A DNA stretch of 64,000 nucleotides from Promethearchaeota archaeon (GTDB lineage: Archaea; Asgardarchaeota; Lokiarchaeia; Sigyniarchaeales; SOKP01). This document shows positions 1-64,000 of the stretch, piece after piece. Numbering within the stretch: the stretch's first letter is position 1; every line of letters begins with the position of its first letter. The notes under the pieces were generated by a model. That model saw nothing but the letters and a program-made list of their open reading frames with translations, was not told where the DNA came from and did no database searches. The stretch is from NCBI GenBank assembly GCA_016839555.1, contig JAEOUA010000007.1:160001-224000 (forward strand), written 5' to 3'. Both the position numbers and the translations under genes were made by a program.

Positions 1-957
1 CATAATACCTCATTTTTTATTTTAGGGATCAATACAATTGGATTATTTTATTACTATACTAGCTTTTATACAGAATTAATTAATTGGGAATTATTTCAAG
101 AAATTCAGAATTTTACTTTTTTTAATGCGTGGATCCTTATTTTCTCGCTTCCTTATTTAGTGTATGGACTATATTCCCTCTTTAAATGCATAAAAAAATA
201 TCATGTAATATACATATATAAAGTTAAATCCATCAATACTCGAAAATTTATAGTCTTTTATTCTGTTTTGATTTTCACAGCAAATATAATCTTTCTAATT
301 ATTCTTTTATATGAAATTGAAATTCTTTTTTTTACTCCTTTAATTAATTCTCCCGGACTAATTTATATCTTCTATAATTTTTTTATTTTTGTTTTGATTA
401 TTTATGCAATTGCTAAGAAAAGAACAACTATTTCAGATATTTCACCTGAATTAATAGCACAGCGAAGGGCTCAAGTAGAATCGGTTCAATCAGCACCCAT
501 TAGATCAGCACGAAGGGCACCCTCTAGTAGAGCCTCATCCTCTAGTAGATCTCAAAGAACAATGTCTACCACAAGATCAAGAACTACTCCAAAAGTGTAT
601 AGACCGAAAACACAAAAAGCGCGGTCAAAATTAAGTACTCAACAAAAGAAGCAAATTTTTGAAAAAATAAAAAGCATGAAACCAAAAACCACGATGCTTA
701 CACTAGATGATTTTAAATGCATCTTTTGCTTTAATCTTCCAGAATATCCAAAAGACAAGGGAAGGGGAATAGTTCTTTGCCCAAAATGTAATTATCCTGC
801 TCACGCTGATGAGTTTAAAGATTGGCTTAAAAATTCGAATTTATGCTCTCGATGCAGTGCAGAATTACCTGCTTCTTATAAAAGAAATCCAAAAACTGTT
901 TCAGTGAAATTTTATAGTAAAGTCATCCAATATTATAAGAAAAAAGAAAAATTGTGA
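1..957 (+). CDS. Multi-pass membrane protein with C-terminal RING-variant zinc finger (5'-truncated by window edge)
   Basis: Frame +1 is open from position 1. Hydrophobic segments, an S/R-rich linker, then CIFC-x16-CPKC-x4-H-x2-E-x3-W-x6-CSRC. Confidence 0.7.
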   Translation, partial: HNTSFFILGINTIGLFYYYTSFYTELINWELFQEIQNFTFFNAWILIFSLPYLVYGLYSLFKCIKKYHVIYIYKVKSINTRKFIVFYSVLIFTANIIFLIILLYEIEILFFTPLINSPGLIYIFYNFFIFVLIIYAIAKKRTTISDISPELIAQRRAQVESVQSAPIRSARRAPSSRASSSSRSQRTMSTTRSRTTPKVYRPKTQKARSKLSTQQKKQIFEKIKSMKPKTTMLTLDDFKCIFCFNLPEYPKDKGRGIVLCPKCNYPAHADEFKDWLKNSNLCSRCSAELPASYKRNPKTVSVKFYSKVIQYYKKKEKL

Positions 958-1142
958 AAGTAGCGCAATCCGTTTTCCACTGAATATTTTTTAAGAATTA
1001 AGAGTGCATTATATCTCTTAAAAATAATAAAAGCTGATTTCACAAAAACAAATAAACTTTTTCTATCGAAGAGATTCTTGTAGTATTTTAATATTTTAAT
1101 TGTTAAAAAAAAAAGAAAATTATTATTATAAAGATCACAAAA

Positions 1143-2498
1143 TTACAATCTGGTAATATATCGATTGCGTTCCCAATCAGAAACAATCACGCGATATGCA
1201 TCGTATTCTTCTAGCTTTGCATAATAATAATTTTTAAACATTTGCTCCCCAAAAATTTCCTTCATCATATCGGATTCTTTAAATTCTGTTAGTGCAACCC
1301 TGAGGCTACCTGGCAGAGAAATGATTCCAGATTTTTCAAGATCTTTGGTAGAAAAGTGATATACATTTCTATCAGTAGGGGGAGGGATTTCAATATCATC
1401 TGAAAGGAGACCATTCAATCCTGTTCCCAATAAAACCGCAAATTGTAAATAAGGATTTCCAGCTGGATCGGGGCAGCGAATTTCACAGCGTGCGGCGCTT
1501 GATTTATTATGAAAATCAGGAACACGAATAAGAGGCGAACGATTTCGAAATCCCCACGCAACATATACTGGAGCCTCATATCCTGGTACTAACCTTTTAT
1601 AGGAATTTGGCCAACTTGATAGTACCGCACACATCGCTCTTGCATACTTTAATTGTCCAGCAATCCATTTTTTCATCTCGTAGGAAATAGAGGCCTCATC
1701 ATTAGGATCATAGAATATATTTTTACCATCCTTCCAAATACTTTGATGTACATGCATGCCGGATCCATTAATTTTTGCAAATGGCTTTGGCATAAAAGTG
1801 GCTGTCATATCATGCAGAGCAGCGACTGTTTTGATTATTGATTTAATTGTAATGGTATTATCCGCGGTATCAACAGCTTTATCATAACGAAAATCTACTT
1901 CATGCTGTCCATAAGCAACTTCATGATGAAGTGCTTCAATTTCTATGCCCATTTTATCACAATATTGTGCTATCTTATATCTCATCATTTCATTTATGTC
2001 ATATGGATCATAATCAAAGTATCCACGGAGATCCGATGGTTTAAATTCTTTTTCTTGAGTTGTTTTATCTAAAATGAAAAATTCCATTTCAGGAGCACAA
2101 TAATAGGTAAGACCATGTTCCGCAGCTTTATCAACCATTTTTTGGAGTATAAATCTCGGATCACCTTCATAGCGGCATCCATCTGGTTTATAAATATCAC
2201 AAATGACTCTGGCGACTTTATCTTCCTTTCTCCAGGGAAGAATCTGGAAGGTTGTTGGATCTGGGATGGCAACTTTATCACTTTCTTCTATAGCTCCATA
2301 GCCTGTAATTGAGCTCCCATCAAAATTTTCTCCATCTTCAAGAAAATCCTCAATTCGTTTTGCGTTTATCTCGAAAGATTTGATTAATCCATGAATATCT
2401 GTGAATTGTAGGTATATAAATTTGATATCATATTCTTTAACAGTTTCTATCACTTGATTGCATACTTTTTTTCGATTGGGGTCAGTTTTTTTAATCAT
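1143..2498 (-). CDS. glnA: Glutamine synthetase (type I family)
   Basis: FDGSSI, HHEVAYGQHE, TFMPKPF..NGSGMHVHQS, NSYKRLVPGYEAP, EIRCPDPAGNPYL motifs. Confidence 0.93.
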   Translation of the reverse strand: MIKKTDPNRKKVCNQVIETVKEYDIKFIYLQFTDIHGLIKSFEINAKRIEDFLEDGENFDGSSITGYGAIEESDKVAIPDPTTFQILPWRKEDKVARVICDIYKPDGCRYEGDPRFILQKMVDKAAEHGLTYYCAPEMEFFILDKTTQEKEFKPSDLRGYFDYDPYDINEMMRYKIAQYCDKMGIEIEALHHEVAYGQHEVDFRYDKAVDTADNTITIKSIIKTVAALHDMTATFMPKPFAKINGSGMHVHQSIWKDGKNIFYDPNDEASISYEMKKWIAGQLKYARAMCAVLSSWPNSYKRLVPGYEAPVYVAWGFRNRSPLIRVPDFHNKSSAARCEIRCPDPAGNPYLQFAVLLGTGLNGLLSDDIEIPPPTDRNVYHFSTKDLEKSGIISLPGSLRVALTEFKESDMMKEIFGEQMFKNYYYAKLEEYDAYRVIVSDWERNRYITRL

Positions 2499-2688
2499 TT
2501 AATATAACCAATATATATTTTTATTTTAATATTATATCTTATATATAATGAAAATTAAGAAGATATTTAAAGATAACGAAAAAAGATCTAACCTATAAAC
2601 AAAATTCTGATCAAAAATCTATCATAATACTTAAAAAGTGAGGTAATCTTAATAAAATTTAAATAAGTATAAATATATATTTTATTGT

Positions 2689-3156
2689 ATGGTTGATAAT
2701 TTAGATGAATTAGATATAGAAATATTGAAAATTTTAAGCAAAGACTCCACAATATCTAATAGCAACATAGCGAATCAATTAGATAAACATCCCACCACCA
2801 TAGCTAACCATGTGACCGAGTTAAAAAAGAATGGGATTATAAAGGAGTTTTCAATTACCATAGATTATGAAAAACTGGGTTTTGATATAATTGCCATAAT
2901 TGAATTAACAATCTCTAAAGGGAAAATGTTAGAAGTTGAAAGAGACATTGCGAAAATATCTAATGTTTTCGCTGTGTATGATATAACAGGGCAGTATGAT
3001 GCGTTAGTCCTAACGAGATGTAAAAATCGAAAGGCATTAAGTGTGCTTGTAAAAAAAATTAATTCTTATAATAACGTAATTAGAACTAATACTCATATTA
3101 TCCTTAATGTGATTAAAGAAGGAACTAATTTTTTTGATTTAATAAATATGGAATAA
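2689..3156 (+). CDS. Lrp/AsnC family transcriptional regulator
   Basis: LDELDIEIL HTH start; YDITGQYD RAM domain; divergent from glnA. Confidence 0.9.
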   Translation: MVDNLDELDIEILKILSKDSTISNSNIANQLDKHPTTIANHVTELKKNGIIKEFSITIDYEKLGFDIIAIIELTISKGKMLEVERDIAKISNVFAVYDITGQYDALVLTRCKNRKALSVLVKKINSYNNVIRTNTHIILNVIKEGTNFFDLINME

Positions 3157-3308
3157 AAGTGCTTTATTTATTATTTATCAAAAATCTAAATTGAAAAATG
3201 ATTATATCACCCAAAAGATATAATTACCGAAATATTTAAATCTCTATTTATCTAAGTTATATTGAAAAAGAGAAATTTAATTAAAAATTTCATACGAGAA
3301 GAAATAAG

Positions 3309-4667
3309 ATGAATGAACATAAAGATGTTAAAAAAGAAACAGGAGTAAAGGATAAATTTCTATTCGGAATGCCAAGATTGGGCTCTTCTATTGTATTAGG
3401 AATCGAAGGGTGGGCTTTACTTACACTTTATACTTCCGGTTATGCCTTAGATCCATTTCGCACGGGGTTTGCTATCGCTATGGGATATCTTACTATTGCA
3501 GTCTCTCAGTTTCTACTTGGATGGCTAAGTGATGCCAAATATACAAAGTTGGGTCGAAGAAAACCTTATATCTTAATTTTTGCTCCGCTTTTAGGGCTTT
3601 CGATTATTTTTCTTTTATTACCTCAATTGGTACTACCAGATTTAGAAAATAAAAATGCACTTTTCTTTTGGTTGTTAATATGGGATATTATTTTCAGAGC
3701 CAGTTATGCGGTTACAACTCCTTATCAAGCTTGGATGGCAGAAGTCTTTCCGGTAAACGAGAGACCAAAAGTTTCACAAATTCAAAATACTTTTAACTAT
3801 ATTGGTAATGGAATAATGGCATTATTTTCGCTTTTAATTCTAACGAGTTTTATAGATGATTTAAGAATAAATGTAAATGCCCCGGTTCCGGTGATTTTTT
3901 TCATACCCCTTGTTATTTTCGGAGTTCTGACCATTGTATTGTTCTATTTGGTAGCTATTTTCCTTCCCAATGAGCCTAAATATGAAATAAAATCTAATAT
4001 GATAGACAATCTTAAAACCATTATAAAAAATAGAAATTTTATGCTGATTATTTTGATGGTGGGTATTGCTGGATTAGGATGGACAATGGGTACTACTACA
4101 ATGTTAAAATATACTGAAGATGCCCTGGCTCTTGGAGGATTTGATTACGTGATAGTGGCTCTTTGCTTATTGATATCGATATTTGTTTTTCTTTATATTT
4201 GGAGGCGGAATATTAATAAACATGGTAAAAAAAAGATGCTCTTATTTGTATTTCTCATAGCTGCAGCATTCTTTCCAATAACATTAATAGGCTTAATTCC
4301 AATGCCCTCCTACCTTATATTTGGAATAATATTTATAGTGGGAATCGGAGCTATATTAGCTGGCTGGTTCTTATTTCCCTATATTGTCTATGCAGATCTC
4401 GCCGAAGATGATCAAAAGAAGACTGGAGAGTTAAAAGCGGGAATTTATGCGGGATTTCCCTCTATCATTCTTAATATCTTTCAAGCTGCTAGTACTTTGC
4501 TTATTGGAGCAATTCTATCAATACCCATATATTATAGTCCTACCGCTTTTGTAGATCCTTATTCCATTGGTTTAGTATTATGGGGTCCACTAGCTTCGAT
4601 AGTCTTAATTATAGCATATTTCTACACAAAAAAATACATTACTTTAGATTTTGAATGGGAAAAATAA
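3309..4667 (+). CDS. MFS transporter (GPH/MFS_2 sugar-cation symporter-like)
   Basis: About 12 hydrophobic segments; GWLSD..TKLGRRKPYI motif; ADLAEDD...G...AGIY. Confidence 0.85.
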   Translation: MNEHKDVKKETGVKDKFLFGMPRLGSSIVLGIEGWALLTLYTSGYALDPFRTGFAIAMGYLTIAVSQFLLGWLSDAKYTKLGRRKPYILIFAPLLGLSIIFLLLPQLVLPDLENKNALFFWLLIWDIIFRASYAVTTPYQAWMAEVFPVNERPKVSQIQNTFNYIGNGIMALFSLLILTSFIDDLRINVNAPVPVIFFIPLVIFGVLTIVLFYLVAIFLPNEPKYEIKSNMIDNLKTIIKNRNFMLIILMVGIAGLGWTMGTTTMLKYTEDALALGGFDYVIVALCLLISIFVFLYIWRRNINKHGKKKMLLFVFLIAAAFFPITLIGLIPMPSYLIFGIIFIVGIGAILAGWFLFPYIVYADLAEDDQKKTGELKAGIYAGFPSIILNIFQAASTLLIGAILSIPIYYSPTAFVDPYSIGLVLWGPLASIVLIIAYFYTKKYITLDFEWEK

Positions 4668-4684
4668 TTTAAAATTTAATTATA

Positions 4685-4706
4685 TTTTTTTTTTTGAATT
4701 TTTTTT
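4685..4706 (+). terminator. Oligo-T tract, probable archaeal intrinsic terminator
   Basis: T11 then a further T-run, starting 18 nt after the MFS stop codon. Confidence 0.4.
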
Positions 4707-4808
4707 ATTTATAATTTTATATCAATATAAATAATGAAGACTTGGTTCAAATTTATTTTATTATTATTTTATTAAAAAGCAAGTTATAAGGAACAAATAG
4801 AAAAGTGC

Positions 4809-5585
4809 CTAATAGAACTTGGATTGATCTGAATCGAATAAACGTTGCAAGTAGCCAAAAACTAAGTCGAGCGATTTTTCCTCTAATGTAGAACAAGGAA
4901 TCAATTCTGCAGTGGAACCCATTTGCAAAAAAACATCAGAAATAAGCATCGATAATTCTCTTATTAATCCTTGTTCTCTCTCATTGGTAGAATCTTCTAA
5001 TGCCATAAAATCTTGGCTCCAATTAACAATCATTTCAATTTGATTTTCATCTAAAAGATCTGCTTTTGATAAGATGTTTATCTGTGAAATATTTTTGAAT
5101 CTGAATTGAACTGACGCAGCTAATAATAGAGTTGATATAAAACCGTTCGGACGAAGTACAAAATTAGCATCAAATAAAAATGAGACCGCTTTCTGGATGG
5201 GTTGAATTCCTAATGAATTTGCGATTAAAGGACCCGTTTCTCGAAAAGAGAAAAGTTCTAACTGACCTGTGGTGTCAACTAATACCCAATCAGGATTATA
5301 TTGGTCAATTTCATATTTTAAATCATCTATATATTGAATCATCAAATCTGAAGCCAATATGGTGGCTCCGTTAGGTCCAAGACCATACTTTTCCATAACA
5401 TCATCTAATACAATATAATCTCTTATATCTATATCGGGTATATAAGGCATATCTTTAACTCCAGGGTCCAGATTAATAATAATTGCCGAAGCTTCGGGAT
5501 TTCTATTTAAAATATACTCTTTTAAAGCCCCTGTCAGAGTTGTTTTACCTGAGCCAGCTGTGCCTATAATATAATTAAGTAAAAT
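4809..5585 (-). CDS. GPN-loop GTPase (start extended to a probable ATT codon)
   Basis: LGPNG and DTTGQLE lie in the listed ORF. The P-loop GTAGSGKT and NLDPG are in frame upstream of the listed ATG (5450). GAGGT sits 7 nt before ATT at 5585. Confidence 0.88.
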   Translation of the reverse strand: MLLNYIIGTAGSGKTTLTGALKEYILNRNPEASAIIINLDPGVKDMPYIPDIDIRDYIVLDDVMEKYGLGPNGATILASDLMIQYIDDLKYEIDQYNPDWVLVDTTGQLELFSFRETGPLIANSLGIQPIQKAVSFLFDANFVLRPNGFISTLLLAASVQFRFKNISQINILSKADLLDENQIEMIVNWSQDFMALEDSTNEREQGLIRELSMLISDVFLQMGSTAELIPCSTLEEKSLDLVFGYLQRLFDSDQSKFY

Positions 5586-5679
5586 TTCTATAACCTCTTT
5601 ATATTCTCATTTTAATTTAAATCTTGAATAAATAACTTAATAAATTAAAGAAATCCTTCAAACATAATATTTGTTTTAT

Positions 5680-6069
5680 TTAAGTAAATCTTTTTAATTT
5701 TGATAAATAATACACTGGTTTATTAAATTTCTTTTGAAAATATTCGATTTCTTCTTTAGATTGCTCTCCTATATAATTACCTTTATCCAGCACTAAAACC
5801 GCATCTTGAGAATGTAATTTTTTCATAGCAATTTTTTGAAGCTTATTCCATTCATTTTGAGAAAACTGCTTTTTATGTAAAAGACCATCTACAGAACAAA
5901 TTGATACTATTTTATTATAACTAATTTGGAGAATAGTTTCTATTTCATAAAAATATTCTTTCGCATTTGTAATTGATCCTACAAGAAAAATTCTCTCTTC
6001 TTTTATTTTAGAAAAATCATATCTCTCAAATTTCTTCAGAAAATTCTCATTTAGTCTTAATCTACTCAT
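5680..6069 (-). CDS. Hypothetical protein, DUF4406/nucleoside deoxyribosyltransferase-like fold
   Basis: IFLVGS ... DAVLVLD..NYIG..S..EIEY...KPVYYL pattern. Confidence 0.55.
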   Translation of the reverse strand: MSRLRLNENFLKKFERYDFSKIKEERIFLVGSITNAKEYFYEIETILQISYNKIVSICSVDGLLHKKQFSQNEWNKLQKIAMKKLHSQDAVLVLDKGNYIGEQSKEEIEYFQKKFNKPVYYLSKLKRFT

Positions 6070-6235
6070 AATTTCTTATAATACCATACTCTTTTAAATA
6101 TTTCATGAATTTTATTAAAGAAGGTGAGAAAAATTTCTTATTCACCTAATAAATTATAATAGATTAAAATTAATATAAGTGAAAAATAGATGATTAAAAA
6201 AAAAAACTAATAATATAATAAGAGAAAAAAAAATT

Positions 6236-9200
6236 TTAATTAAAAAATTCAGAAATATTTTCTCCGCATTTAGGACAATATTTTTTTGGTGATTCTAAAG
6301 CCTTACCACAGAAAGGACAATGAAATATAATTTTTTCTTCCTTCAATCCGCCTCTATCAATATATTTTTCAGAGTCTTCTGGATATCTACTCGCGAAATC
6401 TTCATCTACATATTCGGGTATAATTCTCTTCCTTCTAATAGCATAAATCACTACTAATATCCCAAAAATACCAGCAATTATTAGCAAGGCTACGATAATT
6501 GGTACCCAATTTGATTGTTCCTCACTTGGAATAAGTTGATTAAATAAATCATAGTTAAACGTAATTGTTGTTGCTATAATAAAGGGAGTCGTCATAGAGG
6601 TTCCCTCTTCATCTAATACATCAATATAGAGTATTCCTATATAATTATCAGGGAAGTAACCGGTAGATGTAGAAATTCTTTTAACTCCTTGTATTGATTC
6701 AAATAACATCGAATATGGAATACTAAAAGAGCCAGTATATTTTCCTAACTTAGAATTATATGAAAGACTATGCTCTTCAAATGAGGCAGGAGGAATTAAA
6801 ATTATTGTGCTATACCCCCCTTCTGGTTCTGAGATTGCTGCTATGAAAAGATTCACTGAAACCTCTACATTTGAATTATTATCATCATCTATAGTTTGAA
6901 TTTGAAAATTAATAATGTCTCCTTGATAGGCTTGTTGAACATAAATATAACCACCTGATGATGTATCGGAGAATTTTGTATATCCAGAAAAACCTATTCG
7001 AAAAAGTGAATTATCTAAATCAATATCTGGGGGTTCATTATTGATTTCAAAAGTTGCTCGTGGAGAATTTGGATTAGAATAATTATCATTAAAGGGGATT
7101 ACATAAAAAATTCCATAACCAGATGGCTCATTAGGTAAATTTATAGCTTTATTATAAATATTAATTAACGGTAAATTAGATAATAAATGAGTTTGATTAA
7201 TTGTTTTTTCAGAATTATGGAAACGATGTGAGTATAAAGAGAGATAAGCATTAAAATCTAAATATCCCGAGCTATTCATTTGAGCCTCTATAATAATGCT
7301 ATTTCCTTTATTAACACTTTCTTTACTAGTTTTAAGATTTAATATATTTGGAATAGCACTAGATTCATAATATAGAATTTTAGTGTTCTTAGTATATGTT
7401 TTGGAACCAAGTGTTAAATTAACTGAAATTTCATAGGGTTTAGTGGAAGGTGAGGGAATTATATAAGAATAATTGAATGCTATTCCGTCAATCGAAGAAG
7501 AAAGATTGATTGATTTATTGAATGAACTATTACTTATTCTTGCAGTTAAATTATTACTATCCAGAATAGAATTACTAATAAATGAATTAGATGTGGTGTT
7601 TTTTACATAGACAGAAATATTTAAACTCCCATTATTAACTCTCTCACCATTCAACTTGATATTTATTGAAATCTCATCTTTCCCAAAGAAGTAATCCATC
7701 AAATTGTTTAATAATAGCTCATGATTTTGTTTATAATCATTTTCCTCACTTGTATAATCATAATATAACCAGTTTAAATCTCCAAAGGCAACAAATTTAC
7801 CTTTATTGGAAGAAGTACCATTATATGCCACAGCTACGGATTTATTTTCCACTTCCGCGATACTTTCAGCAGCACCAGATACATTGAAAGTATTTCCATA
7901 TAACCATAAGGAGTGATTAACATCTTTAAATATAGAATGATTTTTCGGAATAGTATTTAATGCATATAATATTGTTCCAATCCCGATCCATTCTTCTGAG
8001 ATAATATTTTCTTCATTAATCATAGTATTTATTCCAAGTTCTGAAAAAAGAGTGTTTATATTATCCGAACATACATGTTGATATTGAGTACCCAAATAAA
8101 GAATGTCTCCACTATTATTGTAATATTCTACAAGATTTTCGATTTCCATCGGGCTATATGGTAGGATTGGGTTTTGTAAGACAATCAGGTCATACTGAGA
8201 TAACAATTCCTCAGTCAAAATATAGTTATCTGAGCTCTTATTATATCCAATTTGCCAATATTCCATTGAATAATCCATTGATATATTCAAATCTGCTAAA
8301 TCTGACATTGCCTCGTAAAATCCAATCTGAGGGAAGGATAATTCCGGGTTTAACCAGTCGTTAAGACCGTGATACGAATCAAATAAGATTTTTTGTTCCG
8401 GTAATCGAATATCTAAAGAAATATTAATATAATTAGCTATTACCCCATCTATTGTTATGCCAATAGAAAAATTCTGCACCCCTACGGTCGCATTATCTTT
8501 TATTTTAATAGCTAGTGTAGTAAAATTTATTCCTGCTCTTTGAAAAATAAAATAGTCATTTTCTAAATTAATCTCAATTCCAGAAAGATCAGTTGGTACC
8601 TCTATCCTTATGGTATTGTTCTTTCCAGAAATCACCGATAGGTTATATGTTTGAGAATCTCCTGGGAAATTAAGTAGATCGTAAGGTTTAAACGGCAAAA
8701 TATCAGGAAAAATCTTCGTAATATTGTTAATATCAGAGTGGGTTGAATTAATAATGTTTAAATATTCTAAGGATGCGGATACATTTATAAGCCCCGCGCC
8801 TGATTTAGGTAAATATGTTTCCTCAGATTTCGGAAGATGATATGCTCCTTCATAAAGCGCTATTCTCGCAGTTTCTGCGCTAATATTTGGATACGCATCT
8901 TTCAATATAGCAATTGCACCAGATACCATCGGACACGACATACTTGTTCCACTTAAGGGAATATAATTAGCAGAACCTTTGAAATCAAAAAAATCTCCAA
9001 GAAATTTCACTTCTTTTTCAAGCACAGAATTTGGAGCAGATGTGGAAATAATATTAAATCCAGGAGCAACTACATCGGGGTATCCAATGTAAGTTAAGGA
9101 TGGCCCCCAACTACTAAAATATGCAAGGCTATTATTAATATCTGTCGCACCAACACTAATAACATCAGGATGAGAGGCTGGCGTAGAACCAGTAAAATAT

Positions 9201-10231
9201 GTTGGTCCCGAATTACCCGCTGAGGCTACAAAAATAGTTCCATAGTTATCACTTGCATTGGAAATAGCATCCCATATTTCTTGATTAGTATCAAATTGAT
9301 CTCCTCCAAAGCTCATGGAAATTATATCAGCTCCAGCACCACCATCATTTATAGGTTTGGATACCCATTCTATTGCAGCTATTATATCTCCATCTAAAAT
9401 GCCTCCTGATGAATTCGAGATTTGAGCGTCAATTAATGAAACGCCAGGAGCAACACCGCAATACGTTCCTCCAGAAGATAGTCCACTACTACCAATTATT
9501 CCCGCAACATGGGTGCCATGTCCAAATAAATCTCCACTGCCTCCACCATAGGTTGCCAAATCACTTCTATTAATAATATTTAAATCAGGATGAGAATATA
9601 TTCCAGTATCAAGTACAGCAACCGATACTCCTGTACCATTATATGTAAGATTATCGGCACCAATAGCTTTAATCCACCAATTGGGATATGAATCAACATT
9701 AAGATTACTAACTCCAAGTTCCTGATCTCTAATAACTGGTGTATCATATTCCATCGATTTATATATACTTATGATGCTTGGTTCTTGTGAAATTAATGCT
9801 TCTTTCTCAATCAATTCTAAAGGATCGACCTTTAAAAAAGTCCCGGAAATAATATCATAATTATAAATTATTTCATAATCATTAAGTAAGGAATCAATTA
9901 TAGTAAGTCTCTCCTTTTTAGCGAGAGTCTCAATAAAATTTATAATTATAGTAATTTTCTCTCTTTTATTAGCACTCTGAGGTTTTAATTCATTTAAATA
10001 ATTTTCAAGATCGGAATTATATATGGGAGGATTAGAACTAATTGGACTATCGAGAGTAGGCTGTTCTTTAGTAACTAGACTATTGCTAATTAATTTAGAA
10101 TCTGAATCATTTAAATCGTTAATATTTTTATTATTTGAATTTTTTAAATTGATTAAAACTACAGGCAGAAAGATCTGGCTTACCAAGAGCAATAAAAATA
10201 TTATTGATGCTCGCTTTTTAAAATGTTTCAT
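6236..10231 (-). CDS. Membrane-anchored S8 subtilase with site-1-protease-like accessory domain and cytoplasmic zinc ribbon
   Basis: N-terminal signal/TM; triad VLDTG, HGTHVAG, GTSMSCP; many NxS/T sequons; C-terminal TM followed by CPFCG...CPKCG. Confidence 0.9.
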   Translation of the reverse strand: MKHFKKRASIIFLLLLVSQIFLPVVLINLKNSNNKNINDLNDSDSKLISNSLVTKEQPTLDSPISSNPPIYNSDLENYLNELKPQSANKREKITIIINFIETLAKKERLTIIDSLLNDYEIIYNYDIISGTFLKVDPLELIEKEALISQEPSIISIYKSMEYDTPVIRDQELGVSNLNVDSYPNWWIKAIGADNLTYNGTGVSVAVLDTGIYSHPDLNIINRSDLATYGGGSGDLFGHGTHVAGIIGSSGLSSGGTYCGVAPGVSLIDAQISNSSGGILDGDIIAAIEWVSKPINDGGAGADIISMSFGGDQFDTNQEIWDAISNASDNYGTIFVASAGNSGPTYFTGSTPASHPDVISVGATDINNSLAYFSSWGPSLTYIGYPDVVAPGFNIISTSAPNSVLEKEVKFLGDFFDFKGSANYIPLSGTSMSCPMVSGAIAILKDAYPNISAETARIALYEGAYHLPKSEETYLPKSGAGLINVSASLEYLNIINSTHSDINNITKIFPDILPFKPYDLLNFPGDSQTYNLSVISGKNNTIRIEVPTDLSGIEINLENDYFIFQRAGINFTTLAIKIKDNATVGVQNFSIGITIDGVIANYINISLDIRLPEQKILFDSYHGLNDWLNPELSFPQIGFYEAMSDLADLNISMDYSMEYWQIGYNKSSDNYILTEELLSQYDLIVLQNPILPYSPMEIENLVEYYNNSGDILYLGTQYQHVCSDNINTLFSELGINTMINEENIISEEWIGIGTILYALNTIPKNHSIFKDVNHSLWLYGNTFNVSGAAESIAEVENKSVAVAYNGTSSNKGKFVAFGDLNWLYYDYTSEENDYKQNHELLLNNLMDYFFGKDEISINIKLNGERVNNGSLNISVYVKNTTSNSFISNSILDSNNLTARISNSSFNKSINLSSSIDGIAFNYSYIIPSPSTKPYEISVNLTLGSKTYTKNTKILYYESSAIPNILNLKTSKESVNKGNSIIIEAQMNSSGYLDFNAYLSLYSHRFHNSEKTINQTHLLSNLPLINIYNKAINLPNEPSGYGIFYVIPFNDNYSNPNSPRATFEINNEPPDIDLDNSLFRIGFSGYTKFSDTSSGGYIYVQQAYQGDIINFQIQTIDDDNNSNVEVSVNLFIAAISEPEGGYSTIILIPPASFEEHSLSYNSKLGKYTGSFSIPYSMLFESIQGVKRISTSTGYFPDNYIGILYIDVLDEEGTSMTTPFIIATTITFNYDLFNQLIPSEEQSNWVPIIVALLIIAGIFGILVVIYAIRRKRIIPEYVDEDFASRYPEDSEKYIDRGGLKEEKIIFHCPFCGKALESPKKYCPKCGENISEFFN

Positions 10232-10425
10232 ATTCTTTTATAAAAGAAGATTAAAAATTTATTTATTTAGGTATTAAATTATAAGCAACAATTTAAAGTT
10301 ATTCTAGAAAGTCAATCCATACCCGCGTCTAATCCATAATTTTTTTAAAAATTATTTACTATCTGTCTTAGCAATAAACTGTTTTTAATAAGTTCTTATC
10401 ACTTCAATCAATTTTGTTCCTTTAA

Positions 10426-10540
10426 GGGGTCGTGGATTAGCTCGGAAGATCACTCGCTTGGCATATGAGTAGCTGGGCAGGATAATGTCTTAGCTCTCAG
10501 CCAAGGCGAGAGGCCGGGGGTTCGAATCCCCCCGACTCCA
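10426..10540 (+). tRNA. tRNA-Ala(GGC) with a 41-nt intron
   Basis: Acceptor GGGGTCG/CGACTCC with G3:U70; discriminator A; anticodon stem CTCGC/GCGAG; GGC at 10460-10462; T-arm GGGGG-TTCGAAT-CCCCC; intron folds as a hairpin. Confidence 0.95.
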
Positions 10541-10645
10541 TAATTTTTAGTTCTCATCCAACGTACAGATTAGTAAACAATTATTCTCCAAAAATAGAAA
10601 ATAATAATCTAATTTACTTTAAGCACATTTATACTTAAGATTTTA

Positions 10646-12766
10646 TTATGAAATTTCTATCTTGTCTGTGAGAATATTTTCAGCGCCTGCTATAGGTTGT
10701 CCTCCTCCAATTGAAATTTCGACTATACCTGGTTCAAGAAGTAAATCACCTTGCTCATTTACATTTTTAAATTGTGAAGAATCTAAGATAAATGAGACTT
10801 GTTTTTTATGATCTTTTTCAATATGAATGCGTTTAAATGCTTTTAATTCATGAATTGGAACTCTGTAAGGTAAATCTTTTCTACCTAAATAGACTTGAAC
10901 GACTTCATCTCCTGAATAAGGCCCTTTATTTAAAACATCCATTTTTATTTCTATATTTTTATTTTCTTCAATTCTATTAGGTTTTATTTTTAGATTTTTA
11001 TAGTGAAATTTAGAATAACTTAGTCCATATCCGAAGGGAAAAAGAACATCACCTTTAAAATAACGATATGTTCTATTTTCCATTGAATAATCTCTATAAT
11101 CAGGAAGTTGGTCAATTGATTTATAAAATGTTAGCGGCAATCTTCCTGCTGGATTATAATCTCCAAATAATACATCTGCTATCGCATTACCCCCCTCACA
11201 TCCAGAATACCATGCTTCAAGAATAGCTGAGGCATTTTGACTAGTTGCTACTGCGCTTCCGCTGGTGAGAATAAGTATTAGAGGTTTTTTAATTTGCTCT
11301 AGTTCTTTTAATAATTTCTCTTGCATTTTAGGAAGTCTTAAATGCGTTCTATCTCCAGTTGTTTCACCAATAACATGTCCTTCTTCTCCTTCCAAGTTTC
11401 CCGTTAGACCAAGAACTGCAATAATAACATCAGATGAGTGGGAAAATTGTATAGCGTGGTTCCAATCTTCTGCCGGTTCTATTAGTGCACAACCTTTAGC
11501 ATAATGAATTTTAAAAGAACCATTGTTTTTATTGTGCGATCCCTCTAAAATTGTTGTAATTTCTGGTGGATTAGTATAATAATGGGGATAATACATTGCT
11601 TCCGGGTTATTAGCATTTGGACCTATTAATGCAATGGAGTCAATTGTTTTTATATCAAGTGGTAATGTATTGTGTTCATTTTTTAATAAAACAATTGTTT
11701 CTTGAGCGCATTGGCGAGCAAGTTCCCGATGCTTTTTAGAATTTATTATATCATACGGGATTTTAGTATAAGGAACTAGTTCGGGAGGATCAAACATACC
11801 TAATTTAATCCGTGCTCTCAGAGCTCGCTTTAATGCTATGTTTATAACTTTTTCAGTTAATTTTCCATCTTTAATGGCTTTTAATACTGATTTTTTTAAT
11901 CGATTCAATTTTGCAGTAGTCATTATATCCATAGGATTAAGTATGTCGCAGCCTGCTTTTAATGCCATAGCAGAAGCTTCTGAATAGTCTTCAGCTACTT
12001 TATGATATTTATGAATATCCCGAATTGCTCCTCCATCGGAAATTACATAACCTTTAAACCCAAATTTATCTCGTAAGATTTCTTGTAATAAATAATGACT
12101 TGCAGAACACGGAACTCCGTATAACCGATGATAAGCACTCATTATTCCTTTTGCATTCGCTTCTTGGATACATGCTTTAAATGCGGGTAAATAGGTTTCA
12201 TATAAATCTTTTTTACTTATATGGATATCCATTCTATGACGATCTTTTTCCGGACCACTATGCACCGCAAAATGTTTTGGCTCGGCCGATGTTTTTAAAT
12301 ATTTTGGGTGAGAACCCTGTAGTCCTTTACAAAATGCTACACCCATTCTAGAGGTTAAGTATGGATCTTCTCCAAAAGTTTCTTGGCAACGCCCCCATCT
12401 CGGGTCTCGAACGATATTAATATTAGGCGCTGAAAACGTAATACCCGTCCAGCGAATTCTCTCATTCCTTCTACAATATTCATGATGTCTGGCTCTTGCT
12501 TCATCTCCAATTACACTTGCGACAGATTCAATAAGTTTTTCATTAAAAGTTGCCGCCATCGCGATTGCTTGAGGGAAAATAGTGGAAATATCGACAAACG
12601 CTACCCCTTGAAGGGCTTCATTACGCCAATCGTATCGAGGAATATTAAGACTCTTTATTTCAGTCGATATATTGAAAATTTGACTAATTTTTTCCTCTAT
12701 AGTCATTCTAGAGATAAGATCCTCTACTCTTTCATCAATGGGAAGGAGATGATTCAAGTATTTCAT
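10646..12766 (-). CDS. Glycoside hydrolase family 3 (beta-xylosidase/beta-glucosidase)
   Basis: RDPRWGR..ETFGEDP, KHFAVH, GYVISD, VLLKN, PFGYGLSY and a C-terminal Fn3-like domain. Confidence 0.93.
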   Translation of the reverse strand: MKYLNHLLPIDERVEDLISRMTIEEKISQIFNISTEIKSLNIPRYDWRNEALQGVAFVDISTIFPQAIAMAATFNEKLIESVASVIGDEARARHHEYCRRNERIRWTGITFSAPNINIVRDPRWGRCQETFGEDPYLTSRMGVAFCKGLQGSHPKYLKTSAEPKHFAVHSGPEKDRHRMDIHISKKDLYETYLPAFKACIQEANAKGIMSAYHRLYGVPCSASHYLLQEILRDKFGFKGYVISDGGAIRDIHKYHKVAEDYSEASAMALKAGCDILNPMDIMTTAKLNRLKKSVLKAIKDGKLTEKVINIALKRALRARIKLGMFDPPELVPYTKIPYDIINSKKHRELARQCAQETIVLLKNEHNTLPLDIKTIDSIALIGPNANNPEAMYYPHYYTNPPEITTILEGSHNKNNGSFKIHYAKGCALIEPAEDWNHAIQFSHSSDVIIAVLGLTGNLEGEEGHVIGETTGDRTHLRLPKMQEKLLKELEQIKKPLILILTSGSAVATSQNASAILEAWYSGCEGGNAIADVLFGDYNPAGRLPLTFYKSIDQLPDYRDYSMENRTYRYFKGDVLFPFGYGLSYSKFHYKNLKIKPNRIEENKNIEIKMDVLNKGPYSGDEVVQVYLGRKDLPYRVPIHELKAFKRIHIEKDHKKQVSFILDSSQFKNVNEQGDLLLEPGIVEISIGGGQPIAGAENILTDKIEIS

Positions 12767-12908
12767 ATGGGCTTTATCCTTATTTTCTATATTGTATCAC
12801 CAATCTTAATCTTCTTGTATTTAACTAAATTAATAAAATAAAAATTATACTCTATAATAAGTTCTAGATAAAAATTTTATTATTTTCACAAAATAATTCA
12901 TAGATATA

Positions 12909-13835
12909 ATGGATGCAAATTATGTTTTTCTTCTTTCTTTAAGCATTATTATTATCGGATATATTGTTAAAAAGGTTGGAATCTTAAAGGAGGAGCATGG
13001 GAGAATAATTGCTAAGTTAATTTTAAATGTAACCCTTCCCGCTTTAATTTTGGAAGTATTTAGTAATATCGAAATCCAACCAACCTTGCTATTGCTGCCT
13101 CTGATTGCTTTAGGTCATAGTGCAATAGTCTTAGCATTTAGTTTCTTAATTTTTAAAAACGCTCCCTTGAAAAAAAAAGGGTTATTTTTAATGACTACTA
13201 TTGGTTTTAATATTGGGTTATTTGCGTATCCAATGATTCAAGCAATATGGGGAGCAAATGGAATGGAATACGTCATAATGTTTGATTTAGGAAATTCATT
13301 TGTTGTCTTTATTTTTGCCTATACTACCGGTTTTATTTATTCTCCTGACATTAAACCAGAAAAAGATAAATTAGAAATTAAAAATATCTTAAAAAGAATT
13401 ATCAAATCAGTCCCTCTCATTGTATTATTTATAGCCATTATAATTAATTTATTAGGAATTATTTTACCAGTGTTTATCACAGATTTATTAAATATTTTAT
13501 CGCGAGCCAATATGGCTCTCACCTTATTGATATTGGGAATATTTATAAATTTTAATTTCGAAAAGGAAAGCTGGAAAAATATTATAAAGGTTCTACTAAT
13601 AAGATATGGTTTTGGGTTTATTTCAGGAATTTTAATATGTTTCTTCTTACCTTTTGAAAATATTTATAATGCCGTAATTTTTGTTGCGCTAACATTACCT
13701 ATTGGAATGAGTGCAATACCTTTTTCCGTTGAATTCGGATATGATGAACGTATTGCTTCTACGCTAGTGAATCTAACAAATATTATTAGCTTTTTTCTTA
13801 TGTGGTTGGTTGTTTCTTTACTAGGAATCAGCTGA
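12909..13835 (+). CDS. AEC (auxin efflux carrier) family transporter
   Basis: About 10 TM segments; LNVTLPALI and NIGLFAYP motifs. Confidence 0.82.
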   Translation: MDANYVFLLSLSIIIIGYIVKKVGILKEEHGRIIAKLILNVTLPALILEVFSNIEIQPTLLLLPLIALGHSAIVLAFSFLIFKNAPLKKKGLFLMTTIGFNIGLFAYPMIQAIWGANGMEYVIMFDLGNSFVVFIFAYTTGFIYSPDIKPEKDKLEIKNILKRIIKSVPLIVLFIAIIINLLGIILPVFITDLLNILSRANMALTLLILGIFINFNFEKESWKNIIKVLLIRYGFGFISGILICFFLPFENIYNAVIFVALTLPIGMSAIPFSVEFGYDERIASTLVNLTNIISFFLMWLVVSLLGIS

Positions 13836-13921
13836 ATAAAAGAATTATAGTGAATCTAAAATTATATATAAGAAAGGTATGCGGTTAATCTTCTATGATA
13901 ATTAAGAAAAAAAGAATTCTA

Positions 13922-14389
13922 TTATTCAGTGAAAATATTATATGTATTAATTAGCTTTGTCTTAATTGATTTAGCCAATGGACATCTATTTTCTGTAATT
14001 TCTAAAATTCTCCTTGCCTTCTTTTCTCTCATAGAGGATGGTATCGTAAGCGTGATATCTTGCTCTATTTTTTCCATCATTTTTACTCCAGTACTGGTAC
14101 CTACATAACCCTTAGATTCTATTTCTAATTCTGTATAATTAAAATTGGAATTAGAACAAACGACTGTGAAAGTGGTAAAAAAGCATCCAGATATCGCAGC
14201 AAGAAAATAGTGTTCCGGAGTATATAGTTTTTCTCTATTTTGTCCTTCCGGCCCCTCATAGGCGACTGGGAGTTGAAAAGTTAATTCTGGTAAAGAAGAA
14301 TTTTTGGGATTATTAATTTTATGGATTCTTTTTCTTGGATTTTCAGTCAAAGGGCCACTTCTCAATAATAAGTTAAATTCATCAGCCAT
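13922..14389 (-). CDS. OsmC/Ohr family protein
   Basis: TPEHYFLAAISGC and RCPL cysteine pair. Confidence 0.82.
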   Translation of the reverse strand: MADEFNLLLRSGPLTENPRKRIHKINNPKNSSLPELTFQLPVAYEGPEGQNREKLYTPEHYFLAAISGCFFTTFTVVCSNSNFNYTELEIESKGYVGTSTGVKMMEKIEQDITLTIPSSMREKKARRILEITENRCPLAKSIKTKLINTYNIFTE

Positions 14390-14524
14390 TTTAATACCTC
14401 TGGAATTGGATAAATTTTATTTATTTGTTTTTTTGATTTTCTTTAAATTTTATTTAATTTTAAGTAATTTTATCTTATATTTGTTTAAAATATTTTAGTA
14501 AATAGCAAAAAAGAGTCTAAAATA

Positions 14525-15232
14525 CTATAATTTTATCAAAACATTTCCATCCTCTTGTCCGATATACGCTTTTGTAGTCATCCCTAAGAATAATCCTGTG
14601 TCAACTATGCCTGGTATATTCAGCAATTTCTGATTAAGTTCTGATGGGTTTTTAATAATTCCAAAATCCACATCAATGATAAAATTGCCGTTATCCGTAA
14701 CAAGAGGGCCCGCTTTGGCTTTTGCCATCCTTAATAGTGGTTTTCCGTCCATTTTTTCTAATTTTTTCATAATAGGGACATAAGCTTTTGGAATGACTTC
14801 TATTGGAACCCCTTTCTTCCATTTTTCACCTAAGAAAGTCGAATCTTTTCTAAAATCAGCAATTATAATCAATTTTTTAGAATTATAGGCAATTATTTTC
14901 TCCTGGACTAAACACCCTCCGCCACCTTTAATAAGATTTAAGTTTTTATCAATTTCATCGGCACCATCAATATCTAAATCAATATTCGGATATTGATCTA
15001 AAGTTCCTAAAGTTAATCCATGATCGATAATTAGTTTATACGCTTGAAATGAGCTGGGTATACATATCAATCCTAAATCATTTTTTTTATTCATTTCTGC
15101 TACTTTCTCGATAGCATATACTATAGTGGACCCACTTCCCAATCCTAGTATCATGCCTTTTTTCACGTTCTCTTCTACAGCTTTTTCTGCAGCATTTTTC
15201 TTAGCATTTTCAATTCCTTTATTTTGAGACAT
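14525..15232 (-). CDS. rpiA: Ribose-5-phosphate isomerase A
   Basis: GLGSGST, DGADE, IKGGGG, VTDNGN. Confidence 0.96.
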   Translation of the reverse strand: MSQNKGIENAKKNAAEKAVEENVKKGMILGLGSGSTIVYAIEKVAEMNKKNDLGLICIPSSFQAYKLIIDHGLTLGTLDQYPNIDLDIDGADEIDKNLNLIKGGGGCLVQEKIIAYNSKKLIIIADFRKDSTFLGEKWKKGVPIEVIPKAYVPIMKKLEKMDGKPLLRMAKAKAGPLVTDNGNFIIDVDFGIIKNPSELNQKLLNIPGIVDTGLFLGMTTKAYIGQEDGNVLIKL

Positions 15233-15254
15233 CTTAATTTCACTTTTAGACTTT

Positions 15255-15674
15255 TTAATCTAATAATTTTAATATTCTAATTGCTAAATAGGCAGCATTT
15301 TCACCTCTATCAATTCCCACCGTTGCAACCGGAACACCAGGCGGCATCTGAGCAGTCGATAGCAACGCATCAAGCCCTCCTAATTTTGCAGAAACGGGTA
15401 CACCAATAACGGGTTTATCTGTTTTAGAAGCAATCACACCTGGTAGTGCTGCTGAAAGTCCTGCGACAGCAATAAATATAAGTGCTTCACTTTCTTTTAT
15501 ATATTCATCAAGTTTTTCTGGATCTCTATGCACAGAGATTATTTGGAATTCATGGGGAATCTTATTTTCTTTTAATACATCTAGCGTCTTAGTATAAACA
15601 TGTTCATCAGATTTGCTCCCAGCAATAATTGCTACTCTAATTTTTTGACTAATTTTTTTACTATTCTTACTCAT
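15255..15674 (-). CDS. purE: AIR carboxylase / N5-CAIR mutase
   Basis: [35 protein letters not shown]. Confidence 0.93.
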
Positions 15675-15902
15675 ACTATGTGTTAATTATTTTTTAATTA
15701 TTTATTTTTTTAAATTAAAGAATGATCTTGAACATTTAATGTAAATTTTTATGTTTTTAATATAAATAATTATGATCTTCCTCAATAGTATGCCTTTTAA
15801 GATTCATAAAGATTTTCAAAAACTTTAATTAATTTTTTAAATTTCATAAATTATTAAACTAATCATATTAGTTAAATAAAAGCAAGAGTTGAAAAAATTA
15901 AA

Positions 15903-17222
15903 ATGCCAGAAACAAAAGAAGTTTGGATGATAGATTATGCGAGAACTCCATTCTCTCGTTCTAGACCGAAAACTCCGGAACGAGATGTATTTGGTGAGAT
16001 TCGCGGTGATGAGCTTTTAGCTACCTTATTGATGAAGTTTTTTGATCAGAAATTAGCTGATAAAGGCATCCTGAAATCAGATATTGACGAGGCGACTGTT
16101 GGAACTGCTATGGGAGTATATGAAAATTGGACCTACGGGGGTAGGCTCCCATTATTTTTGGCTAAGTTTCCCGCAGACACACCTGGATTATTTGTAGACC
16201 GTCAATGCGGCTCGGCCGGAAGCGGTATGCATGTTGGCATCATGGAAATAATGCTCGGTTATAGCAAATGCACCTTAGCCACAGGGGTAGAACATATGAC
16301 AAGAGTTTCAATGCAAAATGATTGGGTGAGACCAAACTTAAAAATGATTAATAAGAATAGTGAATGGTATAGACCCGAGTATGATTTATTAACTACAATC
16401 AACATGATTCAAACTGCTCAAAAGCTTTATGAACAAGAGACTCCGTATTTTACCAAAGAAGATTTAGATAAATTTGGTGTGCGCAGTCATAATTTAACGG
16501 TCAAATCTCAAGAAGAAAACTGGTTCACAAGTGGTGTATGGGGTGGGGAAATTATACCAATTGAAGCTCACGCTGAAGGAAATGTTGAAGAGAAAATGAT
16601 TGTCGATAAAGATATGGCAGCTCGTAAATCCAAATTGGAGGTTGTAAGCCAATTAACTAGATTATCGAAACCATTTTATTTAAAGCAGAATATATATGGA
16701 GAAGATATTGGGGGACGAAGTGGATATGCGGAACGAGAAGGTACAAAAGATGGTGTTATAACACCTGGAAACTCATCCCCTCTAAATGCAGGTGCTACAG
16801 CAGCGGTATTAATGGAGGCTGAAGAAGCTAAAAAGAGAGGGCTTGAACCTTTGGCTAAAATTGTGTCAATTGGTTGGGCAGCTGTGGATCCTTCTGTAAT
16901 GGGTCGTGGACCGGTTCCAGCAACAGAAATGGCACTCAAACATGCGGGTATGAAAGCAGAAGATATTGATTATTGGGAGATTAATGAGGCGTTCTGTATT
17001 GTTACTTTGAACTGTATGAGAGCTTTTAATATTCCAGAAGAAAAAGTTAATGTAATGGGCGGAAGTACCGCAATTGGTCATCCATTAGGGTCAACAATGG
17101 TTCGTTTACCCGGTACCCTCGCGAGAATTTTACGAGATAAAGGCGCAAAATATGGTTTGGCAAATGCCTGTTGTGGTGGCGGTCAAGGAGTAGCTGTACT
17201 TATTGAGAATCCTGACGCATAA
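15903..17222 (+). CDS. Thiolase (acetyl-CoA C-acyltransferase)
   Basis: DRQCGS, EINEAF, GHPLG, CCGGGQG. Confidence 0.93.
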   Translation: MPETKEVWMIDYARTPFSRSRPKTPERDVFGEIRGDELLATLLMKFFDQKLADKGILKSDIDEATVGTAMGVYENWTYGGRLPLFLAKFPADTPGLFVDRQCGSAGSGMHVGIMEIMLGYSKCTLATGVEHMTRVSMQNDWVRPNLKMINKNSEWYRPEYDLLTTINMIQTAQKLYEQETPYFTKEDLDKFGVRSHNLTVKSQEENWFTSGVWGGEIIPIEAHAEGNVEEKMIVDKDMAARKSKLEVVSQLTRLSKPFYLKQNIYGEDIGGRSGYAEREGTKDGVITPGNSSPLNAGATAAVLMEAEEAKKRGLEPLAKIVSIGWAAVDPSVMGRGPVPATEMALKHAGMKAEDIDYWEINEAFCIVTLNCMRAFNIPEEKVNVMGGSTAIGHPLGSTMVRLPGTLARILRDKGAKYGLANACCGGGQGVAVLIENPDA

Positions 17223-17358
17223 AATCTTTACTTTTTTATTTTTCTCTTAATTTATTTTATATTTGTATTCTTTTTTAGAATCAAGAAGTTATTTGAATTT
17301 AGTTTAAATTTTTCTATTTTTCACACAAGGTAAAAATATTATTGATCTCATTAAAAAA

Positions 17359-18102
17359 CTAGAAAATATCATTGAGATTTAAATTTTTAAGGAATTGTGG
17401 TAATGTTTTTTTATTTAGAACAAGATACTCACCATCTATCTCAAATTCATAATTTTCAGCCCAATCAACTATAAATTTCATAAGCTCATTTCTTTCAATA
17501 CTTAAAATATCCTGAATATCAGTGATATTAATCTTTTTTGAGACTCTAAACAAAGATTTAAGTTGTTCGAGGATAATATTTTCTGAGGTTTGACCTTCTA
17601 TTCTTGAGGTATCATCAAGCTTCTTTTCTACGATTTTTTTTGCGTCTTTAGCATATAAAAAATTTGCGTCAATCTCTAATGCCCTTTTATACGCTTTAAG
17701 TGCCTTTTCCAGCAATCCCTTATCTTCATAAACCAAGCCAATATTATAATAACAAAATTTATACTCTGGGTTCAATTTCAGTACCTCTTTAAATTTTATT
17801 AAGGCTTCATCGTGTTTCCCCAATGAAAATAAAGCAATTCCCAAATTATATATCGCACGATAATTTTCAGGCTCAAGATCGATAATTTCTTGATAACATT
17901 TACAAGTTTTTGGGTAATCTATCACCCAATCATCCATTAACCATCCTGCATAATCAAATAATAATTTTATTAATACTGCTTTAATCTTTTGAGAGTTTTT
18001 ATTTTTATCCAACAGATTTTTAATAAGGTTAATGCTTTTTTCATACTCTCCTTTATCTTTTAAAGCTAATGCTTCTTCAATTGTCTCATCCGCGCTTGCC
18101 AT
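17359..18102 (-). CDS. TPR protein with C-terminal winged-helix (PCI-like) domain
   Basis: TPR motifs (YNLGIAL..., YYNIGLVY...) then KINITDIQDILSIER...FEIDGEYLVL. Confidence 0.7.
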   Translation of the reverse strand: MASADETIEEALALKDKGEYEKSINLIKNLLDKNKNSQKIKAVLIKLLFDYAGWLMDDWVIDYPKTCKCYQEIIDLEPENYRAIYNLGIALFSLGKHDEALIKFKEVLKLNPEYKFCYYNIGLVYEDKGLLEKALKAYKRALEIDANFLYAKDAKKIVEKKLDDTSRIEGQTSENIILEQLKSLFRVSKKINITDIQDILSIERNELMKFIVDWAENYEFEIDGEYLVLNKKTLPQFLKNLNLNDIF

Positions 18103-18138
18103 ATGAATATCACTTGTTTTGCTAATTACTAATGATAG

Positions 18139-18759
18139 AAATCCTTAAGAGTAAAAGAATTTAATGATTCTCAAGAATTTGATATTGGCATTTCTCCTGA
18201 AGACCTTTACTGGTCTCAATATGCCCAAGTAATCGCCTTGGAAATGAATTCCGACCCCAATGGTAATAGTGTGCCGGGAGGCGCCTATGCCGTAGATGCC
18301 TCTAATGACTTATACAAATTAACGGTATATGTTGATGAAGTATATTACGATGATGAGCATGAGGGCTGGTTGATGGGCGATGGGGAAATGTACCTTAAAT
18401 TATGGATTGGCGAAGCCTATTTTCCAAGCTACGCAGCTGGTGGCGATTCAAATGATAATCATTTAGATAAAATTGATGATGCAAATGATGATTATGAAAG
18501 TTGTGGAAAAAAGGAGGCGTTAGATTGGAATAATTACCATTATGCCTTAGTCTCATATGATTCCTATATGAAGGTTCGTGTTCAGGCTTCTGAATACGAT
18601 TCAACACTTGGAGATGATGATTATCCCGTATTCCAGTGGTGGTTTAATCCATCTCAATGGCACGGATATATAAATAATGGATGGTATTGGTCTGGAAATC
18701 GCTATGATATGGGAGATTGTCGTTATACAATCTGGTTCCGAATAGACTCGGTCTATTAG
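18139..18759 (+). pseudogene. Acidic, aromatic-rich ORF, probably the 3' fragment of an extracellular protein gene
   Basis: Frame is open from 18139 (after TAA-TGA-TAG) with no start until TTG 18238; no signal peptide; GC-richer than the flanks. Confidence 0.45.
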
Positions 18760-18835
18760 GTTTCGCAATAAAATAAAAAATCTTATCATTTTTTTTTTTT
18801 AATAAATTACTTTTTCTTTTAAGATTTTTTTTATG

Positions 18836-18856
18836 ATTTTATCAAAGTGGAATATG
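18836..18856 (+). repeat. 21-bp direct repeat, copy 1 (ATTTTATCAAAGTGGAATATG)
   Basis: Identical to 21866-21886, with imperfect similarity over about 45 bp. Confidence 0.85.
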
Positions 18857-18955
18857 TTTAAGACTTTTGAGAAGTACTATTTGAGAAACTTGAAGACAAT
18901 TTGTTTCTTAAACCAATAAAAAAGAAATTACTAAAAAAAAATTGAAGATTGAATA

Positions 18956-21322
18956 TTATTCGTTGAGTATATTTTTTAAAGCTTCTATATTTTTTTTAAA
19001 TATTTGAGCGTTTCGAGAGTTTTCTAATCCCAATTCTATGAGAGTATCTAATGCCTGTTCAAAGGATCTTAAAGATGCCTCATAGTTCCCTTGCGCATAA
19101 TATATACTTCCGATGTTGTTAAGGCGGGTGGCTTTCCCCAAAAGGTCTCCCAGCTGCTCGGCAATCTTGAGCGCCTCTTCATACCGTTCTAACGCTTCGG
19201 GATAGTTTCCTTGCGCCTGATATATACCACCGATGTTGTTAAGGCGGGTGGCTTTCCCCGAAAGGTCTCCCAGCTGATCGGCAATCTTGAGCGCCTCCTC
19301 ATAGTATATCAACGCCTCGGAATAGTTTCCTTGCACCTGATATATACTCCCGATGTTGTTAAGGCGGGTAGCTTTCTTCGATAGGTCGCCCAGCTGATCG
19401 GCAATCTTGAGCGCCTCCTCATACCAATTAATTGCTTCGGAATAGTTCCCTTGCGCATAATATATCTTTCCGATGTTGTTAAGGCGGGTGGCTTTTCCCG
19501 AAAGATCCCCCAGCTGCTCATCAATCTTGAGCGCCTCCTCATACCGTTCTAACGCCTCGGGATAGTTCCCTTGCGCATAATATACACTCCCGATGTTGTT
19601 ATGGCGGGTGGCTTTTCCCGAAAGATCCCCCAGCTGATAGTCAATCTTGAGCGCCTCCTCATACCGTTCTAACGCCTCGGGATAGTTACCCTGCGCCCTA
19701 TATATCTCTCCGATGTTGTTAAGGTCTGTAGCTTTCCCCGAAAGGTCCCCCAACTGCTCATCAATCTTGAGCGCCTCCTCATACCGTTCTAACGCCTCGG
19801 GATAGTTCCCTTGCGCATAATATACACTCCCGATATTGATAAGGTCTGTAGCTTTCCCCGAAAGGTCGCCCAACTGCTCATCAATCTTGAGCGCCTCCTC
19901 ATATCGATTTATTGCTTCAGGATAGTTCCCTTGTGAATAATATATCTTTCCGATGTTGTTAAGGACACGGGCTTTCTTAGAAAGGTCGCCAAACTGCTCG
20001 ATAATCTTCAGCGCCTCCTCATACCTATTTATTGCTTCAGGATAATTCCCCTGTGCATAATATATACTCCCGATGTTGTTAAAATGGGTAGCTTTTTCTG
20101 AAAGGTCGCTCAGCTGCTTATCAATCTTGAGCGCCTCCTCATAGTATTTCAGTGCCTCGGTATAGTTCCCTTGCGATCCATAAATTGTCCCCATTGAGCT
20201 CAGCGCAAAAGCTTTCCAGGAGAGATCTTCTTGTTCTTCTGCGAGCTTAAGAATTGTCGTTAGACACCGCATTGAATCGGGATGCTTATTAAAATTATCA
20301 TAGATTTTATAGGGGATTGAAAATTTCTGGAAACTATCCGCAGCTTTGATATTATCTTTAAGAAAAGTGGTGGATTTCAACGAAAAATTTTTCGCATTAA
20401 GTGATGGTTTCGTTTCCAATAAATCATTCACCAAGCGTAATGTATTGGTTTCCACCCGGTAGATATATCTTGTGTTTCGCATTCTGTAGATGCCACTGAG
20501 GATTTGATTCACTTTATCTGATTGATCTAAATGTAATATTGTTTTACCATCGATTTCATAAATTTGTTCTCTTCCACCGTCATCTAATTTGTAATCGATC
20601 CACACAATAGTTTCCACATCCTTAAGCACTTGTAAAGTGGGCACTATATCGAAGTCATCACTTCCCGAATAGCCCATCACGACCAATGTCCGCCCTCTTG
20701 AGATATTATTAAATAGTGGGCGCTTAAAGGGCTCTAACTGGAATACGCTTTCTCCTTCTTTTCCTAAGCCAAACGCCTGTATGGTTGCCACTAAAGAATC
20801 CTTGGTACTTTCTTGAGTGATTATATTTTTAGGAGAGCCGTGAATCTTATAGACTACCTTTTTGCCTTCTTGAAATAATGCTTCGGGATTGTTATATGTT
20901 TCGAAATCGTTTCTAGTAATTACAGGAACAATCTCATTTTTGGGAACGCCCGATTGCTCTAAGGCATGTTCGATAAGAAAGTCGAAGTTGGTGGTCATCA
21001 CAAAATGTCCTTTCTGAAGCATCTCCGCCAGAAAATAGTGTTGGAGATTCGGGGTATCGCACATACCATAGTAATCGATAATTTTAAGCTCGGGATCTAA
21101 TCGGTCTCGAATAATTTCGACTAACTGCTCGAATCTCAATTCTTTTAAGTCTAATAGCTTCTCAATTTCGCTTTCGGCACAAGTAACGTTAATAATAGCC
21201 TCTATCATGGCTCGCCCTGTCGGAAGGCACGAGGGCGTATCCACTGAGCAACCCGCTCCCACTAAAAAGCTCAGCTTTTTGCCATTAATAAGCTCTTTAA
21301 AGCTCTGATTTTTACGGGTCAT
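18956..21322 (-). CDS. SIR2-like (SIR2_2) domain protein with ten 40-aa TPR repeats
   Basis: FLVGAGCS, TTNFD, KIHGS, VMGYSGSD motifs, then TPR units of the form KATxLNNIGxIYxxQGNYxEALxxYEEALKI. Confidence 0.88.
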   Translation of the reverse strand: MTRKNQSFKELINGKKLSFLVGAGCSVDTPSCLPTGRAMIEAIINVTCAESEIEKLLDLKELRFEQLVEIIRDRLDPELKIIDYYGMCDTPNLQHYFLAEMLQKGHFVMTTNFDFLIEHALEQSGVPKNEIVPVITRNDFETYNNPEALFQEGKKVVYKIHGSPKNIITQESTKDSLVATIQAFGLGKEGESVFQLEPFKRPLFNNISRGRTLVVMGYSGSDDFDIVPTLQVLKDVETIVWIDYKLDDGGREQIYEIDGKTILHLDQSDKVNQILSGIYRMRNTRYIYRVETNTLRLVNDLLETKPSLNAKNFSLKSTTFLKDNIKAADSFQKFSIPYKIYDNFNKHPDSMRCLTTILKLAEEQEDLSWKAFALSSMGTIYGSQGNYTEALKYYEEALKIDKQLSDLSEKATHFNNIGSIYYAQGNYPEAINRYEEALKIIEQFGDLSKKARVLNNIGKIYYSQGNYPEAINRYEEALKIDEQLGDLSGKATDLINIGSVYYAQGNYPEALERYEEALKIDEQLGDLSGKATDLNNIGEIYRAQGNYPEALERYEEALKIDYQLGDLSGKATRHNNIGSVYYAQGNYPEALERYEEALKIDEQLGDLSGKATRLNNIGKIYYAQGNYSEAINWYEEALKIADQLGDLSKKATRLNNIGSIYQVQGNYSEALIYYEEALKIADQLGDLSGKATRLNNIGGIYQAQGNYPEALERYEEALKIAEQLGDLLGKATRLNNIGSIYYAQGNYEASLRSFEQALDTLIELGLENSRNAQIFKKNIEALKNILNE
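19016..20215 (-). repeat. Intragenic tandem repeat, 10 x 120 bp
   Basis: An ATAGTTCCCTTG-like motif recurs every 120 nt from 19082 to 20162. Confidence 0.92.
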
Positions 21323-21453
21323 TAATTTTCCTACTAATTATATTGAATTTGGAATATGAATAATTATGAAGATAAACATAAATTTATATTTAAATTTTAG
21401 ATATATCCCAAAAAAAAAGAGAATATTCCTTTTTAATTTTCCTTAAGACCAGA

Positions 21454-21714
21454 TCAAGGCTCGGGAAAGAAATTATAATCGTTGGTAGAAATATCTTCCA
21501 AAAACAGTAATATCTGTTTGGGATGTTTCTCTTCTAACAATATAAAGATTAATCGTTTAAATACATGCTCTATGGCAAACTTTTCTGCCTCTAGCTTTAT
21601 CTGATCTATAACACTAAAAATATTCTTATTTACAACCTCTCATTAATTAGGATCATCTACCATTCGTGAACTATCATAAGTTGAAATATAGATTGTAATA
21701 GCATGTCCGATCAT
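21454..21714 (-). pseudogene. Possible decayed ORF
   Basis: ATG at 21714, 23 codons, in-frame TAA-TGA, then about 60 more sense codons; no recognisable motif. Confidence 0.25.
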
Positions 21715-21865
21715 TACTAACGACCCAATTCGGACATCGAGCGCTAATTGTGCTTAGAGAGGCACGAAAACGGAAGGTCCAATCTCCGGAGCTTTGAATT
21801 TGAGGGATATCAGATCCGAGGTATAAATAGATAAAAACTTTTTCTATCAAAGCTTTTTTTTCCCA

Positions 21866-21886
21866 ATTTTATCAAAGTGGAATATG
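21866..21886 (+). repeat. 21-bp direct repeat, copy 2
   Basis: Identical to 18836-18856. Confidence 0.85.
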
Positions 21887-22024
21887 CTAAAGATTTATTA
21901 TAAAAGCAAACTATAAATAAAAGAAAGTGCTAATAATAATTTATAATAGTAGAAATTACTCAAATGGAAGTGAGAAAAGATAACAGTATCAGATGAATCA
22001 AAATTTAGTGATAATGTAAAAAAG

Positions 22025-23071
22025 TTGATGCAAGAGTATCAAAAGATTCAGATGAAAGCAGTAGGTGAATTTCTCAAGCGAAAAGAAAATCAGAAAATCA
22101 ATTTTTTAGACCTTTGGAATAAATTGATGGATGCCAATGCTCTTTGGGTCGACACTAAGGGAAAAGATTTAACTTACGAGGATTTATCTAATTTAACTAC
22201 TCATGAAGAGCGGATGTTTCTTGCTAAATTTATTCGAGATATATTCGATTATACTTCTGAACTCCAGGAAAAAGAAGATCCGCTGCCAGAAAGCATAAAA
22301 ATCGAGCAAATTGAGGCCAATGAAGTACCTGCTGAATGGCAGATTGTTCCAAACGCGAATGAAGAAAGAGTTTTACTATATTTTCATGGGGGAGGTATGG
22401 TTTTAGGTTCTCCAAGAAATTCTCGATATCTCACGGTGGAAATTGCGAAAGCTACGAAAATGAAAGTATTAAGTGTAGATTATCGTTTAGCTCCAGAACA
22501 TCCCCATCCTGCGGGACAAGAAGATTGTATGAAAGTGTACGAATGGCTCCTTTCGGAAGGTTACAAACCAAAAAACATCATTTTAGGAGGATTATCCGCG
22601 GGGGGTTATTATACAATTATAACGCTTTTAAGATTGAGAGATGAAGGGAAACCATTACCATTGGGAGGTGTATGTCTTTCTCCTGCCACGGATTTAAGAG
22701 AAGAGGGTCAAGATGATTTGTTTTACCAAAATGCAAGGACCGATCCAATTTTGGCAGATTCTGGGTTGTTATTATGGTGTACCATCGCATATTTAGGAGG
22801 AAAAGACCCAAATGATCCCTATATAACTCCCCTCCTGGCTGATTTAAAGGACTTACCTCCCTTATTAATTCAAGCTAGCACTTCTGAAATACTTTATAGC
22901 AACGCTAAAAAATTTTACGAGAAAGCAAAAGAAGCCGGTGTAAACGTAAAATTTGAAACATGGGATAATGTTCCTCACGGATTTCATTCTTTTGGATTAA
23001 ATATCTTACCAGAAGCACAAGACGCTATCAAACACATTAAAATGTTTGTTGATGGGTTATTTCATCAATAA
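22025..23071 (+). CDS. Alpha/beta hydrolase, HSL-family esterase/lipase
   Basis: HGGG, DYRLAPEHP, GLSAGG nucleophile elbow, HGF. Confidence 0.92.
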   Translation: MMQEYQKIQMKAVGEFLKRKENQKINFLDLWNKLMDANALWVDTKGKDLTYEDLSNLTTHEERMFLAKFIRDIFDYTSELQEKEDPLPESIKIEQIEANEVPAEWQIVPNANEERVLLYFHGGGMVLGSPRNSRYLTVEIAKATKMKVLSVDYRLAPEHPHPAGQEDCMKVYEWLLSEGYKPKNIILGGLSAGGYYTIITLLRLRDEGKPLPLGGVCLSPATDLREEGQDDLFYQNARTDPILADSGLLLWCTIAYLGGKDPNDPYITPLLADLKDLPPLLIQASTSEILYSNAKKFYEKAKEAGVNVKFETWDNVPHGFHSFGLNILPEAQDAIKHIKMFVDGLFHQ

Positions 23072-23388
23072 AATTATATTCATATTAAGAACTGAAAAGT
23101 GAGTCTCTAAGAAATTTTTACATATCAATCTATCTTTTACCTTTTTTTTATTCTGTCTCTTTCTTTGATATTGCTATTCCAAAACCAGATTAAATATCAT
23201 AATCAATGCAATTTAGATATAAAAAAGTAGATCCATCTCCTTGTAAGTATCTTGAGTGCAAAAATATTACTCCTAAAAACTGATCCCAAATTGAGATTTT
23301 CATTTCATAAAATAATTATTTCAAAAATATTTAAATACAAGATTAGCATATTTTTTTATACTGAAGAAAAAAAAGAAGGTGATAAAGA

Positions 23389-23601
23389 ATGGTCGGGATG
23401 GTTTATAAATCAATAGAATTAGTTGGCACAAGCGATAAAAATTGGGCTGAAGCAGTAAAAAACGCTTATAAAGAGGCTAAAAAAACTCTCCGGGGTATTA
23501 GAAACATTAGTATTATTCAGTCAGATGTTAAAGTGAAAGAGGATACCGACACTCTTATATATCGAGTAAGGTGTCAAGTGAATTTTGAGCTTGAGAAATA
23601 A
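23389..23601 (+). CDS. Dodecin family protein
   Basis: VYKSIELVGTS..WAEAV..A..EA.KTLRGI ... YRV..VNF. Confidence 0.88.
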   Translation: MVGMVYKSIELVGTSDKNWAEAVKNAYKEAKKTLRGIRNISIIQSDVKVKEDTDTLIYRVRCQVNFELEK

Positions 23602-23819
23602 TTTTTTACTGTACTAAAATTTTAAATTTTAATTTTTTTTTTATTTTTTTTATTTATTCTTTTATATATTTCTTTTCTATATTTTTTTCTTTTTATTTGA
23701 AGAGGTATATTTTAGTATATTTAATTAAGATTTAATAACAACGCTTTTTTAATTTCCTACATAAATTAGTGTATTAAGCAATTAGACTTAATGGAAAAAT
23801 AAGAAGTACCCACAATAAA

Positions 23820-24311
23820 ATGGAAAAAGTATATTTTAAAAAAGTCAGAAAAAATGTGGAGCTTCCTCAACCTTCAAAGCGAGGAGATGCGGGAGCGGAT
23901 GCGAGGATCATGGGATTTAAAAAAATCCAGAGAGAAGGGAAGGATAAAAAATTAATTGATATCGATTCAGATAGTTATGTTTTAAAACCCTTAGAACGAG
24001 TGGGATGCGCCTTAGGGTTTGCAACAGCAATTCCGCAAGGATATTATTTTAAGGTGGTGCCTCGAAGCGGACTTGCGCTTTGGGATGGGCTTACGATTTT
24101 AAACACGCCGGGAACTATAGATTCTGGATATCGAAATGAATGGATGGCAATTGTAGCTAATCTCTCAAATAAGGAAGTAACCTTACACAAGGGTGATAGG
24201 ATTTGTCAGATAATATTTGGCAAACTCCACGATTATCAAGGTATTGAAGTAGATGAATTACCCTCATCCGAGAGAGGTTTGGGTGGTTTTGGGTCTACTG
24301 GAAAAAAATAG
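23820..24311 (+). CDS. dut: dUTP diphosphatase (trimeric)
   Basis: AGAD, PRSGLA, GTIDSGYR, RICQ, RGLGGFGSTG. Confidence 0.93.
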   Translation: MEKVYFKKVRKNVELPQPSKRGDAGADARIMGFKKIQREGKDKKLIDIDSDSYVLKPLERVGCALGFATAIPQGYYFKVVPRSGLALWDGLTILNTPGTIDSGYRNEWMAIVANLSNKEVTLHKGDRICQIIFGKLHDYQGIEVDELPSSERGLGGFGSTGKK

Positions 24312-24435
24312 ATTTTTTGTAAACTTTTCCTCTTTAAGTAAGAATCTTAACATTCAAATGTTTAGAAAGATATATCTAATTGACTTTGTCAATAACATAA
24401 TAAACTAATTATATAAAGTCATTAGGTTATAAAAA

Positions 24436-25962
24436 GTGAATAAAAAGAATAAAGAACCGATGCCTAAGGATCATTTTCTTTATAAGATTTTAAATCCCGA
24501 TTCGATAGCTGTTTTTGGAGCAAATAATAATCTTCTCACTACAATGGGTTCAATGCAATTACGGAATATCATTACTGGAGGATTTAAAGGGGAAATATAT
24601 CCAATACACCCTAAATTAACCCAAGTGCAAGGATATAAAGCATATCAAAATATTCTTGATGTTCCAGAAACTCCTGACTTAGCATTCCTGATTCTTCCAC
24701 CAAGAGTGATCCCGGAAGTCTTAAAAGAATGTGGAGAAAAAGGCATAAAACGATTAATTATTACTTCTGGAGGATTTAGAGAAATTGGGGAAGATGGAAA
24801 GCAATTATCTCAAGAAGTTAATCAAATAGCTGAAACCTATGATATGAGGTTTGTTGGACCCAACTGTTTAGGAATTTATAATGGGTGGTATGATCCAGAA
24901 GTGAAAGATTCATATTTTAATACAATGTGGATATATGAGACTCCAGAGAGAGGAAATATCTCTATTGTGTCTCAATCTGGTACTATTGCGTGTCATGTCT
25001 TCTGGCATTGCCAAGATTGGGGTGTGAAGATTGGTAAATCATTATCAATCGGTAATGAACTAAATATTGATATTTTAGACTATTTAGAATATTTCAGACA
25101 AGATCCGCAAACTCAAGTCATAGGAATTTATCTAGAAGAGATAAAACGGGGTAGGAAATTTGTAGAGTTAGCTAAAGAAATAACCCCAGAGAAACCAATA
25201 GTAGCTATCTATGCAGGTGGTACAGAAGCTGCCGAGCGTTCGATCAAGAGCCATACCGGTGCGATAGGAGGCAATCAAAAAATTTATGATGCTGTATTTA
25301 AAGAAACTGGAATTATTTCAACCACTTCAATGACTGACTTTTTATACTATCTACGTACCTTATCTTTCGCGCAAAATGATAAAATCTATCTAAATGGGGA
25401 TAAAGTGGGGATTATTACTGATTCTGGGGGAAGTGGAAGTATGATGACAAAAACAGCAGAACAATTAGGATTAAAAGTCCCTCGCTTTAGTAAAGAGTTG
25501 CAATCAGAAATTCAAAAAAAAATTCCATATACAGCAAGCGCTCTGAATCCAATCGATGTAACTTTTGATACTGATTTTATAAACTTACTCAAGAGCTTCC
25601 CCAAAATATTAATGGAATCAGGAGAGGTGGATGCGATAATTGTATATGGAGTTTTTGATTTTGACGATGTGCTAAAAACTATGGAAGAATCAGGAATGAA
25701 AATTAATGATGAAATGAAGCAAATAAGTGATATGATTCAGCGAGCCGTTTTTAAACCGATCAAACGTTTAATGAAAAAATATTCTTTACCAGTCTTTTAT
25801 GTAGGTCCGATGCCATACAGATTTGAATGGTATCGGAAATTCATTTCCCATGATATTCCTATATTTTCACTCTGGGATGCTCCCTCAAAATGTTTGAAAA
25901 TACTTTATGATTATTCTCAACACCGCAACAAATTTAAAACATTCAAAAATAATTCTGTATGA
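24436..25962 (+). CDS. acdA: Acetate/acyl-CoA ligase (ADP-forming) alpha subunit
   Basis: CoA-binding N-terminus, GPNCLG, SQSG, SHTGA phospho-His, NPIDV. Confidence 0.85.
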   Translation: MNKKNKEPMPKDHFLYKILNPDSIAVFGANNNLLTTMGSMQLRNIITGGFKGEIYPIHPKLTQVQGYKAYQNILDVPETPDLAFLILPPRVIPEVLKECGEKGIKRLIITSGGFREIGEDGKQLSQEVNQIAETYDMRFVGPNCLGIYNGWYDPEVKDSYFNTMWIYETPERGNISIVSQSGTIACHVFWHCQDWGVKIGKSLSIGNELNIDILDYLEYFRQDPQTQVIGIYLEEIKRGRKFVELAKEITPEKPIVAIYAGGTEAAERSIKSHTGAIGGNQKIYDAVFKETGIISTTSMTDFLYYLRTLSFAQNDKIYLNGDKVGIITDSGGSGSMMTKTAEQLGLKVPRFSKELQSEIQKKIPYTASALNPIDVTFDTDFINLLKSFPKILMESGEVDAIIVYGVFDFDDVLKTMEESGMKINDEMKQISDMIQRAVFKPIKRLMKKYSLPVFYVGPMPYRFEWYRKFISHDIPIFSLWDAPSKCLKILYDYSQHRNKFKTFKNNSV

Positions 25963-26161
25963 AATTCTTACCTTTTTAAATCCTCAAAAGTTGAAATCGC
26001 TGTTTTTCTTTTTATTTATTTTAGACTAAACAATTATAACTATTCGTGCAGCAATTTCATGATTTAGTAGAAGTAATATCTTTTTGAATGATATATAAAT
26101 TTATTATTAGATTTATTTTATTTATTGAGAGAAAGAGAATTATAAATTTTTTTATATATAT

Positions 26162-27175
26162 ATGATAAATAATTTATTCTTGAGATTTTATAATCCTCCA
26201 GCAGCTCTTTTGGCTTCAGGCTCAAAAGAAGGAGTAGAATTAGGTGGCTCTAAGCTCATCCTTAGTATAGATGGGGATCATAATTTCTACAACGAGGGCT
26301 TGATTTATACAGAAATGAGTTGGGCAGAATTTTATAAAGATATCATCGGGCTGGAGGATCAAATAGATACATTCACCACTCAAGAGTTTGAATCAATAAG
26401 AGAAGATCCTAAAGCACTAGTTGAAACAATCGTGTCAAGCATTAAAAAAATTATGACTCAAGAAAAATTATTTTATGGACTCGGAGATTTTGAAGTAGAT
26501 GCCTTCATGAATCAAAACACAGTAATTCCTGGACTAAAATTAGAGAGTACATTGATAAATAAATTGATGGAAGCCCATAAAGAATTTAGGGATACTACAA
26601 AGTTTCCTAAATTAATGAAAGAAGAAGCAAATACAAAATTTATAAATATTACAATTCAAGGCACAAATAAAGAAAGGCTAAGGATTAAAGGGAAAAATCT
26701 CGAGGATATCGCTGATAAATTAAGATTTGCTAAAGGATTTGCTACAGGATTGATAGTATCTTCCAATAAATCTGCAAACTTTTTTATTATGAATGATAGA
26801 ATAGTATTTAAAGAAAATCAGGAACCGGAATTCTATATTGATAAAGATTGTATTATAATTATTGAATCTGGTATTGAGAGGAAGAGGCTTTTTCCAATTA
26901 GTTGGTTTAGATTTGATATTGGAATTCGATCTTTAAAAACTCTTGATTTGTGGGATGAAATTAAGGATGATCCTAATCTAATACAAGTTTTAAACGAATA
27001 TAATTCTTATATTGAAAAACTAATTATAAAAAAATATATAACTCTTAGCACTTCAGAGGATATTGACACAGATTTCGAGAAGGAATTTTTTAAATTAAAT
27101 CCAGCTCAGCGAAGAAAAGCATTAAAAGACATGCTAGATGCCATAAGGGAATTAACTAAAAAACTAGAGGAGTAG
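26162..27175 (+). CDS. Hypothetical protein
   Basis: 337-aa ORF with genome-typical composition; no motif recognised. Confidence 0.75.
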   Translation: MINNLFLRFYNPPAALLASGSKEGVELGGSKLILSIDGDHNFYNEGLIYTEMSWAEFYKDIIGLEDQIDTFTTQEFESIREDPKALVETIVSSIKKIMTQEKLFYGLGDFEVDAFMNQNTVIPGLKLESTLINKLMEAHKEFRDTTKFPKLMKEEANTKFINITIQGTNKERLRIKGKNLEDIADKLRFAKGFATGLIVSSNKSANFFIMNDRIVFKENQEPEFYIDKDCIIIIESGIERKRLFPISWFRFDIGIRSLKTLDLWDEIKDDPNLIQVLNEYNSYIEKLIIKKYITLSTSEDIDTDFEKEFFKLNPAQRRKALKDMLDAIRELTKKLEE

Positions 27176-27177
27176 AA

Positions 27178-27483
27178 TTACTCTTTTAAAATCCGGGGTG
27201 CTTTAATATAACCGTCTTTTGTATGTTGGGCGTTTTTTAATGCCTCTTCTTGACTTAAGCCTTCCCACGGTTTATCTTCCCTAAACACATTCTTTAGTTC
27301 TTCAATAGGATGCCGTGTAGGTTCCACATTTTCTGTATCTAGATTGTTTAATTTTTTAAAATAAGAGAGAATACTATTTAGCTGTTTAGAAAATGTCTCT
27401 TTTTCTTCTGGTGTTAATTCTAATAATGCTAAATCCGCAATTTGCTCTATGATATCCTTTGAGATTTCTTTATCATTCGTCAT
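27178..27483 (-). CDS. gatC: Asp-tRNA(Asn)/Glu-tRNA(Gln) amidotransferase subunit C
   Basis: IADLALLEL...QLNSILSYF..L..LDT..VEPT...NVFRED...ALKNA...GYIKAPRI. Confidence 0.92.
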   Translation of the reverse strand: MTNDKEISKDIIEQIADLALLELTPEEKETFSKQLNSILSYFKKLNNLDTENVEPTRHPIEELKNVFREDKPWEGLSQEEALKNAQHTKDGYIKAPRILKE

Positions 27484-27606
27484 TATTTAAAGAAATAAAC
27501 CGTTTTACTTTATTTTTTATAATACTAAAGATATTATTATTTTTTTCTTTTTGTTATATAATCAATTTAACAATTCTCAAATAAAATCATAATTTTTTAA
27601 AAAACG

Positions 27607-27960
27607 ATGAGTAGTAAAAATAGGTTATGGCGCGAGATTCCCGGATATGTTTTCGTTGCGTTAGCTCGTAGAGGCATGGAAAAGATCCCATTAGATCAAT
27701 GTTTTTTGCCTGGTTGCGACAATAATGATATTAATGAATTAGAACCTTTCGATATCGAAGAACATGATGATGACGAGAAAAATATTAAAATCATTAAAAT
27801 TAAATGCCATAAGTGCCAAGGTATCTTTCAATTCAAACTCGAAACTTTAAAAAAAGTAGCTAAAAAAGTTGGTGATAGCGAAGAAAAACCATTATCTATG
27901 GGAATTGCTTATGCCTTAGATGAAAAAGGTAAAAATCTCGGACATATTGGCTATTTTTAA
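27607..27960 (+). CDS. Hypothetical protein with probable zinc site
   Basis: CFLPGC and CHKC pairs. Confidence 0.7.
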   Translation: MSSKNRLWREIPGYVFVALARRGMEKIPLDQCFLPGCDNNDINELEPFDIEEHDDDEKNIKIIKIKCHKCQGIFQFKLETLKKVAKKVGDSEEKPLSMGIAYALDEKGKNLGHIGYF

Positions 27961-28049
27961 TGGTATAGAATGTATTAAAACATAAATTTTTTTCTTGATT
28001 AATTTTATTGAATTATTATTTAGTATTGAAAAAGGGTGATGCGCTAAAG

Positions 28050-28742
28050 ATGAGATTTAACCTATATCTCTTTGATCTTGATAATTCTTTATTATATATT
28101 CCAGATCCACCATCATATTTTGATAATATTTTAGTGGAAACAATCAAATCATTTACGATCAAAGAAATACCTTCCAGAGAGGAAAGAAATAAGTTTTGGA
28201 ACTCTGGAGAAGATTATATGGTTCTTTTACAAAAATGGGGAATCAAATTAAAAGAAGGAGAACTTTTTTGGAGGAAATTTGATGCTAATGATTTTGAAAA
28301 AAGAAGAATCTTAATTGCCGATAATAAGATCACTCTCTTTTTAGATGTATTAAATGTACTTAATAAATTGAAGGCGGCTGGAAAGAAATTAGCCTTAGTT
28401 TCCAATACGGCCAAATACATTGTTAATTACGTAATAAAAGAGTTTAAGCTTGAAAATTATTTTCATGATATATTTGCATTAGGATATGGAATAGAACAAG
28501 AAATTGCAAAACCTTCTCCTAAAGGGATATCTCTTATATTAAAAAATTTAGGATTTAATCCAAATAAATCATCTGCAATAATGATAGGTGATTCAAAAAT
28601 TGATATTATTGCCGCAAAAAGAGCAAATATAAATGCCTGTCTCCTAAAGAGAAATTTATGGAAATTTTCAGAAACAGTGGATGCATGGGAATATCAACCA
28701 GACTTTATTATCGAAAATTTAGAAGAAATATTTACCCTTTAA
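28050..28742 (+). CDS. HAD-superfamily hydrolase (phosphoglycolate phosphatase-like)
   Basis: FDLDNSL, VSN, KPSP, MIGDS..D; GGTGA precedes ATG 28050 (the ORF track starts at TTG 28008). Confidence 0.88.
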   Translation: MRFNLYLFDLDNSLLYIPDPPSYFDNILVETIKSFTIKEIPSREERNKFWNSGEDYMVLLQKWGIKLKEGELFWRKFDANDFEKRRILIADNKITLFLDVLNVLNKLKAAGKKLALVSNTAKYIVNYVIKEFKLENYFHDIFALGYGIEQEIAKPSPKGISLILKNLGFNPNKSSAIMIGDSKIDIIAAKRANINACLLKRNLWKFSETVDAWEYQPDFIIENLEEIFTL

Positions 28743-28834
28743 GTATTAAATTATTCTATTATATTACTTTTCATATGATATACAAAAATATTTTACTCTC
28801 TATTCTTATAAATTAATGTAATAACACATATTAG

Positions 28835-30568
28835 ATGAATCAAATGACCACACGTCTCGTAGAAGAAAATGAATTGCGGAAAAAAGTATGGAGAATCATA
28901 AATTTAATTCAAGCAAACCAATTATTTGTGCACTCAAAGAATTTAGAAATTCAAATCAATGATAAGGAAGGTAAAACCCAAAAAAGAAATCTACCGGAAA
29001 TATTAACTTTATGTGTATTAAATGCAATAATACCTAATTCTGCCATCTTATTAAAGGGAGGGCACGGTGGAGGGAAAACGACTTTGATCAAGTTGCTTGG
29101 TCGTATGTTTACGTCAAAATCTCTTAATCACATTGAGGAATCTATAGTCCGAGGTCATCCACAGATTACTGAGGAAAAGCTTGTGGGGACGCTTAAGTTA
29201 GGGAAATTAATGAAAGAAGGAAAAGAAATTGTAGTTTGGAAAAAATTCACGAAAAGTTTTTGGAAAATAATTGATGAAGTAAATAGATTAACACCCTATG
29301 CTCAAGATATTTTATTATCACTTCTCGCTGAAGGCACAGTAAAATTTTATGATTCTATTTTTACTATTAATAAATTCTCATTGTTCGCAACTATAAATCC
29401 TCACGATGTAGGAACTTTTGAACTTTCCAAACCTTTTTTAGATAGATTTGGTATTTCAGTACCTATATCTATGCCTAGTAGTCGGGATTTACAACTCATT
29501 TTAGCAGGAAAAGATGAGAAATATTCGGGCTATGATGAACTTATTCAAGTTCCTGGAATTTTAGTGATTGATGAATTAATGGAAATATGGTATTATGTCA
29601 ATAAAATTAAAATTGACCAAGAAGCGAATAATTATATTCATGCAATTGTTAGAGAATTTACCCTATGCGATCGCATTGATAAAGGTAACACTGAAGATCT
29701 AAAACCCAGTACAGGTTTATGTTCAGGATGTCATTTTAATACAACTCAAAATGTATGCAATAAAATAGATTCTATCCTAAGTGTAAGAGTGGCGAAAGAT
29801 CTATTACGATATGCAAAAGCTTTAGCGTGGCTATTAGGACTTGAAATAATTGATATTAATATTATAAATACCATTGCTCCTTATGTAATTGCCCATAGAG
29901 TTGAATATTCGCAACGAGAATTAGAAAAAGCGCCCTATTGGGGTAATAAATACGAGTTTTCAAAAAATTTATTATCAAATATTAAAAATAGATTTATGAA
30001 ACGAAAGCAATGTTATGAAATTGCTCAAAAATTTAGAGATGGTATTCAAAACAAAGAAGATATAACTGAATTGAAGAATTTTCTAAAAAATGATTTAATC
30101 GTAAAATATGATTTATATCCTTTTATCCAAGCTATTAAAGGGAAAAAATATGCAGAATTGGCGCAGGAAATACAAGATGCCTCTAAAAAAGGACATATTT
30201 CTCAATTAGCAGAAATAAGAAATCAATTATTAGCAAATTTAGAATTCCCAAATCGTGCGGATTTAATTAATTGGTGCAATCGTGAACTCTATCGACAAAC
30301 TGTTACGGATTATGTGTTTAAATATTATTACTGGAAAGAAGTATGGGCTGATATAGCATCGGAATTTCCTAATTTAGATGAACCTTTAAAAGTAGCTCTT
30401 AGCCAGAGACAGACAAAACAAATACGTTCGGAAGACCTTTTGATAGAAATAAATGTAACAGGCACTAAGGATGAGAGTCTTGTTAATATGCAGATATCTG
30501 GTGGGTCTGATGCATTGAAATTAAAAAAAATCTTAAATAATTCAGAATATTTAAAAAAAGATGATTAA
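28835..30568 (+). CDS. MoxR-like AAA+ ATPase
   Basis: GGHGGGKT, IIDEVNR, FATINP, FLDRF, SVR; Cys-rich insert. Confidence 0.85.
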   Translation: MNQMTTRLVEENELRKKVWRIINLIQANQLFVHSKNLEIQINDKEGKTQKRNLPEILTLCVLNAIIPNSAILLKGGHGGGKTTLIKLLGRMFTSKSLNHIEESIVRGHPQITEEKLVGTLKLGKLMKEGKEIVVWKKFTKSFWKIIDEVNRLTPYAQDILLSLLAEGTVKFYDSIFTINKFSLFATINPHDVGTFELSKPFLDRFGISVPISMPSSRDLQLILAGKDEKYSGYDELIQVPGILVIDELMEIWYYVNKIKIDQEANNYIHAIVREFTLCDRIDKGNTEDLKPSTGLCSGCHFNTTQNVCNKIDSILSVRVAKDLLRYAKALAWLLGLEIIDINIINTIAPYVIAHRVEYSQRELEKAPYWGNKYEFSKNLLSNIKNRFMKRKQCYEIAQKFRDGIQNKEDITELKNFLKNDLIVKYDLYPFIQAIKGKKYAELAQEIQDASKKGHISQLAEIRNQLLANLEFPNRADLINWCNRELYRQTVTDYVFKYYYWKEVWADIASEFPNLDEPLKVALSQRQTKQIRSEDLLIEINVTGTKDESLVNMQISGGSDALKLKKILNNSEYLKKDD

Positions 30569-30620
30569 AACAAAATATTAAATTACATAAAAGAAAGAAA
30601 AATATAAAATTACATAAAAA

Positions 30621-32324
30621 GTGACAACAAATAGCCAAAAAGATTATATTAAAGAACAAGAAGGTAAATTAATTCAATTAGCAAAAAAAGGATGGAATAA
30701 TAGTTTAAGAGAATTTTATTATCCTCCTCTTAATGAACCTAATTTTATTTTCGATTATATCCGTCAAGAAGGATTTTATATAGATCCTCATAAAAAGTGG
30801 CAAATTACAATGAATCTAGTAAACACCCCACTTTTTTCAGACGATGAAGATTATATAAAATATTATCATTCTATCACTTTGCATGAAATCTCTCATTATC
30901 AAATAATTCCCTATGATGGATATATTAATGCTAAGCTCTTAAAAGCAGCTATGAGATATGTAAATCAATACTTTGCTCCAATCATAGTTAATATTTTTGC
31001 AGATCTTGTAATTGATCGGATGCTTTTTCTCAAGCATCCTGATCTTGTATCTTGGGAGCTCAAAGAGACTTATAAGCATATTAAAAATAAGAATACATTA
31101 TCTGAATTTTCAAACCTTCTTTTTTCGCTTTATGAAAAAGTGTTAGATATTACAATTTTTGAAGAAAAGCCCTCAAATATTGATAATTATTTAGTATCTC
31201 AAATTTCTAAAACAATTTTAAAGGATTTCTATGATGAAACTCAGTGGGAGCAAAAGGTACAAAAGATTGCATATTATTTAATTAACATGATTAAAGACAC
31301 ATTCACTCTTATAGGAATTGGCGTTAAATGTAAGGAAGGAACTTCAAAGAGAAAAGCCCCTGGAAAAGGAGATCATTATATCAAAATACCAGATGACATT
31401 TTAGAGCTCATGGATAATCCTTTAGAAAATAAAAATACTGATAAATTAGAGAAAGATAATGATGATACATTGAGACAAAAATCGGAAGAATTTGCAAAAG
31501 ATACGGATTATTCAGAATTTGGAGCCCCTGCAGGACAAGCGGGAATATTAATAGATGCAAACCCTTTAGCTGCATGGTATAGGGGAAAAGCAAAAGATTT
31601 AATTCAAATCAAAATATTTGAAAAGAAACCTGGAGGTGAAGTTCCCATTTATCCAGAAGTATGGAGAATTGGAGATCCCATAGAAGAATTGGACATCGTA
31701 CAAACTTTAATTAGTAGTCCTATAGTTGTTCCTAATATTACTACTAGAAAATGGAAATATCAATTAGGAGAAGGGCATTTGGAAGAACAACAAATCCCAG
31801 ATCTTTTAATAGTACTTGATTCGAGCGGTTCTATGGGATGGAATTATTTAGCAGCTTCAGAAGATTCACGAGGTCCCTACCATACTGCCTTAATAGCTGC
31901 ATTTGCTTCCTTACACTTTGCTGCCAAAAAAGGCGTGAAATTTAGTATAATTAATTTTTCTGATAAAGCTGATGTGTGTCAATGGACTTATGATTATGAA
32001 ACTGCAGAAAAAATATTACTCCGCTATCAAGGAGGGGGTACACAATTGCCAATTAAAGCAATTAAACAACAATGTGAAAAAGCTGAAAAAAAGACACTCG
32101 TATTTATTATCACTGACTTTGGAATCTATAATTGGGGCGGTGCGAAAAAAATAATGATGGAATTGAGTGAAAAAGGGCACAAAATTGTAGGGTTCTTTAT
32201 AGGATCCAATAAAATTCCTAAAAGGAAGTTTAGTGAATTATTATCTAAGGTTACTTTTTATCCAATTAAAAATTGGCAAGATTTAATAAATCTAGTTATA
32301 AAAGAAATAAAAAAATATTATTAG
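30621..32324 (+). CDS. vWA-domain protein with N-terminal HExxH metallopeptidase-like domain
   Basis: HEISH ... NIFAD; MIDAS motif LDSSGSM, GGT, ITD. Confidence 0.85.
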   Translation: MTTNSQKDYIKEQEGKLIQLAKKGWNNSLREFYYPPLNEPNFIFDYIRQEGFYIDPHKKWQITMNLVNTPLFSDDEDYIKYYHSITLHEISHYQIIPYDGYINAKLLKAAMRYVNQYFAPIIVNIFADLVIDRMLFLKHPDLVSWELKETYKHIKNKNTLSEFSNLLFSLYEKVLDITIFEEKPSNIDNYLVSQISKTILKDFYDETQWEQKVQKIAYYLINMIKDTFTLIGIGVKCKEGTSKRKAPGKGDHYIKIPDDILELMDNPLENKNTDKLEKDNDDTLRQKSEEFAKDTDYSEFGAPAGQAGILIDANPLAAWYRGKAKDLIQIKIFEKKPGGEVPIYPEVWRIGDPIEELDIVQTLISSPIVVPNITTRKWKYQLGEGHLEEQQIPDLLIVLDSSGSMGWNYLAASEDSRGPYHTALIAAFASLHFAAKKGVKFSIINFSDKADVCQWTYDYETAEKILLRYQGGGTQLPIKAIKQQCEKAEKKTLVFIITDFGIYNWGGAKKIMMELSEKGHKIVGFFIGSNKIPKRKFSELLSKVTFYPIKNWQDLINLVIKEIKKYY

Positions 32325-32402
32325 ATACCTTTTTTGCTAATCTATATCAAGTTTATCAGTTGTTTTTTACCTTTCTTCAAAAATAGATTTAAGAAAAAAG
32401 AG

Positions 32403-32560
32403 TAGAAAATAGGTGTCCTCACCTTACAACCATAACTTAAAGGGAGAAGTAAAGAAGATTTCTACTTTATATACATAAAGTAGATCACCAAAAGACAAAA
32501 ATCCAGGGATTAAAGTGGGAAAAACCTATCTCCTTAAACAGTCCTATTATGAACTGTTAA
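32403..32560 (-). ncRNA. Candidate structured non-coding RNA (~160 nt)
   Basis: TATA box about 25 nt upstream; 5' hairpin; long end-to-end stem with G-U pairs; internal 10-bp perfect hairpin; U-rich 3' flank; no ORF. Confidence 0.45.
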
Positions 32561-32579
32561 TAAATAGTAGTTTTTAAAC

Positions 32580-32593
32580 TATTTAAAAGTTTT
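32580..32593 (-). promoter_or_regulatory. TATA box (TTTAAATA) with purine-rich BRE-like upstream run
   Basis: Minus strand reads AAAACTTTTAAATA, centred about 26 nt before the 5' hairpin of the candidate ncRNA. Confidence 0.35.
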
Positions 32594-32896
32594 GATTTTA
32601 TATACACAAATTTTAAATAGAAAGATCTAATTCCCTTTCTAATTAAAATGGCAAATATGATTATTAAGTGAATTAATTTAAGACTCAACTCTTCGTTTTA
32701 AACTCTTAAAAAATTGTTTTCAAAAACGAATTAATTTTTTTGTACCAAGAAAGAATTATAAAACCGTATGTTTATTTAGAAGATTACAATAGTCTTGACA
32801 TAAATGAAATCAAAAAGTGTAACAAAAAGATAATTTTTTAATAAGCCATAAGATTATTGCAATACAAATAAATTTTCTATTTTTCAGTGAATTTGA

Positions 32897-33547
32897 ATGA
32901 ATGAAAAAGATGTGATAAATAAATTACAAGAGAGTATAATTGATGGTTCTATTGAAGATTCTATTAAGTATGTAGAACTTGCTATTGATATGAATATGGA
33001 TGCGACAATTATCTTAAAGGAAGCAATTATTAAAGGAGCAGATGAGGTTGGAAAAATGTATGAAAATGAGAAATACTTTCTTGCAGATTTAATCCTCGTC
33101 GGAGATGCAATAAATGAATGTATGAATCTTATAAAACCACTTCTTAAAGCAAAAAATGAAGAATCATTAGGCACGATAATGATTGGTACGCCTGAGGGTG
33201 ATATTCATAGCATTGGTAAAAGTTTAATAATATCATTATTACAAGGTCAGGGCTTTAATGTAATTGACTTAGGTGTAGACATTCCTCCTTCTAAGTTTGT
33301 AGAAGAAGCAAAAAATATTAACCCAGATATTATTGCTATGAGTAGTTTAATGACAGTAACAATCTCAAAAATGAGAGAAACAGTTATGCAAATTAAGAAT
33401 GCAGGTATTAATTCTAAAATAATATTAGGAGGAGGCATTGTATCCGAAGAAACTTGTAAAAGCATAGGGGCCGATGCCTGGGCAAAAGACGGATGGGAGG
33501 GAATAAGAATTATAAAAAATATGTTATATACAAATGGAGATGATTAA
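32897..33547 (+). CDS. Corrinoid (B12-binding) protein, MtaC/MtbC-like
   Basis: Helical cap domain, then GDIHSIGK (DxHxxG), DLGVD, SSLMT, LGGG. Confidence 0.92.
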   Translation: MNEKDVINKLQESIIDGSIEDSIKYVELAIDMNMDATIILKEAIIKGADEVGKMYENEKYFLADLILVGDAINECMNLIKPLLKAKNEESLGTIMIGTPEGDIHSIGKSLIISLLQGQGFNVIDLGVDIPPSKFVEEAKNINPDIIAMSSLMTVTISKMRETVMQIKNAGINSKIILGGGIVSEETCKSIGADAWAKDGWEGIRIIKNMLYTNGDD

Positions 33548-34637
33548 AATGCCACATAATTGGAATGCATCTGTTAGGAGAGTTATGAAGGCAATATCTG
33601 GATCTAAGCGAATTGATAAGGTTCCTTATCTTCCCTTAGCCGGTGAAGATACACTTGCTCGTATCTCAGGCAAAACAGTGAGAGAATTATTAGATTCACC
33701 TGAACTCTATGCGAAAGCAGCAATAGATTCCTATGAATTTCTTCAATCAGATTTTGTATCCATACCAACAGCATATACAGGACCTGCTGAGGCATTAGCT
33801 TTTGCCGAGTTTAATAGTAAAGCAGATGCAATAGAGTGGTATGATTATAAAATTTTTATGTTACAACAGGGTGAAGTTTGTAAAACTAAAAGTGATATTG
33901 AGAATTTAATAATACCCGATCATAGTAAGTCTAAACTCTGGGTTAACCTATTTGAAGCAGCAAAAATTATTCAACAAGAAATTAACTATCCTCAAAATTG
34001 CATATTAGGTTTATGGGGGGTCGTTCAAGAATTAAGAGGTATTCAGGCTTATAGAGATATGAGAAGAGATCCTGAGTTATTATTGAAATTATGTGAAAAA
34101 ATATATGAGTCTTTATTAGATTTATACTATTATTCGGTTGATATATTAGGAAAACCCAATTTTATAACAATCGTAGGATATGCATTTAATAAGCATATGA
34201 TGAGTTTCGAGGATGCAATGAAATATGAAGGAGATTTTATAAAACGACTGCAAAAGGAAATTAAGATTCCTTTAATATTACATAATTGTGGCACTACTCC
34301 TTATTTTGAAGAAATATGTAATGAAATTGATTTTATAGGTGTAAATGGTTCTCATCCATTGGACATTCAATATTGGATAGAATTTCAGAAAAAATTTCCA
34401 AAGGTTGCTATATTAGGTGCTAATATTGATGTAAGTCGCGAACTATTTTATGGTACACCTCAAGATGTAGAAGAAAAGGTAAAAGAAAATATCTTAAATT
34501 TAGCTCCTAATGGGAGATATATTTGTTCACCAGTATGTAGTATACCTTGGGGTGTCTCATTGCTAAATATGATGGCAATTCCTAGAGGAATAAATAAATA
34601 CGGAAAAGAGCCATTTAAACTTAAAAAAAATGAGTAA
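33534..34637 (+). CDS. Uroporphyrinogen decarboxylase-family methyltransferase (MtaA/CmuA-like)
   Basis: ILHNCG and SPVC zinc-ligand motifs; GANID...L.YGTPQDV; coupled to the corrinoid gene (start may be ATG 33549). Confidence 0.82.
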   Translation: MEMIKMPHNWNASVRRVMKAISGSKRIDKVPYLPLAGEDTLARISGKTVRELLDSPELYAKAAIDSYEFLQSDFVSIPTAYTGPAEALAFAEFNSKADAIEWYDYKIFMLQQGEVCKTKSDIENLIIPDHSKSKLWVNLFEAAKIIQQEINYPQNCILGLWGVVQELRGIQAYRDMRRDPELLLKLCEKIYESLLDLYYYSVDILGKPNFITIVGYAFNKHMMSFEDAMKYEGDFIKRLQKEIKIPLILHNCGTTPYFEEICNEIDFIGVNGSHPLDIQYWIEFQKKFPKVAILGANIDVSRELFYGTPQDVEEKVKENILNLAPNGRYICSPVCSIPWGVSLLNMMAIPRGINKYGKEPFKLKKNE

Positions 34638-34727
34638 TAATAATTATTTTTTGCGTAAAAATCCTAACTAAAAAAATTTAACTCAATCTTCAATTGAAAT
34701 GACATATATGGTTAATAATAAATTAGT

Positions 34728-35003
34728 TTAATACTCATATCTTTCATTTAAATTTTTAAGAAATTGTTTAATAAAATATCGTTGGCTCTCGCAATAATTC
34801 CACTTCTCTTTATCATTTAAATTATCGCAATTTTCTATAATATTTTGTATATCTTCAATTATTTTAAAAATTTCTTTGGCTTGAGTTTTGGATTTGGTAC
34901 TTTCAATGCAAGTTAAAGCGAATTCTTCATCTAAGAGCTTTTGAATATCTATAGAACTATTATCATTTGGAATTTGTGATTTAGATTTTGTTTGAGGATA
35001 CAT
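34728..35003 (-). CDS. Hypothetical protein
   Basis: Isolated 91-aa ORF with ATG start. Confidence 0.5.
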   Translation of the reverse strand: MYPQTKSKSQIPNDNSSIDIQKLLDEEFALTCIESTKSKTQAKEIFKIIEDIQNIIENCDNLNDKEKWNYCESQRYFIKQFLKNLNERYEY

Positions 35004-35240
35004 TTTGAAATTTTTTTCTACACTTGAATGTTATATATACTTTAAGAATATCCAGAATTATATGAGTATATTACAACTAATATTTTTGTAGATATGTAAT
35101 ATCTGGATATATTATTTCTTTATCAAGATCTCCCATAAAGCATTGACAAGATAAAAAAAAGTTTTATGTTGAGCTAAATAATTATATGTAATAATAATTT
35201 CTAAAATAACAACCATCATAAATATAAAATAGTATAATGA

Positions 35241-36008
35241 GTGATAATAATGGGCGAACATAGTATTGTAGGAGTTTCCGCTTCAAAAGTTGTTGCTTTA
35301 ATTGGGGCATTATTTGCGTTTTCGGCAGGACTAAATTTAATGTTTACACCCGATATTGTTTCAATACTCTGTGGAATTGTGATTTTTGTATTAAGTATTA
35401 TTCTTATAATTGCTATAAATGTGTTTGGGGTAAATATTAGAAGAAATATTCCTTATGAATGGTGGTTATTGTTATTAATTGCTTTAGGATTGTTTATTTT
35501 TTATATTATCCTCTATTATCTTCCCTTTATTTCAGTTTTAGATTCAGAAGCAGAGGAGGGGATATTTGATAGGATTCTTAATATATTTTCTTTGTCAGAA
35601 GCGGGTTCAGAAGTACCCATTTTGTTTGATGCGAGAGTAATATTATTATTAAGTATCCTATTGATAATTCTCGGTTGTGTACTTAAAGTATTAGGTGAAA
35701 GAAATACAAAAATATATACATCTTCTAAAATTGTGGTAAGTTTTGGAGCTTGTTGGGCAATCATAGAAGCAATTTTATTAATACTATCCTCTGATATTGT
35801 TAGGATTATAATAGGGATTATCGCTGTAGTATTAGCTATATTGTTGATCTTGAGCATACCTGCAAGTATAAAACTTCCCTATTCTTGGTGGTTTATCTTA
35901 ATTATTGGATTCATTTATTTTGTTCTTTTAGCTCCTTACTTCTCTTATACAATAATTAGCGGTGCCCTAGTATTAGTAGGATTTGTCCTAATTTTAATGG
36001 CATATTAA
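35241..36008 (+). CDS. Membrane protein built from an internal duplication
   Basis: About 8 TM segments; SASKVV...IPYEWW repeated as TSSKIV...LPYSWW. Confidence 0.75.
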   Translation: MIIMGEHSIVGVSASKVVALIGALFAFSAGLNLMFTPDIVSILCGIVIFVLSIILIIAINVFGVNIRRNIPYEWWLLLLIALGLFIFYIILYYLPFISVLDSEAEEGIFDRILNIFSLSEAGSEVPILFDARVILLLSILLIILGCVLKVLGERNTKIYTSSKIVVSFGACWAIIEAILLILSSDIVRIIIGIIAVVLAILLILSIPASIKLPYSWWFILIIGFIYFVLLAPYFSYTIISGALVLVGFVLILMAY

Positions 36009-36147
36009 TTTCTAAAAATTATTTTTTTTCTATTTTTCATTTTTTAAAAGATTCTATCTTACAGAATGAGATTAAATTAGCTTCAAATATAAAAAACTAG
36101 TTTTAAAACTGAAGCTTTTGAAGAAGAAGATCTTTCTAAAAGAAGTT

Positions 36148-37050
36148 TTATGCCTCTGGCAATAAAATTTTATTTATTTCAATCCAGTTTTCCTTTAAAT
36201 TTGGTTCTAAGTTATGTTTTTGCTTTATAGTCGAAGAAATTGATCTACAGATTCTTTTTAATTCAAGAGATTGCAAATAATTAATATTTGGAGCTATAAC
36301 TGAAATCATAAACTGGGTTTGTTTAGAGCGTGTTGATTCATCAATATAAGCGTCAAAATAAATATATGTGTTCATATTTATGTAATCTATTTTCAAAAGG
36401 ACATCTTCTGCATGAGTAATTTGGCTTTGTCCATATATAGGAATCATGGCCTGAAAGAGATGATTTCCTAACTTATCAATTTTAAAGGAATGGATGTCAA
36501 AGGAATTGATTTCACTCTTAGGGTAGCTTTTTATCAATTTAGGTCCATATAAATCATCCCATTTCATTATAAACACTATGATATCACTTGTTTTTGGTTT
36601 TTCTTTAGAAATTCTTTCTATTTCCCTATCTTCTTGAGAAATTTCTTTAATCTTTTGTTCTAATTTATTTTCGTTAGCTTTACGGAATAGCTTTCCTTTA
36701 ATAGTTGCGAGTACATCTTTTTCATTGATTGGTTTTGTAATATAATCATCTGCTCCCAAGATTTTACCTAATCTAATCTCTTTTTGGGAAGATAATCCTG
36801 AAAGAAATATAAAAGGAATATGTTGATAGAAAGGATTTGCCATAACTATTTTTAATAACTCGTATCCATTAATTTGAGGCATTTTTATATCAGAAATTAT
36901 TAAATCAAAGGGTATATTTTCATTAAGAAGCTCTAAGGCTTTTTTACCATTTATAGTTGTTTTAACTTTATAACCTTTAGACTCTAATAAAGCTTTAATA
37001 TATGATAAAAAATCTTTATCATCATCAACAATTAATATCTGAGATTTCAC
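36148..37050 (-). CDS. Response regulator: receiver domain fused to a longin/uDENN-like C-terminal domain
   Basis: ILIVDDD, IISDIKMP, FLSG, YITKP (intact REC). The C-terminal domain starts IIVFIMKWDDLYGPKLIKSYP. Confidence 0.85.
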   Translation of the reverse strand: MKSQILIVDDDKDFLSYIKALLESKGYKVKTTINGKKALELLNENIPFDLIISDIKMPQINGYELLKIVMANPFYQHIPFIFLSGLSSQKEIRLGKILGADDYITKPINEKDVLATIKGKLFRKANENKLEQKIKEISQEDREIERISKEKPKTSDIIVFIMKWDDLYGPKLIKSYPKSEINSFDIHSFKIDKLGNHLFQAMIPIYGQSQITHAEDVLLKIDYINMNTYIYFDAYIDESTRSKQTQFMISVIAPNINYLQSLELKRICRSISSTIKQKHNLEPNLKENWIEINKILLPEA

Positions 37051-37261
37051 GATTTAATTACAATGGCTTTGATTTTCATATATTTTGACAAATAATTATA
37101 TAGTCTTGTTCATATAAAAATATTATTAATTTCTAAAAAGATATTATTAACTTTAAGATTAGAAAATGGAAAAAAAGGTTCTTAATTCCTAAAAAAACAA
37201 AAAAATATAATTTATAAAGACTATTTGCCTTAAAATTCTCACTATTTTATTATATTTTAAA

Positions 37262-37414
37262 AATTAAATCGGAGTTTTTTCATAACTTTTATAAATTTTG
37301 CGATTTCATAGAATTTTTTATCATAATACAAGAGATAGGGGCTTTTTGCGATGGTGTAATGAAACAAGAGAGCTGTTTGAACCCAATTGGGCCAATTAAA
37401 TCGGAGTTTTTTCA
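37262..37414. repeat. 21-bp direct repeat pair (AATTAAATCGGAGTTTTTTCA) at 37262-37282 and 37394-37414
   Basis: Exact copies 111 bp apart; the second copy contains the last codons and stop of the GTPase gene. Confidence 0.85.
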
Positions 37415-37932
37415 AAATTGGTATATATGGTGGTTTTAAATAATTCATATTCATTTTTTTCTTGTAATATTTCTCTGATTCTATTTATCAATTCATCGAT
37501 AAGTTCATCTGTGATATCTGGACGCATTTTCTTGAGCTTTGGGTCAAATTTATGTAAAAAAATTGAATAATCAAAATCATGCTTATGATTTCCAACTTTG
37601 TTTGTCACCTTTTTTAAATAATCAAGTGCCTTCTCATACCTCTCAACATCTTGGACATCGATCACATAAATAAGTTTATTACAACCTTTAAAATATTCTG
37701 GAAAATTGACCAGATGCTTATCCCGATATGCCTTTTGGCCTCCAAAATCCCAAATATTAAATTGAGTGTTCTGAAACTCCATATTGACTATTTGATGATT
37801 CTTAGTGGGGCTTAATTTACAATATGACAAAATATTTTGGTCACCCCGTAAACTTAACACTATGGAAGTCTTCCCCGCATTATCTAATCCCATTAATATG
37901 ATTTTTCGTTTTAAATTCTCTTCCATATTCAC
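37396..37932 (-). CDS. Small GTPase, Arf/Rag-like
   Basis: G1 GLDNAGKT, G2 PT, G3 WDFGGQ, G4 HKFD. Confidence 0.92.
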   Translation of the reverse strand: MNMEENLKRKIILMGLDNAGKTSIVLSLRGDQNILSYCKLSPTKNHQIVNMEFQNTQFNIWDFGGQKAYRDKHLVNFPEYFKGCNKLIYVIDVQDVERYEKALDYLKKVTNKVGNHKHDFDYSIFLHKFDPKLKKMRPDITDELIDELINRIREILQEKNEYELFKTTIYTNFEKTPI

Positions 37933-38283
37933 AGATTTCCTTTGTATATGCTGTTACTGATAATAAATATAATAAAACTTTAGATTACAATATTTAAACT
38001 ATTTCAAGTTATTTAAACATGATCTCTAAAATTTATAAAATAAATTGAGTAGTAATTTCTAAATGATTCTTTTGATATACTAAATATTCATCCATGATTG
38101 AGAGCTTTAAAATAAAAAAAAATCCGGTCATTAAATTATTTTAATATGTTTAATATTAATATTGTTGTAAGATTTTAAATAATTAATATTAAATTTTTAT
38201 TGTTTAGAATATTCTAATTGATCTATGCTTAATAACTTTTATTATCTCTTACAGATTATTTTTGTTAATCTATCGACAGACCG

Positions 38284-38299
38284 TCATATTTAAATATGA
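38284..38299. promoter_or_regulatory. Perfect 16-bp palindrome TCATATTTAAATATGA overlapping a TATA box
   Basis: Self-complementary; contains TTTAAATA; lies about 55 nt upstream of the Lrp gene. Confidence 0.4.
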
Positions 38300-38352
38300 T
38301 GATATCATAATATTAAAATAATCCTCGTAAAAAAAATTTGTGAAAATAAAAA

Positions 38353-38853
38353 ATGATAACTAGTAGTGATATAAGTATCGATAATATAGATAGGAAGATA
38401 ATAAGCCTACTTCAGAAAGATCCAAGCATCACTCATACCGAAATTGCCAAAGAAGTGAAACGGAGTCAACCTACTATTGGTTTAAGAATTAAAAAACTTG
38501 AAAAAGCAGGAATTATGAATTTTCAAGCGGGTTTAAATTTAAAAGTTGCTGATGTCCTTATTGCGAGAGTTGATTTGCAAACTAATAATCCCGAAAAAAT
38601 TTTAAATGAAATTAAAAATTGTCCCTATATTATAAACGGATTTCAATTAAGCGGGACCTATAATCTTAGCTTGCTCATAGCTAATTCAGCTTTAAAACAT
38701 TTAGATATCATAATTAATGAACATTTTAGAAACGATCCTGATGTTCTGAAAATACATATGGAAATTGTAACTAATATTATAAATGACTTCGTATTACCGA
38801 TGAATTTAAATACTAAAAAATGTAAATGTGACGAGAAATTCGAATCTCATTAA
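38353..38853 (+). CDS. Lrp/AsnC family transcriptional regulator
   Basis: IDNIDRKIISLLQ...SQPTIGLRIKKLE HTH; LSGTYNL. Confidence 0.88.
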   Translation: MITSSDISIDNIDRKIISLLQKDPSITHTEIAKEVKRSQPTIGLRIKKLEKAGIMNFQAGLNLKVADVLIARVDLQTNNPEKILNEIKNCPYIINGFQLSGTYNLSLLIANSALKHLDIIINEHFRNDPDVLKIHMEIVTNIINDFVLPMNLNTKKCKCDEKFESH

Positions 38854-38902
38854 CTTTTTTTATTTAGTTCTAATTTTTACTATTATTTAATAAGAAAAAA
38901 GC

Positions 38903-39574
38903 TTAAAAATTATCTTTCACCCATTGCTCGAATTTAATTTTTCTAAGCTCCTCTGCCCAGAGAGCCTTAATATTAGCCTCTTGTGGTAATAATTTTTCTT
39001 TTTTAAGCATAGTATAGAGTTTATCAATTGTTTTATCCAATAAAATTTGGTATAATGATTTTTGATCTTTGTTGATCTCTGCAAATTCTCTTAACACCTC
39101 ATCTTTAGTTTCTTTAATTATATTAATCCAATTTTTAGCAAAGAGATTTATATATTCATCGAGCTTATTTAAGGTTTCAATATTAAGAACTGGAAAGGTG
39201 ATTTCATATTTTCCATCCTTCTTTTGGATTAAATTATACCATTCAAGATTTAAAAGGTGATTCTCAAGGACTTGTTCACTCCATTGAAATCTGACGCGTG
39301 GGCTGTATTCTTCTTTTTGAATTAAGAGAGGTTTAGGCGAGAACCTAATATAGTTTAATAATTCTTTAAAACTTTTTGGGCCTTCATTTGCAAGAGTAAT
39401 AAGAATTTCACGCCGAACCTTATTTTCCAAAGGCCAAGGAACCTCCCTTTCGTCCCATGGCTTTCCTCTATCGAAATCAAACCAAGGTTGAATTTCTTCG
39501 ATATTTATTTTTGCATTAAATCGGTAATTATTATATTTTCCCTTAATATCTTTTATCTCCTTCATATGCTTCAC
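38903..39574 (-). CDS. Hypothetical protein with ArsR-like winged helix
   Basis: LENKVRREILITLA..GPKSFKEL ... LENHLLNLE..NLI; 24 bp downstream of the sufB-like gene. Confidence 0.6.
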   Translation of the reverse strand: MKHMKEIKDIKGKYNNYRFNAKINIEEIQPWFDFDRGKPWDEREVPWPLENKVRREILITLANEGPKSFKELLNYIRFSPKPLLIQKEEYSPRVRFQWSEQVLENHLLNLEWYNLIQKKDGKYEITFPVLNIETLNKLDEYINLFAKNWINIIKETKDEVLREFAEINKDQKSLYQILLDKTIDKLYTMLKKEKLLPQEANIKALWAEELRKIKFEQWVKDNF

Positions 39575-39598
39575 TCTTTTTTTTTTAGTTATTTTTAG

Positions 39599-40561
39599 TT
39601 AATCTTCTCCTAGCATTGCTTCAATTAAAATATCTGTAGCTTCTTCTTCAGATAATCCTTTTGCTTGCAGTTCATCCAACCATTTCTGCGGGAAACGACC
39701 CAAGGATGCCTCGTGGGAAACAGTTGAAGTAGGATCAATAGCTCTAATAAAGGGGCGGGACCTACAAATGGAGCCCTTTCCTAAAACTATTTCTTGACAC
39801 TCTACATGACCATTACAATACGGGGCATTTCCTTCCGTAATGCCATACATTAATACTTCACCTCCATCCTTTGCGGCGGCTTTCATTTTTATAACACTTC
39901 GGGCATTTTCCCCTTCCAGGAATACAGAGTCTCTTATCCTTATTGAATCGCCAATACCTTTTCCAAAAGCTTTTACATTTGAGCGTATTACACTATTTTT
40001 CATAGCATAAATATCTAAAAGAATTTTTACTTTTCCGGGTGTTCCTTGAGTTAAATTAAAATTATTCTCATAAATACTATTTTCACCAATATACATATAA
40101 CTTACGGGAGCAACTAACGCACCACTTTTTTCCCCATGATAATGAGTTTCATTATAGGCAAACTTGCAATTATTTCCAATGTAGAAATGACCAAACATTT
40201 TATGAGTTAATCCATCGGCATTGGGAAAACTACAATGAGCTCTAATAGTGACTTCTGTATTATCTTCCGCAATAATCCTTGGAAAAATTTGTTGAATGCC
40301 GGATTGCTTATTTACTCCAAAACATAAATGAACTGGATCTTCAATTACAGAACCTTCTTTAATAATTATATCTGCTACAATGCCATTCTCAATTTCCCTT
40401 CCTTTTAATATTACCCCTTCAATTTCTTCTATACCACTAATTTTATTAAAATTTAAAAGTAGTTTTGCCCCTTTTCCATGTCCGGGTAAAAAATCATTTA
40501 TATCGATATTGTAATTTTCAAGACTTTCTAAGATTTCTTCGGGATAAGGTTTTTCGCTCAT
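39599..40561 (-). CDS. sufB: SufB/SufD-family Fe-S assembly protein (SmsB-like)
   Basis: PVHLCFG, AHCSFP, GHVECQEI, SHEASLG, AKGLSEEEA; overlaps sufC (ATGA). Confidence 0.85.
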   Translation of the reverse strand: MSEKPYPEEILESLENYNIDINDFLPGHGKGAKLLLNFNKISGIEEIEGVILKGREIENGIVADIIIKEGSVIEDPVHLCFGVNKQSGIQQIFPRIIAEDNTEVTIRAHCSFPNADGLTHKMFGHFYIGNNCKFAYNETHYHGEKSGALVAPVSYMYIGENSIYENNFNLTQGTPGKVKILLDIYAMKNSVIRSNVKAFGKGIGDSIRIRDSVFLEGENARSVIKMKAAAKDGGEVLMYGITEGNAPYCNGHVECQEIVLGKGSICRSRPFIRAIDPTSTVSHEASLGRFPQKWLDELQAKGLSEEEATDILIEAMLGED

Positions 40562-41355
40562 TGTTCTCCCTCTTCACGAAATATTTTATCAATATAATCC
40601 TCTCCGAAACAAGCATTATCATTTTGGAATAACGTTCTTTTACAGAAATCTTTTAAGCCAGCCTTGGCACAAAAATGTAGCATAACCTCCGGAAACTTAT
40701 CTGTGATTAGGGATTTTCCTTGCCATAAGAGTGTGCCATAATCCGCAACCATCCCAATATCTTCACGATGAGTTATTAAAAGAATTGTCATATTAAGCTT
40801 CCTAATCTTATTGAAAATGTGTAAAAAGTCTTCAATAACAATCATATCGAGTCCAGAATCAGGTTCATCGAGCATTATTAATTTAGGTCTCATCGCGATT
40901 GTTGCTGCCAACTCTATTCTTTTTCTCTCTCCACCGCTCAGAGTTTCATCTATCCTCCTATTGAGATATTTATTTGGATTTAAATTGACTATATTTAATG
41001 CTTCTACTGCTTGTTCCTTTATATTACTCTTATTTTTGATGCCTAATGATAAATATTTCAACACGGATAAACCATCTATTCTTGCAGGTTCTTGCCATGC
41101 AAGAGTAATCCCTAATTTTGCTCGTTCTGTTACTCCTAAATCTGTAATATCTTCTCCGTTGAACAAGATTTTTCCCTTACTTAACTCATAGTTCGGCAAA
41201 CCCATAATCGCATATGCTAGTGATGATTTACCAGAGCCATTAGGTCCTATAATCGCGTGAATGGAGCCTTCTATTACTCCAAAGGAAATATCTTCAATGA
41301 TTATATGTTTTTTATCAAATGTGGGAACAGTAACGTCTTTCAATTCTAAAAGCAT
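40558..41355 (-). CDS. sufC: SufC-family ABC ATPase (SmsC-like)
   Basis: GPNGSGKS, ERAKLGITLAWQEP, LSGGERKR, LDEPDSGLD. Confidence 0.88.
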   Translation of the reverse strand: MLLELKDVTVPTFDKKHIIIEDISFGVIEGSIHAIIGPNGSGKSSLAYAIMGLPNYELSKGKILFNGEDITDLGVTERAKLGITLAWQEPARIDGLSVLKYLSLGIKNKSNIKEQAVEALNIVNLNPNKYLNRRIDETLSGGERKRIELAATIAMRPKLIMLDEPDSGLDMIVIEDFLHIFNKIRKLNMTILLITHREDIGMVADYGTLLWQGKSLITDKFPEVMLHFCAKAGLKDFCKRTLFQNDNACFGEDYIDKIFREEGEQ

Positions 41356-41651
41356 TTTAATTTATCTAACTTTCTTTGATTATTTTGAGTTATTAATTAT
41401 TAAAATATAAAGTACATCCTATTTATTTTTTCTTTTAATAAAAATTAGGATTAAATTATTCTTGATTATATTTTTTTAAAATAAAAACTATCAATGGCCA
41501 TAGATTTAAAACAATTTTTGCCATTCTCTTATCTTTTATTAAAATTTTAGATAAATAAAAGTTTAAATATAAGTTAAGATAATAGAATTTTATCTTAATT
41601 TATTAAAAAATTTAAATTTATAACTTAATAAAATAACAGAGTTATAAGAAT

Positions 41652-41891
41652 ATGGCTAAAGTAAAAGAAATTGCATTAGATATATTAAAAAGTATGTATG
41701 ATGAATATAGAAAAACACTTAAATATATTAGTCAACCAGATATAGAAAATATGATGGCAGGAAAATATGAACACAATGATTTTATAGTTGGAATTAATTA
41801 TTTAAAAGAAAAACTATGGATTAGCAATAATAGAGGTAATCCACCATTATATTGGCCAAACGCAGAAGGAATCGACCAAATTGAGATTTAA
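41652..41891 (+). CDS. Small hypothetical protein, possibly winged helix
   Basis: 79-aa ORF with ATG start; INYLKEKLWI...GIDQIE pattern. Confidence 0.55.
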   Translation: MAKVKEIALDILKSMYDEYRKTLKYISQPDIENMMAGKYEHNDFIVGINYLKEKLWISNNRGNPPLYWPNAEGIDQIEI

Positions 41892-41943
41892 AGCAAATAA
41901 TATGAAAATATAAACTAATAAAATTTTAAATTATTATCTTTTT

Positions 41944-43050
41944 TTATTCTAATAATTTTTTCATTACGATTTCTGAGCTTCTATGGGTTTCCCAAAGAGA
42001 CAGAAATCTTTTTAAATTCTCATCATTTTGAAAGATCTTATCTCTAGCGATTCTTTTTGCTTTAAGAATCTTTAAAAAATTTCTATCTAATATTGCTTCA
42101 TAATATTGTCCTAGTTTTTCTAATTTGTCCCTTTTTTCGCCTTTCATAATTGCTTCTATTGCAAATTTACCCGACATCATTGCGTATGGAATCCCTTTAC
42201 CACTAATAGGATCCACAATCCCTCCGGCATCACCGACAGCAAATACTTTATCTTCATAGAGTTTCGGACGAAGTCCTACAGGTATTAAGTGTGGCTTAAA
42301 AATAGTTAGTTCTGAGTTTTTTAATGCTTTTTTAACGAAATCGAGATTAACAAATTGTTCAAACTCCGTTCGAGAATTTTTAATTAGATTAATCTGATTA
42401 CCCCATCCAACAGTAATATTATCTGCTTTGGGAAAAAGCCATGCATATCCAACAGATATCAAATCTTTTCCAAAAAACAAATGGACCGTGTCATTCCCTA
42501 AAACGTTATCTATCTGAGATCTTGAGGTGCCCATTTCTTTTGTAATAGTAAGTATTAAATCTTCCTTTTGAAAGTACGGCCACCCTAATTTCTTTAATGT
42601 TTGTGATGTGACCCCATCTGCGGCAATCACATAATTAGAAAGATATTTCTCTTTTTCAGTGCTAATTTTATAAAGATTATCCTCTCTCGTTATATTTATT
42701 AATGAATTTTTTTCCTCTAATCGAGCTCCACTACTGATTGCCATATCTGTTAAATATTTATCGAAAGTAGAACGCCACACAACTGCTCCTTTTCCTTTTT
42801 TAGAAAAATGATCTCCATCTAAATGATGTAATTCTAAAGATTCAATGACTCTACTAATTTTATCTTCTGGATAATCTATTTCTTCCACTAACTCCCAAGC
42901 TAATGCACCACCACAGGCTTTATATCTACCATTATCACTTATTTTTTCTTTTTCAAGTATACAAGTAGAATAACCATTTTCCGCAGCTTCTTTTCCAGCT
43001 ATAGAACCTCCGGGACCAGCTCCTACAATTATAATATCAAATTTATTCAT
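41944..43050 (-). CDS. Geranylgeranyl reductase family FAD-dependent oxidoreductase
   Basis: DIIIVGAGPGG, ACGG, AADG, GYAWLFP, VGDAGG.VDP.SG.GI. Confidence 0.9.
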   Translation of the reverse strand: MNKFDIIIVGAGPGGSIAGKEAAENGYSTCILEKEKISDNGRYKACGGALAWELVEEIDYPEDKISRVIESLELHHLDGDHFSKKGKGAVVWRSTFDKYLTDMAISSGARLEEKNSLINITREDNLYKISTEKEKYLSNYVIAADGVTSQTLKKLGWPYFQKEDLILTITKEMGTSRSQIDNVLGNDTVHLFFGKDLISVGYAWLFPKADNITVGWGNQINLIKNSRTEFEQFVNLDFVKKALKNSELTIFKPHLIPVGLRPKLYEDKVFAVGDAGGIVDPISGKGIPYAMMSGKFAIEAIMKGEKRDKLEKLGQYYEAILDRNFLKILKAKRIARDKIFQNDENLKRFLSLWETHRSSEIVMKKLLE

Positions 43051-43108
43051 TTTAAGTCAAAACTTTGCTTAATTTATTATTTTTAATTACTAAAATTTAT
43101 TTATTCAA

Positions 43109-44698
43109 TTATACTTTAAATTCTATATTTTTAAATTTTGAAGAGATTGCTTCACTTATTTTATCTTTTTCACTTTTTGTTATAATTTTTTTGATGCTTT
43201 CTACATCTTTATTTTGTTTTAAATAGTTTTTTAAATATCTTCTAAATTTTTTACATTTTTCGTTATTTTCATCAAAAATATTATTCTTTTCATATGGATC
43301 ATTTAGTATATCAAAAAACTCCTCAAATCTATTTGCATAATTTATATACTTATATTTATTTGATCTTAAAAACCAAATATCATTTTCCATCTTAAAATCT
43401 AAATGATTCTTTATTAATTGACCAAGTTTGTGAGATTTAATTAACAAAATATCATTAATAAATTTATCACTTTTTAAATATTCTCCAAAAATATATTGAG
43501 GCGTTTGATTTTTTTCAACTTGATTTATCAAAGATTTTTCTGGAGCAAATAATTCGTATCTATTTTCGGGGATGCTTGCCATGTTAAGAATTGTATGGAA
43601 TAAATCTTTTAATTGGACTTGCTTTTCTATATCTTTTCTTTTAAAATTTTCATGATAAATAAGTAAAGGTACATGTGTTAAACTTTTATGAACACTTTTT
43701 AGGGGCATAGAATGACCCCAAAGAAAATGGTCTTGATTATTGCCCAGAAGTTCACCATGATCAGAAGTTATAATGATATATGAATTAGTTAATAAATTCT
43801 TCTTCTTCAATATATAAAAGATCCATTTTAAAATCAGATCTGAATAATACACTGAAGCATTATAAAACGCTTCAATCGTAGAGGGATAATTTTTATTAAA
43901 TTTTTTAGATATCTGATTCATATATACTTTAAATTCATGGGCATTAAATGCAAGGTCTTTATAAATTTCAAGTTTTTTATTGGTTAAGTTAAATAATTTT
44001 AATATTTGTTTTGGAGGATTATAAGGCTCATGAGTAGCCATTATATTAAAAAATATAAAGTAGGATTCATCCTTCGAAGGTTTCTGAATTAAATTACTAA
44101 ATTTGTTAATCTCTTGAATAGATAGGTTTTCAAAGTTATATATATTAAACTTCCAAAAAAATTTTAAGCTGAAATTAAAGATTAAAGCATTAATTTTTTT
44201 TCTAATTATTTTCCAAAAAACCTTAAGTTTTTTAGAATAAATATGATCTTTTATGATATTTTCAAAATAATTTAGCAGATTGAATAAATAGTTTAGTTTA
44301 ATATTTCTTTTAAGCCAAATAAATCCTTTTTTAAAATTATTTAAAATATGTTCAAAACCTTTAGTTAATTGAAATATTTTACTAACATAGGAATTTTCTG
44401 TATAGCAATATGTTTTATATCCATCATTTTTTAAAATTTGGGTTGCTGTTGGAATTTTGTATCCAAGACTATTAAAGTTACTAATTTCTCTTATTTGACT
44501 ATGATTTAATCCAGTAAACATCGAACAATGAGAAGGGAAAGTCCACACAGTATTTGCAATACAATTTCTAAAATTAAGTGAGTTTTTTAACAATTTTTTT
44601 AAAAATGGAGTTAATTCAATGCTAGAATATGTTGAAAATGTTTTATCTGCTCTTAAAGTATCTAGTACAATGAAAATTATGTGCGGTTTATTTCTCAT
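43109..44698 (-). CDS. Sulfatase-like hydrolase (alkaline phosphatase superfamily)
   Basis: LDTLRAD, WTFPSHCSMFTG, THEPY, TSDHGE, HVPL, DPYE. Confidence 0.85.
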   Translation of the reverse strand: MRNKPHIIFIVLDTLRADKTFSTYSSIELTPFLKKLLKNSLNFRNCIANTVWTFPSHCSMFTGLNHSQIREISNFNSLGYKIPTATQILKNDGYKTYCYTENSYVSKIFQLTKGFEHILNNFKKGFIWLKRNIKLNYLFNLLNYFENIIKDHIYSKKLKVFWKIIRKKINALIFNFSLKFFWKFNIYNFENLSIQEINKFSNLIQKPSKDESYFIFFNIMATHEPYNPPKQILKLFNLTNKKLEIYKDLAFNAHEFKVYMNQISKKFNKNYPSTIEAFYNASVYYSDLILKWIFYILKKKNLLTNSYIIITSDHGELLGNNQDHFLWGHSMPLKSVHKSLTHVPLLIYHENFKRKDIEKQVQLKDLFHTILNMASIPENRYELFAPEKSLINQVEKNQTPQYIFGEYLKSDKFINDILLIKSHKLGQLIKNHLDFKMENDIWFLRSNKYKYINYANRFEEFFDILNDPYEKNNIFDENNEKCKKFRRYLKNYLKQNKDVESIKKIITKSEKDKISEAISSKFKNIEFKV

Positions 44699-44972
44699 AG
44701 AACCATTTTATAATCTTTTTTAATTAAGAAAATAAAAGATATAGATTTACAAATACTTTCATCAATTAAAGTTTTTTTAAGTGTATTTTTGAGATATTTT
44801 AGAATCTTTTAATAGGATATTTTTAAAATATCTTTTCAAAACAATAAAAAATGAAATTATGAATACATATATCCCCATAATTATAATAATAATTAACAAA
44901 TTTTAACCTTTAAATTTAAAAAAGGGTTTAAATAAATATAATTAAAAATCAAAGAGATATCTAGAGATTTGT

Positions 44973-45770
44973 ATGAAAAAAATTAAAAAAGAATATGTGT
45001 GTCCCCCTGGAAAGAAATCTAAAGTCGTAATTGAAGATATTTCAATTAAAATTAAAGAAGGAGCTACTTTTATCTTGGGATTTGCCAGTTTAGGTTTATT
45101 GGGGTCTATAATTGGAAATACCTTTATTGACCAAGTTCCAGATATTAAAGAAATCGGGTTTATTACTTCAGAATTCCTTCCTCCTATATCCACGTTTTAT
45201 GATGGAGTGTTAAAATCCCCGTTTCGACTATACTATTCTGAAGAATATAATATAATTATTGGAATATCTGAAGTACCATTTAATATATCCTCCGCTTATA
45301 ATGATTTAGCAAAAACTATATGTAACTGGGCATTATCTGATGATGTAAAGGCAAAGGAAATAGTGGTGTTTCAAGGAATACCTCAAAAAGGAATGATTGA
45401 TGAATTTCCAGTATATTATGCATCCCAAGATAATAAAATTGATAATTTAGAAAAAGATGGGGTTAAAAAAGTCAAAAAAGGCATAATAACAGGACCAGAA
45501 GCTACAATAATTAATGAAGCATTAACCAATAAATTGAAACCTCTTGCTTTTTTTACTCCAGTTTATCAAATACCTACTCCAGAAGGAGCTGCTTCTATTA
45601 TAGAAGTATTAAATAAACATTATGATATGAACCTTAAAATAGATAAATTACTTGAACAAGGAAAAGAAATTAAAGAGAAGATGTTAGAACTCGCAGAAAA
45701 GGCAAGACAATATCAAAGAAAACAGATTCCAGAAGGGGAAGAAGATGAATACACTCAATATTACCAATAA
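44973..45770 (+). CDS. PAC2-family proteasome assembly chaperone, copy 1
   Basis: GFASLGLLGSI, PFRLY, P.PEGAA, LLEQGKEI; C-terminal YYQ. Confidence 0.88.
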   Translation: MKKIKKEYVCPPGKKSKVVIEDISIKIKEGATFILGFASLGLLGSIIGNTFIDQVPDIKEIGFITSEFLPPISTFYDGVLKSPFRLYYSEEYNIIIGISEVPFNISSAYNDLAKTICNWALSDDVKAKEIVVFQGIPQKGMIDEFPVYYASQDNKIDNLEKDGVKKVKKGIITGPEATIINEALTNKLKPLAFFTPVYQIPTPEGAASIIEVLNKHYDMNLKIDKLLEQGKEIKEKMLELAEKARQYQRKQIPEGEEDEYTQYYQ

Positions 45771-45919
45771 TAAATTTTTATTTGCTTTTTTATATATAAT
45801 CTTTAAGAAAAGAAGAAAGATTGAAAATTATCTTAATCCATAAAATTAATTTGATTTTTAAATCTTTTATATAATATCAATATATTTGAAAAAGAATGTT
45901 AAACAGGTAGAGAATCTAA

Positions 45920-46714
45920 ATGGTCATTAAAGAATATGTTTGTGATGCTGGAGAAAAAAGTAAGGTAGTAATAGAGGATTTCTCAGTAGAAATTAAGGAT
46001 GATTCCACAATCATTTTAGGGTTGGCGGGAATTGGACTTATTGGACCTATAATTGCAAATAGTTTGATTGAACAGATCCTTGATATTAAGGAAATAGGTT
46101 TTGTAACCAGCGAATACCTCCCTCCCATTTCTACATTTTATGATGGTATATTGAAACATCCATTTAGGATTTATTATTCCCCTCTCTATAATTTAATTGT
46201 GGGTATTTGCGAAGTACCTTTTGAAATATCCTCGGCTTATAATGATTTAGCGAAGACGATTAATAATTGGGCATTAAATGAGGATGTAAAAGCTAAACAA
46301 ATCGTAGTTTTTCAAGGAATCCCTCAAAGAGGCATGATAGATGAATTTCCTGTATATTATGCTGCAGAAGAAGAATTAATTGATTATCTTGAACAATTCA
46401 ACCTTAAAAAATTTGAGAAAGGCATTATTGTCGGACCGGAGTCAACCATTATTAATGAAACTTTAACAAATAAATTACAAGGATATGTTTTGTTTGCACC
46501 GGTTTATCAAATTCCCACTCCTGAGGCAGCAGCATCAATTATTAAGGTTCTAAATCAAATTTATAAAATGGATATAGACGTTAACCCATTACTCGAAGAA
46601 GGAAAAGAAATTAAAGAAAAGATGTTAGAACTTGCAGAAAAAGCACAAGAATATCGTAGAAAGCAATTATCTAGCAAAAGTGGAGGGGAAGAATATACAG
46701 AATATTATAGATGA
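45920..46714 (+). CDS. PAC2-family proteasome assembly chaperone, copy 2
   Basis: GLAGIGLIGPI, HPFRIY, P.PEAAA; close paralogue of copy 1; C-terminal YYR. Confidence 0.88.
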   Translation: MVIKEYVCDAGEKSKVVIEDFSVEIKDDSTIILGLAGIGLIGPIIANSLIEQILDIKEIGFVTSEYLPPISTFYDGILKHPFRIYYSPLYNLIVGICEVPFEISSAYNDLAKTINNWALNEDVKAKQIVVFQGIPQRGMIDEFPVYYAAEEELIDYLEQFNLKKFEKGIIVGPESTIINETLTNKLQGYVLFAPVYQIPTPEAAASIIKVLNQIYKMDIDVNPLLEEGKEIKEKMLELAEKAQEYRRKQLSSKSGGEEYTEYYR

Positions 46715-46855
46715 TCAATAACTAGGCTCATTTTAATTTTTTGAGAACTTATTCAATATTTAAACTAGTATTAAAAAAGAATTTCTAAAGAGATTAGAGA
46801 GATTTTGAATAAAGTAACATAATTAGAATTAAACATAGTAAACGGAGAATTATAA

Positions 46856-48034
46856 ATGTTTCAGAATCATTCATTCTTGAAAAATATTGTTTGTACTAAT
46901 TGCAATTCTCAGTATAATATTAATAAATTGAATAATTTATGTACATCTTGTGGAAAGGTATTATTTCCTAAATATGATTTAGAAGGAGCAAAAGAATTTC
47001 TTTCTAAAGTTCTAATACGGAAAAAAAAAGTATATAATATCTGGCGTTTTAATGAAATAATGCCTGTAATAAACCCAAAATTTCGAATATCGCTTGGAGA
47101 AGGATGGACTCCCTTAGTAAAACTTAATATTCTTGGTAGGCAATTCGGATTAAAAAATTTATTTTTAAAAGATGAGGGACAAAATCCAACTGGCACTTTT
47201 AAAAGTCGTGGTCTCTGTGCTGCGGTTTCAAAAGGATTAGAATTAGGCGTTAAAGATTTTGTTATGCCAAGTGCAGGAAATGCAGGAGCCGCCCTATCAG
47301 CATATACGGCTCATGCAGGTGCAAAGGCTCATATTTTTGCACCAAAAGATGCACCCGAGTTTATTTTAAAAGAAATTGATGTAATGGGAGGAGATCTTGT
47401 ATTAATTGATGGATTAATTGATTACGCTGGAGAGAGAGCAAATATCGCTGAAAAAGAAAATGGATGGTTTTCTGTATCTACTCTAAAAGAACCATATCGT
47501 GTAGAAGGGAAAAAAACGATGGGATTCGAATTAGCAGAACAATTCGAATGGACTTTACCAGATGTTATAGTATATCCCACTGGGGGTGGAACGGGAATTG
47601 TAGGTATGTGGAAAGCATTTTTAGAGCTAGAAGAACTTGGATTAATTAGCAATAAAAGACCTAGAATGGTGGCTGTCCAACCAGAAGGATGTCAACCTAT
47701 TGTGCGGGCATTTGAACAGGGCAAAAAATCTGCCACTAAATGGGAAAATGCTCATTCTTTTGCTGGAGGAATAAGAGTGCCTAGTGCTATTGGTGATTAT
47801 TTAATTCTTGATGCTATAAGAAGTTCTGGTGGGACTGCTGTTGCGGTTCCAGATTCAGAAATTAAAACGGCAATGTATAAATTAGCTAGAACCGAGGGAA
47901 TAATGTTATGCCCTGAAGCAGCGGCAACAGCAGCCGCCTTACAAACATTAATCGAAAATGGATTTCTAGATAAAGATGAAAAAATAGTATTATTTGGTAC
48001 CGGCTCTGGTTTAATCACTCCAAATGATTGGTAA
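46856..48034 (+). CDS. thrC: Threonine synthase family PLP enzyme
   Basis: N-terminal CxxC..CxxC, SLGEGWTP, NPTGTFKSRG, SAGNAG, EGKKT, PTGGG. Confidence 0.88.
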   Translation: MFQNHSFLKNIVCTNCNSQYNINKLNNLCTSCGKVLFPKYDLEGAKEFLSKVLIRKKKVYNIWRFNEIMPVINPKFRISLGEGWTPLVKLNILGRQFGLKNLFLKDEGQNPTGTFKSRGLCAAVSKGLELGVKDFVMPSAGNAGAALSAYTAHAGAKAHIFAPKDAPEFILKEIDVMGGDLVLIDGLIDYAGERANIAEKENGWFSVSTLKEPYRVEGKKTMGFELAEQFEWTLPDVIVYPTGGGTGIVGMWKAFLELEELGLISNKRPRMVAVQPEGCQPIVRAFEQGKKSATKWENAHSFAGGIRVPSAIGDYLILDAIRSSGGTAVAVPDSEIKTAMYKLARTEGIMLCPEAAATAAALQTLIENGFLDKDEKIVLFGTGSGLITPNDW

Positions 48035-48375
48035 ATATAGAATTTATATTGGAATATTTTTGTTTATCACATATAAACTCATTTCAATGATATTGAAAAA
48101 TTTTATATATATCTACCTTAGATAAATATAAAAAAGTTCCTATTATATAATACTCCATTGAGGAAATTAAAGAAAGATTAGAAATACTCTTTAGTACATA
48201 ATAATGTAGAGTTTAGCAATAATATTTTTAAATTTTTCAAATGTGTTGTCTCATAATTCTATTTTATTGTGAAAAAATTCACATATCCTTTTCTATATTT
48301 CATAAAAAGGAACTTTTTATTATTTGAAATATTTCAAAATTTAAGAAAATTACAAAAACACAAGGCTAAGTTAGA

Positions 48376-48558
48376 ATGCATGGAAAAGCTAAAGCAAAAG
48401 GGAATGCTGAAACTGAAAGAAAAATAATTAGAAAAAAAAGAGGAAATTTAACTTGTGCATATTGCAAGAATTATAATGATGGTTTTTGTATAAATTGGCA
48501 TATCAATATAAAATTAGATGAAATTCCGTGCCAAGATTTTAAACTAGCTGATTTTTAA
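48376..48558 (+). CDS. Small Cys-rich hypothetical protein
   Basis: 60 aa; basic N-terminus; CAYC-x7-C-x13-C. Confidence 0.5.
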   Translation: MHGKAKAKGNAETERKIIRKKRGNLTCAYCKNYNDGFCINWHINIKLDEIPCQDFKLADF

Positions 48559-48639
48559 AAGTATTTCATACAATATAATTATTACTTTTTTTAATGTATT
48601 AATTCTATAAAAAACTAATCAAGAGAAAAATAAAAAACT

Positions 48640-49191
48640 TTATTTTTTCGCTTGTTCCATTAACCAATTCTTTAATTCAGAAAAATTTGAAAATACAGTA
48701 ATTCCTTCCATATTTTTTAATTTATTAATATTCTCAATTTCAATATCTCTAATTTTTAATACAAGTGGGCTTCCATCGGGTTTGGATGTTATGATGGGCT
48801 CTTTATGCTGGTCAGAAGGTAATAAATAAACAGGAACACTTCCCTTTATGGTTTGCGCTACACAATTTGTAATTAGTGAGTCTGCAATACCATAAGAAAT
48901 TTTTGCTACGGAATTTGCAGAAACAGGACAAACAATAAGAAAATCATATTTACCAATTTGAAGAGGACCTGCGAGAAAAGGATTATTTGGTGTATTTTCA
49001 AGAAAGACCTTTTTTACAACTTCATTTAAATAATCCCATTGCTTATACCACTTAACAACTACTTCTCCTTCTTTAGATAACATTACAGTAATATTTATAT
49101 CATAATTTTCTTGCAAATCTTTCATTAACTCAATAGATTCTTTCAATATATAGCCCGTTCCGGTCATACCCCACATAATTTTGAGAGACAA
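48640..49191 (-). CDS. Flavoprotein family protein (archaeoflavoprotein AfpA-like)
   Basis: WGMTGTG, SKEGEVV..Y, P.SANSVAKI..GIADSL. Confidence 0.8.
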   Translation of the reverse strand: MSLKIMWGMTGTGYILKESIELMKDLQENYDINITVMLSKEGEVVVKWYKQWDYLNEVVKKVFLENTPNNPFLAGPLQIGKYDFLIVCPVSANSVAKISYGIADSLITNCVAQTIKGSVPVYLLPSDQHKEPIITSKPDGSPLVLKIRDIEIENINKLKNMEGITVFSNFSELKNWLMEQAKK

Positions 49192-49385
49192 TAAAATTCA
49201 CCAACTCTTATTGTTTTATGTACTATTAATTACTTCTTATTATATGTAATTTCTTATTATTTTTTATTTATTATATCAAATTTATTAACAATAAATTGAA
49301 TGATCAAATTTTATTGTAATAAATATTTTAACCACATAAAGAATACTATATATTTCTTGAAATAATAACTTTATTTGGATATTTT

Positions 49386-51815
49386 ATGGAAAAGAAATCA
49401 CTACATTTTGAAGATCATTTAATAAAAGTTATAGAGGCTAAAAAATTAGATTCCTCATTTAAAGTAAGATCCTACCATGAAAATTTGAAAATAATGGAAC
49501 AAAAAAATATACCTCAAAATTCTATTGAGGAAGTACTTAATGATTTCTTTTCTGAAAATTTAAAGGATATCTCAAAATCGACTAAAAAATCGATAACTCA
49601 AATAGTATATTATAAAGAGGATAGGCTAATAATATTAGAATCTAAACAAGCGAGGGAAGTGATCTGGAATCGAGAACAACTTGTAAAAAAATACGGTTGG
49701 TTCTTTTTTGTTACTAAAAAATTTGTACCCTCTGGAATTGCTGAAACAAAAAAAAGAAGTAAAAAGAAAGAGAAATCAAAAGAAAGAATTCTTTCAAAAG
49801 AAGAATATCAAGTGAATGGATTTCAATTTGATTTAGTTCAAAAAAAAAATATGCGACCCCTCTATCATACTAAGGAATACAATAGATATCTTCAAATTAT
49901 TAAGTTAAATAATATTATAACCCTCCCCATTAAAGAAACCTTAAACGACTTTTTCTTACAAAACAATTCAGTTCCAGAGAAAGAAAAAAATGCAATTAGA
50001 AAAATTATTTACTATGAAGAAGAAAAGGTTATTGTAGTTAAATCATTAATAGGAGATAAAATGTATGAGAATTTAGAAAATTTAGTAAGAAAATATGGAT
50101 GGTATTTTTATATAACAGGAGTGCCCGTTGGTAAAAGCAAAATTTCAATTGCTATTGATAAAATAGAAAAACGATATGATACTACTTATTTTGAAAATAC
50201 CTCTATATCGAAAAATTTAAAAAATAATGAAAAGATTCGCCTAATTCTTTATCCTATTGCATCAAGACCTAATCATAATTGCTTAATATTAGGGACTGGC
50301 CATCTAAATATATTACTAGATTGTGGTATTGAGGAAAAATCTTTAAAGGATATCGATGAATATCTTGAAAATGTAAATGATCTATTACAGAAAGATAAAC
50401 ATAAACAATTAATATTATCGAAAAGTGAAAATGAGCACTCTAATTTGGAAGATATAGACAAATTAAGAGAAATAAATTCACAAGATAAAGAAGAAATAAA
50501 AAAAGATGATGGAAATGAACTTCAATCCAATTGCTCACAGACTTTGACTAATGATAATATGGAGTTAGTTTTAAACAAGGAAAATTTTGAACCCAAAATC
50601 GATGCCGTCTTTCTTTCCCATTCCCACTATGATCATGTGTCAGGATTATTAGATTTTATTAAAGCTCATCCGGATATACCCGTTTTATGCTCCAGAATTA
50701 CATTGGATTTATATCTTTTAAGAGATTCTGATTTTTTAGATCAAAAACAAAAGGATGAAATTGAACAAGAAGAATATCGAAATGTGGTAAAGAATGTAAT
50801 TTATGTGGAGAATGGAGATAAAATAGAATTTAAGGAAAAGGATTGTTTTCTTTCTTTTTTTCATGCTGGTCATATGCCTGGCGCATTAATGATGCTCGTA
50901 AAGGTAAAGGATTATCGATTTCTTTATACCGGCGATTACACTTATTATGATATTACGCCTTTCGCTGGAACTAAAAGATTTTTGGATCAAATATCCCGTC
51001 CTTTAGATTTTCTTTTAATCGATGGATCAAGTGCTTATGAAGAGTTTGGAAATCCTTCTCAACATTTTCACAGTTTAATTCTATTTCTGGAACAGAAGGC
51101 AGAATATGGTAATAGTTCTTTAATCGGAGCAGACCCTTCAAGTTTAGCGATAAGTTTTATGCTAAAATTCTGGAGACATTTTAGAAAAAAGCAACTGCGA
51201 CATGATTATCAAAAAAGGCCAAACATTTATGTTGATATGATGGTAAGAAAAAATATTCAAGTTATTAATCATCGTTATAAATATATTTATGGGCCTATAT
51301 CAAGGCTTATCAGAGATAAAGCTAATCCATTTAATAGTATTAAGTTAAGATGGTTTGATCATGATGATTTAGATTTTTTGAAAAAGAAAAACTGTATCAT
51401 AATTTCTCATCCGGTAGATTTGAATTATGGAATTATTAAGAAAATTTTTAGTCGTATTGCGCCAAATCCTCATAATTTAGTATATCTGGCTGGTGGCATA
51501 AATGAGGAGCCGGGATATTCTTTGGTGAATCCTCCTGAAGATAAAAAGAATGAGCCCCCAATTGTAGAATTTTCAGAGTCTTGGAAAATTCCTTGTAGAG
51601 CCTTACTTGTTAATACTTTCGCTCCTCAAATCAAAATTAAGCTTCACGGGGATAAAACTCAACTTACTGAAATGATTAAAAATTTAGAGCCTAGAGAAAT
51701 ATGCTTTTTCCATGAAAGCCCCCGAAAATTGACAGAAGTTGCCGATTACGTCATTTCATTGGGTGTTCAGAAAGTTTCAATCCCTCAGGAAAAAAAATTA
51801 ATAATTTTAAATTAA
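49386..51815 (+). CDS. MBL-fold beta-CASP nuclease with duplicated N-terminal KH-like domains
   Basis: LLDCG, SHSHYDH, AGHMPG, YTGD, LHGD, FFHE; two copies of an LNDFF...I.YY.E...LV.KYGW repeat. Confidence 0.82.
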   Translation: MEKKSLHFEDHLIKVIEAKKLDSSFKVRSYHENLKIMEQKNIPQNSIEEVLNDFFSENLKDISKSTKKSITQIVYYKEDRLIILESKQAREVIWNREQLVKKYGWFFFVTKKFVPSGIAETKKRSKKKEKSKERILSKEEYQVNGFQFDLVQKKNMRPLYHTKEYNRYLQIIKLNNIITLPIKETLNDFFLQNNSVPEKEKNAIRKIIYYEEEKVIVVKSLIGDKMYENLENLVRKYGWYFYITGVPVGKSKISIAIDKIEKRYDTTYFENTSISKNLKNNEKIRLILYPIASRPNHNCLILGTGHLNILLDCGIEEKSLKDIDEYLENVNDLLQKDKHKQLILSKSENEHSNLEDIDKLREINSQDKEEIKKDDGNELQSNCSQTLTNDNMELVLNKENFEPKIDAVFLSHSHYDHVSGLLDFIKAHPDIPVLCSRITLDLYLLRDSDFLDQKQKDEIEQEEYRNVVKNVIYVENGDKIEFKEKDCFLSFFHAGHMPGALMMLVKVKDYRFLYTGDYTYYDITPFAGTKRFLDQISRPLDFLLIDGSSAYEEFGNPSQHFHSLILFLEQKAEYGNSSLIGADPSSLAISFMLKFWRHFRKKQLRHDYQKRPNIYVDMMVRKNIQVINHRYKYIYGPISRLIRDKANPFNSIKLRWFDHDDLDFLKKKNCIIISHPVDLNYGIIKKIFSRIAPNPHNLVYLAGGINEEPGYSLVNPPEDKKNEPPIVEFSESWKIPCRALLVNTFAPQIKIKLHGDKTQLTEMIKNLEPREICFFHESPRKLTEVADYVISLGVQKVSIPQEKKLIILN

Positions 51816-52026
51816 ACGATTATTTAGAAGAATGTTTAAAGCGAATTGTAGAAAGAAGATAAAATTTTTTAGTACTTGCTAAAAAAATTTATTTTTGTTA
51901 CAAAAATTTGTAAAATAATTAAGGGTTCTATAATTTTTATATTTATTAGGATACTAGTCATTTAGTTTCTTTTTAAAATTAAAGATTATAAAATTTAAAA
52001 TAAATTTTAGCTTTTGGAATTAGACT

Positions 52027-52470
52027 TTGAAAGATATTATTGCTAATAGTAATATTAACAGTAAAAAAGAGGCATTGCAGTCCTATACCGTTAAATTAAT
52101 AGATCATTATAAAAATCCAAGGAATTTGGGAGAAATGAAAAATCCTAATTCTCTCGGAGAAGTTAGAAATAAAAAATATGGTGATGTTGCTTATTTTTAC
52201 TTAAAGATTGAAAAAAATAATGGAAATGCGGTCATTAAAGATGCGACATTTCAAACTTTCGGGTGTGCTATATCTATTGCAACATCCAGCATCTTAACTG
52301 AAATAATAAAAGGTATGCCTCTTAATGAAGCTCAGAGAATTAGTAAGAAAGATATAGCTGACGAATTAAAAATCCCTCTAAATCTAATGAGACATAGTAT
52401 TGATTTAGCAATAAAGGGTTTAAAAAATGCGATTAGAAATTATTATGATAAAAAATATGAATTAATTTAA
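52027..52470 (+). CDS. IscU/NifU-N family scaffold-like protein (degenerate ligands)
   Basis: DHYKNPRNLG, FQTFGCAISIA; the first and third Cys are replaced. Confidence 0.82.
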   Translation: MKDIIANSNINSKKEALQSYTVKLIDHYKNPRNLGEMKNPNSLGEVRNKKYGDVAYFYLKIEKNNGNAVIKDATFQTFGCAISIATSSILTEIIKGMPLNEAQRISKKDIADELKIPLNLMRHSIDLAIKGLKNAIRNYYDKKYELI

Positions 52471-52513
52471 TTTGATATCTATTCTTTTTGATTTCTGATT
52501 GTTCTTTAAATTT

Positions 52514-54355
52514 CTATTTCTTTTTATATTTCCGCTTTCTCTTACTCGATTTTGTTTTTATCCTCTTTCTTAACCTCTTTACAAGCTGAACCAATTTCTT
52601 TTTATCATGATAAAACCTGGTTGCCTTTTGATAATCGTTCACTTTTTTTTCATAATATAGTAAAAAGTCTTGCCAAAAATTTCCAGGTGTACATTTTATC
52701 GATAATCTTTTCAAAATTCCTTTACTCTCTTTTGGTTTTTTCAAAGAACACTCAATAATTTTCTCAAAAAGAAAGTGTCTAGCTTTTTTATACGCAATTT
52801 TTTTTTTCTCGTATATATCACTAACAGATACAAAGTCAATCCAATAGATTCTCCTCTTCTTTTCAGCCGTTTTCATTTCAAGCTTGATATCGATTGTTTG
52901 ATTCGCTAATCTTCTAATAAGAGAATAAACTGTTGCCTTTGATAATTTAGTACTTTTAATTAAATCTCTTTCTAATAATTCAATCGGATAGGGTTCACCC
53001 CGTCTAATATATTCACTTTTTAAAATTTTATGAATAATGATCATCGATTCATCTTCTTCGCTGACGGTTTCTTTTTGTAATCTTATAAACATAGATGTCT
53101 GTTGAGGTTTCATATAATATAGTATTAATGTAATTCCTAGAAATAGTATCATAAAAATTGATATAAGATATTTATCAGCCATTAAAATATCTCCTAAAAA
53201 TGTGATTTCTTGATTCAATACTAAATTTGTAAGAGCAAATCTCGTGAGAGTTTGAGCAGTAACACATCCGAGAAAAAATAAAATCAATCCGTCTCTTTTG
53301 AAAAACAAGATTGTCCAAGAATACGATTTCCCGAGTTTTATTATAACCCGATATAAAAATATTATAGAAACTATATATTCAATGATAAAAATATAAGTAA
53401 ATGCTGAACCGGTAGTACCAAATGCTGATTTTATTGCTGCGACTGTTTCAGGTCTTAAAATTAAAAAAATAGTTACTTGTAAAAGTTGGTAAAAAAAAAT
53501 AAAAAATACAATTAAAGAGAAGGTAAAATTATCAAACATACCCGCCCTTCTTGAGTCCAATTTACTTCTTGAAATTACTAACTCAAAGATAATAAAAACA
53601 AAAGTCATAATTAAACTGAAATATATAAAGGGCATAATAATACCCATTTCCGTATTATATACATTGATGGATTCGAAAGGATTATAAATACTAAAAAAAT
53701 CTAAAGTTAATATCACTAAAACCCCTCTATAAAAAAAAGATATAGTGACCAAAACAATAAGTATTATAAAAGGGATTATGAATATAAGAATTGATCTTGC
53801 TACAGAATATTTTTTAATAATTTTATATTCTATTTTTGTGGCAAATTTCCTCGAATACATATAGTATCTGCTAGATAAAAGGATAATCCAAATTAACGAT
53901 AAAGCCAATAGATAGCTTATATAATTGATAATTGATGACGTGAAAAAGAATAAGAAATAAAATCCAGCAATTATAATAGGAAAGATGACCAGCTGCTTAA
54001 TAGCTGTATATTTTTCAAACAAAAAATACCTCACACGGTCATTATTTAATATTAATGAAAGAGTAATAAAAAACGCACAAATAGCGTTTCCGAAATAGAA
54101 GGGATCTCCAAAAGTTAATGCTCTAACAATGAAATGATTGGGATCATCAATTCCCCATAATAATATAAATGAATAGAATATAAAGAAAATATAAAGACCT
54201 ATAAATTTTTTACTGAAAGCAAATGATTTGGGAGGTTTTTCGCCTCCTTTTGTATAGATTTGATGATATATATATTTATCTTTAAAATTATTAAATTTTT
54301 CATTAGTTTTTTCCTTAAATTGTTGAAGAGTAGACTTTTCTTTAGAAGATACCAT
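52514..54355 (-). CDS. Multi-pass membrane protein with soluble C-terminal HTH-like domain and basic tail
   Basis: About 10-11 hydrophobic segments, then LIKSTKLSKATVYSLIRRL and a K/R-rich end. Confidence 0.72.
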   Translation of the reverse strand: MVSSKEKSTLQQFKEKTNEKFNNFKDKYIYHQIYTKGGEKPPKSFAFSKKFIGLYIFFIFYSFILLWGIDDPNHFIVRALTFGDPFYFGNAICAFFITLSLILNNDRVRYFLFEKYTAIKQLVIFPIIIAGFYFLFFFTSSIINYISYLLALSLIWIILLSSRYYMYSRKFATKIEYKIIKKYSVARSILIFIIPFIILIVLVTISFFYRGVLVILTLDFFSIYNPFESINVYNTEMGIIMPFIYFSLIMTFVFIIFELVISRSKLDSRRAGMFDNFTFSLIVFFIFFYQLLQVTIFLILRPETVAAIKSAFGTTGSAFTYIFIIEYIVSIIFLYRVIIKLGKSYSWTILFFKRDGLILFFLGCVTAQTLTRFALTNLVLNQEITFLGDILMADKYLISIFMILFLGITLILYYMKPQQTSMFIRLQKETVSEEDESMIIIHKILKSEYIRRGEPYPIELLERDLIKSTKLSKATVYSLIRRLANQTIDIKLEMKTAEKKRRIYWIDFVSVSDIYEKKKIAYKKARHFLFEKIIECSLKKPKESKGILKRLSIKCTPGNFWQDFLLYYEKKVNDYQKATRFYHDKKKLVQLVKRLRKRIKTKSSKRKRKYKKK

Positions 54356-54558
54356 AAATATTCAATTAAATATGTTATTGATATTATATATTCTTAAAAT
54401 AAAAAATAATTTTTATTTTATTATTTTTTTCAAAATTTTTTTCTGATGCTATTCTTTATGAATAATTAATAACTTATTTTGAGTAAAATTATAGGAAGTA
54501 AATTTTAAAAATATAGAAAAATAAATTTATATATATCTTTATCTAAAGAAAAAAGTTC

Positions 54559-54846
54559 ATGAGAAGTATGTCACAAAATACGGATAATAAAGAAAATCTG
54601 ATTAATTTGGTTAAAGATGCTATCGCATTATTATGTGAAAAAAACATTTCTGAGGTTGTCATACTCTCCTCTTATAAAATTTCTTCTGTTTTAAACGATA
54701 ATTATGGAGTGGATATAAGAGTAGACAAGATAGGGCGGTTGTTGTCCCGTTTAGCTAAAAGTAACAAATTAAAAAGACTTAAAACAAACATTCCTAAATA
54801 TAAATTACATATTTCTCAATTACCTATGCTAAAATTTCAGTCGTGA
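54559..54846 (+). CDS. Small hypothetical protein, winged-helix-like
   Basis: LSSYKIS..L...YG..I...KIGRLLSRLAK...L.RL....PKYKL. Confidence 0.6.
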   Translation: MRSMSQNTDNKENLINLVKDAIALLCEKNISEVVILSSYKISSVLNDNYGVDIRVDKIGRLLSRLAKSNKLKRLKTNIPKYKLHISQLPMLKFQS

Positions 54847-54883
54847 AAATATAATAAATTAACTAAGAAATTTTAGAGGAATA

Positions 54884-56206
54884 TTATAAATTTTCAATCT
54901 TTTTTATTTTTTCTTCAATTCTATTTTTAATCTCCGAAAACGTGTTTTCTATTAATTCAATTTCTGAGTATAAATTATTGAACAATTCCATTATCTCAAT
55001 ATTATTTTTCTCTGCCCTTTCCTGTAATTTGACTATTATTTCTTCGAAATTATTTTTTATTTGTTCGGGCATTGTTATAATTGATTCATTAAGTATTTGA
55101 GCTTTCTCTGCTAAATTTTTCATCTGATTTTTAGAAAATTCACTCATTTCACTAAATTTTTTCATAATCTCTTGAAAATCCCGATAATTATTAGTGACTT
55201 GATTTTTTATGGATTCTATTAGTGATTCCTTAATCATGGTATATTTTCTCTTAGTGTCTTCAATAATTTTGTTAAAATCTTGAATTCGAGTATCGATAGA
55301 GCTAGATAATGATTCTTCAAAAATATTAAAAATAATTTTGAATTCCTCTTCGAATACTTTTTTATAATTGATTAAACCCCTAGAAATATTTTCTTTTATT
55401 TGAATGATACTCTCAAGTAATTTTTGATTTCCACTTAGTGTAGCGCTATTGAATTCTTCAGTCCATCTTATGATTTGCTGATTCATAATTCTCTCAACAG
55501 TATCCCCAAATTCGACATTAGCTTCCTTAAAATTAGAAAAGTAAAAAAGTTCTTCTACCATTTTTTCTTTTGTTTTAGGTATTTCTTGTAAATCTTTTTG
55601 CTTATCTTCAGATAGTTCTATTATTTCTTTAATTAAAATAGGATCTTCTTTTTGATAATCTTCTACAAATTTTTGAACCCATTTAAAATAATCCAAACTA
55701 TTGGGTTTTTCAATTTCATAGGGTAATTCATGATATTGACTATTGATACCTTGATGAAAATCATCTAATGTATATATCTTTAAGCCAAAATTATCATTTT
55801 TATCAATTAAATTAGGATCAAAAGCCACGCAAAATCCCAGAGGATTATCTTCATTTTGAAACTGAAGAAGATTATTAATATCTCTTTCACTTAATGATAA
55901 TCCATTATCAACATGTGAAATATAATTTCCAATGCCTTTCAATCCAGAGGCATTATATTTTTCTTTAATTTGAGCAATCTTTTCAAGGAGATAATTATCA
56001 GTGTTAAGGTTAATACCTTTGCCATGAGTAATTGGAATAGCGTTATTTATAATTATATCATTATTCTCAGATATATTTCCAATACATATTCCTAATACAT
56101 CATACCTCCGTCTAAGAATTATATTGCCAAATCTAAGTAGATGAGTGATCATATTTCTAAACGCCTCCTTCTTAATTATAACACGATTTTGTTTATTATT
56201 ATTCAT
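54884..56206 (-). CDS. MPN/JAB-domain protein, predicted inactive (MPN-), with long helical tail
   Basis: Paralogue of 56211-57761; JAMM motif degenerate: DVLG, GNYISH...SERD. Confidence 0.8.
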   Translation of the reverse strand: MNNNKQNRVIIKKEAFRNMITHLLRFGNIILRRRYDVLGICIGNISENNDIIINNAIPITHGKGINLNTDNYLLEKIAQIKEKYNASGLKGIGNYISHVDNGLSLSERDINNLLQFQNEDNPLGFCVAFDPNLIDKNDNFGLKIYTLDDFHQGINSQYHELPYEIEKPNSLDYFKWVQKFVEDYQKEDPILIKEIIELSEDKQKDLQEIPKTKEKMVEELFYFSNFKEANVEFGDTVERIMNQQIIRWTEEFNSATLSGNQKLLESIIQIKENISRGLINYKKVFEEEFKIIFNIFEESLSSSIDTRIQDFNKIIEDTKRKYTMIKESLIESIKNQVTNNYRDFQEIMKKFSEMSEFSKNQMKNLAEKAQILNESIITMPEQIKNNFEEIIVKLQERAEKNNIEIMELFNNLYSEIELIENTFSEIKNRIEEKIKKIENL

Positions 56207-56210
56207 TGTT

Positions 56211-57761
56211 TTAATCCTCCCTCGTTTTCAATTTTTTTATCTTCTCGGATAATTTATTTTTATCATTTTGAAGTGTTTCGATTTTTTTGTTTAAATCTTT
56301 TACTTCATTTTTGATTTTTATAATCTCTTCTTGAAGAATTTTATTCTCCTCTTTAGATCTTGATAAATTATTATTTAGTTCTTCTTTTTCTTTTTTTAAG
56401 TTTTTAATTTTCATCTCAAAAGAATCTAATGTATTCTCTGAAATTGGAAATGATTCTTTTAATAAGTTCTGTAATGTGTTAACTTTTTCTTTAAATAATT
56501 TCATTTTCTCTTTAAATTCAATATTTAGCTTATCTTGATAAGATAAACTTTCATTAAGAATATTATTTTGAAGTTTTCCTAATGTTCCTCTAAATTCTTC
56601 CAATTTATTATTTTGAGCTTGTATTAGTTCTAATATTTTTGAATTTAATTCATTTAATTGTTGAAAATTATTTCTTCCAATATCAAATAAAGAATCATAT
56701 TCTAAAGCGGATTCTTTATATAAATTGTTTAAGGTAATGATAACCTTTTCTTGCATTTCTTTTTTAAAATTATCCAGTAATTCTTTACTTTTTATAATTT
56801 TTTTGTCTAATAATTCAAGTTTATCATTAATATAAAAATCTAAATTATCCAAATCCAATCTTAAATCTTCTTTAATGGATTCTAGAAGGACAGTCATATT
56901 ATTATTGATTGAATTCCTAATCAAAATGATATTCTCTTTCATTAATAAATTAAGAGTTATAATTTCCTCAATTAATTCATTACTCCAATTATTATAAAAA
57001 TTAGTAATTGGTCGGATTGAAGTTTCTATTAATTGAAAAATGCTTTTTTGTAAATGGGTAATTAAATATTCCGTATTTATATTTGGTTTATTTGCGATTA
57101 AATCTTCATCACTAGGAACGGAAACATTCCCAAATATGTCTATCTTCTCATTTAATTCAAATATGGGAGGCTCTTTAGTTTGAACACTATTAATTAGATA
57201 AATAATTTTTCTATAAAATTCAAGACTATTAGGAGGGTCTATAATCGTTTTGACTTCATGATAATGTGATGCATCTCCTTTGTAAGGATCATCTAACCTA
57301 AAAGTTCGAAATCCAGGATCATTTGGATTTTCTAAGTAAGTATGATCAAAAACAATTCCAATAGCACTGGGATTTGCGGTCTGCCATCCAAGCTGATTTA
57401 TTATATCAGTACCTGAAAAGAAAATTTTAAGTCCTGGATGAGAATGGTACCAACCAACACTAAACCAGCCTTTTTTAGCAAATTGCTCATCTACCGTTGA
57501 AAATTTTATATAATCCTCTGGGGCAAACCGTACCTCAATTGATCCTCCATGAGAAACGGGTACAACATTCTCAATTATAACATCTTTAATTTCTCCTTCT
57601 CCTTCAAGATAACCAATTAAAATTCCCATAACTTCTTTAAATTGGTCATAATTACGATTTTTTGAACCAAATCGTAAGACATGAACTAACATTTTATAAT
57701 AGGCTTCTGGTTTAATTCTTACTATAGACTCATCAGAGATATTAGATTTATGTGTTTTCAA
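56211..57761 (-). CDS. MPN+/JAMM isopeptidase (Rpn11/CSN5-like) with long coiled-coil tail
   Basis: KMLVH, EVMGILIG, VGWYHSHPGLKIFFSGTDI; heptad-rich C-terminus. Confidence 0.88.
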   Translation of the reverse strand: MKTHKSNISDESIVRIKPEAYYKMLVHVLRFGSKNRNYDQFKEVMGILIGYLEGEGEIKDVIIENVVPVSHGGSIEVRFAPEDYIKFSTVDEQFAKKGWFSVGWYHSHPGLKIFFSGTDIINQLGWQTANPSAIGIVFDHTYLENPNDPGFRTFRLDDPYKGDASHYHEVKTIIDPPNSLEFYRKIIYLINSVQTKEPPIFELNEKIDIFGNVSVPSDEDLIANKPNINTEYLITHLQKSIFQLIETSIRPITNFYNNWSNELIEEIITLNLLMKENIILIRNSINNNMTVLLESIKEDLRLDLDNLDFYINDKLELLDKKIIKSKELLDNFKKEMQEKVIITLNNLYKESALEYDSLFDIGRNNFQQLNELNSKILELIQAQNNKLEEFRGTLGKLQNNILNESLSYQDKLNIEFKEKMKLFKEKVNTLQNLLKESFPISENTLDSFEMKIKNLKKEKEELNNNLSRSKEENKILQEEIIKIKNEVKDLNKKIETLQNDKNKLSEKIKKLKTRED

Positions 57762-57948
57762 ATTTTATTCACATTGATATAGTTCTTCTATATTAATATT
57801 ATTTTATTTTATTCTCTTATATGTTTACTTTTAAATCAAAACATAATTCGTTTGAAATTTTTTTATGAAATTTATCTCATATTCGTTTAATTTTATACCA
57901 TTCATAAAATATAGAAAATATTTTTAAAAGAACTTACAATAACTCAAT

Positions 57949-59118
57949 CTATTTTTTTAGTTTTAAAATCCTTCTTTTATTGAATGAAATTGCTAAATGA
58001 AAACTCAATTCTGAAATCAAATATTTTAAACTAAAATATTTTCCTACATTTTGATATATAATTTTCAAACCTATAAAGAAAAAAATAATTATTATTAAAG
58101 AGATAAAAAATCCTTGACTAATAGTAAATTTTTGATAGAGTAAGGGAAATAGAAATTCATGAAGTATTAATATAGTAAGGGAATAATAAGAAAAATAGAA
58201 AAAGAATTTATATTCTCGCTTAAAATTAAAATTAATCCTTATTTCAATACTTAGCAAAATCAGAAAAAATATAAAATTAGTGCCTAATGAATATAATAAC
58301 CAACTAAATGAATTTCGTGAAAAATTATCGATGGGAATGAAAAGAAGAGAGATAATTATCAATAATGCGCTAATTAATAATAATGGATATATATTTGATC
58401 GAATGAATTCTTTATTAGTAATTTTTGTATTTTCATCGATAATTTTTTCATATATTATTTCTCCTAAAACATTTCCAAGCAAGAAAAACGGAAAAAAGCC
58501 AAGAATCGGGGTAAATAAAAATCCATTATAAAAAATAAAATAAACAAAATCTATTACACTTGTTATTACTATTTGATCACTCGGACTAATTAATATTTCT
58601 TTTGGGATAAAATAAAAAAAGATACCATAAAGAATTAAGAAAATGCTTGCTATCAAGACTCTAATATTTTTTTTATATTTCATCAGGGGCCACGCTAAAA
58701 TTATCGATACCGCAAGTGTTTGGAATATATTCCACGACCATAAATTTCCTATATATCCCCGATAAAGAAAAGCTCGAAAATTATAATAAAAAAACCCAAT
58801 TAAAAACAAAAACAATGCTTGTAAGAAATATTTTAAACGTATTTCTTTATAATAGTCCTTCTGATTAAAATTTGGTGCATTTTTTGCTTTTATACTTTTC
58901 ATTTGATAAGATAACATGATACTGATTCCGGAAACAAACACAAAACCCTCAGCTTCAGGGCTAACATAAAGAATAATTACGGATAATAAATGAAAAAAAC
59001 TGTTAGTTGATAAACTAGGAGCGCCTCCAGGTATTCCCCACATCCACGTGTGAAGTAAAATCATATAAATAATTACGTAACCACGAAAAATATCAATACA
59101 TTTTAACCTTGTTTTCAT
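57949..59118 (-). CDS. DUF1624/HGSNAT-like membrane acyltransferase, copy 1
   Basis: RL.CIDIFRG...MILLH; FVFVSGIS; multiple TM segments. Confidence 0.75.
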   Translation of the reverse strand: MKTRLKCIDIFRGYVIIYMILLHTWMWGIPGGAPSLSTNSFFHLLSVIILYVSPEAEGFVFVSGISIMLSYQMKSIKAKNAPNFNQKDYYKEIRLKYFLQALFLFLIGFFYYNFRAFLYRGYIGNLWSWNIFQTLAVSIILAWPLMKYKKNIRVLIASIFLILYGIFFYFIPKEILISPSDQIVITSVIDFVYFIFYNGFLFTPILGFFPFFLLGNVLGEIIYEKIIDENTKITNKEFIRSNIYPLLLISALLIIISLLFIPIDNFSRNSFSWLLYSLGTNFIFFLILLSIEIRINFNFKREYKFFFYFSYYSLTILILHEFLFPLLYQKFTISQGFFISLIIIIFFFIGLKIIYQNVGKYFSLKYLISELSFHLAISFNKRRILKLKK

Positions 59119-59250
59119 GTTTCTTCTAATTTTTTTATTTTTTTAAAATATGATCTTTAAAAATTAAGATTATTTTTTGGGAGAAAAAAGCCGTTTTATT
59201 GCTCTAATATATTTATATTTAAAAAGAAATTCATTTTAAATTCTTTAATA

Positions 59251-60381
59251 TTAATGTTCTGCTATAATTTTGTTGCTAAGATAAGTTGCTAATCGTGCGA
59301 TTTGTATTTTTAAGCTGAAATAGGGACCTACCTTTATATACATAATTTTTAGAAGAATAAAAAATCCCAATAAAATCATTATTGATACTATTAATCCTAT
59401 AAGAGGAGTAAATCTATCATACACGAGATAAAATAGAAAATGTTGCATTAAATATGCGGTCAATGAATAATATGAAAAATAATAAAAGAATTTATATTCT
59501 CTCTTAAATTTAAAGATTTCTAATTTTTCAATAGAAAACAAAAACAAAAAAAGAACAAGATCCGCTCCTAAAGAATATAATAACCATGAATATGTATTTA
59601 TTGTAAAAATATCGGCTGGAAGAAAAAATGCAATAACCATTAATGGAATACTAATTAAAAGGATTGGTTTTGCGAGTGATTTTATAAATTTTTTATCTGG
59701 AATTTTAGTTTCTTCGTTAATTGATTTTTCATATAAAATTTCACCTAATACATTCCCAAAAAGAAAAAATGGGAAGTATAATAATATTGGACAGAAAATA
59801 AACCCATTATAGAAAATAAAATAAAAGAAACTTAAAGGATCTGATATTATGAAGCGATCTCCGGGGCCACTTAACATTTCCGGGTCAATAAAGGCAAATA
59901 AAACATAAAATAAAATTAATAGACTAATTCCAATTATAATTTTTATTATTTTTTTAAGCTTTCTTAAGGGCCATATTAATAACATAGATACGGCAAGCGT
60001 TTGAAAGATAGTCCATAACCATAAATCTTCAAATCGCTTCCAAAAAAGTAATTGTTCTAAATTATAAGAAAATACTCCAATAAACAAAACTATTAATGCT
60101 CTCAGAAAATGTCTTAAGCGGAGTTGTTTATAATCATAATTATAAGAACTCTTATTTTTTATGGCCTGAATTCTTTTTTGATAAGATAGTGTAAAGCTTA
60201 CACCAGAAATCAATATAAATCCTTCTGCTTCTGGTGAAATATAATAGAGTGGTCTGGTTATTATTATTAGAATTATATTGGGAGTATATCCAGATGCCAT
60301 CCCCCATGACCATGTATGTGCAACTATTAAATATGCTATTATGAAACCCCTATAAATATCAATACTTTTTAATCTTTCCAT
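59251..60381 (-). CDS. DUF1624/HGSNAT-like membrane acyltransferase, copy 2
   Basis: RLKSIDIYRG...IVAH; shares SPEAEGF, IFQTLAVS and YFSYYSLT with copy 1. Confidence 0.75.
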   Translation of the reverse strand: MERLKSIDIYRGFIIAYLIVAHTWSWGMASGYTPNIILIIITRPLYYISPEAEGFILISGVSFTLSYQKRIQAIKNKSSYNYDYKQLRLRHFLRALIVLFIGVFSYNLEQLLFWKRFEDLWLWTIFQTLAVSMLLIWPLRKLKKIIKIIIGISLLILFYVLFAFIDPEMLSGPGDRFIISDPLSFFYFIFYNGFIFCPILLYFPFFLFGNVLGEILYEKSINEETKIPDKKFIKSLAKPILLISIPLMVIAFFLPADIFTINTYSWLLYSLGADLVLFLFLFSIEKLEIFKFKREYKFFYYFSYYSLTAYLMQHFLFYLVYDRFTPLIGLIVSIMILLGFFILLKIMYIKVGPYFSLKIQIARLATYLSNKIIAEH

Positions 60382-60637
60382 AATACAAATGTTATTTTTT
60401 CATTTAAATAGATAGTTTTTAAAGTTAAAATTTTATTGAATAATTCTATATAATTAAACCTTGAAAAGGTGCATATATTTCTTAGGATGTGTATTTTACC
60501 CTTCGAAATATTAAGTAATATAATAAATATGTATTTGAATAAAAATATTCCATATTAAGAGTGGTTTAAAATAATTTTAAAATTCCTTAAAATTATATTT
60601 CGAAATTTAAGTTTATATTAAAAACTAAGATAAAAAA

Positions 60638-61231
60638 TTAAGTGAGTTTTTTTCCGCAATATGGGCAATACTTAAATTCAAGATCGCGGCCACAATAAGG
60701 ACAATATTTTGATGGCCTTTTGGATTGAGCAACCTCAGTTTGCCCTTTTTGGGGCTCCTTTTGCATTGTTGGTACCGCTGAAGGTATTTCTGGTAAGATC
60801 CTTTTTGATCCCGCCATTTCTGTTTTTTCTTTTTTACGGGTTTTCATTCTTTCCTGGAAAATCTTGCGTTTTTCTTCTTCGCTCGTTGTATGTTTTGTTT
60901 CAAATTTTTCCTGTGTTTTAGAGCTAATCGCTTTTATCTCTTTTTTTTCTAATTTTTGTTTAGCCTGATTCATTAACGCTTGGGCAGATTTCATAACTTG
61001 ATGGGGGTTGATATTGGGAATAGCTGAGGCTTGTAATACCCATCCTACAATATAATTTATATTGGGGGTACTTTGCCCCTCATCCAATTCATAAACTTTA
61101 GATGCTAATACATTATTCCCTTTTACTAATCTACTGGCCCATTGATTATTAATAAGGCCCAATTGGATTTTATAGGAGGTTCCGGAAACCCCTAATTGGT
61201 TTGTTAATGGTTCAAACTCTCCTTCTACCAA
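60638..61231 (-). CDS. Hypothetical protein with C-terminal zinc ribbon
   Basis: Globular N-terminus, charged linker, YCPYCG-x5-YCPYCG; TTG start. Confidence 0.75.
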   Translation of the reverse strand: MVEGEFEPLTNQLGVSGTSYKIQLGLINNQWASRLVKGNNVLASKVYELDEGQSTPNINYIVGWVLQASAIPNINPHQVMKSAQALMNQAKQKLEKKEIKAISSKTQEKFETKHTTSEEEKRKIFQERMKTRKKEKTEMAGSKRILPEIPSAVPTMQKEPQKGQTEVAQSKRPSKYCPYCGRDLEFKYCPYCGKKLT

Positions 61232-61502
61232 TTTAGATGCACTATTGTGATTTTATTAATTTTTATAATTTTATATGGTTATTATAAAGTAATAAATGAA
61301 TATATATTAATCCTATTTACAATAAAGAATAATTTTAGATTTTTCAAGTATTCTGTTTATATTTCACTTAATTGAATTTTCTTTGTTAACAATCTAATAT
61401 CACTTTTTTTACTATCTTTTTTCATATTTTTGGTAAACTATAAATAAATAGACTTGTATTTATCAATAAACACTGAATTAACCAAATATAAAAAAATAAA
61501 GT

Positions 61503-62456
61503 ATGACTATTATAATTCCTAAAAAAGCCTATAACACGATTGTAGCCTCCTCAGTAAGATATGCTAATTCTCGCTTCCCTCAAGATGATTGGTTAGAGGT
61601 CTATGGAGTATTCACGGGGAAAATAGAGAAAGATGATTTAGTTATCTCAGCAGCATATCCCATTACCCACCAAGAAAAAAAACCAGAAGATATAATAGAT
61701 AAAGTTTATTGGTCTGATGAAGATTATGAATCTTTTAGTATAATTGATGATGAAGCCTTTTCGAAAGGACTTTTTACCGTAGGATGGTGGCATTCTCACC
61801 CTGGTTTTAAAGTAATGATGTCTCAGCTTGACGTAAAAACAACATTATCTTATCAACAAAATAATCCGAAAGCAATTTCTTTAGTTTTCAACCCAAATCG
61901 TTTAATACGTCAAATTGAACTACCCTATAAGAAAGGAGACCCCGTAAAGCAGTTAAAAAATGATCCTGGTTTTAAAATTTTTCGATTAGATGATGTAAAC
62001 AAAGGAATTGAAGCATCATATCATGAAGAGATATATGAAATACAAGGTTATGAAAATATGGAACAATTAATAAAGGAAACCCAGAATTTTATTATTAATG
62101 TGACAAATTTTTTTCCAAAAAACAATATATTCGACCATTATCAGAGAATTGTTGATAAAAAAATAAATGAATTAAATTCTAAATTAATGGGTACAGAATC
62201 TTACTTAAAAACTCTAATTCAAAAAGGAGAAGCACACCGAACTAAAGAAGTATTAAATAATCAGATAAAAGATATTCGAAAATATGTTGCTCAGACTTAT
62301 ATCGCTATTGAAAATATCAGAGAATTTATGGATTATTTAGAATTTAAGGAAAGGGATAAGGTAATCACGAAAGTCCAACAAATTCTAGTTCAATGGGATG
62401 ATGCTGCTTCAAATTCTTCAAAAAAATTTGATGAAATGGCAAAGAATTACACATGA
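61503..62456 (+). CDS. MPN+/JAMM isopeptidase with helical C-terminal extension
   Basis: EVYGVFTG, VGWWHSHPGFKVMMSQLD; DPGFKIFRLDD shared with 56211-57761. Confidence 0.88.
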   Translation: MTIIIPKKAYNTIVASSVRYANSRFPQDDWLEVYGVFTGKIEKDDLVISAAYPITHQEKKPEDIIDKVYWSDEDYESFSIIDDEAFSKGLFTVGWWHSHPGFKVMMSQLDVKTTLSYQQNNPKAISLVFNPNRLIRQIELPYKKGDPVKQLKNDPGFKIFRLDDVNKGIEASYHEEIYEIQGYENMEQLIKETQNFIINVTNFFPKNNIFDHYQRIVDKKINELNSKLMGTESYLKTLIQKGEAHRTKEVLNNQIKDIRKYVAQTYIAIENIREFMDYLEFKERDKVITKVQQILVQWDDAASNSSKKFDEMAKNYT

Positions 62457-62595
62457 ATTTTTATTTTAACAAAATTTGCTATAATCAAAATTATTTAGAA
62501 AGCTGTTTTTTTTAATATTAAGTAATTATTTTTCAGAATTTATTAAAAAGAAAAAAGGAAATTAAAAATTTAAAGCATTTAGGTGTTAAATTATA

Positions 62596-64000
62596 TTGAT
62601 TTTTCGAAAGAACTTCCCCTTTACGGCGATTCTTGGACAAGAAAAAATGAAAAGGGCTTTAATATTAAATGTTATTGATCCTCAAATTGGCGGCGTACTC
62701 TTGCAAGGTCATCAAGGAACAGGAAAATCTACAGCGGTACGCTCGCTTGTTGAAGTTATGCCTCAAATTGAGGTAGTTGTGGGATGCCCCTTTTCTTGTG
62801 ATCCCAACTCTGATATTGATGAATTATGTGTGGAATGCCAAGAAAAGAAGGAAAAAGGAGAACTTCAAACAAAAAAGCGAGGAATGAAGCTGGTTAACCT
62901 TCCTCTTGGAGTTACAGAAGATATGGTGTGTGGTTCTCTTTCAATTGATAAAGTTCTTGCTGAAGGAATATCTGAATTGCATCCAGGACTCTTGGCGAAA
63001 GCAAATCGTGGTATTCTCTATATTGATGAAATAAATCTTCTCCAAGATCATATAGTAGATACATTATTAGATGCATCTGCTTCTGGTATTAATATCATTG
63101 AAAGAGAAGGAATTTCAGTGACACATCCCGCAAGATTTATATTAGTAGGAAGCATGAATCCAGAGGAAGGAGAATTAAGGCCACAGATCGCAGACCGTCT
63201 CGGACTTGAAGTAAAGATAGAAGCTCCCCGTGATCCCGAACTACGGGCAGAGATTACCAAACGCGTTATTGATTTTAATGATACTCCAAGGGAATTTATA
63301 GAGCGCAATGAAGAAGAACAAAAAAATTTAAAGGAACGCATCAGAAAAGCAAGAAAAATCGTAAAAGATATAAAAATTCCCAGTAATGTTTATGAACTAG
63401 TTTCTAAAATAGTAAATGAATTAGAGATTTTTTCTCAGAGGGCAGATATCACATTTATTCGATGTGCACGTGCTAATGCGGCTTTTAATTTGAGAAACGT
63501 GATTAGTGCAGAAGATTTAGATTTTGCAATGGATTTAGTATTTGAACATAGAATAAAATCATTACATTATGAAATGACTCCCAAAGAAATTAAAGATAAA
63601 TTAAAAGAAGTTTATGGAAAAATTCAAGAAGCTTACGAAGATCCCAATATTTATCAGCCGAATGATGAAACTGAAGGGCCTTTAAAGCATTCTGATGAGC
63701 CTCAAAAAGAATTTAAACGACAATCTTTAGACCCAGATAAAGTAGATATTCCAGAATCAGAGGAGCAAAAATTCCCACCTCCTAAATATGAAGATAAAAG
63801 AAAAAGAGATGCCAGTCCAGCTGGCGGTTGGAAAGTAAAAGATATCCCCTCAGATGAGGACTTTAATTTAACATATGATGATTTCAATACCATGCCTTTT
63901 ATCTACAGAATGGAGAAAAAAATGAATTCAATATTAGATGGAATACGTAAGCAAAGAAAAATATCAGATTATGGTGGGAGAGGAATTGGAAGAAGAATCA
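62596..64000 (+). CDS. Mg/Co-chelatase subunit ChlI/ChlD-like AAA+ ATPase (3'-truncated by window edge; absent from ORF track)
   Basis: TTG 62596 after AGGTG; translates FPFTAILGQE, GHQGTGKST, PGLLAKANRGILYIDEINLL, GSMNPEEGELRPQIADR, then an acidic/Pro linker; open to the window end. Confidence 0.88.
   Translation, partial: MIFRKNFPFTAILGQEKMKRALILNVIDPQIGGVLLQGHQGTGKSTAVRSLVEVMPQIEVVVGCPFSCDPNSDIDELCVECQEKKEKGELQTKKRGMKLVNLPLGVTEDMVCGSLSIDKVLAEGISELHPGLLAKANRGILYIDEINLLQDHIVDTLLDASASGINIIEREGISVTHPARFILVGSMNPEEGELRPQIADRLGLEVKIEAPRDPELRAEITKRVIDFNDTPREFIERNEEEQKNLKERIRKARKIVKDIKIPSNVYELVSKIVNELEIFSQRADITFIRCARANAAFNLRNVISAEDLDFAMDLVFEHRIKSLHYEMTPKEIKDKLKEVYGKIQEAYEDPNIYQPNDETEGPLKHSDEPQKEFKRQSLDPDKVDIPESEEQKFPPPKYEDKRKRDASPAGGWKVKDIPSDEDFNLTYDDFNTMPFIYRMEKKMNSILDGIRKQRKISDYGGRGIGRRI

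Follow-up and report, generated by a model that had tools for sequence, protein, structure and literature searches.

The locus examined here raises the question of whether a two-component response regulator can control a eukaryote-like small GTPase through a longin domain. It lies in the window (the 64,000-nucleotide stretch of Promethearchaeota archaeon DNA that was analyzed), in which a gene for a receiver-longin fusion follows a GTPase gene on the same strand. The initial annotation proposed a hybrid circuit in which a histidine kinase acts on a longin regulator and the regulator on the GTPase, and this proposal is supported by the fold, the genomic linkage, the complex model, and the cassette kinases described below. 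On these models and comparisons, the receiver-longin protein would regulate the adjoining GTPase through its longin domain under the control of phosphorylation, probably as a GAP, a reading in which we have middling confidence. The two genes are as follows.

36148..37050, minus strand: receiver-longin protein (P0001), 300 aa, GTG start (ORF and Pfam scan)
37396..37932, minus strand: small GTPase, Rag/Arf-like, 178 aa (ORF; Pfam Gtr1_RagA, 6.6e-25, and Arf, 2.5e-22)

The C-terminal half of the receiver-longin protein was considered first for its fold and then for its motifs, and it has the following features.

36151..36585, minus strand: residues 156-300, longin domain (FLCN/SMCR8/C9orf72/NPRL2 type) (AlphaFold2 and structure matches)
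36541..36561, minus strand: WDDLYGP (W164-P170), a motif of the beta1-beta2 loop (conservation and complex model)
36328..36330, minus strand: R241, a residue of the beta4-beta5 loop and candidate arginine finger (family conservation and models)

The AlphaFold2 model of the C-terminal domain has a pLDDT of 90 and the longin order of strands and helices (beta-beta-alpha-beta-beta-beta-alpha-alpha). The best structural match was FLCN (6nzd_H; Z of 12.3, rmsd of 2.8 over 137 aa), followed by a Lokiarchaeal longin (8yqg_B; Z of 11.5), C9orf72-SMCR8 (7o2w_A; Z of 11.2), and FNIP2 (Z of 10.4); the GEF longins TRAPP, Mon1-Ccz1, and DENND1 also matched, with Z values of 8 to 10. Foldseek matches included GATOR1 NPRL2/3, FNIP2, Lst4, and FLCN, and the top 20 matches by either Foldseek or Z-score were longin chains. 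An atlas structure search with the same model retrieved clusters of SMCR8, FLCN, and C9orf72 as well as Asgard Arf+longin fusions. The longin fold anticipated from the sequence was thus borne out, with the FLCN/SMCR8/C9orf72/NPRL2 group as the closest structures.

A Pfam scan of residues 150-300 gave no match, the Folliculin model included, and a scan of 102 family longin domains gave scattered weak matches (Folliculin in 2 of 102, with a best E value of 0.0016, and Afi1 in 1). PDB sequence searches, run both from the family profile and from a family member that hits Folliculin, gave no match even at an E value of 10. Since these PDB searches were empty, it is the fold and the motifs that tie the domain to FLCN, NPRL2, and C9orf72. 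A true family rather than a chance motif is at hand: the relatives of the C-terminal domain form 136 representative clusters (E ≤ 1e-3), and W164, G169, and P170 are conserved across the family (98%, 96%, and 93%, respectively; D165, 78%). The chain stops at the longin end, residue 300, with no C-terminal DENN or NPRL2-specific domain, and the window ORF list holds no second longin gene at the locus. Among the relatives, P0045 is a fusion of a Ras-family GTPase to the same longin domain, and P0007 and P0008 are kinase-REC-longin hybrids.

The domain opens, as first described, with a beta-strand followed by WDDLYGP-K; residues 157-171 read IIVFIMK-WDDLYGP-K. The spacing W164-D165-x3-G169-P170 equals that of C9orf72 W33-D34/G38-P39, and published work describes the GP motif as a hallmark of GAP-type longins alone and the C9orf72 WD as essential (PMC12290439). 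Position 241, the candidate finger, is Arg in 76 of 99 family members (77%).

The upstream same-strand GTPase carries the Arf-like G1 and Rag-like HKxD G4 that had been read from it: its G1 is GLDNAGKT, its G3 is WDFGGQ (Q66), and its G4 is HKFD (residues 127-130), compared with NKxD in the Arf family. Scores were well above the curated cutoffs for both Gtr1_RagA (88.3 versus 22 bits) and Arf (79.6 versus 22.3 bits). The N terminus, MNMEENLKRK, has no Gly2 and lacks the Arf combination of an amphipathic helix and Gly2; the 178-aa protein ends just past G5, with no Rag-type C-terminal roadblock domain, as do its relatives. The nearest solved chains were Lokiarchaeal GTP-binding proteins (8yl2_A, 4e-24; 8zla/9m28 LokiRagM, 1.5e-20), and Arf6, Arl3, and RagC ranked after them.

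Complex modeling of the two proteins, one of the checks suggested with the initial annotation, passed its controls. Two longin copies with the GTPase, GTP, and Mg gave an ipSAE of 0.81 (runs of 0.82, 0.81, and 0.79), compared with 0.08 for the best of the unrelated-protein controls. In calibration, 58 of 80 solved complexes and 2 of 110 mismatched pairs attained this ipSAE mark, the complex job having its own alignments and ligand and the calibration being run without these. At least 91% of contacts were common to the runs, and partner pLDDT was at least 80. The modeled interface comprises residues 164-170, helix alpha1, and residues 241-243 of the longin domain and residues 17-18, 39-50, and 66-69 of the GTPase. 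The WD-GP loop and R241 are thereby placed on the GTPase P-loop/Q66 and switch regions, and R241 contacts the GTPase in both longin copies. The pass may come from resemblance to the solved FLCN-Rag, GATOR1-Rag, and C9orf72-SMCR8-Arf1 complexes.

Binding of the GTPase could also occur without GAP action, with the receiver-longin protein serving as a phosphorylation-controlled GEF, scaffold, or effector platform. Longin and roadblock platforms are mostly GEFs or scaffolds, and precedents are found in the longin/roadblock dimers TRAPP, Mon1-Ccz1, DENN, and Ragulator and in RomR-RomX with MglA in Myxococcus. Gene linkage and the complex model speak for binding, not for catalysis; the GEF longins are among the structural matches (Z of 8 to 10); and about a quarter of the family members lack Arg at the position of R241. 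However, the closest structures are GAP-type longins, WD-x3-GP has been reported in GAP longins only (PMC12290439), and in the model the GP loop and R241 sit against the P-loop/Q66 region. We consider binding without GAP action rather unlikely, and GAP action on the adjoining GTPase is the reading carried forward here.

The link between the two genes was then examined across genomes. In 27 of 40 receiver-longin loci, a small GTPase gene adjoins the receiver-longin gene or is separated from it by a kinase gene alone, and the linkage takes at least five arrangements among the 40 loci. The order GTPase > MASE3-PAS-HisKA-HATPase_c kinase > receiver-longin accounts for 15 of the 27. Flanks of 1.5 kb showed the GTPase link in 5 of 30 loci only, and flanks of 5 to 6 kb revealed the intervening kinase. 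The chance background of a GTPase is approximately 0.075 per 8 kb (35 GTPase ORFs in 3.74 Mb). In the tree, the GTPase-kinase-receiver-longin cassette is spread over several clades, and the window's clade consists entirely of GTPase > receiver-longin loci with no kinase between (support, 99/92). Gene-pair conservation, another check suggested at the outset, extends well beyond close synteny. The window GTPase is up to 51% identical to the cassette GTPases, compared with 43% for the closest paralogue encoded in the window genome.

The distance between the two genes, given initially as 345 bp, was confirmed from the coordinates, and the gap contains a short block upstream of the receiver-longin gene.

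37051..37395, minus strand: intergenic spacer, 345 bp, between the GTPase gene (upstream) and the receiver-longin gene
37115..37124, minus strand: AATATTTTTA block, with the receiver-longin start codon approximately 65 nt downstream

The AATATTTTTA block is unchanged across four orthologous loci encoding proteins of 63 to 84% identity. Because the known archaeal TATA box is A/T-rich, the block is probably a TATA-type promoter element of the receiver-longin gene's own, and the two genes are probably under separate promoters. Cotranscription of the pair at the window locus appears unlikely, given this conserved TATA-like block. An Rfam scan of positions 35900-38400 matched no family. A decayed kinase gene in the gap was looked for and ruled out, as a search of the spacer with the cassette-kinase profile in every frame found no kinase remnant.

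If the two genes were mere neighbors, the longin domain would act on another of the approximately 35 GTPases or on a non-GTPase (a membrane or a SNARE-like partner). The probable separation of the promoters fits such an arrangement, as do the second receiver-longin gene of the window genome (contig C7), which has no GTPase neighbor, and a few other loci with no adjoining GTPase. Asgard GTPase genes are generally outside longin operons (Tran et al., PMC10933270), and the GTPase subfamily differs between related loci, some of which pair the receiver-longin gene with other subfamilies, one of them a Ras type. Yet a GTPase is kept in 27 of 40 loci through several arrangements and clades, the GTPase subfamily follows the cassette, and the complex model passes where unrelated-protein controls reach at most 0.08. 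Adjacency without a direct functional tie is an improbable explanation, and we continue with the adjoining GTPase as the client of the receiver-longin protein.

The N-terminal half of the receiver-longin protein bears on how such a regulator might be controlled.

36700..37038, minus strand: REC (CheY-like receiver) domain, residues 5-117 (Pfam PF00072, E value of 2e-25)
36889-36891, minus strand: codon of the phospho-acceptor D54
36586..36699, minus strand: charged K/E-rich linker, residues 118-155 (AlphaFold2 model)

The full-length protein was modeled by AlphaFold2 with a pLDDT of 89 and a pTM of 0.86, and its REC half has the (beta-alpha)5 fold, with five strand-helix units. The Response_reg score (PF00072) was 89.5 bits, compared with a curated cutoff of 30.2. 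The acidic pocket D9/D10/D11, D54, S84, and K106-P107 are all present and are invariant within the window's clade; D10, D54, and K106 are each at least 90% conserved among 68 full-length relatives. The receiver is thus intact, and the charged linker noted after it is likewise present. REC helix alpha5 extends in the model as a helix of approximately 30 residues (110-139) with a flexible stretch after it, and residues 141-150 of the linker have a pLDDT of about 70.

As for a cognate kinase, in most relatives the predicted histidine-kinase input is part of the cassette itself (a MASE3-PAS kinase in 15 loci), and the window locus has none. The window genome encodes only one MASE3 kinase, at an unlinked position (contig C5:189823-191337), and it is homologous to the cassette kinases. 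A receiver that is out of phosphotransfer and serves merely as the dimerization module of a constitutive longin protein would suit the absence of a kinase gene from the window locus and from the loci of its clade, but is very improbable given an acidic pocket, D54, S84, and K106 that are intact and kept in clade and family and given the homologous MASE3 kinase elsewhere in the genome.

Together, these observations suggest a working mechanism in which the receiver-longin protein would be a response regulator whose output longin resembles the catalytic platform of FLCN-FNIP, GATOR1, and C9orf72-SMCR8. D54 would be phosphorylated by a histidine kinase, which in relatives would be the MASE3-PAS kinase of the cassette, whose gene separates the other two, and in the window genome is probably the unlinked MASE3 kinase. 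Phosphorylation would alter the way in which the longin domains are held or paired by the receiver and its extended helix alpha5. The longin dimer would then dock onto the adjoining Rag/Arf-like GTPase at the surface formed by the P-loop and switches I and II; with its WD-x3-GP loop and R241 facing the nucleotide, it would speed GTP hydrolysis, as a GAP. That the proteins bind each other in the cell, that the longin domains dimerize, that the chemistry is that of a GAP, in which direction the regulation runs, and which kinase is involved are our inferences. The most specific form of the proposal, a phosphorylation-gated homodimeric longin GAP, driven by a MASE3-PAS kinase, with a C9orf72-type WD-GP and an FLCN/SMCR8-type finger in one chain and a Rag/Arf-like client, is tentative and in our view possible rather than probable. 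A point against GAP action is that the eukaryotic GAP longins are heterodimers with DENN or other C-terminal domains, and no such domain occurs here.

The protein shares its longin fold, with the best Z-scores, with FLCN-FNIP2 (acting on RagC/D), GATOR1 NPRL2-NPRL3 (RagA/B), and C9orf72-SMCR8 (Arf), and likewise has a proposed client GTPase of the Rag/Arf type and a predicted docking on the nucleotide face. Its WD-x3-GP loop matches that of C9orf72, and it has a loop Arg, as do FLCN, SMCR8, and NPRL2; R241 is a candidate counterpart of FLCN R164, SMCR8 R147, and the NPRL2 finger. In contrast to the eukaryotic GAPs, it has no DENN or other C-terminal domain and falls below Pfam thresholds in sequence; it probably pairs with itself, each chain bearing both motifs, whereas they are obligate heterodimers; and its proposed input is His-Asp phosphotransfer rather than lysosomal scaffolds. 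Among prokaryotes, Myxococcus MglA/MglB/RomR-RomX with Frz input also combines a GTPase, a roadblock/longin-superfamily GAP, a receiver protein, and phosphorelay input, but there the receiver and the roadblock GAP are split between two proteins, RomR and MglB, the fold is roadblock rather than longin, and the GTPase is of the MglA type. The actinobacterial conservon CvnA-D, said to have been described by Komatsu et al. in 2006, reportedly brings together a membrane sensor kinase, a roadblock-superfamily protein, and a Ras-like GTPase in one cassette. The likeness lies in that combination; the conservon is bacterial, has no receiver domain, and uses a roadblock protein instead of a GP-motif longin and another GTPase family.

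Such fusions were suspected at the outset to be catalogued in Asgard surveys, and they are: NPRL2-like longins fused to two-component domains were described by Liu et al. (bioRxiv 10.1101/2020.10.19.343400; Nature 2021). Those fusions have the same architecture, an NPRL2/FLCN-like longin coupled to a receiver or to both a kinase and a receiver, and the same surmise was made of two-component input to a eukaryote-like longin module. In that work, the partner GTPase is unnamed and most fusion genes lack conserved neighborhoods, whereas here a Rag/Arf-like GTPase and a MASE3-PAS kinase recur across many loci. GP-motif Asgard longins of the FLCN/SMCR8 type, with suggested GAP action on ArfR or Rag GTPases, have also been described (Traffic 2025, PMC12290439). 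They have in common with the present protein a GP motif between strands beta1 and beta2 and, close to it, a conserved Arg; they are stand-alone or FLCN-like and mostly from Heimdallarchaeia, with no receiver fusion mentioned and the partner left open. The fusion class (2020) and the GP-motif Asgard longins (2025) are thus already in print. A literature search found no functional description of such fusions, in line with the initial annotation, and the GTPase-kinase-receiver-longin cassette was not found in the literature searched.

Asgard genomes encode dozens of small GTPases and longin/roadblock proteins, and regulator-client pairs are hard to read from gene order (PMC10933270). Here, the pairing becomes testable because in related genomes the pair encloses a sensor kinase, and a concrete trio can be named: the MASE3-PAS kinase, the receiver-longin protein, and the Rag/Arf-like GTPase of approximately 180 aa. 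The three proteins are small and, apart from the membrane part of the kinase, likely soluble, and three questions are therefore directly testable: whether Asgard longins are GAPs, whether their activity is switched by His-Asp phosphotransfer, and whether a two-component system was a precursor of the eukaryotic Rag/longin nutrient-signaling logic. If the proposal is true, a phosphorylation-gated homodimeric GAP would be a living, simpler relative of the FLCN, GATOR1, and C9orf72-SMCR8 switches, and signaling from a sensor through a longin GAP to a Rag-like GTPase would predate eukaryotes.

The 3' end of the GTPase gene has features of its own. Truncation was considered, as the reading frame ends right after G5 and a 65-aa ORF overlaps next to it, and was rejected because the FEKTPI end is common to all close relatives. 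In the adjoining 345-bp spacer, the GTPase gene is followed by oligo-T runs, and its 3' end is present there a second time as a duplicate.

The receiver fusion and its GTPase neighbour were found exactly where the initial annotation had placed them, as two minus-strand ORFs lying 345 bp apart in DNA of ∼29% G+C; the closest public proteins carry Promethearchaeota or Lokiarchaeota labels. The observation of a receiver fusion beside a GTPase is confirmed.

36148-37050, minus strand: receiver-longin protein P0001, ORF of 300 aa
37396-37932, minus strand: small GTPase P0002, ORF of 178 aa

The phospho-acceptor domain of P0001 is intact, as had been proposed: residues 5 to 117 matched Pfam Response_reg (2e-25), and the acidic pocket, D54, S84, and K106 are all retained. 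In a full-length model (pLDDT 89 and pTM 0.86 overall), receiver helix alpha5 runs on as a 30-residue helix (residues 110 to 139), followed by a lower-confidence linker and the longin domain. Phosphorylation-dependent pairing via the receiver is a common mechanism among response regulators, and P0001 may pair in the same way.

P0002 scored above the curated cutoffs of two profiles, Gtr1_RagA (6.6e-25) and Arf (2.5e-22), and its motifs (GLDNAGKT, DFGGQ, and HKFD) include the Arf-like G1 and Rag-like HKxD G4 described initially. Among solved structures, two Lokiarchaeal GTP-binding proteins are nearest, including the Rag-like GTPase "LokiRagM" (8zla/9m28); Arf6, Arl3, and RagC come next. P0002 lacks a C-terminal roadblock domain and Gly2, and is regarded as whole because all of its relatives end at the same place.

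Next, the C-terminal domain of P0001, initially described as longin/uDENN-like, was examined. Residues 150 to 300 had no Pfam match. An exhaustive search found the domain in 136 representative clusters, about half of which are receiver-plus-domain proteins of roughly 295 aa. Other members are hybrid kinases (P0007, REC-PAS-HisKA-HATPase-REC-domain; P0008, kinase-REC-domain), a Ras-family GTPase fused to the domain (P0045), a fusion to TPR repeats (P0129), and a protein with a weak Pfam Folliculin match (P0133). An AlphaFold2 model built from a 102-sequence alignment (pLDDT 90, pTM 0.86) has longin topology, beta-beta-alpha-beta-beta-beta-alpha-alpha. With an aligner independent of Foldseek, the top structural match was FLCN (6nzd_H; Z 12.3, rmsd 2.8, 137 residues), followed by the longin domain of a Lokiarchaeal Roadblock-Longin protein (8yqg_B; Z 11.5), C9orf72-SMCR8 (7o2w_A; Z 11.2), FNIP2, and then chains of GATOR1 (8fw5_C) and the yeast SEA complex (8adl_S), which contain NPRL2/NPRL3 and Npr2/Npr3, respectively; generic longins and roadblocks scored lower. 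Foldseek returned the same families, and ESM Atlas matches included clusters named SMCR8, FLCN, and C9orf72 as well as one Asgard cluster in which Arf/Ras GTPases carry this fold as a fusion. The predicted fold supports the proposed kinship to C9orf72, NPRL2, and folliculin; sequence profiles did not place the domain within the Folliculin, NPR2, or C9orf72 families.

Near-invariant positions in the family are W164 (98%), G169 (96%), P170 (93%), and F232, and conservation is strong as well at D165, D233, D237, and R241 (77%). R241, a candidate arginine finger, is in the modelled beta4-beta5 loop; the FLCN finger lies in a D-x3-R context that may be similar. The spacing W164-D165-x3-G169-P170 equals that of human C9orf72 (W33-D34, G38-P39). 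The GP motif, adjoining the catalytic arginine, has been reported only in GAP-type longins (C9orf72, SMCR8, FLCN, and NPRL2) and in one Asgard longin class (2025 survey, PMC12290439).

The three closest homologues of P0001 (84 to 63% identity) have the same GTPase upstream (3/3), which says little by itself because the whole neighbourhood is syntenic; therefore, 151 genomes of the phylum were searched. The receiver-longin family occurs in 33 of these, mostly in the window's own taxonomic family (21/25 genomes) and one other (7/7). Forty loci, with flanks of 5 to 6 kb, were sorted by arrangement.

15 loci: GTPase > MASE3-PAS-HisKA-HATPase_c kinase > receiver-longin, on one strand with short gaps
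6 loci: GTPase > receiver-longin, kinase absent between (the window, three close relatives, a same-genus genome, and one other)
2 loci: receiver-longin > GTPase
1 locus: receiver-longin > GTPase > kinase
1 locus: kinase > REC > receiver-longin > Ras-family GTPase
2 loci: GTPase convergent on receiver-longin, one with a kinase upstream
9 loci: kinase adjacent, GTPase not seen (four cut by a contig end)
4 loci: neither GTPase nor kinase (two on short contigs)

A GTPase was adjacent, or separated by only a kinase, at 27 of the 40 loci, related genomes among these being non-independent samples; the chance frequency is ∼0.075 per 8 kb (35 GTPase ORFs in the 3.74 Mb of the window's genome). The link is nevertheless found again under other gene orders, with other GTPase subfamilies, and across several clades of the tree that are well supported; it extends beyond close synteny. 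P0002 is up to 51% identical to the GTPases of the three-gene cassette, closer than to any own-genome paralogue (best, 43%). Throughout the window's clade (P0001, its close homologues P0004 to P0006, and same-genus locus L036; support, 99/92), the order is GTPase > receiver-longin. The kinase gene was probably lost from the locus in this clade, since the cassette spans several clades, one of them early branching. L036 is syntenic with 28800-38900 of the window; flanking genes are 70 to 75% identical, while the GTPases are 56% and the receiver-longin proteins only 42% identical. The pair has been kept together while evolving much faster than the flanking genes. Downstream, L036 has an additional longin fragment of 99 aa (4165-4464). 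At L037, a PAS kinase, a 126-aa stand-alone receiver, the receiver-longin gene, and a Ras-family GTPase follow one another (2936-7542); that GTPase matched Pfam Ras (3.7e-32), and the longin regulator there is paired with a different GTPase family.

No remnant of a kinase gene was found in the 345-bp gap. The genome encodes exactly one MASE3 protein (contig C5:189823-191337, 504 aa, MASE3-HisKA-HATPase_c), which is its best match to the cassette kinases, lacks a PAS domain, and stands alone, with no GTPase, receiver, or receiver-longin gene beside it. We infer that this single protein is the obvious candidate cognate kinase of P0001.

A complex of two longin domains with the GTPase, GTP, and Mg was modelled alongside three controls. 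The ipSAE was 0.81 (runs, 0.82, 0.81, and 0.79) versus 0.08 for the best control; the calibration, in which the mark was reached by 58/80 solved complexes and 2/110 mismatched pairs, is only approximate for this job, as custom alignments and a ligand were used. At least 91% of contacts were common to the runs, and partner pLDDT was at least 80. The interface comprises longin residues 164 to 170 (the WD-GP loop), helix alpha1, and residues 241 to 243, and GTPase residues 17 to 18 (P-loop), 39 to 50 (switch I and interswitch), and 66 to 69 (Q66, switch II). The prediction supports binding of P0002 by the P0001 longin domain; the score may mirror likeness to known structures, since the FLCN-RagC, GATOR1-RagA, and C9orf72-SMCR8-Arf1 complexes have been solved.

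Four orthologous loci share, without change, a AATATTTTTA block that lies ∼65 nt ahead of the receiver-longin start, and oligo-T runs follow the GTPase gene; judged from sequence, each gene probably has a promoter of its own. The spacer and the adjoining 3' end of the GTPase gene also hold the following.

37262-37280 and 37394-37412, minus strand: direct repeat AAAAAACTCCGATTTAATT, identical over 19 nt and 86% identical when extended to ∼35 nt
37257-37454, minus strand: 65-aa ORF, read in a different frame from the GTPase gene, whose 3' end it overlaps

A second copy of the GTPase gene's final codons and stop lies 132 bp downstream. The repeated segment is unique in the genome. In the 84%-identical relative, the corresponding gap is smaller by ∼141 bp, pointing to a local duplication or insertion of small size. 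The repeat also forms the end of the 65-aa ORF (KKLRFNW ... KKLRFNF), which is probably a by-product of the duplication, not a gene.

P0001 is genuine and intact, and it belongs to a class that has been published but not characterised: receiver-longin fusions are already in print (Liu et al., bioRxiv 10.1101/2020.10.19.343400), in line with the suggestion that Asgard surveys may have catalogued them, as are GP-motif Asgard longins with a possible GAP role, their partner left open (PMC12290439). In the cultured Lokiarchaeon MK-D1, GTPase genes are generally outside operons with longin genes (Tran et al., PMC10933270). No description of the GTPase > MASE3 kinase > receiver-longin cassette was found in the literature searched. 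The proposed circuit, in which the fusion would regulate the adjacent GTPase, is supported by predicted fold, motifs, conserved context, and a complex model that passes its controls; the window locus and its relatives add a concrete candidate GTPase partner and a kinase type.

A second receiver-longin paralogue is present in the genome.

C7:308012-308979 (L070:12012-12980), plus strand: receiver-longin paralogue

Its REC domain is complete and in frame, but none of the codons ATG, GTG, and TTG occurs from the upstream stop to mid-domain; the start codon is unusual, or the sequence contains an error. No GTPase gene adjoins the paralogue, and its neighbours include two longin-TPR proteins (∼680 to 690 aa; C7:303317-305398 and C7:305901-307922). 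The closest own-genome paralogue of P0002 (C5:31430-31987) overlaps by 8 bp a 150-aa ORF, roadblock- or longin-like in look, and a 325-aa protein two genes beyond opens with a strand-x-GP motif (FDQIEGPRIF); this region (C5:28757-31987) may represent another GTPase-longin module of the genome. The plus strand of the window encodes, at 32897-34637, a B12-binding corrinoid protein (216 aa) followed by a URO-D-type methyltransferase (367 aa), with a 14-bp ORF overlap. The two look like a methyl-transfer module, and such a pair is also near the receiver-longin gene in locus L001.

Follow-up and report, generated by a model that had tools for sequence, protein, structure and literature searches.

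A coupled pair of stalked MPN-domain paralogues in one order of Lokiarchaeia, a candidate heterodimer in which one partner appears to have lost its catalytic site repeatedly

Two adjacent genes in the window (the whole 64,000-nucleotide stretch of a Promethearchaeota archaeon contig that was analysed) encode MPN-domain paralogues with long helical tails. We consider it probable that these genes, A and B, are co-translated tandem duplicates whose products form a stalked heterodimer (or a higher A:B multiple), with A as an active zinc isopeptidase and B as its structural partner. Judged from homologous sequences, retention of the catalytic site is asymmetric between the two, and the pseudo-enzyme state is one that B has reached repeatedly and independently, about ten times. 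Our verdict is that the pair represents a convergent enzyme/pseudo-enzyme heterodimer, as yet a predicted one, and not the ancestor of a eukaryotic complex.

The gene pair, its surroundings and its MPN domains

Both open reading frames lie on the minus strand, with A upstream of B and a spacer of 4 bp (56207-56210) between them. The features of the two genes and of their globular domains are as follows.

56211..57761, minus strand: gene A, 516 aa, TTG start; MPN+/JAMM domain, linker and single long helix
54884..56206, minus strand: gene B, 440 aa; degenerate MPN domain, acidic linker and single long helix
56216..56220, minus strand: GGAGG Shine-Dalgarno sequence for B, within the last codons of A, 9 nt before the ATG of B
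57174..57728, minus strand: MPN domain of A, about residues 12-196, with conserved Ins-1 (HGGSIEVxF) and predicted interface helices H1 (18-31) and H4 (180-192)
57633..57635, minus strand: catalytic Glu43 of A, invariant in 132 sequences
57405..57446, minus strand: JAMM motif of A, H106-x-H108-x7-S116-x2-D119, read from the sequence and kept in homologues
55649..56185, minus strand: MPN domain of B, about residues 8-186, with conserved, predicted A-facing H1 (KEAFRNMITHxLRF) and H4 (YFKWVQKFVEDxQK)
55880..55921, minus strand: degenerate JAMM motif of B, I96-S-H98-x7-S106-x2-D109, first zinc His lost
56099..56101, minus strand: Asp36 of B in place of the catalytic Glu, read from the sequence

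The proposal of the sequence-only reading that these are coupled paralogues was upheld by the 4 bp spacer, the GGAGG inside the end of A, and the 31% identity of A and B over 201 aa (E 3e-21); both proteins also exceed the 22.5-bit cut-off of Pfam JAB (PF01398), A with 52.2 bits and B with 25.2 bits. Related loci were collected using the gene A alignment as the query. A stands directly before B in 60 of the 61 distinct loci that hold both genes, the gap between them runs from -35 to +17 nt in 59 of 61 pairs, and a Shine-Dalgarno-like word occurs at most 20 nt upstream of B in 50 of 61, a count made without a shuffle control. Pairing and coupling of the two genes are established by these sequence comparisons.

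All 61 distinct loci that retain the A-B order belong to a single Lokiarchaeia order. Orthologues of B are present in 24 of the 25 genomes of the source family; at E ≤ 1e-40 none was detected in 125 other genomes of Asgard archaea. Two further families of that order contribute a few A-B pairs, and the A profile gave MPN-domain-level matches only, and no A orthologue, in the cultured MK-D1. The usual block comprises an AAA-vWA chelatase-like gene and MPN paralogue C (opposite strand), followed by the zinc-ribbon gene, by A and B, and then by a small gene in convergent orientation and one for a polytopic membrane protein. Besides the zinc-ribbon and membrane proteins, the conserved neighbours include a small winged-helix-like protein. 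Two of these neighbours recur in the window.

60638..61231, minus strand: zinc-ribbon neighbour, 197 aa with a C-terminal zinc ribbon, upstream of A; in 50 of 60 related loci
61503..62456, plus strand: MPN+ paralogue C, 317 aa, with an intact JAMM motif and a short helical tail, a divergent neighbour; in 43 of 60 loci

The zinc-ribbon protein is a candidate third partner of A and B, and the two acyltransferase genes between it and A represent a local insertion (1 of 60 loci).

In the AlphaFold2 models of A and of B, a loosely structured linker joins the MPN domain to a single uninterrupted helix. The complete JAMM site that had been read in the first gene was confirmed (E43, H106, H108, S116 and D119, in EVMG and GWYHSHPG contexts), and with both an MPN/JAB domain and the E...H-x-H-x7-S-x2-D motif A belongs among the JAMM/MPN+ proteins. 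The model of B matches Rpn11, CSN5 and BRCC36 chains by fold, and I96 takes the place of the first zinc-binding His, the combination of MPN fold and lost zinc ligand that defines an MPN- protein. Both substitutions previously described for B, E to D and HSH to ISH, are present; only the His to Ile change is common to a clade, whereas the E to D change is private to the source genome, the closest orthologues of B retaining Glu (EIHKD, EIHRD). A match to UPF0172 was taken to reflect the shared MPN fold.

Catalytic retention in A and decay in B

All five catalytic residues are intact in 120 of 120 A homologues. The JAMM motif is intact in 56 of 119 B homologues, with about 30 different lesion patterns among the remainder, and in B of only 12 of the 61 genome pairs. 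The fixed MPN+/MPN- split that had been supposed from this one locus was thus not borne out, and B lacks the family-wide loss of activity that characterizes Rpn8, CSN6 and Abraxas. Orthologues of B with an intact JAMM do exist, an observation that could have pointed to recent decay, but the decay is neither recent nor single. B copies lacking the first zinc His form a 20-member clade that includes the source genome (support 97 in the B-domain tree) and orthologues only about 34% identical; because the loss is common to this clade, it must be old in the B gene of the source genome.

To avoid circularity, the catalytic state of B was mapped on the gene A tree, which assumes that A and B share a history. 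Seven changes are needed on this tree, and starred branches make at least 4 of these unavoidable. When regain is excluded (Dollo), the best tree implies 12 zinc-ligand losses (9-13 in bootstraps), or 12-18 losses if any catalytic change is counted. A single clade of lost B copies, equivalent to one loss, is rejected on the gene A tree (p-AU 1e-46), and the B-domain tree shows the same interleaving of intact and lost copies. Intact copies stand among the B genes that branch off most basally, so the ancestor had two active subunits. Replacement of E by Q with the zinc ligands retained occurs in several separate B clades. Pairs with an intact B are found in genomes G015 and G009, pairs with the E to Q change in the SOKP01 clade, and a fully stripped B in genome G024.

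What B conserves differs with its catalytic state. Among intact copies, mean pairwise identity is 1.0 at catalytic positions, 0.59 in Ins-1, 0.56 in the rest of the domain and 0.64 at the predicted interface. In copies lacking a zinc ligand it falls to 0.37 at catalytic positions and 0.32 in Ins-1, whereas predicted A-facing residues reach 0.59 versus 0.43 elsewhere in the domain, a difference found in 0 of 2000 permutations and uncorrected for burial or self-association. In CsRpn11 and Rpn11 it is Ins-1 that puts the ubiquitin tail in place (PMC6043591), and its decay together with that of the catalytic residues suggests that B of the source genome is probably no longer able either to handle substrate or to catalyse, while a surface of B probably remains under selection. 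A and B consensus residues differ on both interface helices; E182 is invariant in B (100%), and A has N, E or D at the same position.

Predicted complex and helical stalks

A complex model of A (8-330) with B (4-320) was compared with three controls, a set without the A-A and B-B homodimers. The heterodimer raised as a candidate by the sequence-only reading was predicted through both heads and stalk, with an ipSAE of 0.81 against 0.00 for the best of the three controls. Of 80 solved complexes, 58 attain the ipSAE mark, as do 2 of 110 mismatched pairs, a calibration that is roughly applicable here (own alignments); near relatives of a true partner can pass this test too. Model runs share at least 60% of their contacts, and the partner pLDDT does not fall below 74. 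Beyond the heads, where H1 and H4 of both chains are in contact, the model runs on as a parallel, in-register coiled coil that pairs A 245-318 with B 237-307; the interface is pseudo-symmetric. The head part of the model may owe its form to solved Rpn11-Rpn8 structures. Physical binding of A to B is supported by this modelling, and two independent hints described below, the matched periodicity of the stalks and the co-shortened tails of one relocated pair (L060), agree with such binding.

56223..57038, minus strand: helical stalk of A, residues 242-513; hendecad at 242-320, periodicity of about 3.6 at 320-440, heptad at 440-513
54890..55528, minus strand: helical stalk of B, residues 227-439; hendecad to about 310, then about 3.6, matching A in register

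The tails had been described as long and heptad-rich. Each is indeed predicted as one long continuous helix, but a heptad pattern is wrong for most of the length: in A and B alike, hydrophobic residues recur with a period of 3.66-3.70 (hendecad) in the proximal part and of about 3.6 in the distal part, the switch falls at equivalent places in the two stalks, and heptad spacing (3.5) is confined to the last ~70 residues of A, beyond the end of B. At 210-270 aa, the helix makes up more than half of each protein; at 1.5 Å per residue, the predicted stalks would measure 30-40 nm and the part shared by A and B about 30 nm. In L060, a second, relocated copy of the pair in genome G039, both tails are about 100 aa shorter; a frameshift was rejected as the cause, there being no room between the flanking genes. 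Tail matches to apolipoprotein, SMC and Rad50 were set aside as generic amphipathic-helix matches, far below family cut-offs where these exist, and a membrane anchor was discounted in either protein (maximum 19-residue hydropathy 1.36 in A and 0.72 in B).

Rotary ATPases offer a precedent in their E-G stalk, whose two chains coil through hendecad repeats (PMC3293630); a 1:1 A:B stalk is therefore plausible, higher multiples also being possible. The A/V-ATPase peripheral stalk, a two-chain parallel hendecad coiled coil with a globular head (PMC3293630), is an architectural analogue of A/B only.

Known MPN systems, origin and competing explanations

The MPN fold is common to A/B, Rpn11-Rpn8 and CSN5-CSN6 (top Foldseek matches 4ocm and 4o8x, E about 1e-10), and in each case an active paralogue is paired with an inactive one. 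The predicted H1/H4 head interface of A-B is grossly like that of Rpn8-Rpn11 as described in PMC6043591, a comparison that covers the helices used and not head orientation. The A/B pair differs from these eukaryotic pairs in its independent origin, in that loss of activity is not fixed in the A/B family, and in having a single stalk of 210-270 aa instead of short bundle helices, with no PCI subunits found. BRCC36-Abraxas and BRCC36-ABRO1 (KIAA0157), the cores of BRCA1-A and BRISC, resemble A/B in pairing MPN+ and MPN- proteins that each carry a coiled coil, without PCI proteins (PMC7692841). Their heads meet via β-sheets (PMC7692841), whereas the A-B model uses helices H1 and H4, the A/B stalk is several times longer and hendecad-type, and neither A nor B matches BRCC36_C. 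Among solved structures, the best sequence match of A (E 1.3e-9) is CsRpn11 of Caldiarchaeum subterraneum (JAMM-3 group, PDB 6FJU/6FJV), which has the same five catalytic residues and Ins-1. It crystallized as a dimer through H1/H4, yet is monomeric in solution (PMC6043591). CsRpn11 is about 200 aa long, active alone and encoded in a ubiquitin operon; in the source genome the ubiquitin-operon JAMM (C6:159175) is a gene other than A and B, which lie outside that genome's operon. An MPN+/MPN- organisation has been stated as not known in archaea (PMC6043591), and we found no description of the A-B pair in the literature on Asgard MPN/JAMM proteins within our coverage, from which subscription journals were largely absent.

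Relationships were examined in a mixture-model tree of 84 MPN domains, in which eukaryotes are represented by Rpn11 and CSN5 only (Rpn8, CSN6, eIF3f, Abraxas and BRCC36 being absent) and CSN5 sequences were identified by motif and tree position. Gene A forms one clade (support 99/98), and A, B and two short Loki paralogues form another (100/97) inside a Loki-type expansion (99/90), sister to the group holding the ubiquitin-operon JAMM of the source genome (99/93). Eukaryotic Rpn11 and CSN5 fall outside this expansion, and a constraint uniting A with them is rejected (p-AU 0.011). The pair had been proposed to be either ancestral or convergent; with A and B as sisters within the Loki expansion, the convergent alternative is supported and the ancestral one is not. 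Independence from Rpn11/CSN5 is established by these sequence trees, and we infer an ancestry separate from BRCC36-Abraxas as well, BRCC36 being absent from the tree. Neither A nor B matches RPN11_C, CSN5_C, BRCC36_C (PF18110) or MitMem_reg at E ≤ 0.1. The genome (92% complete) holds no PF13012 match over the cut-off and no PCI-domain (PF01399) match at E ≤ 0.001, a threshold that divergent winged-helix proteins could escape.

E1, E2 and a JAMM protein are encoded in one genome cluster just left of the window (that JAMM at C6:159175), and ubiquitin-like proteins ending in AGG and AGGV are encoded elsewhere in the genome, the gene for the AGGV precursor lying at about C4:257100. With CsRpn11, Rpn11 and CSN5 as its nearest solved relatives, deconjugation of the genome's ubiquitin-like modifiers is the most likely job of A, at a likelihood we would call moderate. 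Housekeeping processing could, however, be the task of the separate ubiquitin-operon JAMM, and ubiquitin processing thus need not fall to A. In eukaryotes, the MPN- partner activates the MPN+ subunit (PMC7692841, PMC4140821). For the present pair we can only infer ubiquitin as the substrate, activation of A by B, and anchoring through the stalk.

In the explanation that we favour, one stalked JAMM protease would have been duplicated in tandem to give A and B within one Lokiarchaeia order, and the products would be co-translated and assemble as a heterodimer or a higher A:B multiple. Their MPN heads would pack through H1 and H4 in a pseudo-symmetric bundle, and their tails would form a parallel, in-register coiled coil, nearly straight or right-handed and about 30 nm long, with the heptad end of A overhanging B. 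A would act as the zinc isopeptidase, its most likely cleavage site lying just behind the C-terminal Gly-Gly of the cell's ubiquitin-like proteins, and B would be retained as a structural partner. After duplication, each copy would have gained its own interface signature and the catalytic site of B would have become dispensable, decaying in many lineages by a single E to Q change with the zinc ligands kept, by loss of a His (as in the source genome), or completely.

It is instead conceivable, though unlikely, that A and B are co-expressed and each builds its own homo-oligomeric rod, with B as a separate ubiquitin-binding reader or scaffold. The pseudo-symmetric interface makes homodimers geometrically possible, and retention of zinc ligands beside the E to Q change in several B clades fits a substrate-binding role; against this, the interface signatures are class-specific to A and B, gene coupling is tight and near-universal, both L060 tails are shortened together, and the substrate-binding loop Ins-1 decays in zinc-less B, the source lineage included. 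We give similarly little weight to a real heterodimer in which A would act on some other modifier or protein, with a rod that serves chiefly as a structural tie to a membrane or another machine. Here the standing of CsRpn11, Rpn11 and CSN5 as the closest solved relatives of A, the strong conservation of its Ins-1, and the sister position of the A/B clade to the group with the Asgard ubiquitin-operon JAMM all speak for a ubiquitin-related role, despite the location of A/B outside a ubiquitin operon that has its own JAMM, a stalk that exceeds half of each protein, and neighbours that are zinc-ribbon, small winged-helix-like and polytopic membrane proteins.

Descent of Rpn11-Rpn8, CSN5-CSN6 or BRCC36-Abraxas from A/B, which would make the pair their ancestral orthologue, is largely refuted and very improbable. 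The common fold, the H1/H4 head packing and a weak match of the B profile to Rpn8 (26 bits) would suit it, but the same profile is far closer to Rpn11/CSN5 (50 bits), and the nested position of the A+B clade, the rejected constraint, the intact basal B genes, the restricted distribution and the missing C-terminal family matches given above all argue for a separate origin. Hardest of all to credit is the view of B as a superfluous copy that is turning into a pseudogene: although the evolution of B is faster than that of A and its catalytic residues are free to vary, its frame remains open at 422-471 aa in 56 of 57 complete pairs, at 25-40% identity, it is present in nearly every genome of the family, and its interface is conserved.

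A bolder form of the stalked heterodimer explanation is possible, if rather doubtful. The MPN heterodimer would be obligate, with every pseudo-enzyme stage still alive (both subunits active, an E to Q zinc-bound trap, His lost, and stripped), B would be an allosteric activator, and the 30-nm hendecad stalk would tether the protease to a zinc-ribbon or membrane partner. If true, this would amount to a proto-signalosome-like machine built independently in Asgard archaea.

To our knowledge, the MPN+/MPN- pairs of eukaryotes (lid, signalosome, eIF3, BRISC) had all taken their full form by the time of the last eukaryotic common ancestor, and the origin of that organisation is therefore not observable in eukaryotes. 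The A/B family, with intact, half-lost and dead B copies in related genomes, would provide natural replicates of the passage from two active subunits to an enzyme and a pseudo-enzyme, making it testable whether obligate pairing and activation come before or after catalytic loss. It also carries a caution: where two Asgard genes look like a eukaryotic complex, the likeness can stem from convergence and not from ancestry.

Conserved neighbourhood of the A-B pair

The gene neighbourhood of the stalked MPN+ gene A and its adjoining degenerate paralogue B was compared across 60 related loci. The following neighbours lie in the window:

52514-54355, minus strand: polytopic membrane protein
54559-54846, plus strand: basic protein of 95 aa
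57949-60381, minus strand: tandem pair of HGSNAT/acyltransferase-3-like membrane genes, separating A from the zinc-ribbon gene
61503-62456, plus strand: paralogue C, the third MPN paralogue, with an intact MPN domain
62596-64000, plus strand: chelatase-like AAA+ protein of 735 aa, adjoining C on its 3' side (full gene, L161:1597-3804)

Downstream of B, the genes for the basic protein and the polytopic membrane protein, the latter without a Pfam match, are conserved in 47 and 44 loci, respectively. Paralogue C is syntenic with the pair in 43 of the 60, as is the AAA+ gene, whose product carries a C-terminal vWA-like domain, in 34. The tandem acyltransferase genes, matched in a single related locus, are an insertion in this genome. 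Elsewhere in the window, an 809-aa β-CASP metallo-β-lactamase-family nuclease (49386-51815, plus strand) has a long N-terminal extension containing two similar segments.

Ubiquitin-like genes of the genome

Immediately left of the window lies a cluster of ubiquitin-like, E1, E2 and JAMM genes (G000:C6:156500-159980; L159, L001). Its JAMM protein clusters with Heimdall/Hodarchaeal Rpn11-like proteins, not with A or B. Two near-identical stand-alone ubiquitin-like genes (L157:1486-1740 and L158:1438-1698) encode proteins ending in AGG in one case and AGGV in the other, the latter requiring removal of one residue.

Possible fusions and further degenerate MPN proteins

A 1006-aa ORF that begins with a C-type MPN domain (L097:2077-5097) is apparently a fusion of paralogue C with the downstream AAA-vWA gene. 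The 1398-aa protein P0356 is possibly an MPN+/MPN- pair fused into a single chain: its intact MPN domain precedes a degenerate MPN-like one, and a HerA-type ATPase forms the C-terminal part.

Among B proteins, the catalytic E is replaced by Q while the zinc-binding His/His/Asp residues are retained in at least three separate clades (L103, L105, L051, L109-L115, L120, L127, L131, L138 and P0122). Further small, fully degenerate MPN genes of ~200-250 aa (L041:946-2163, L059:1447-2839, L073:2136-3353 and L069:6970-7635) are often in tandem and sometimes immediately 5' of A, in genomes that retain an intact B (G015, G039, G009 and G037). These genes may represent a second MPN- lineage, perhaps an older one.
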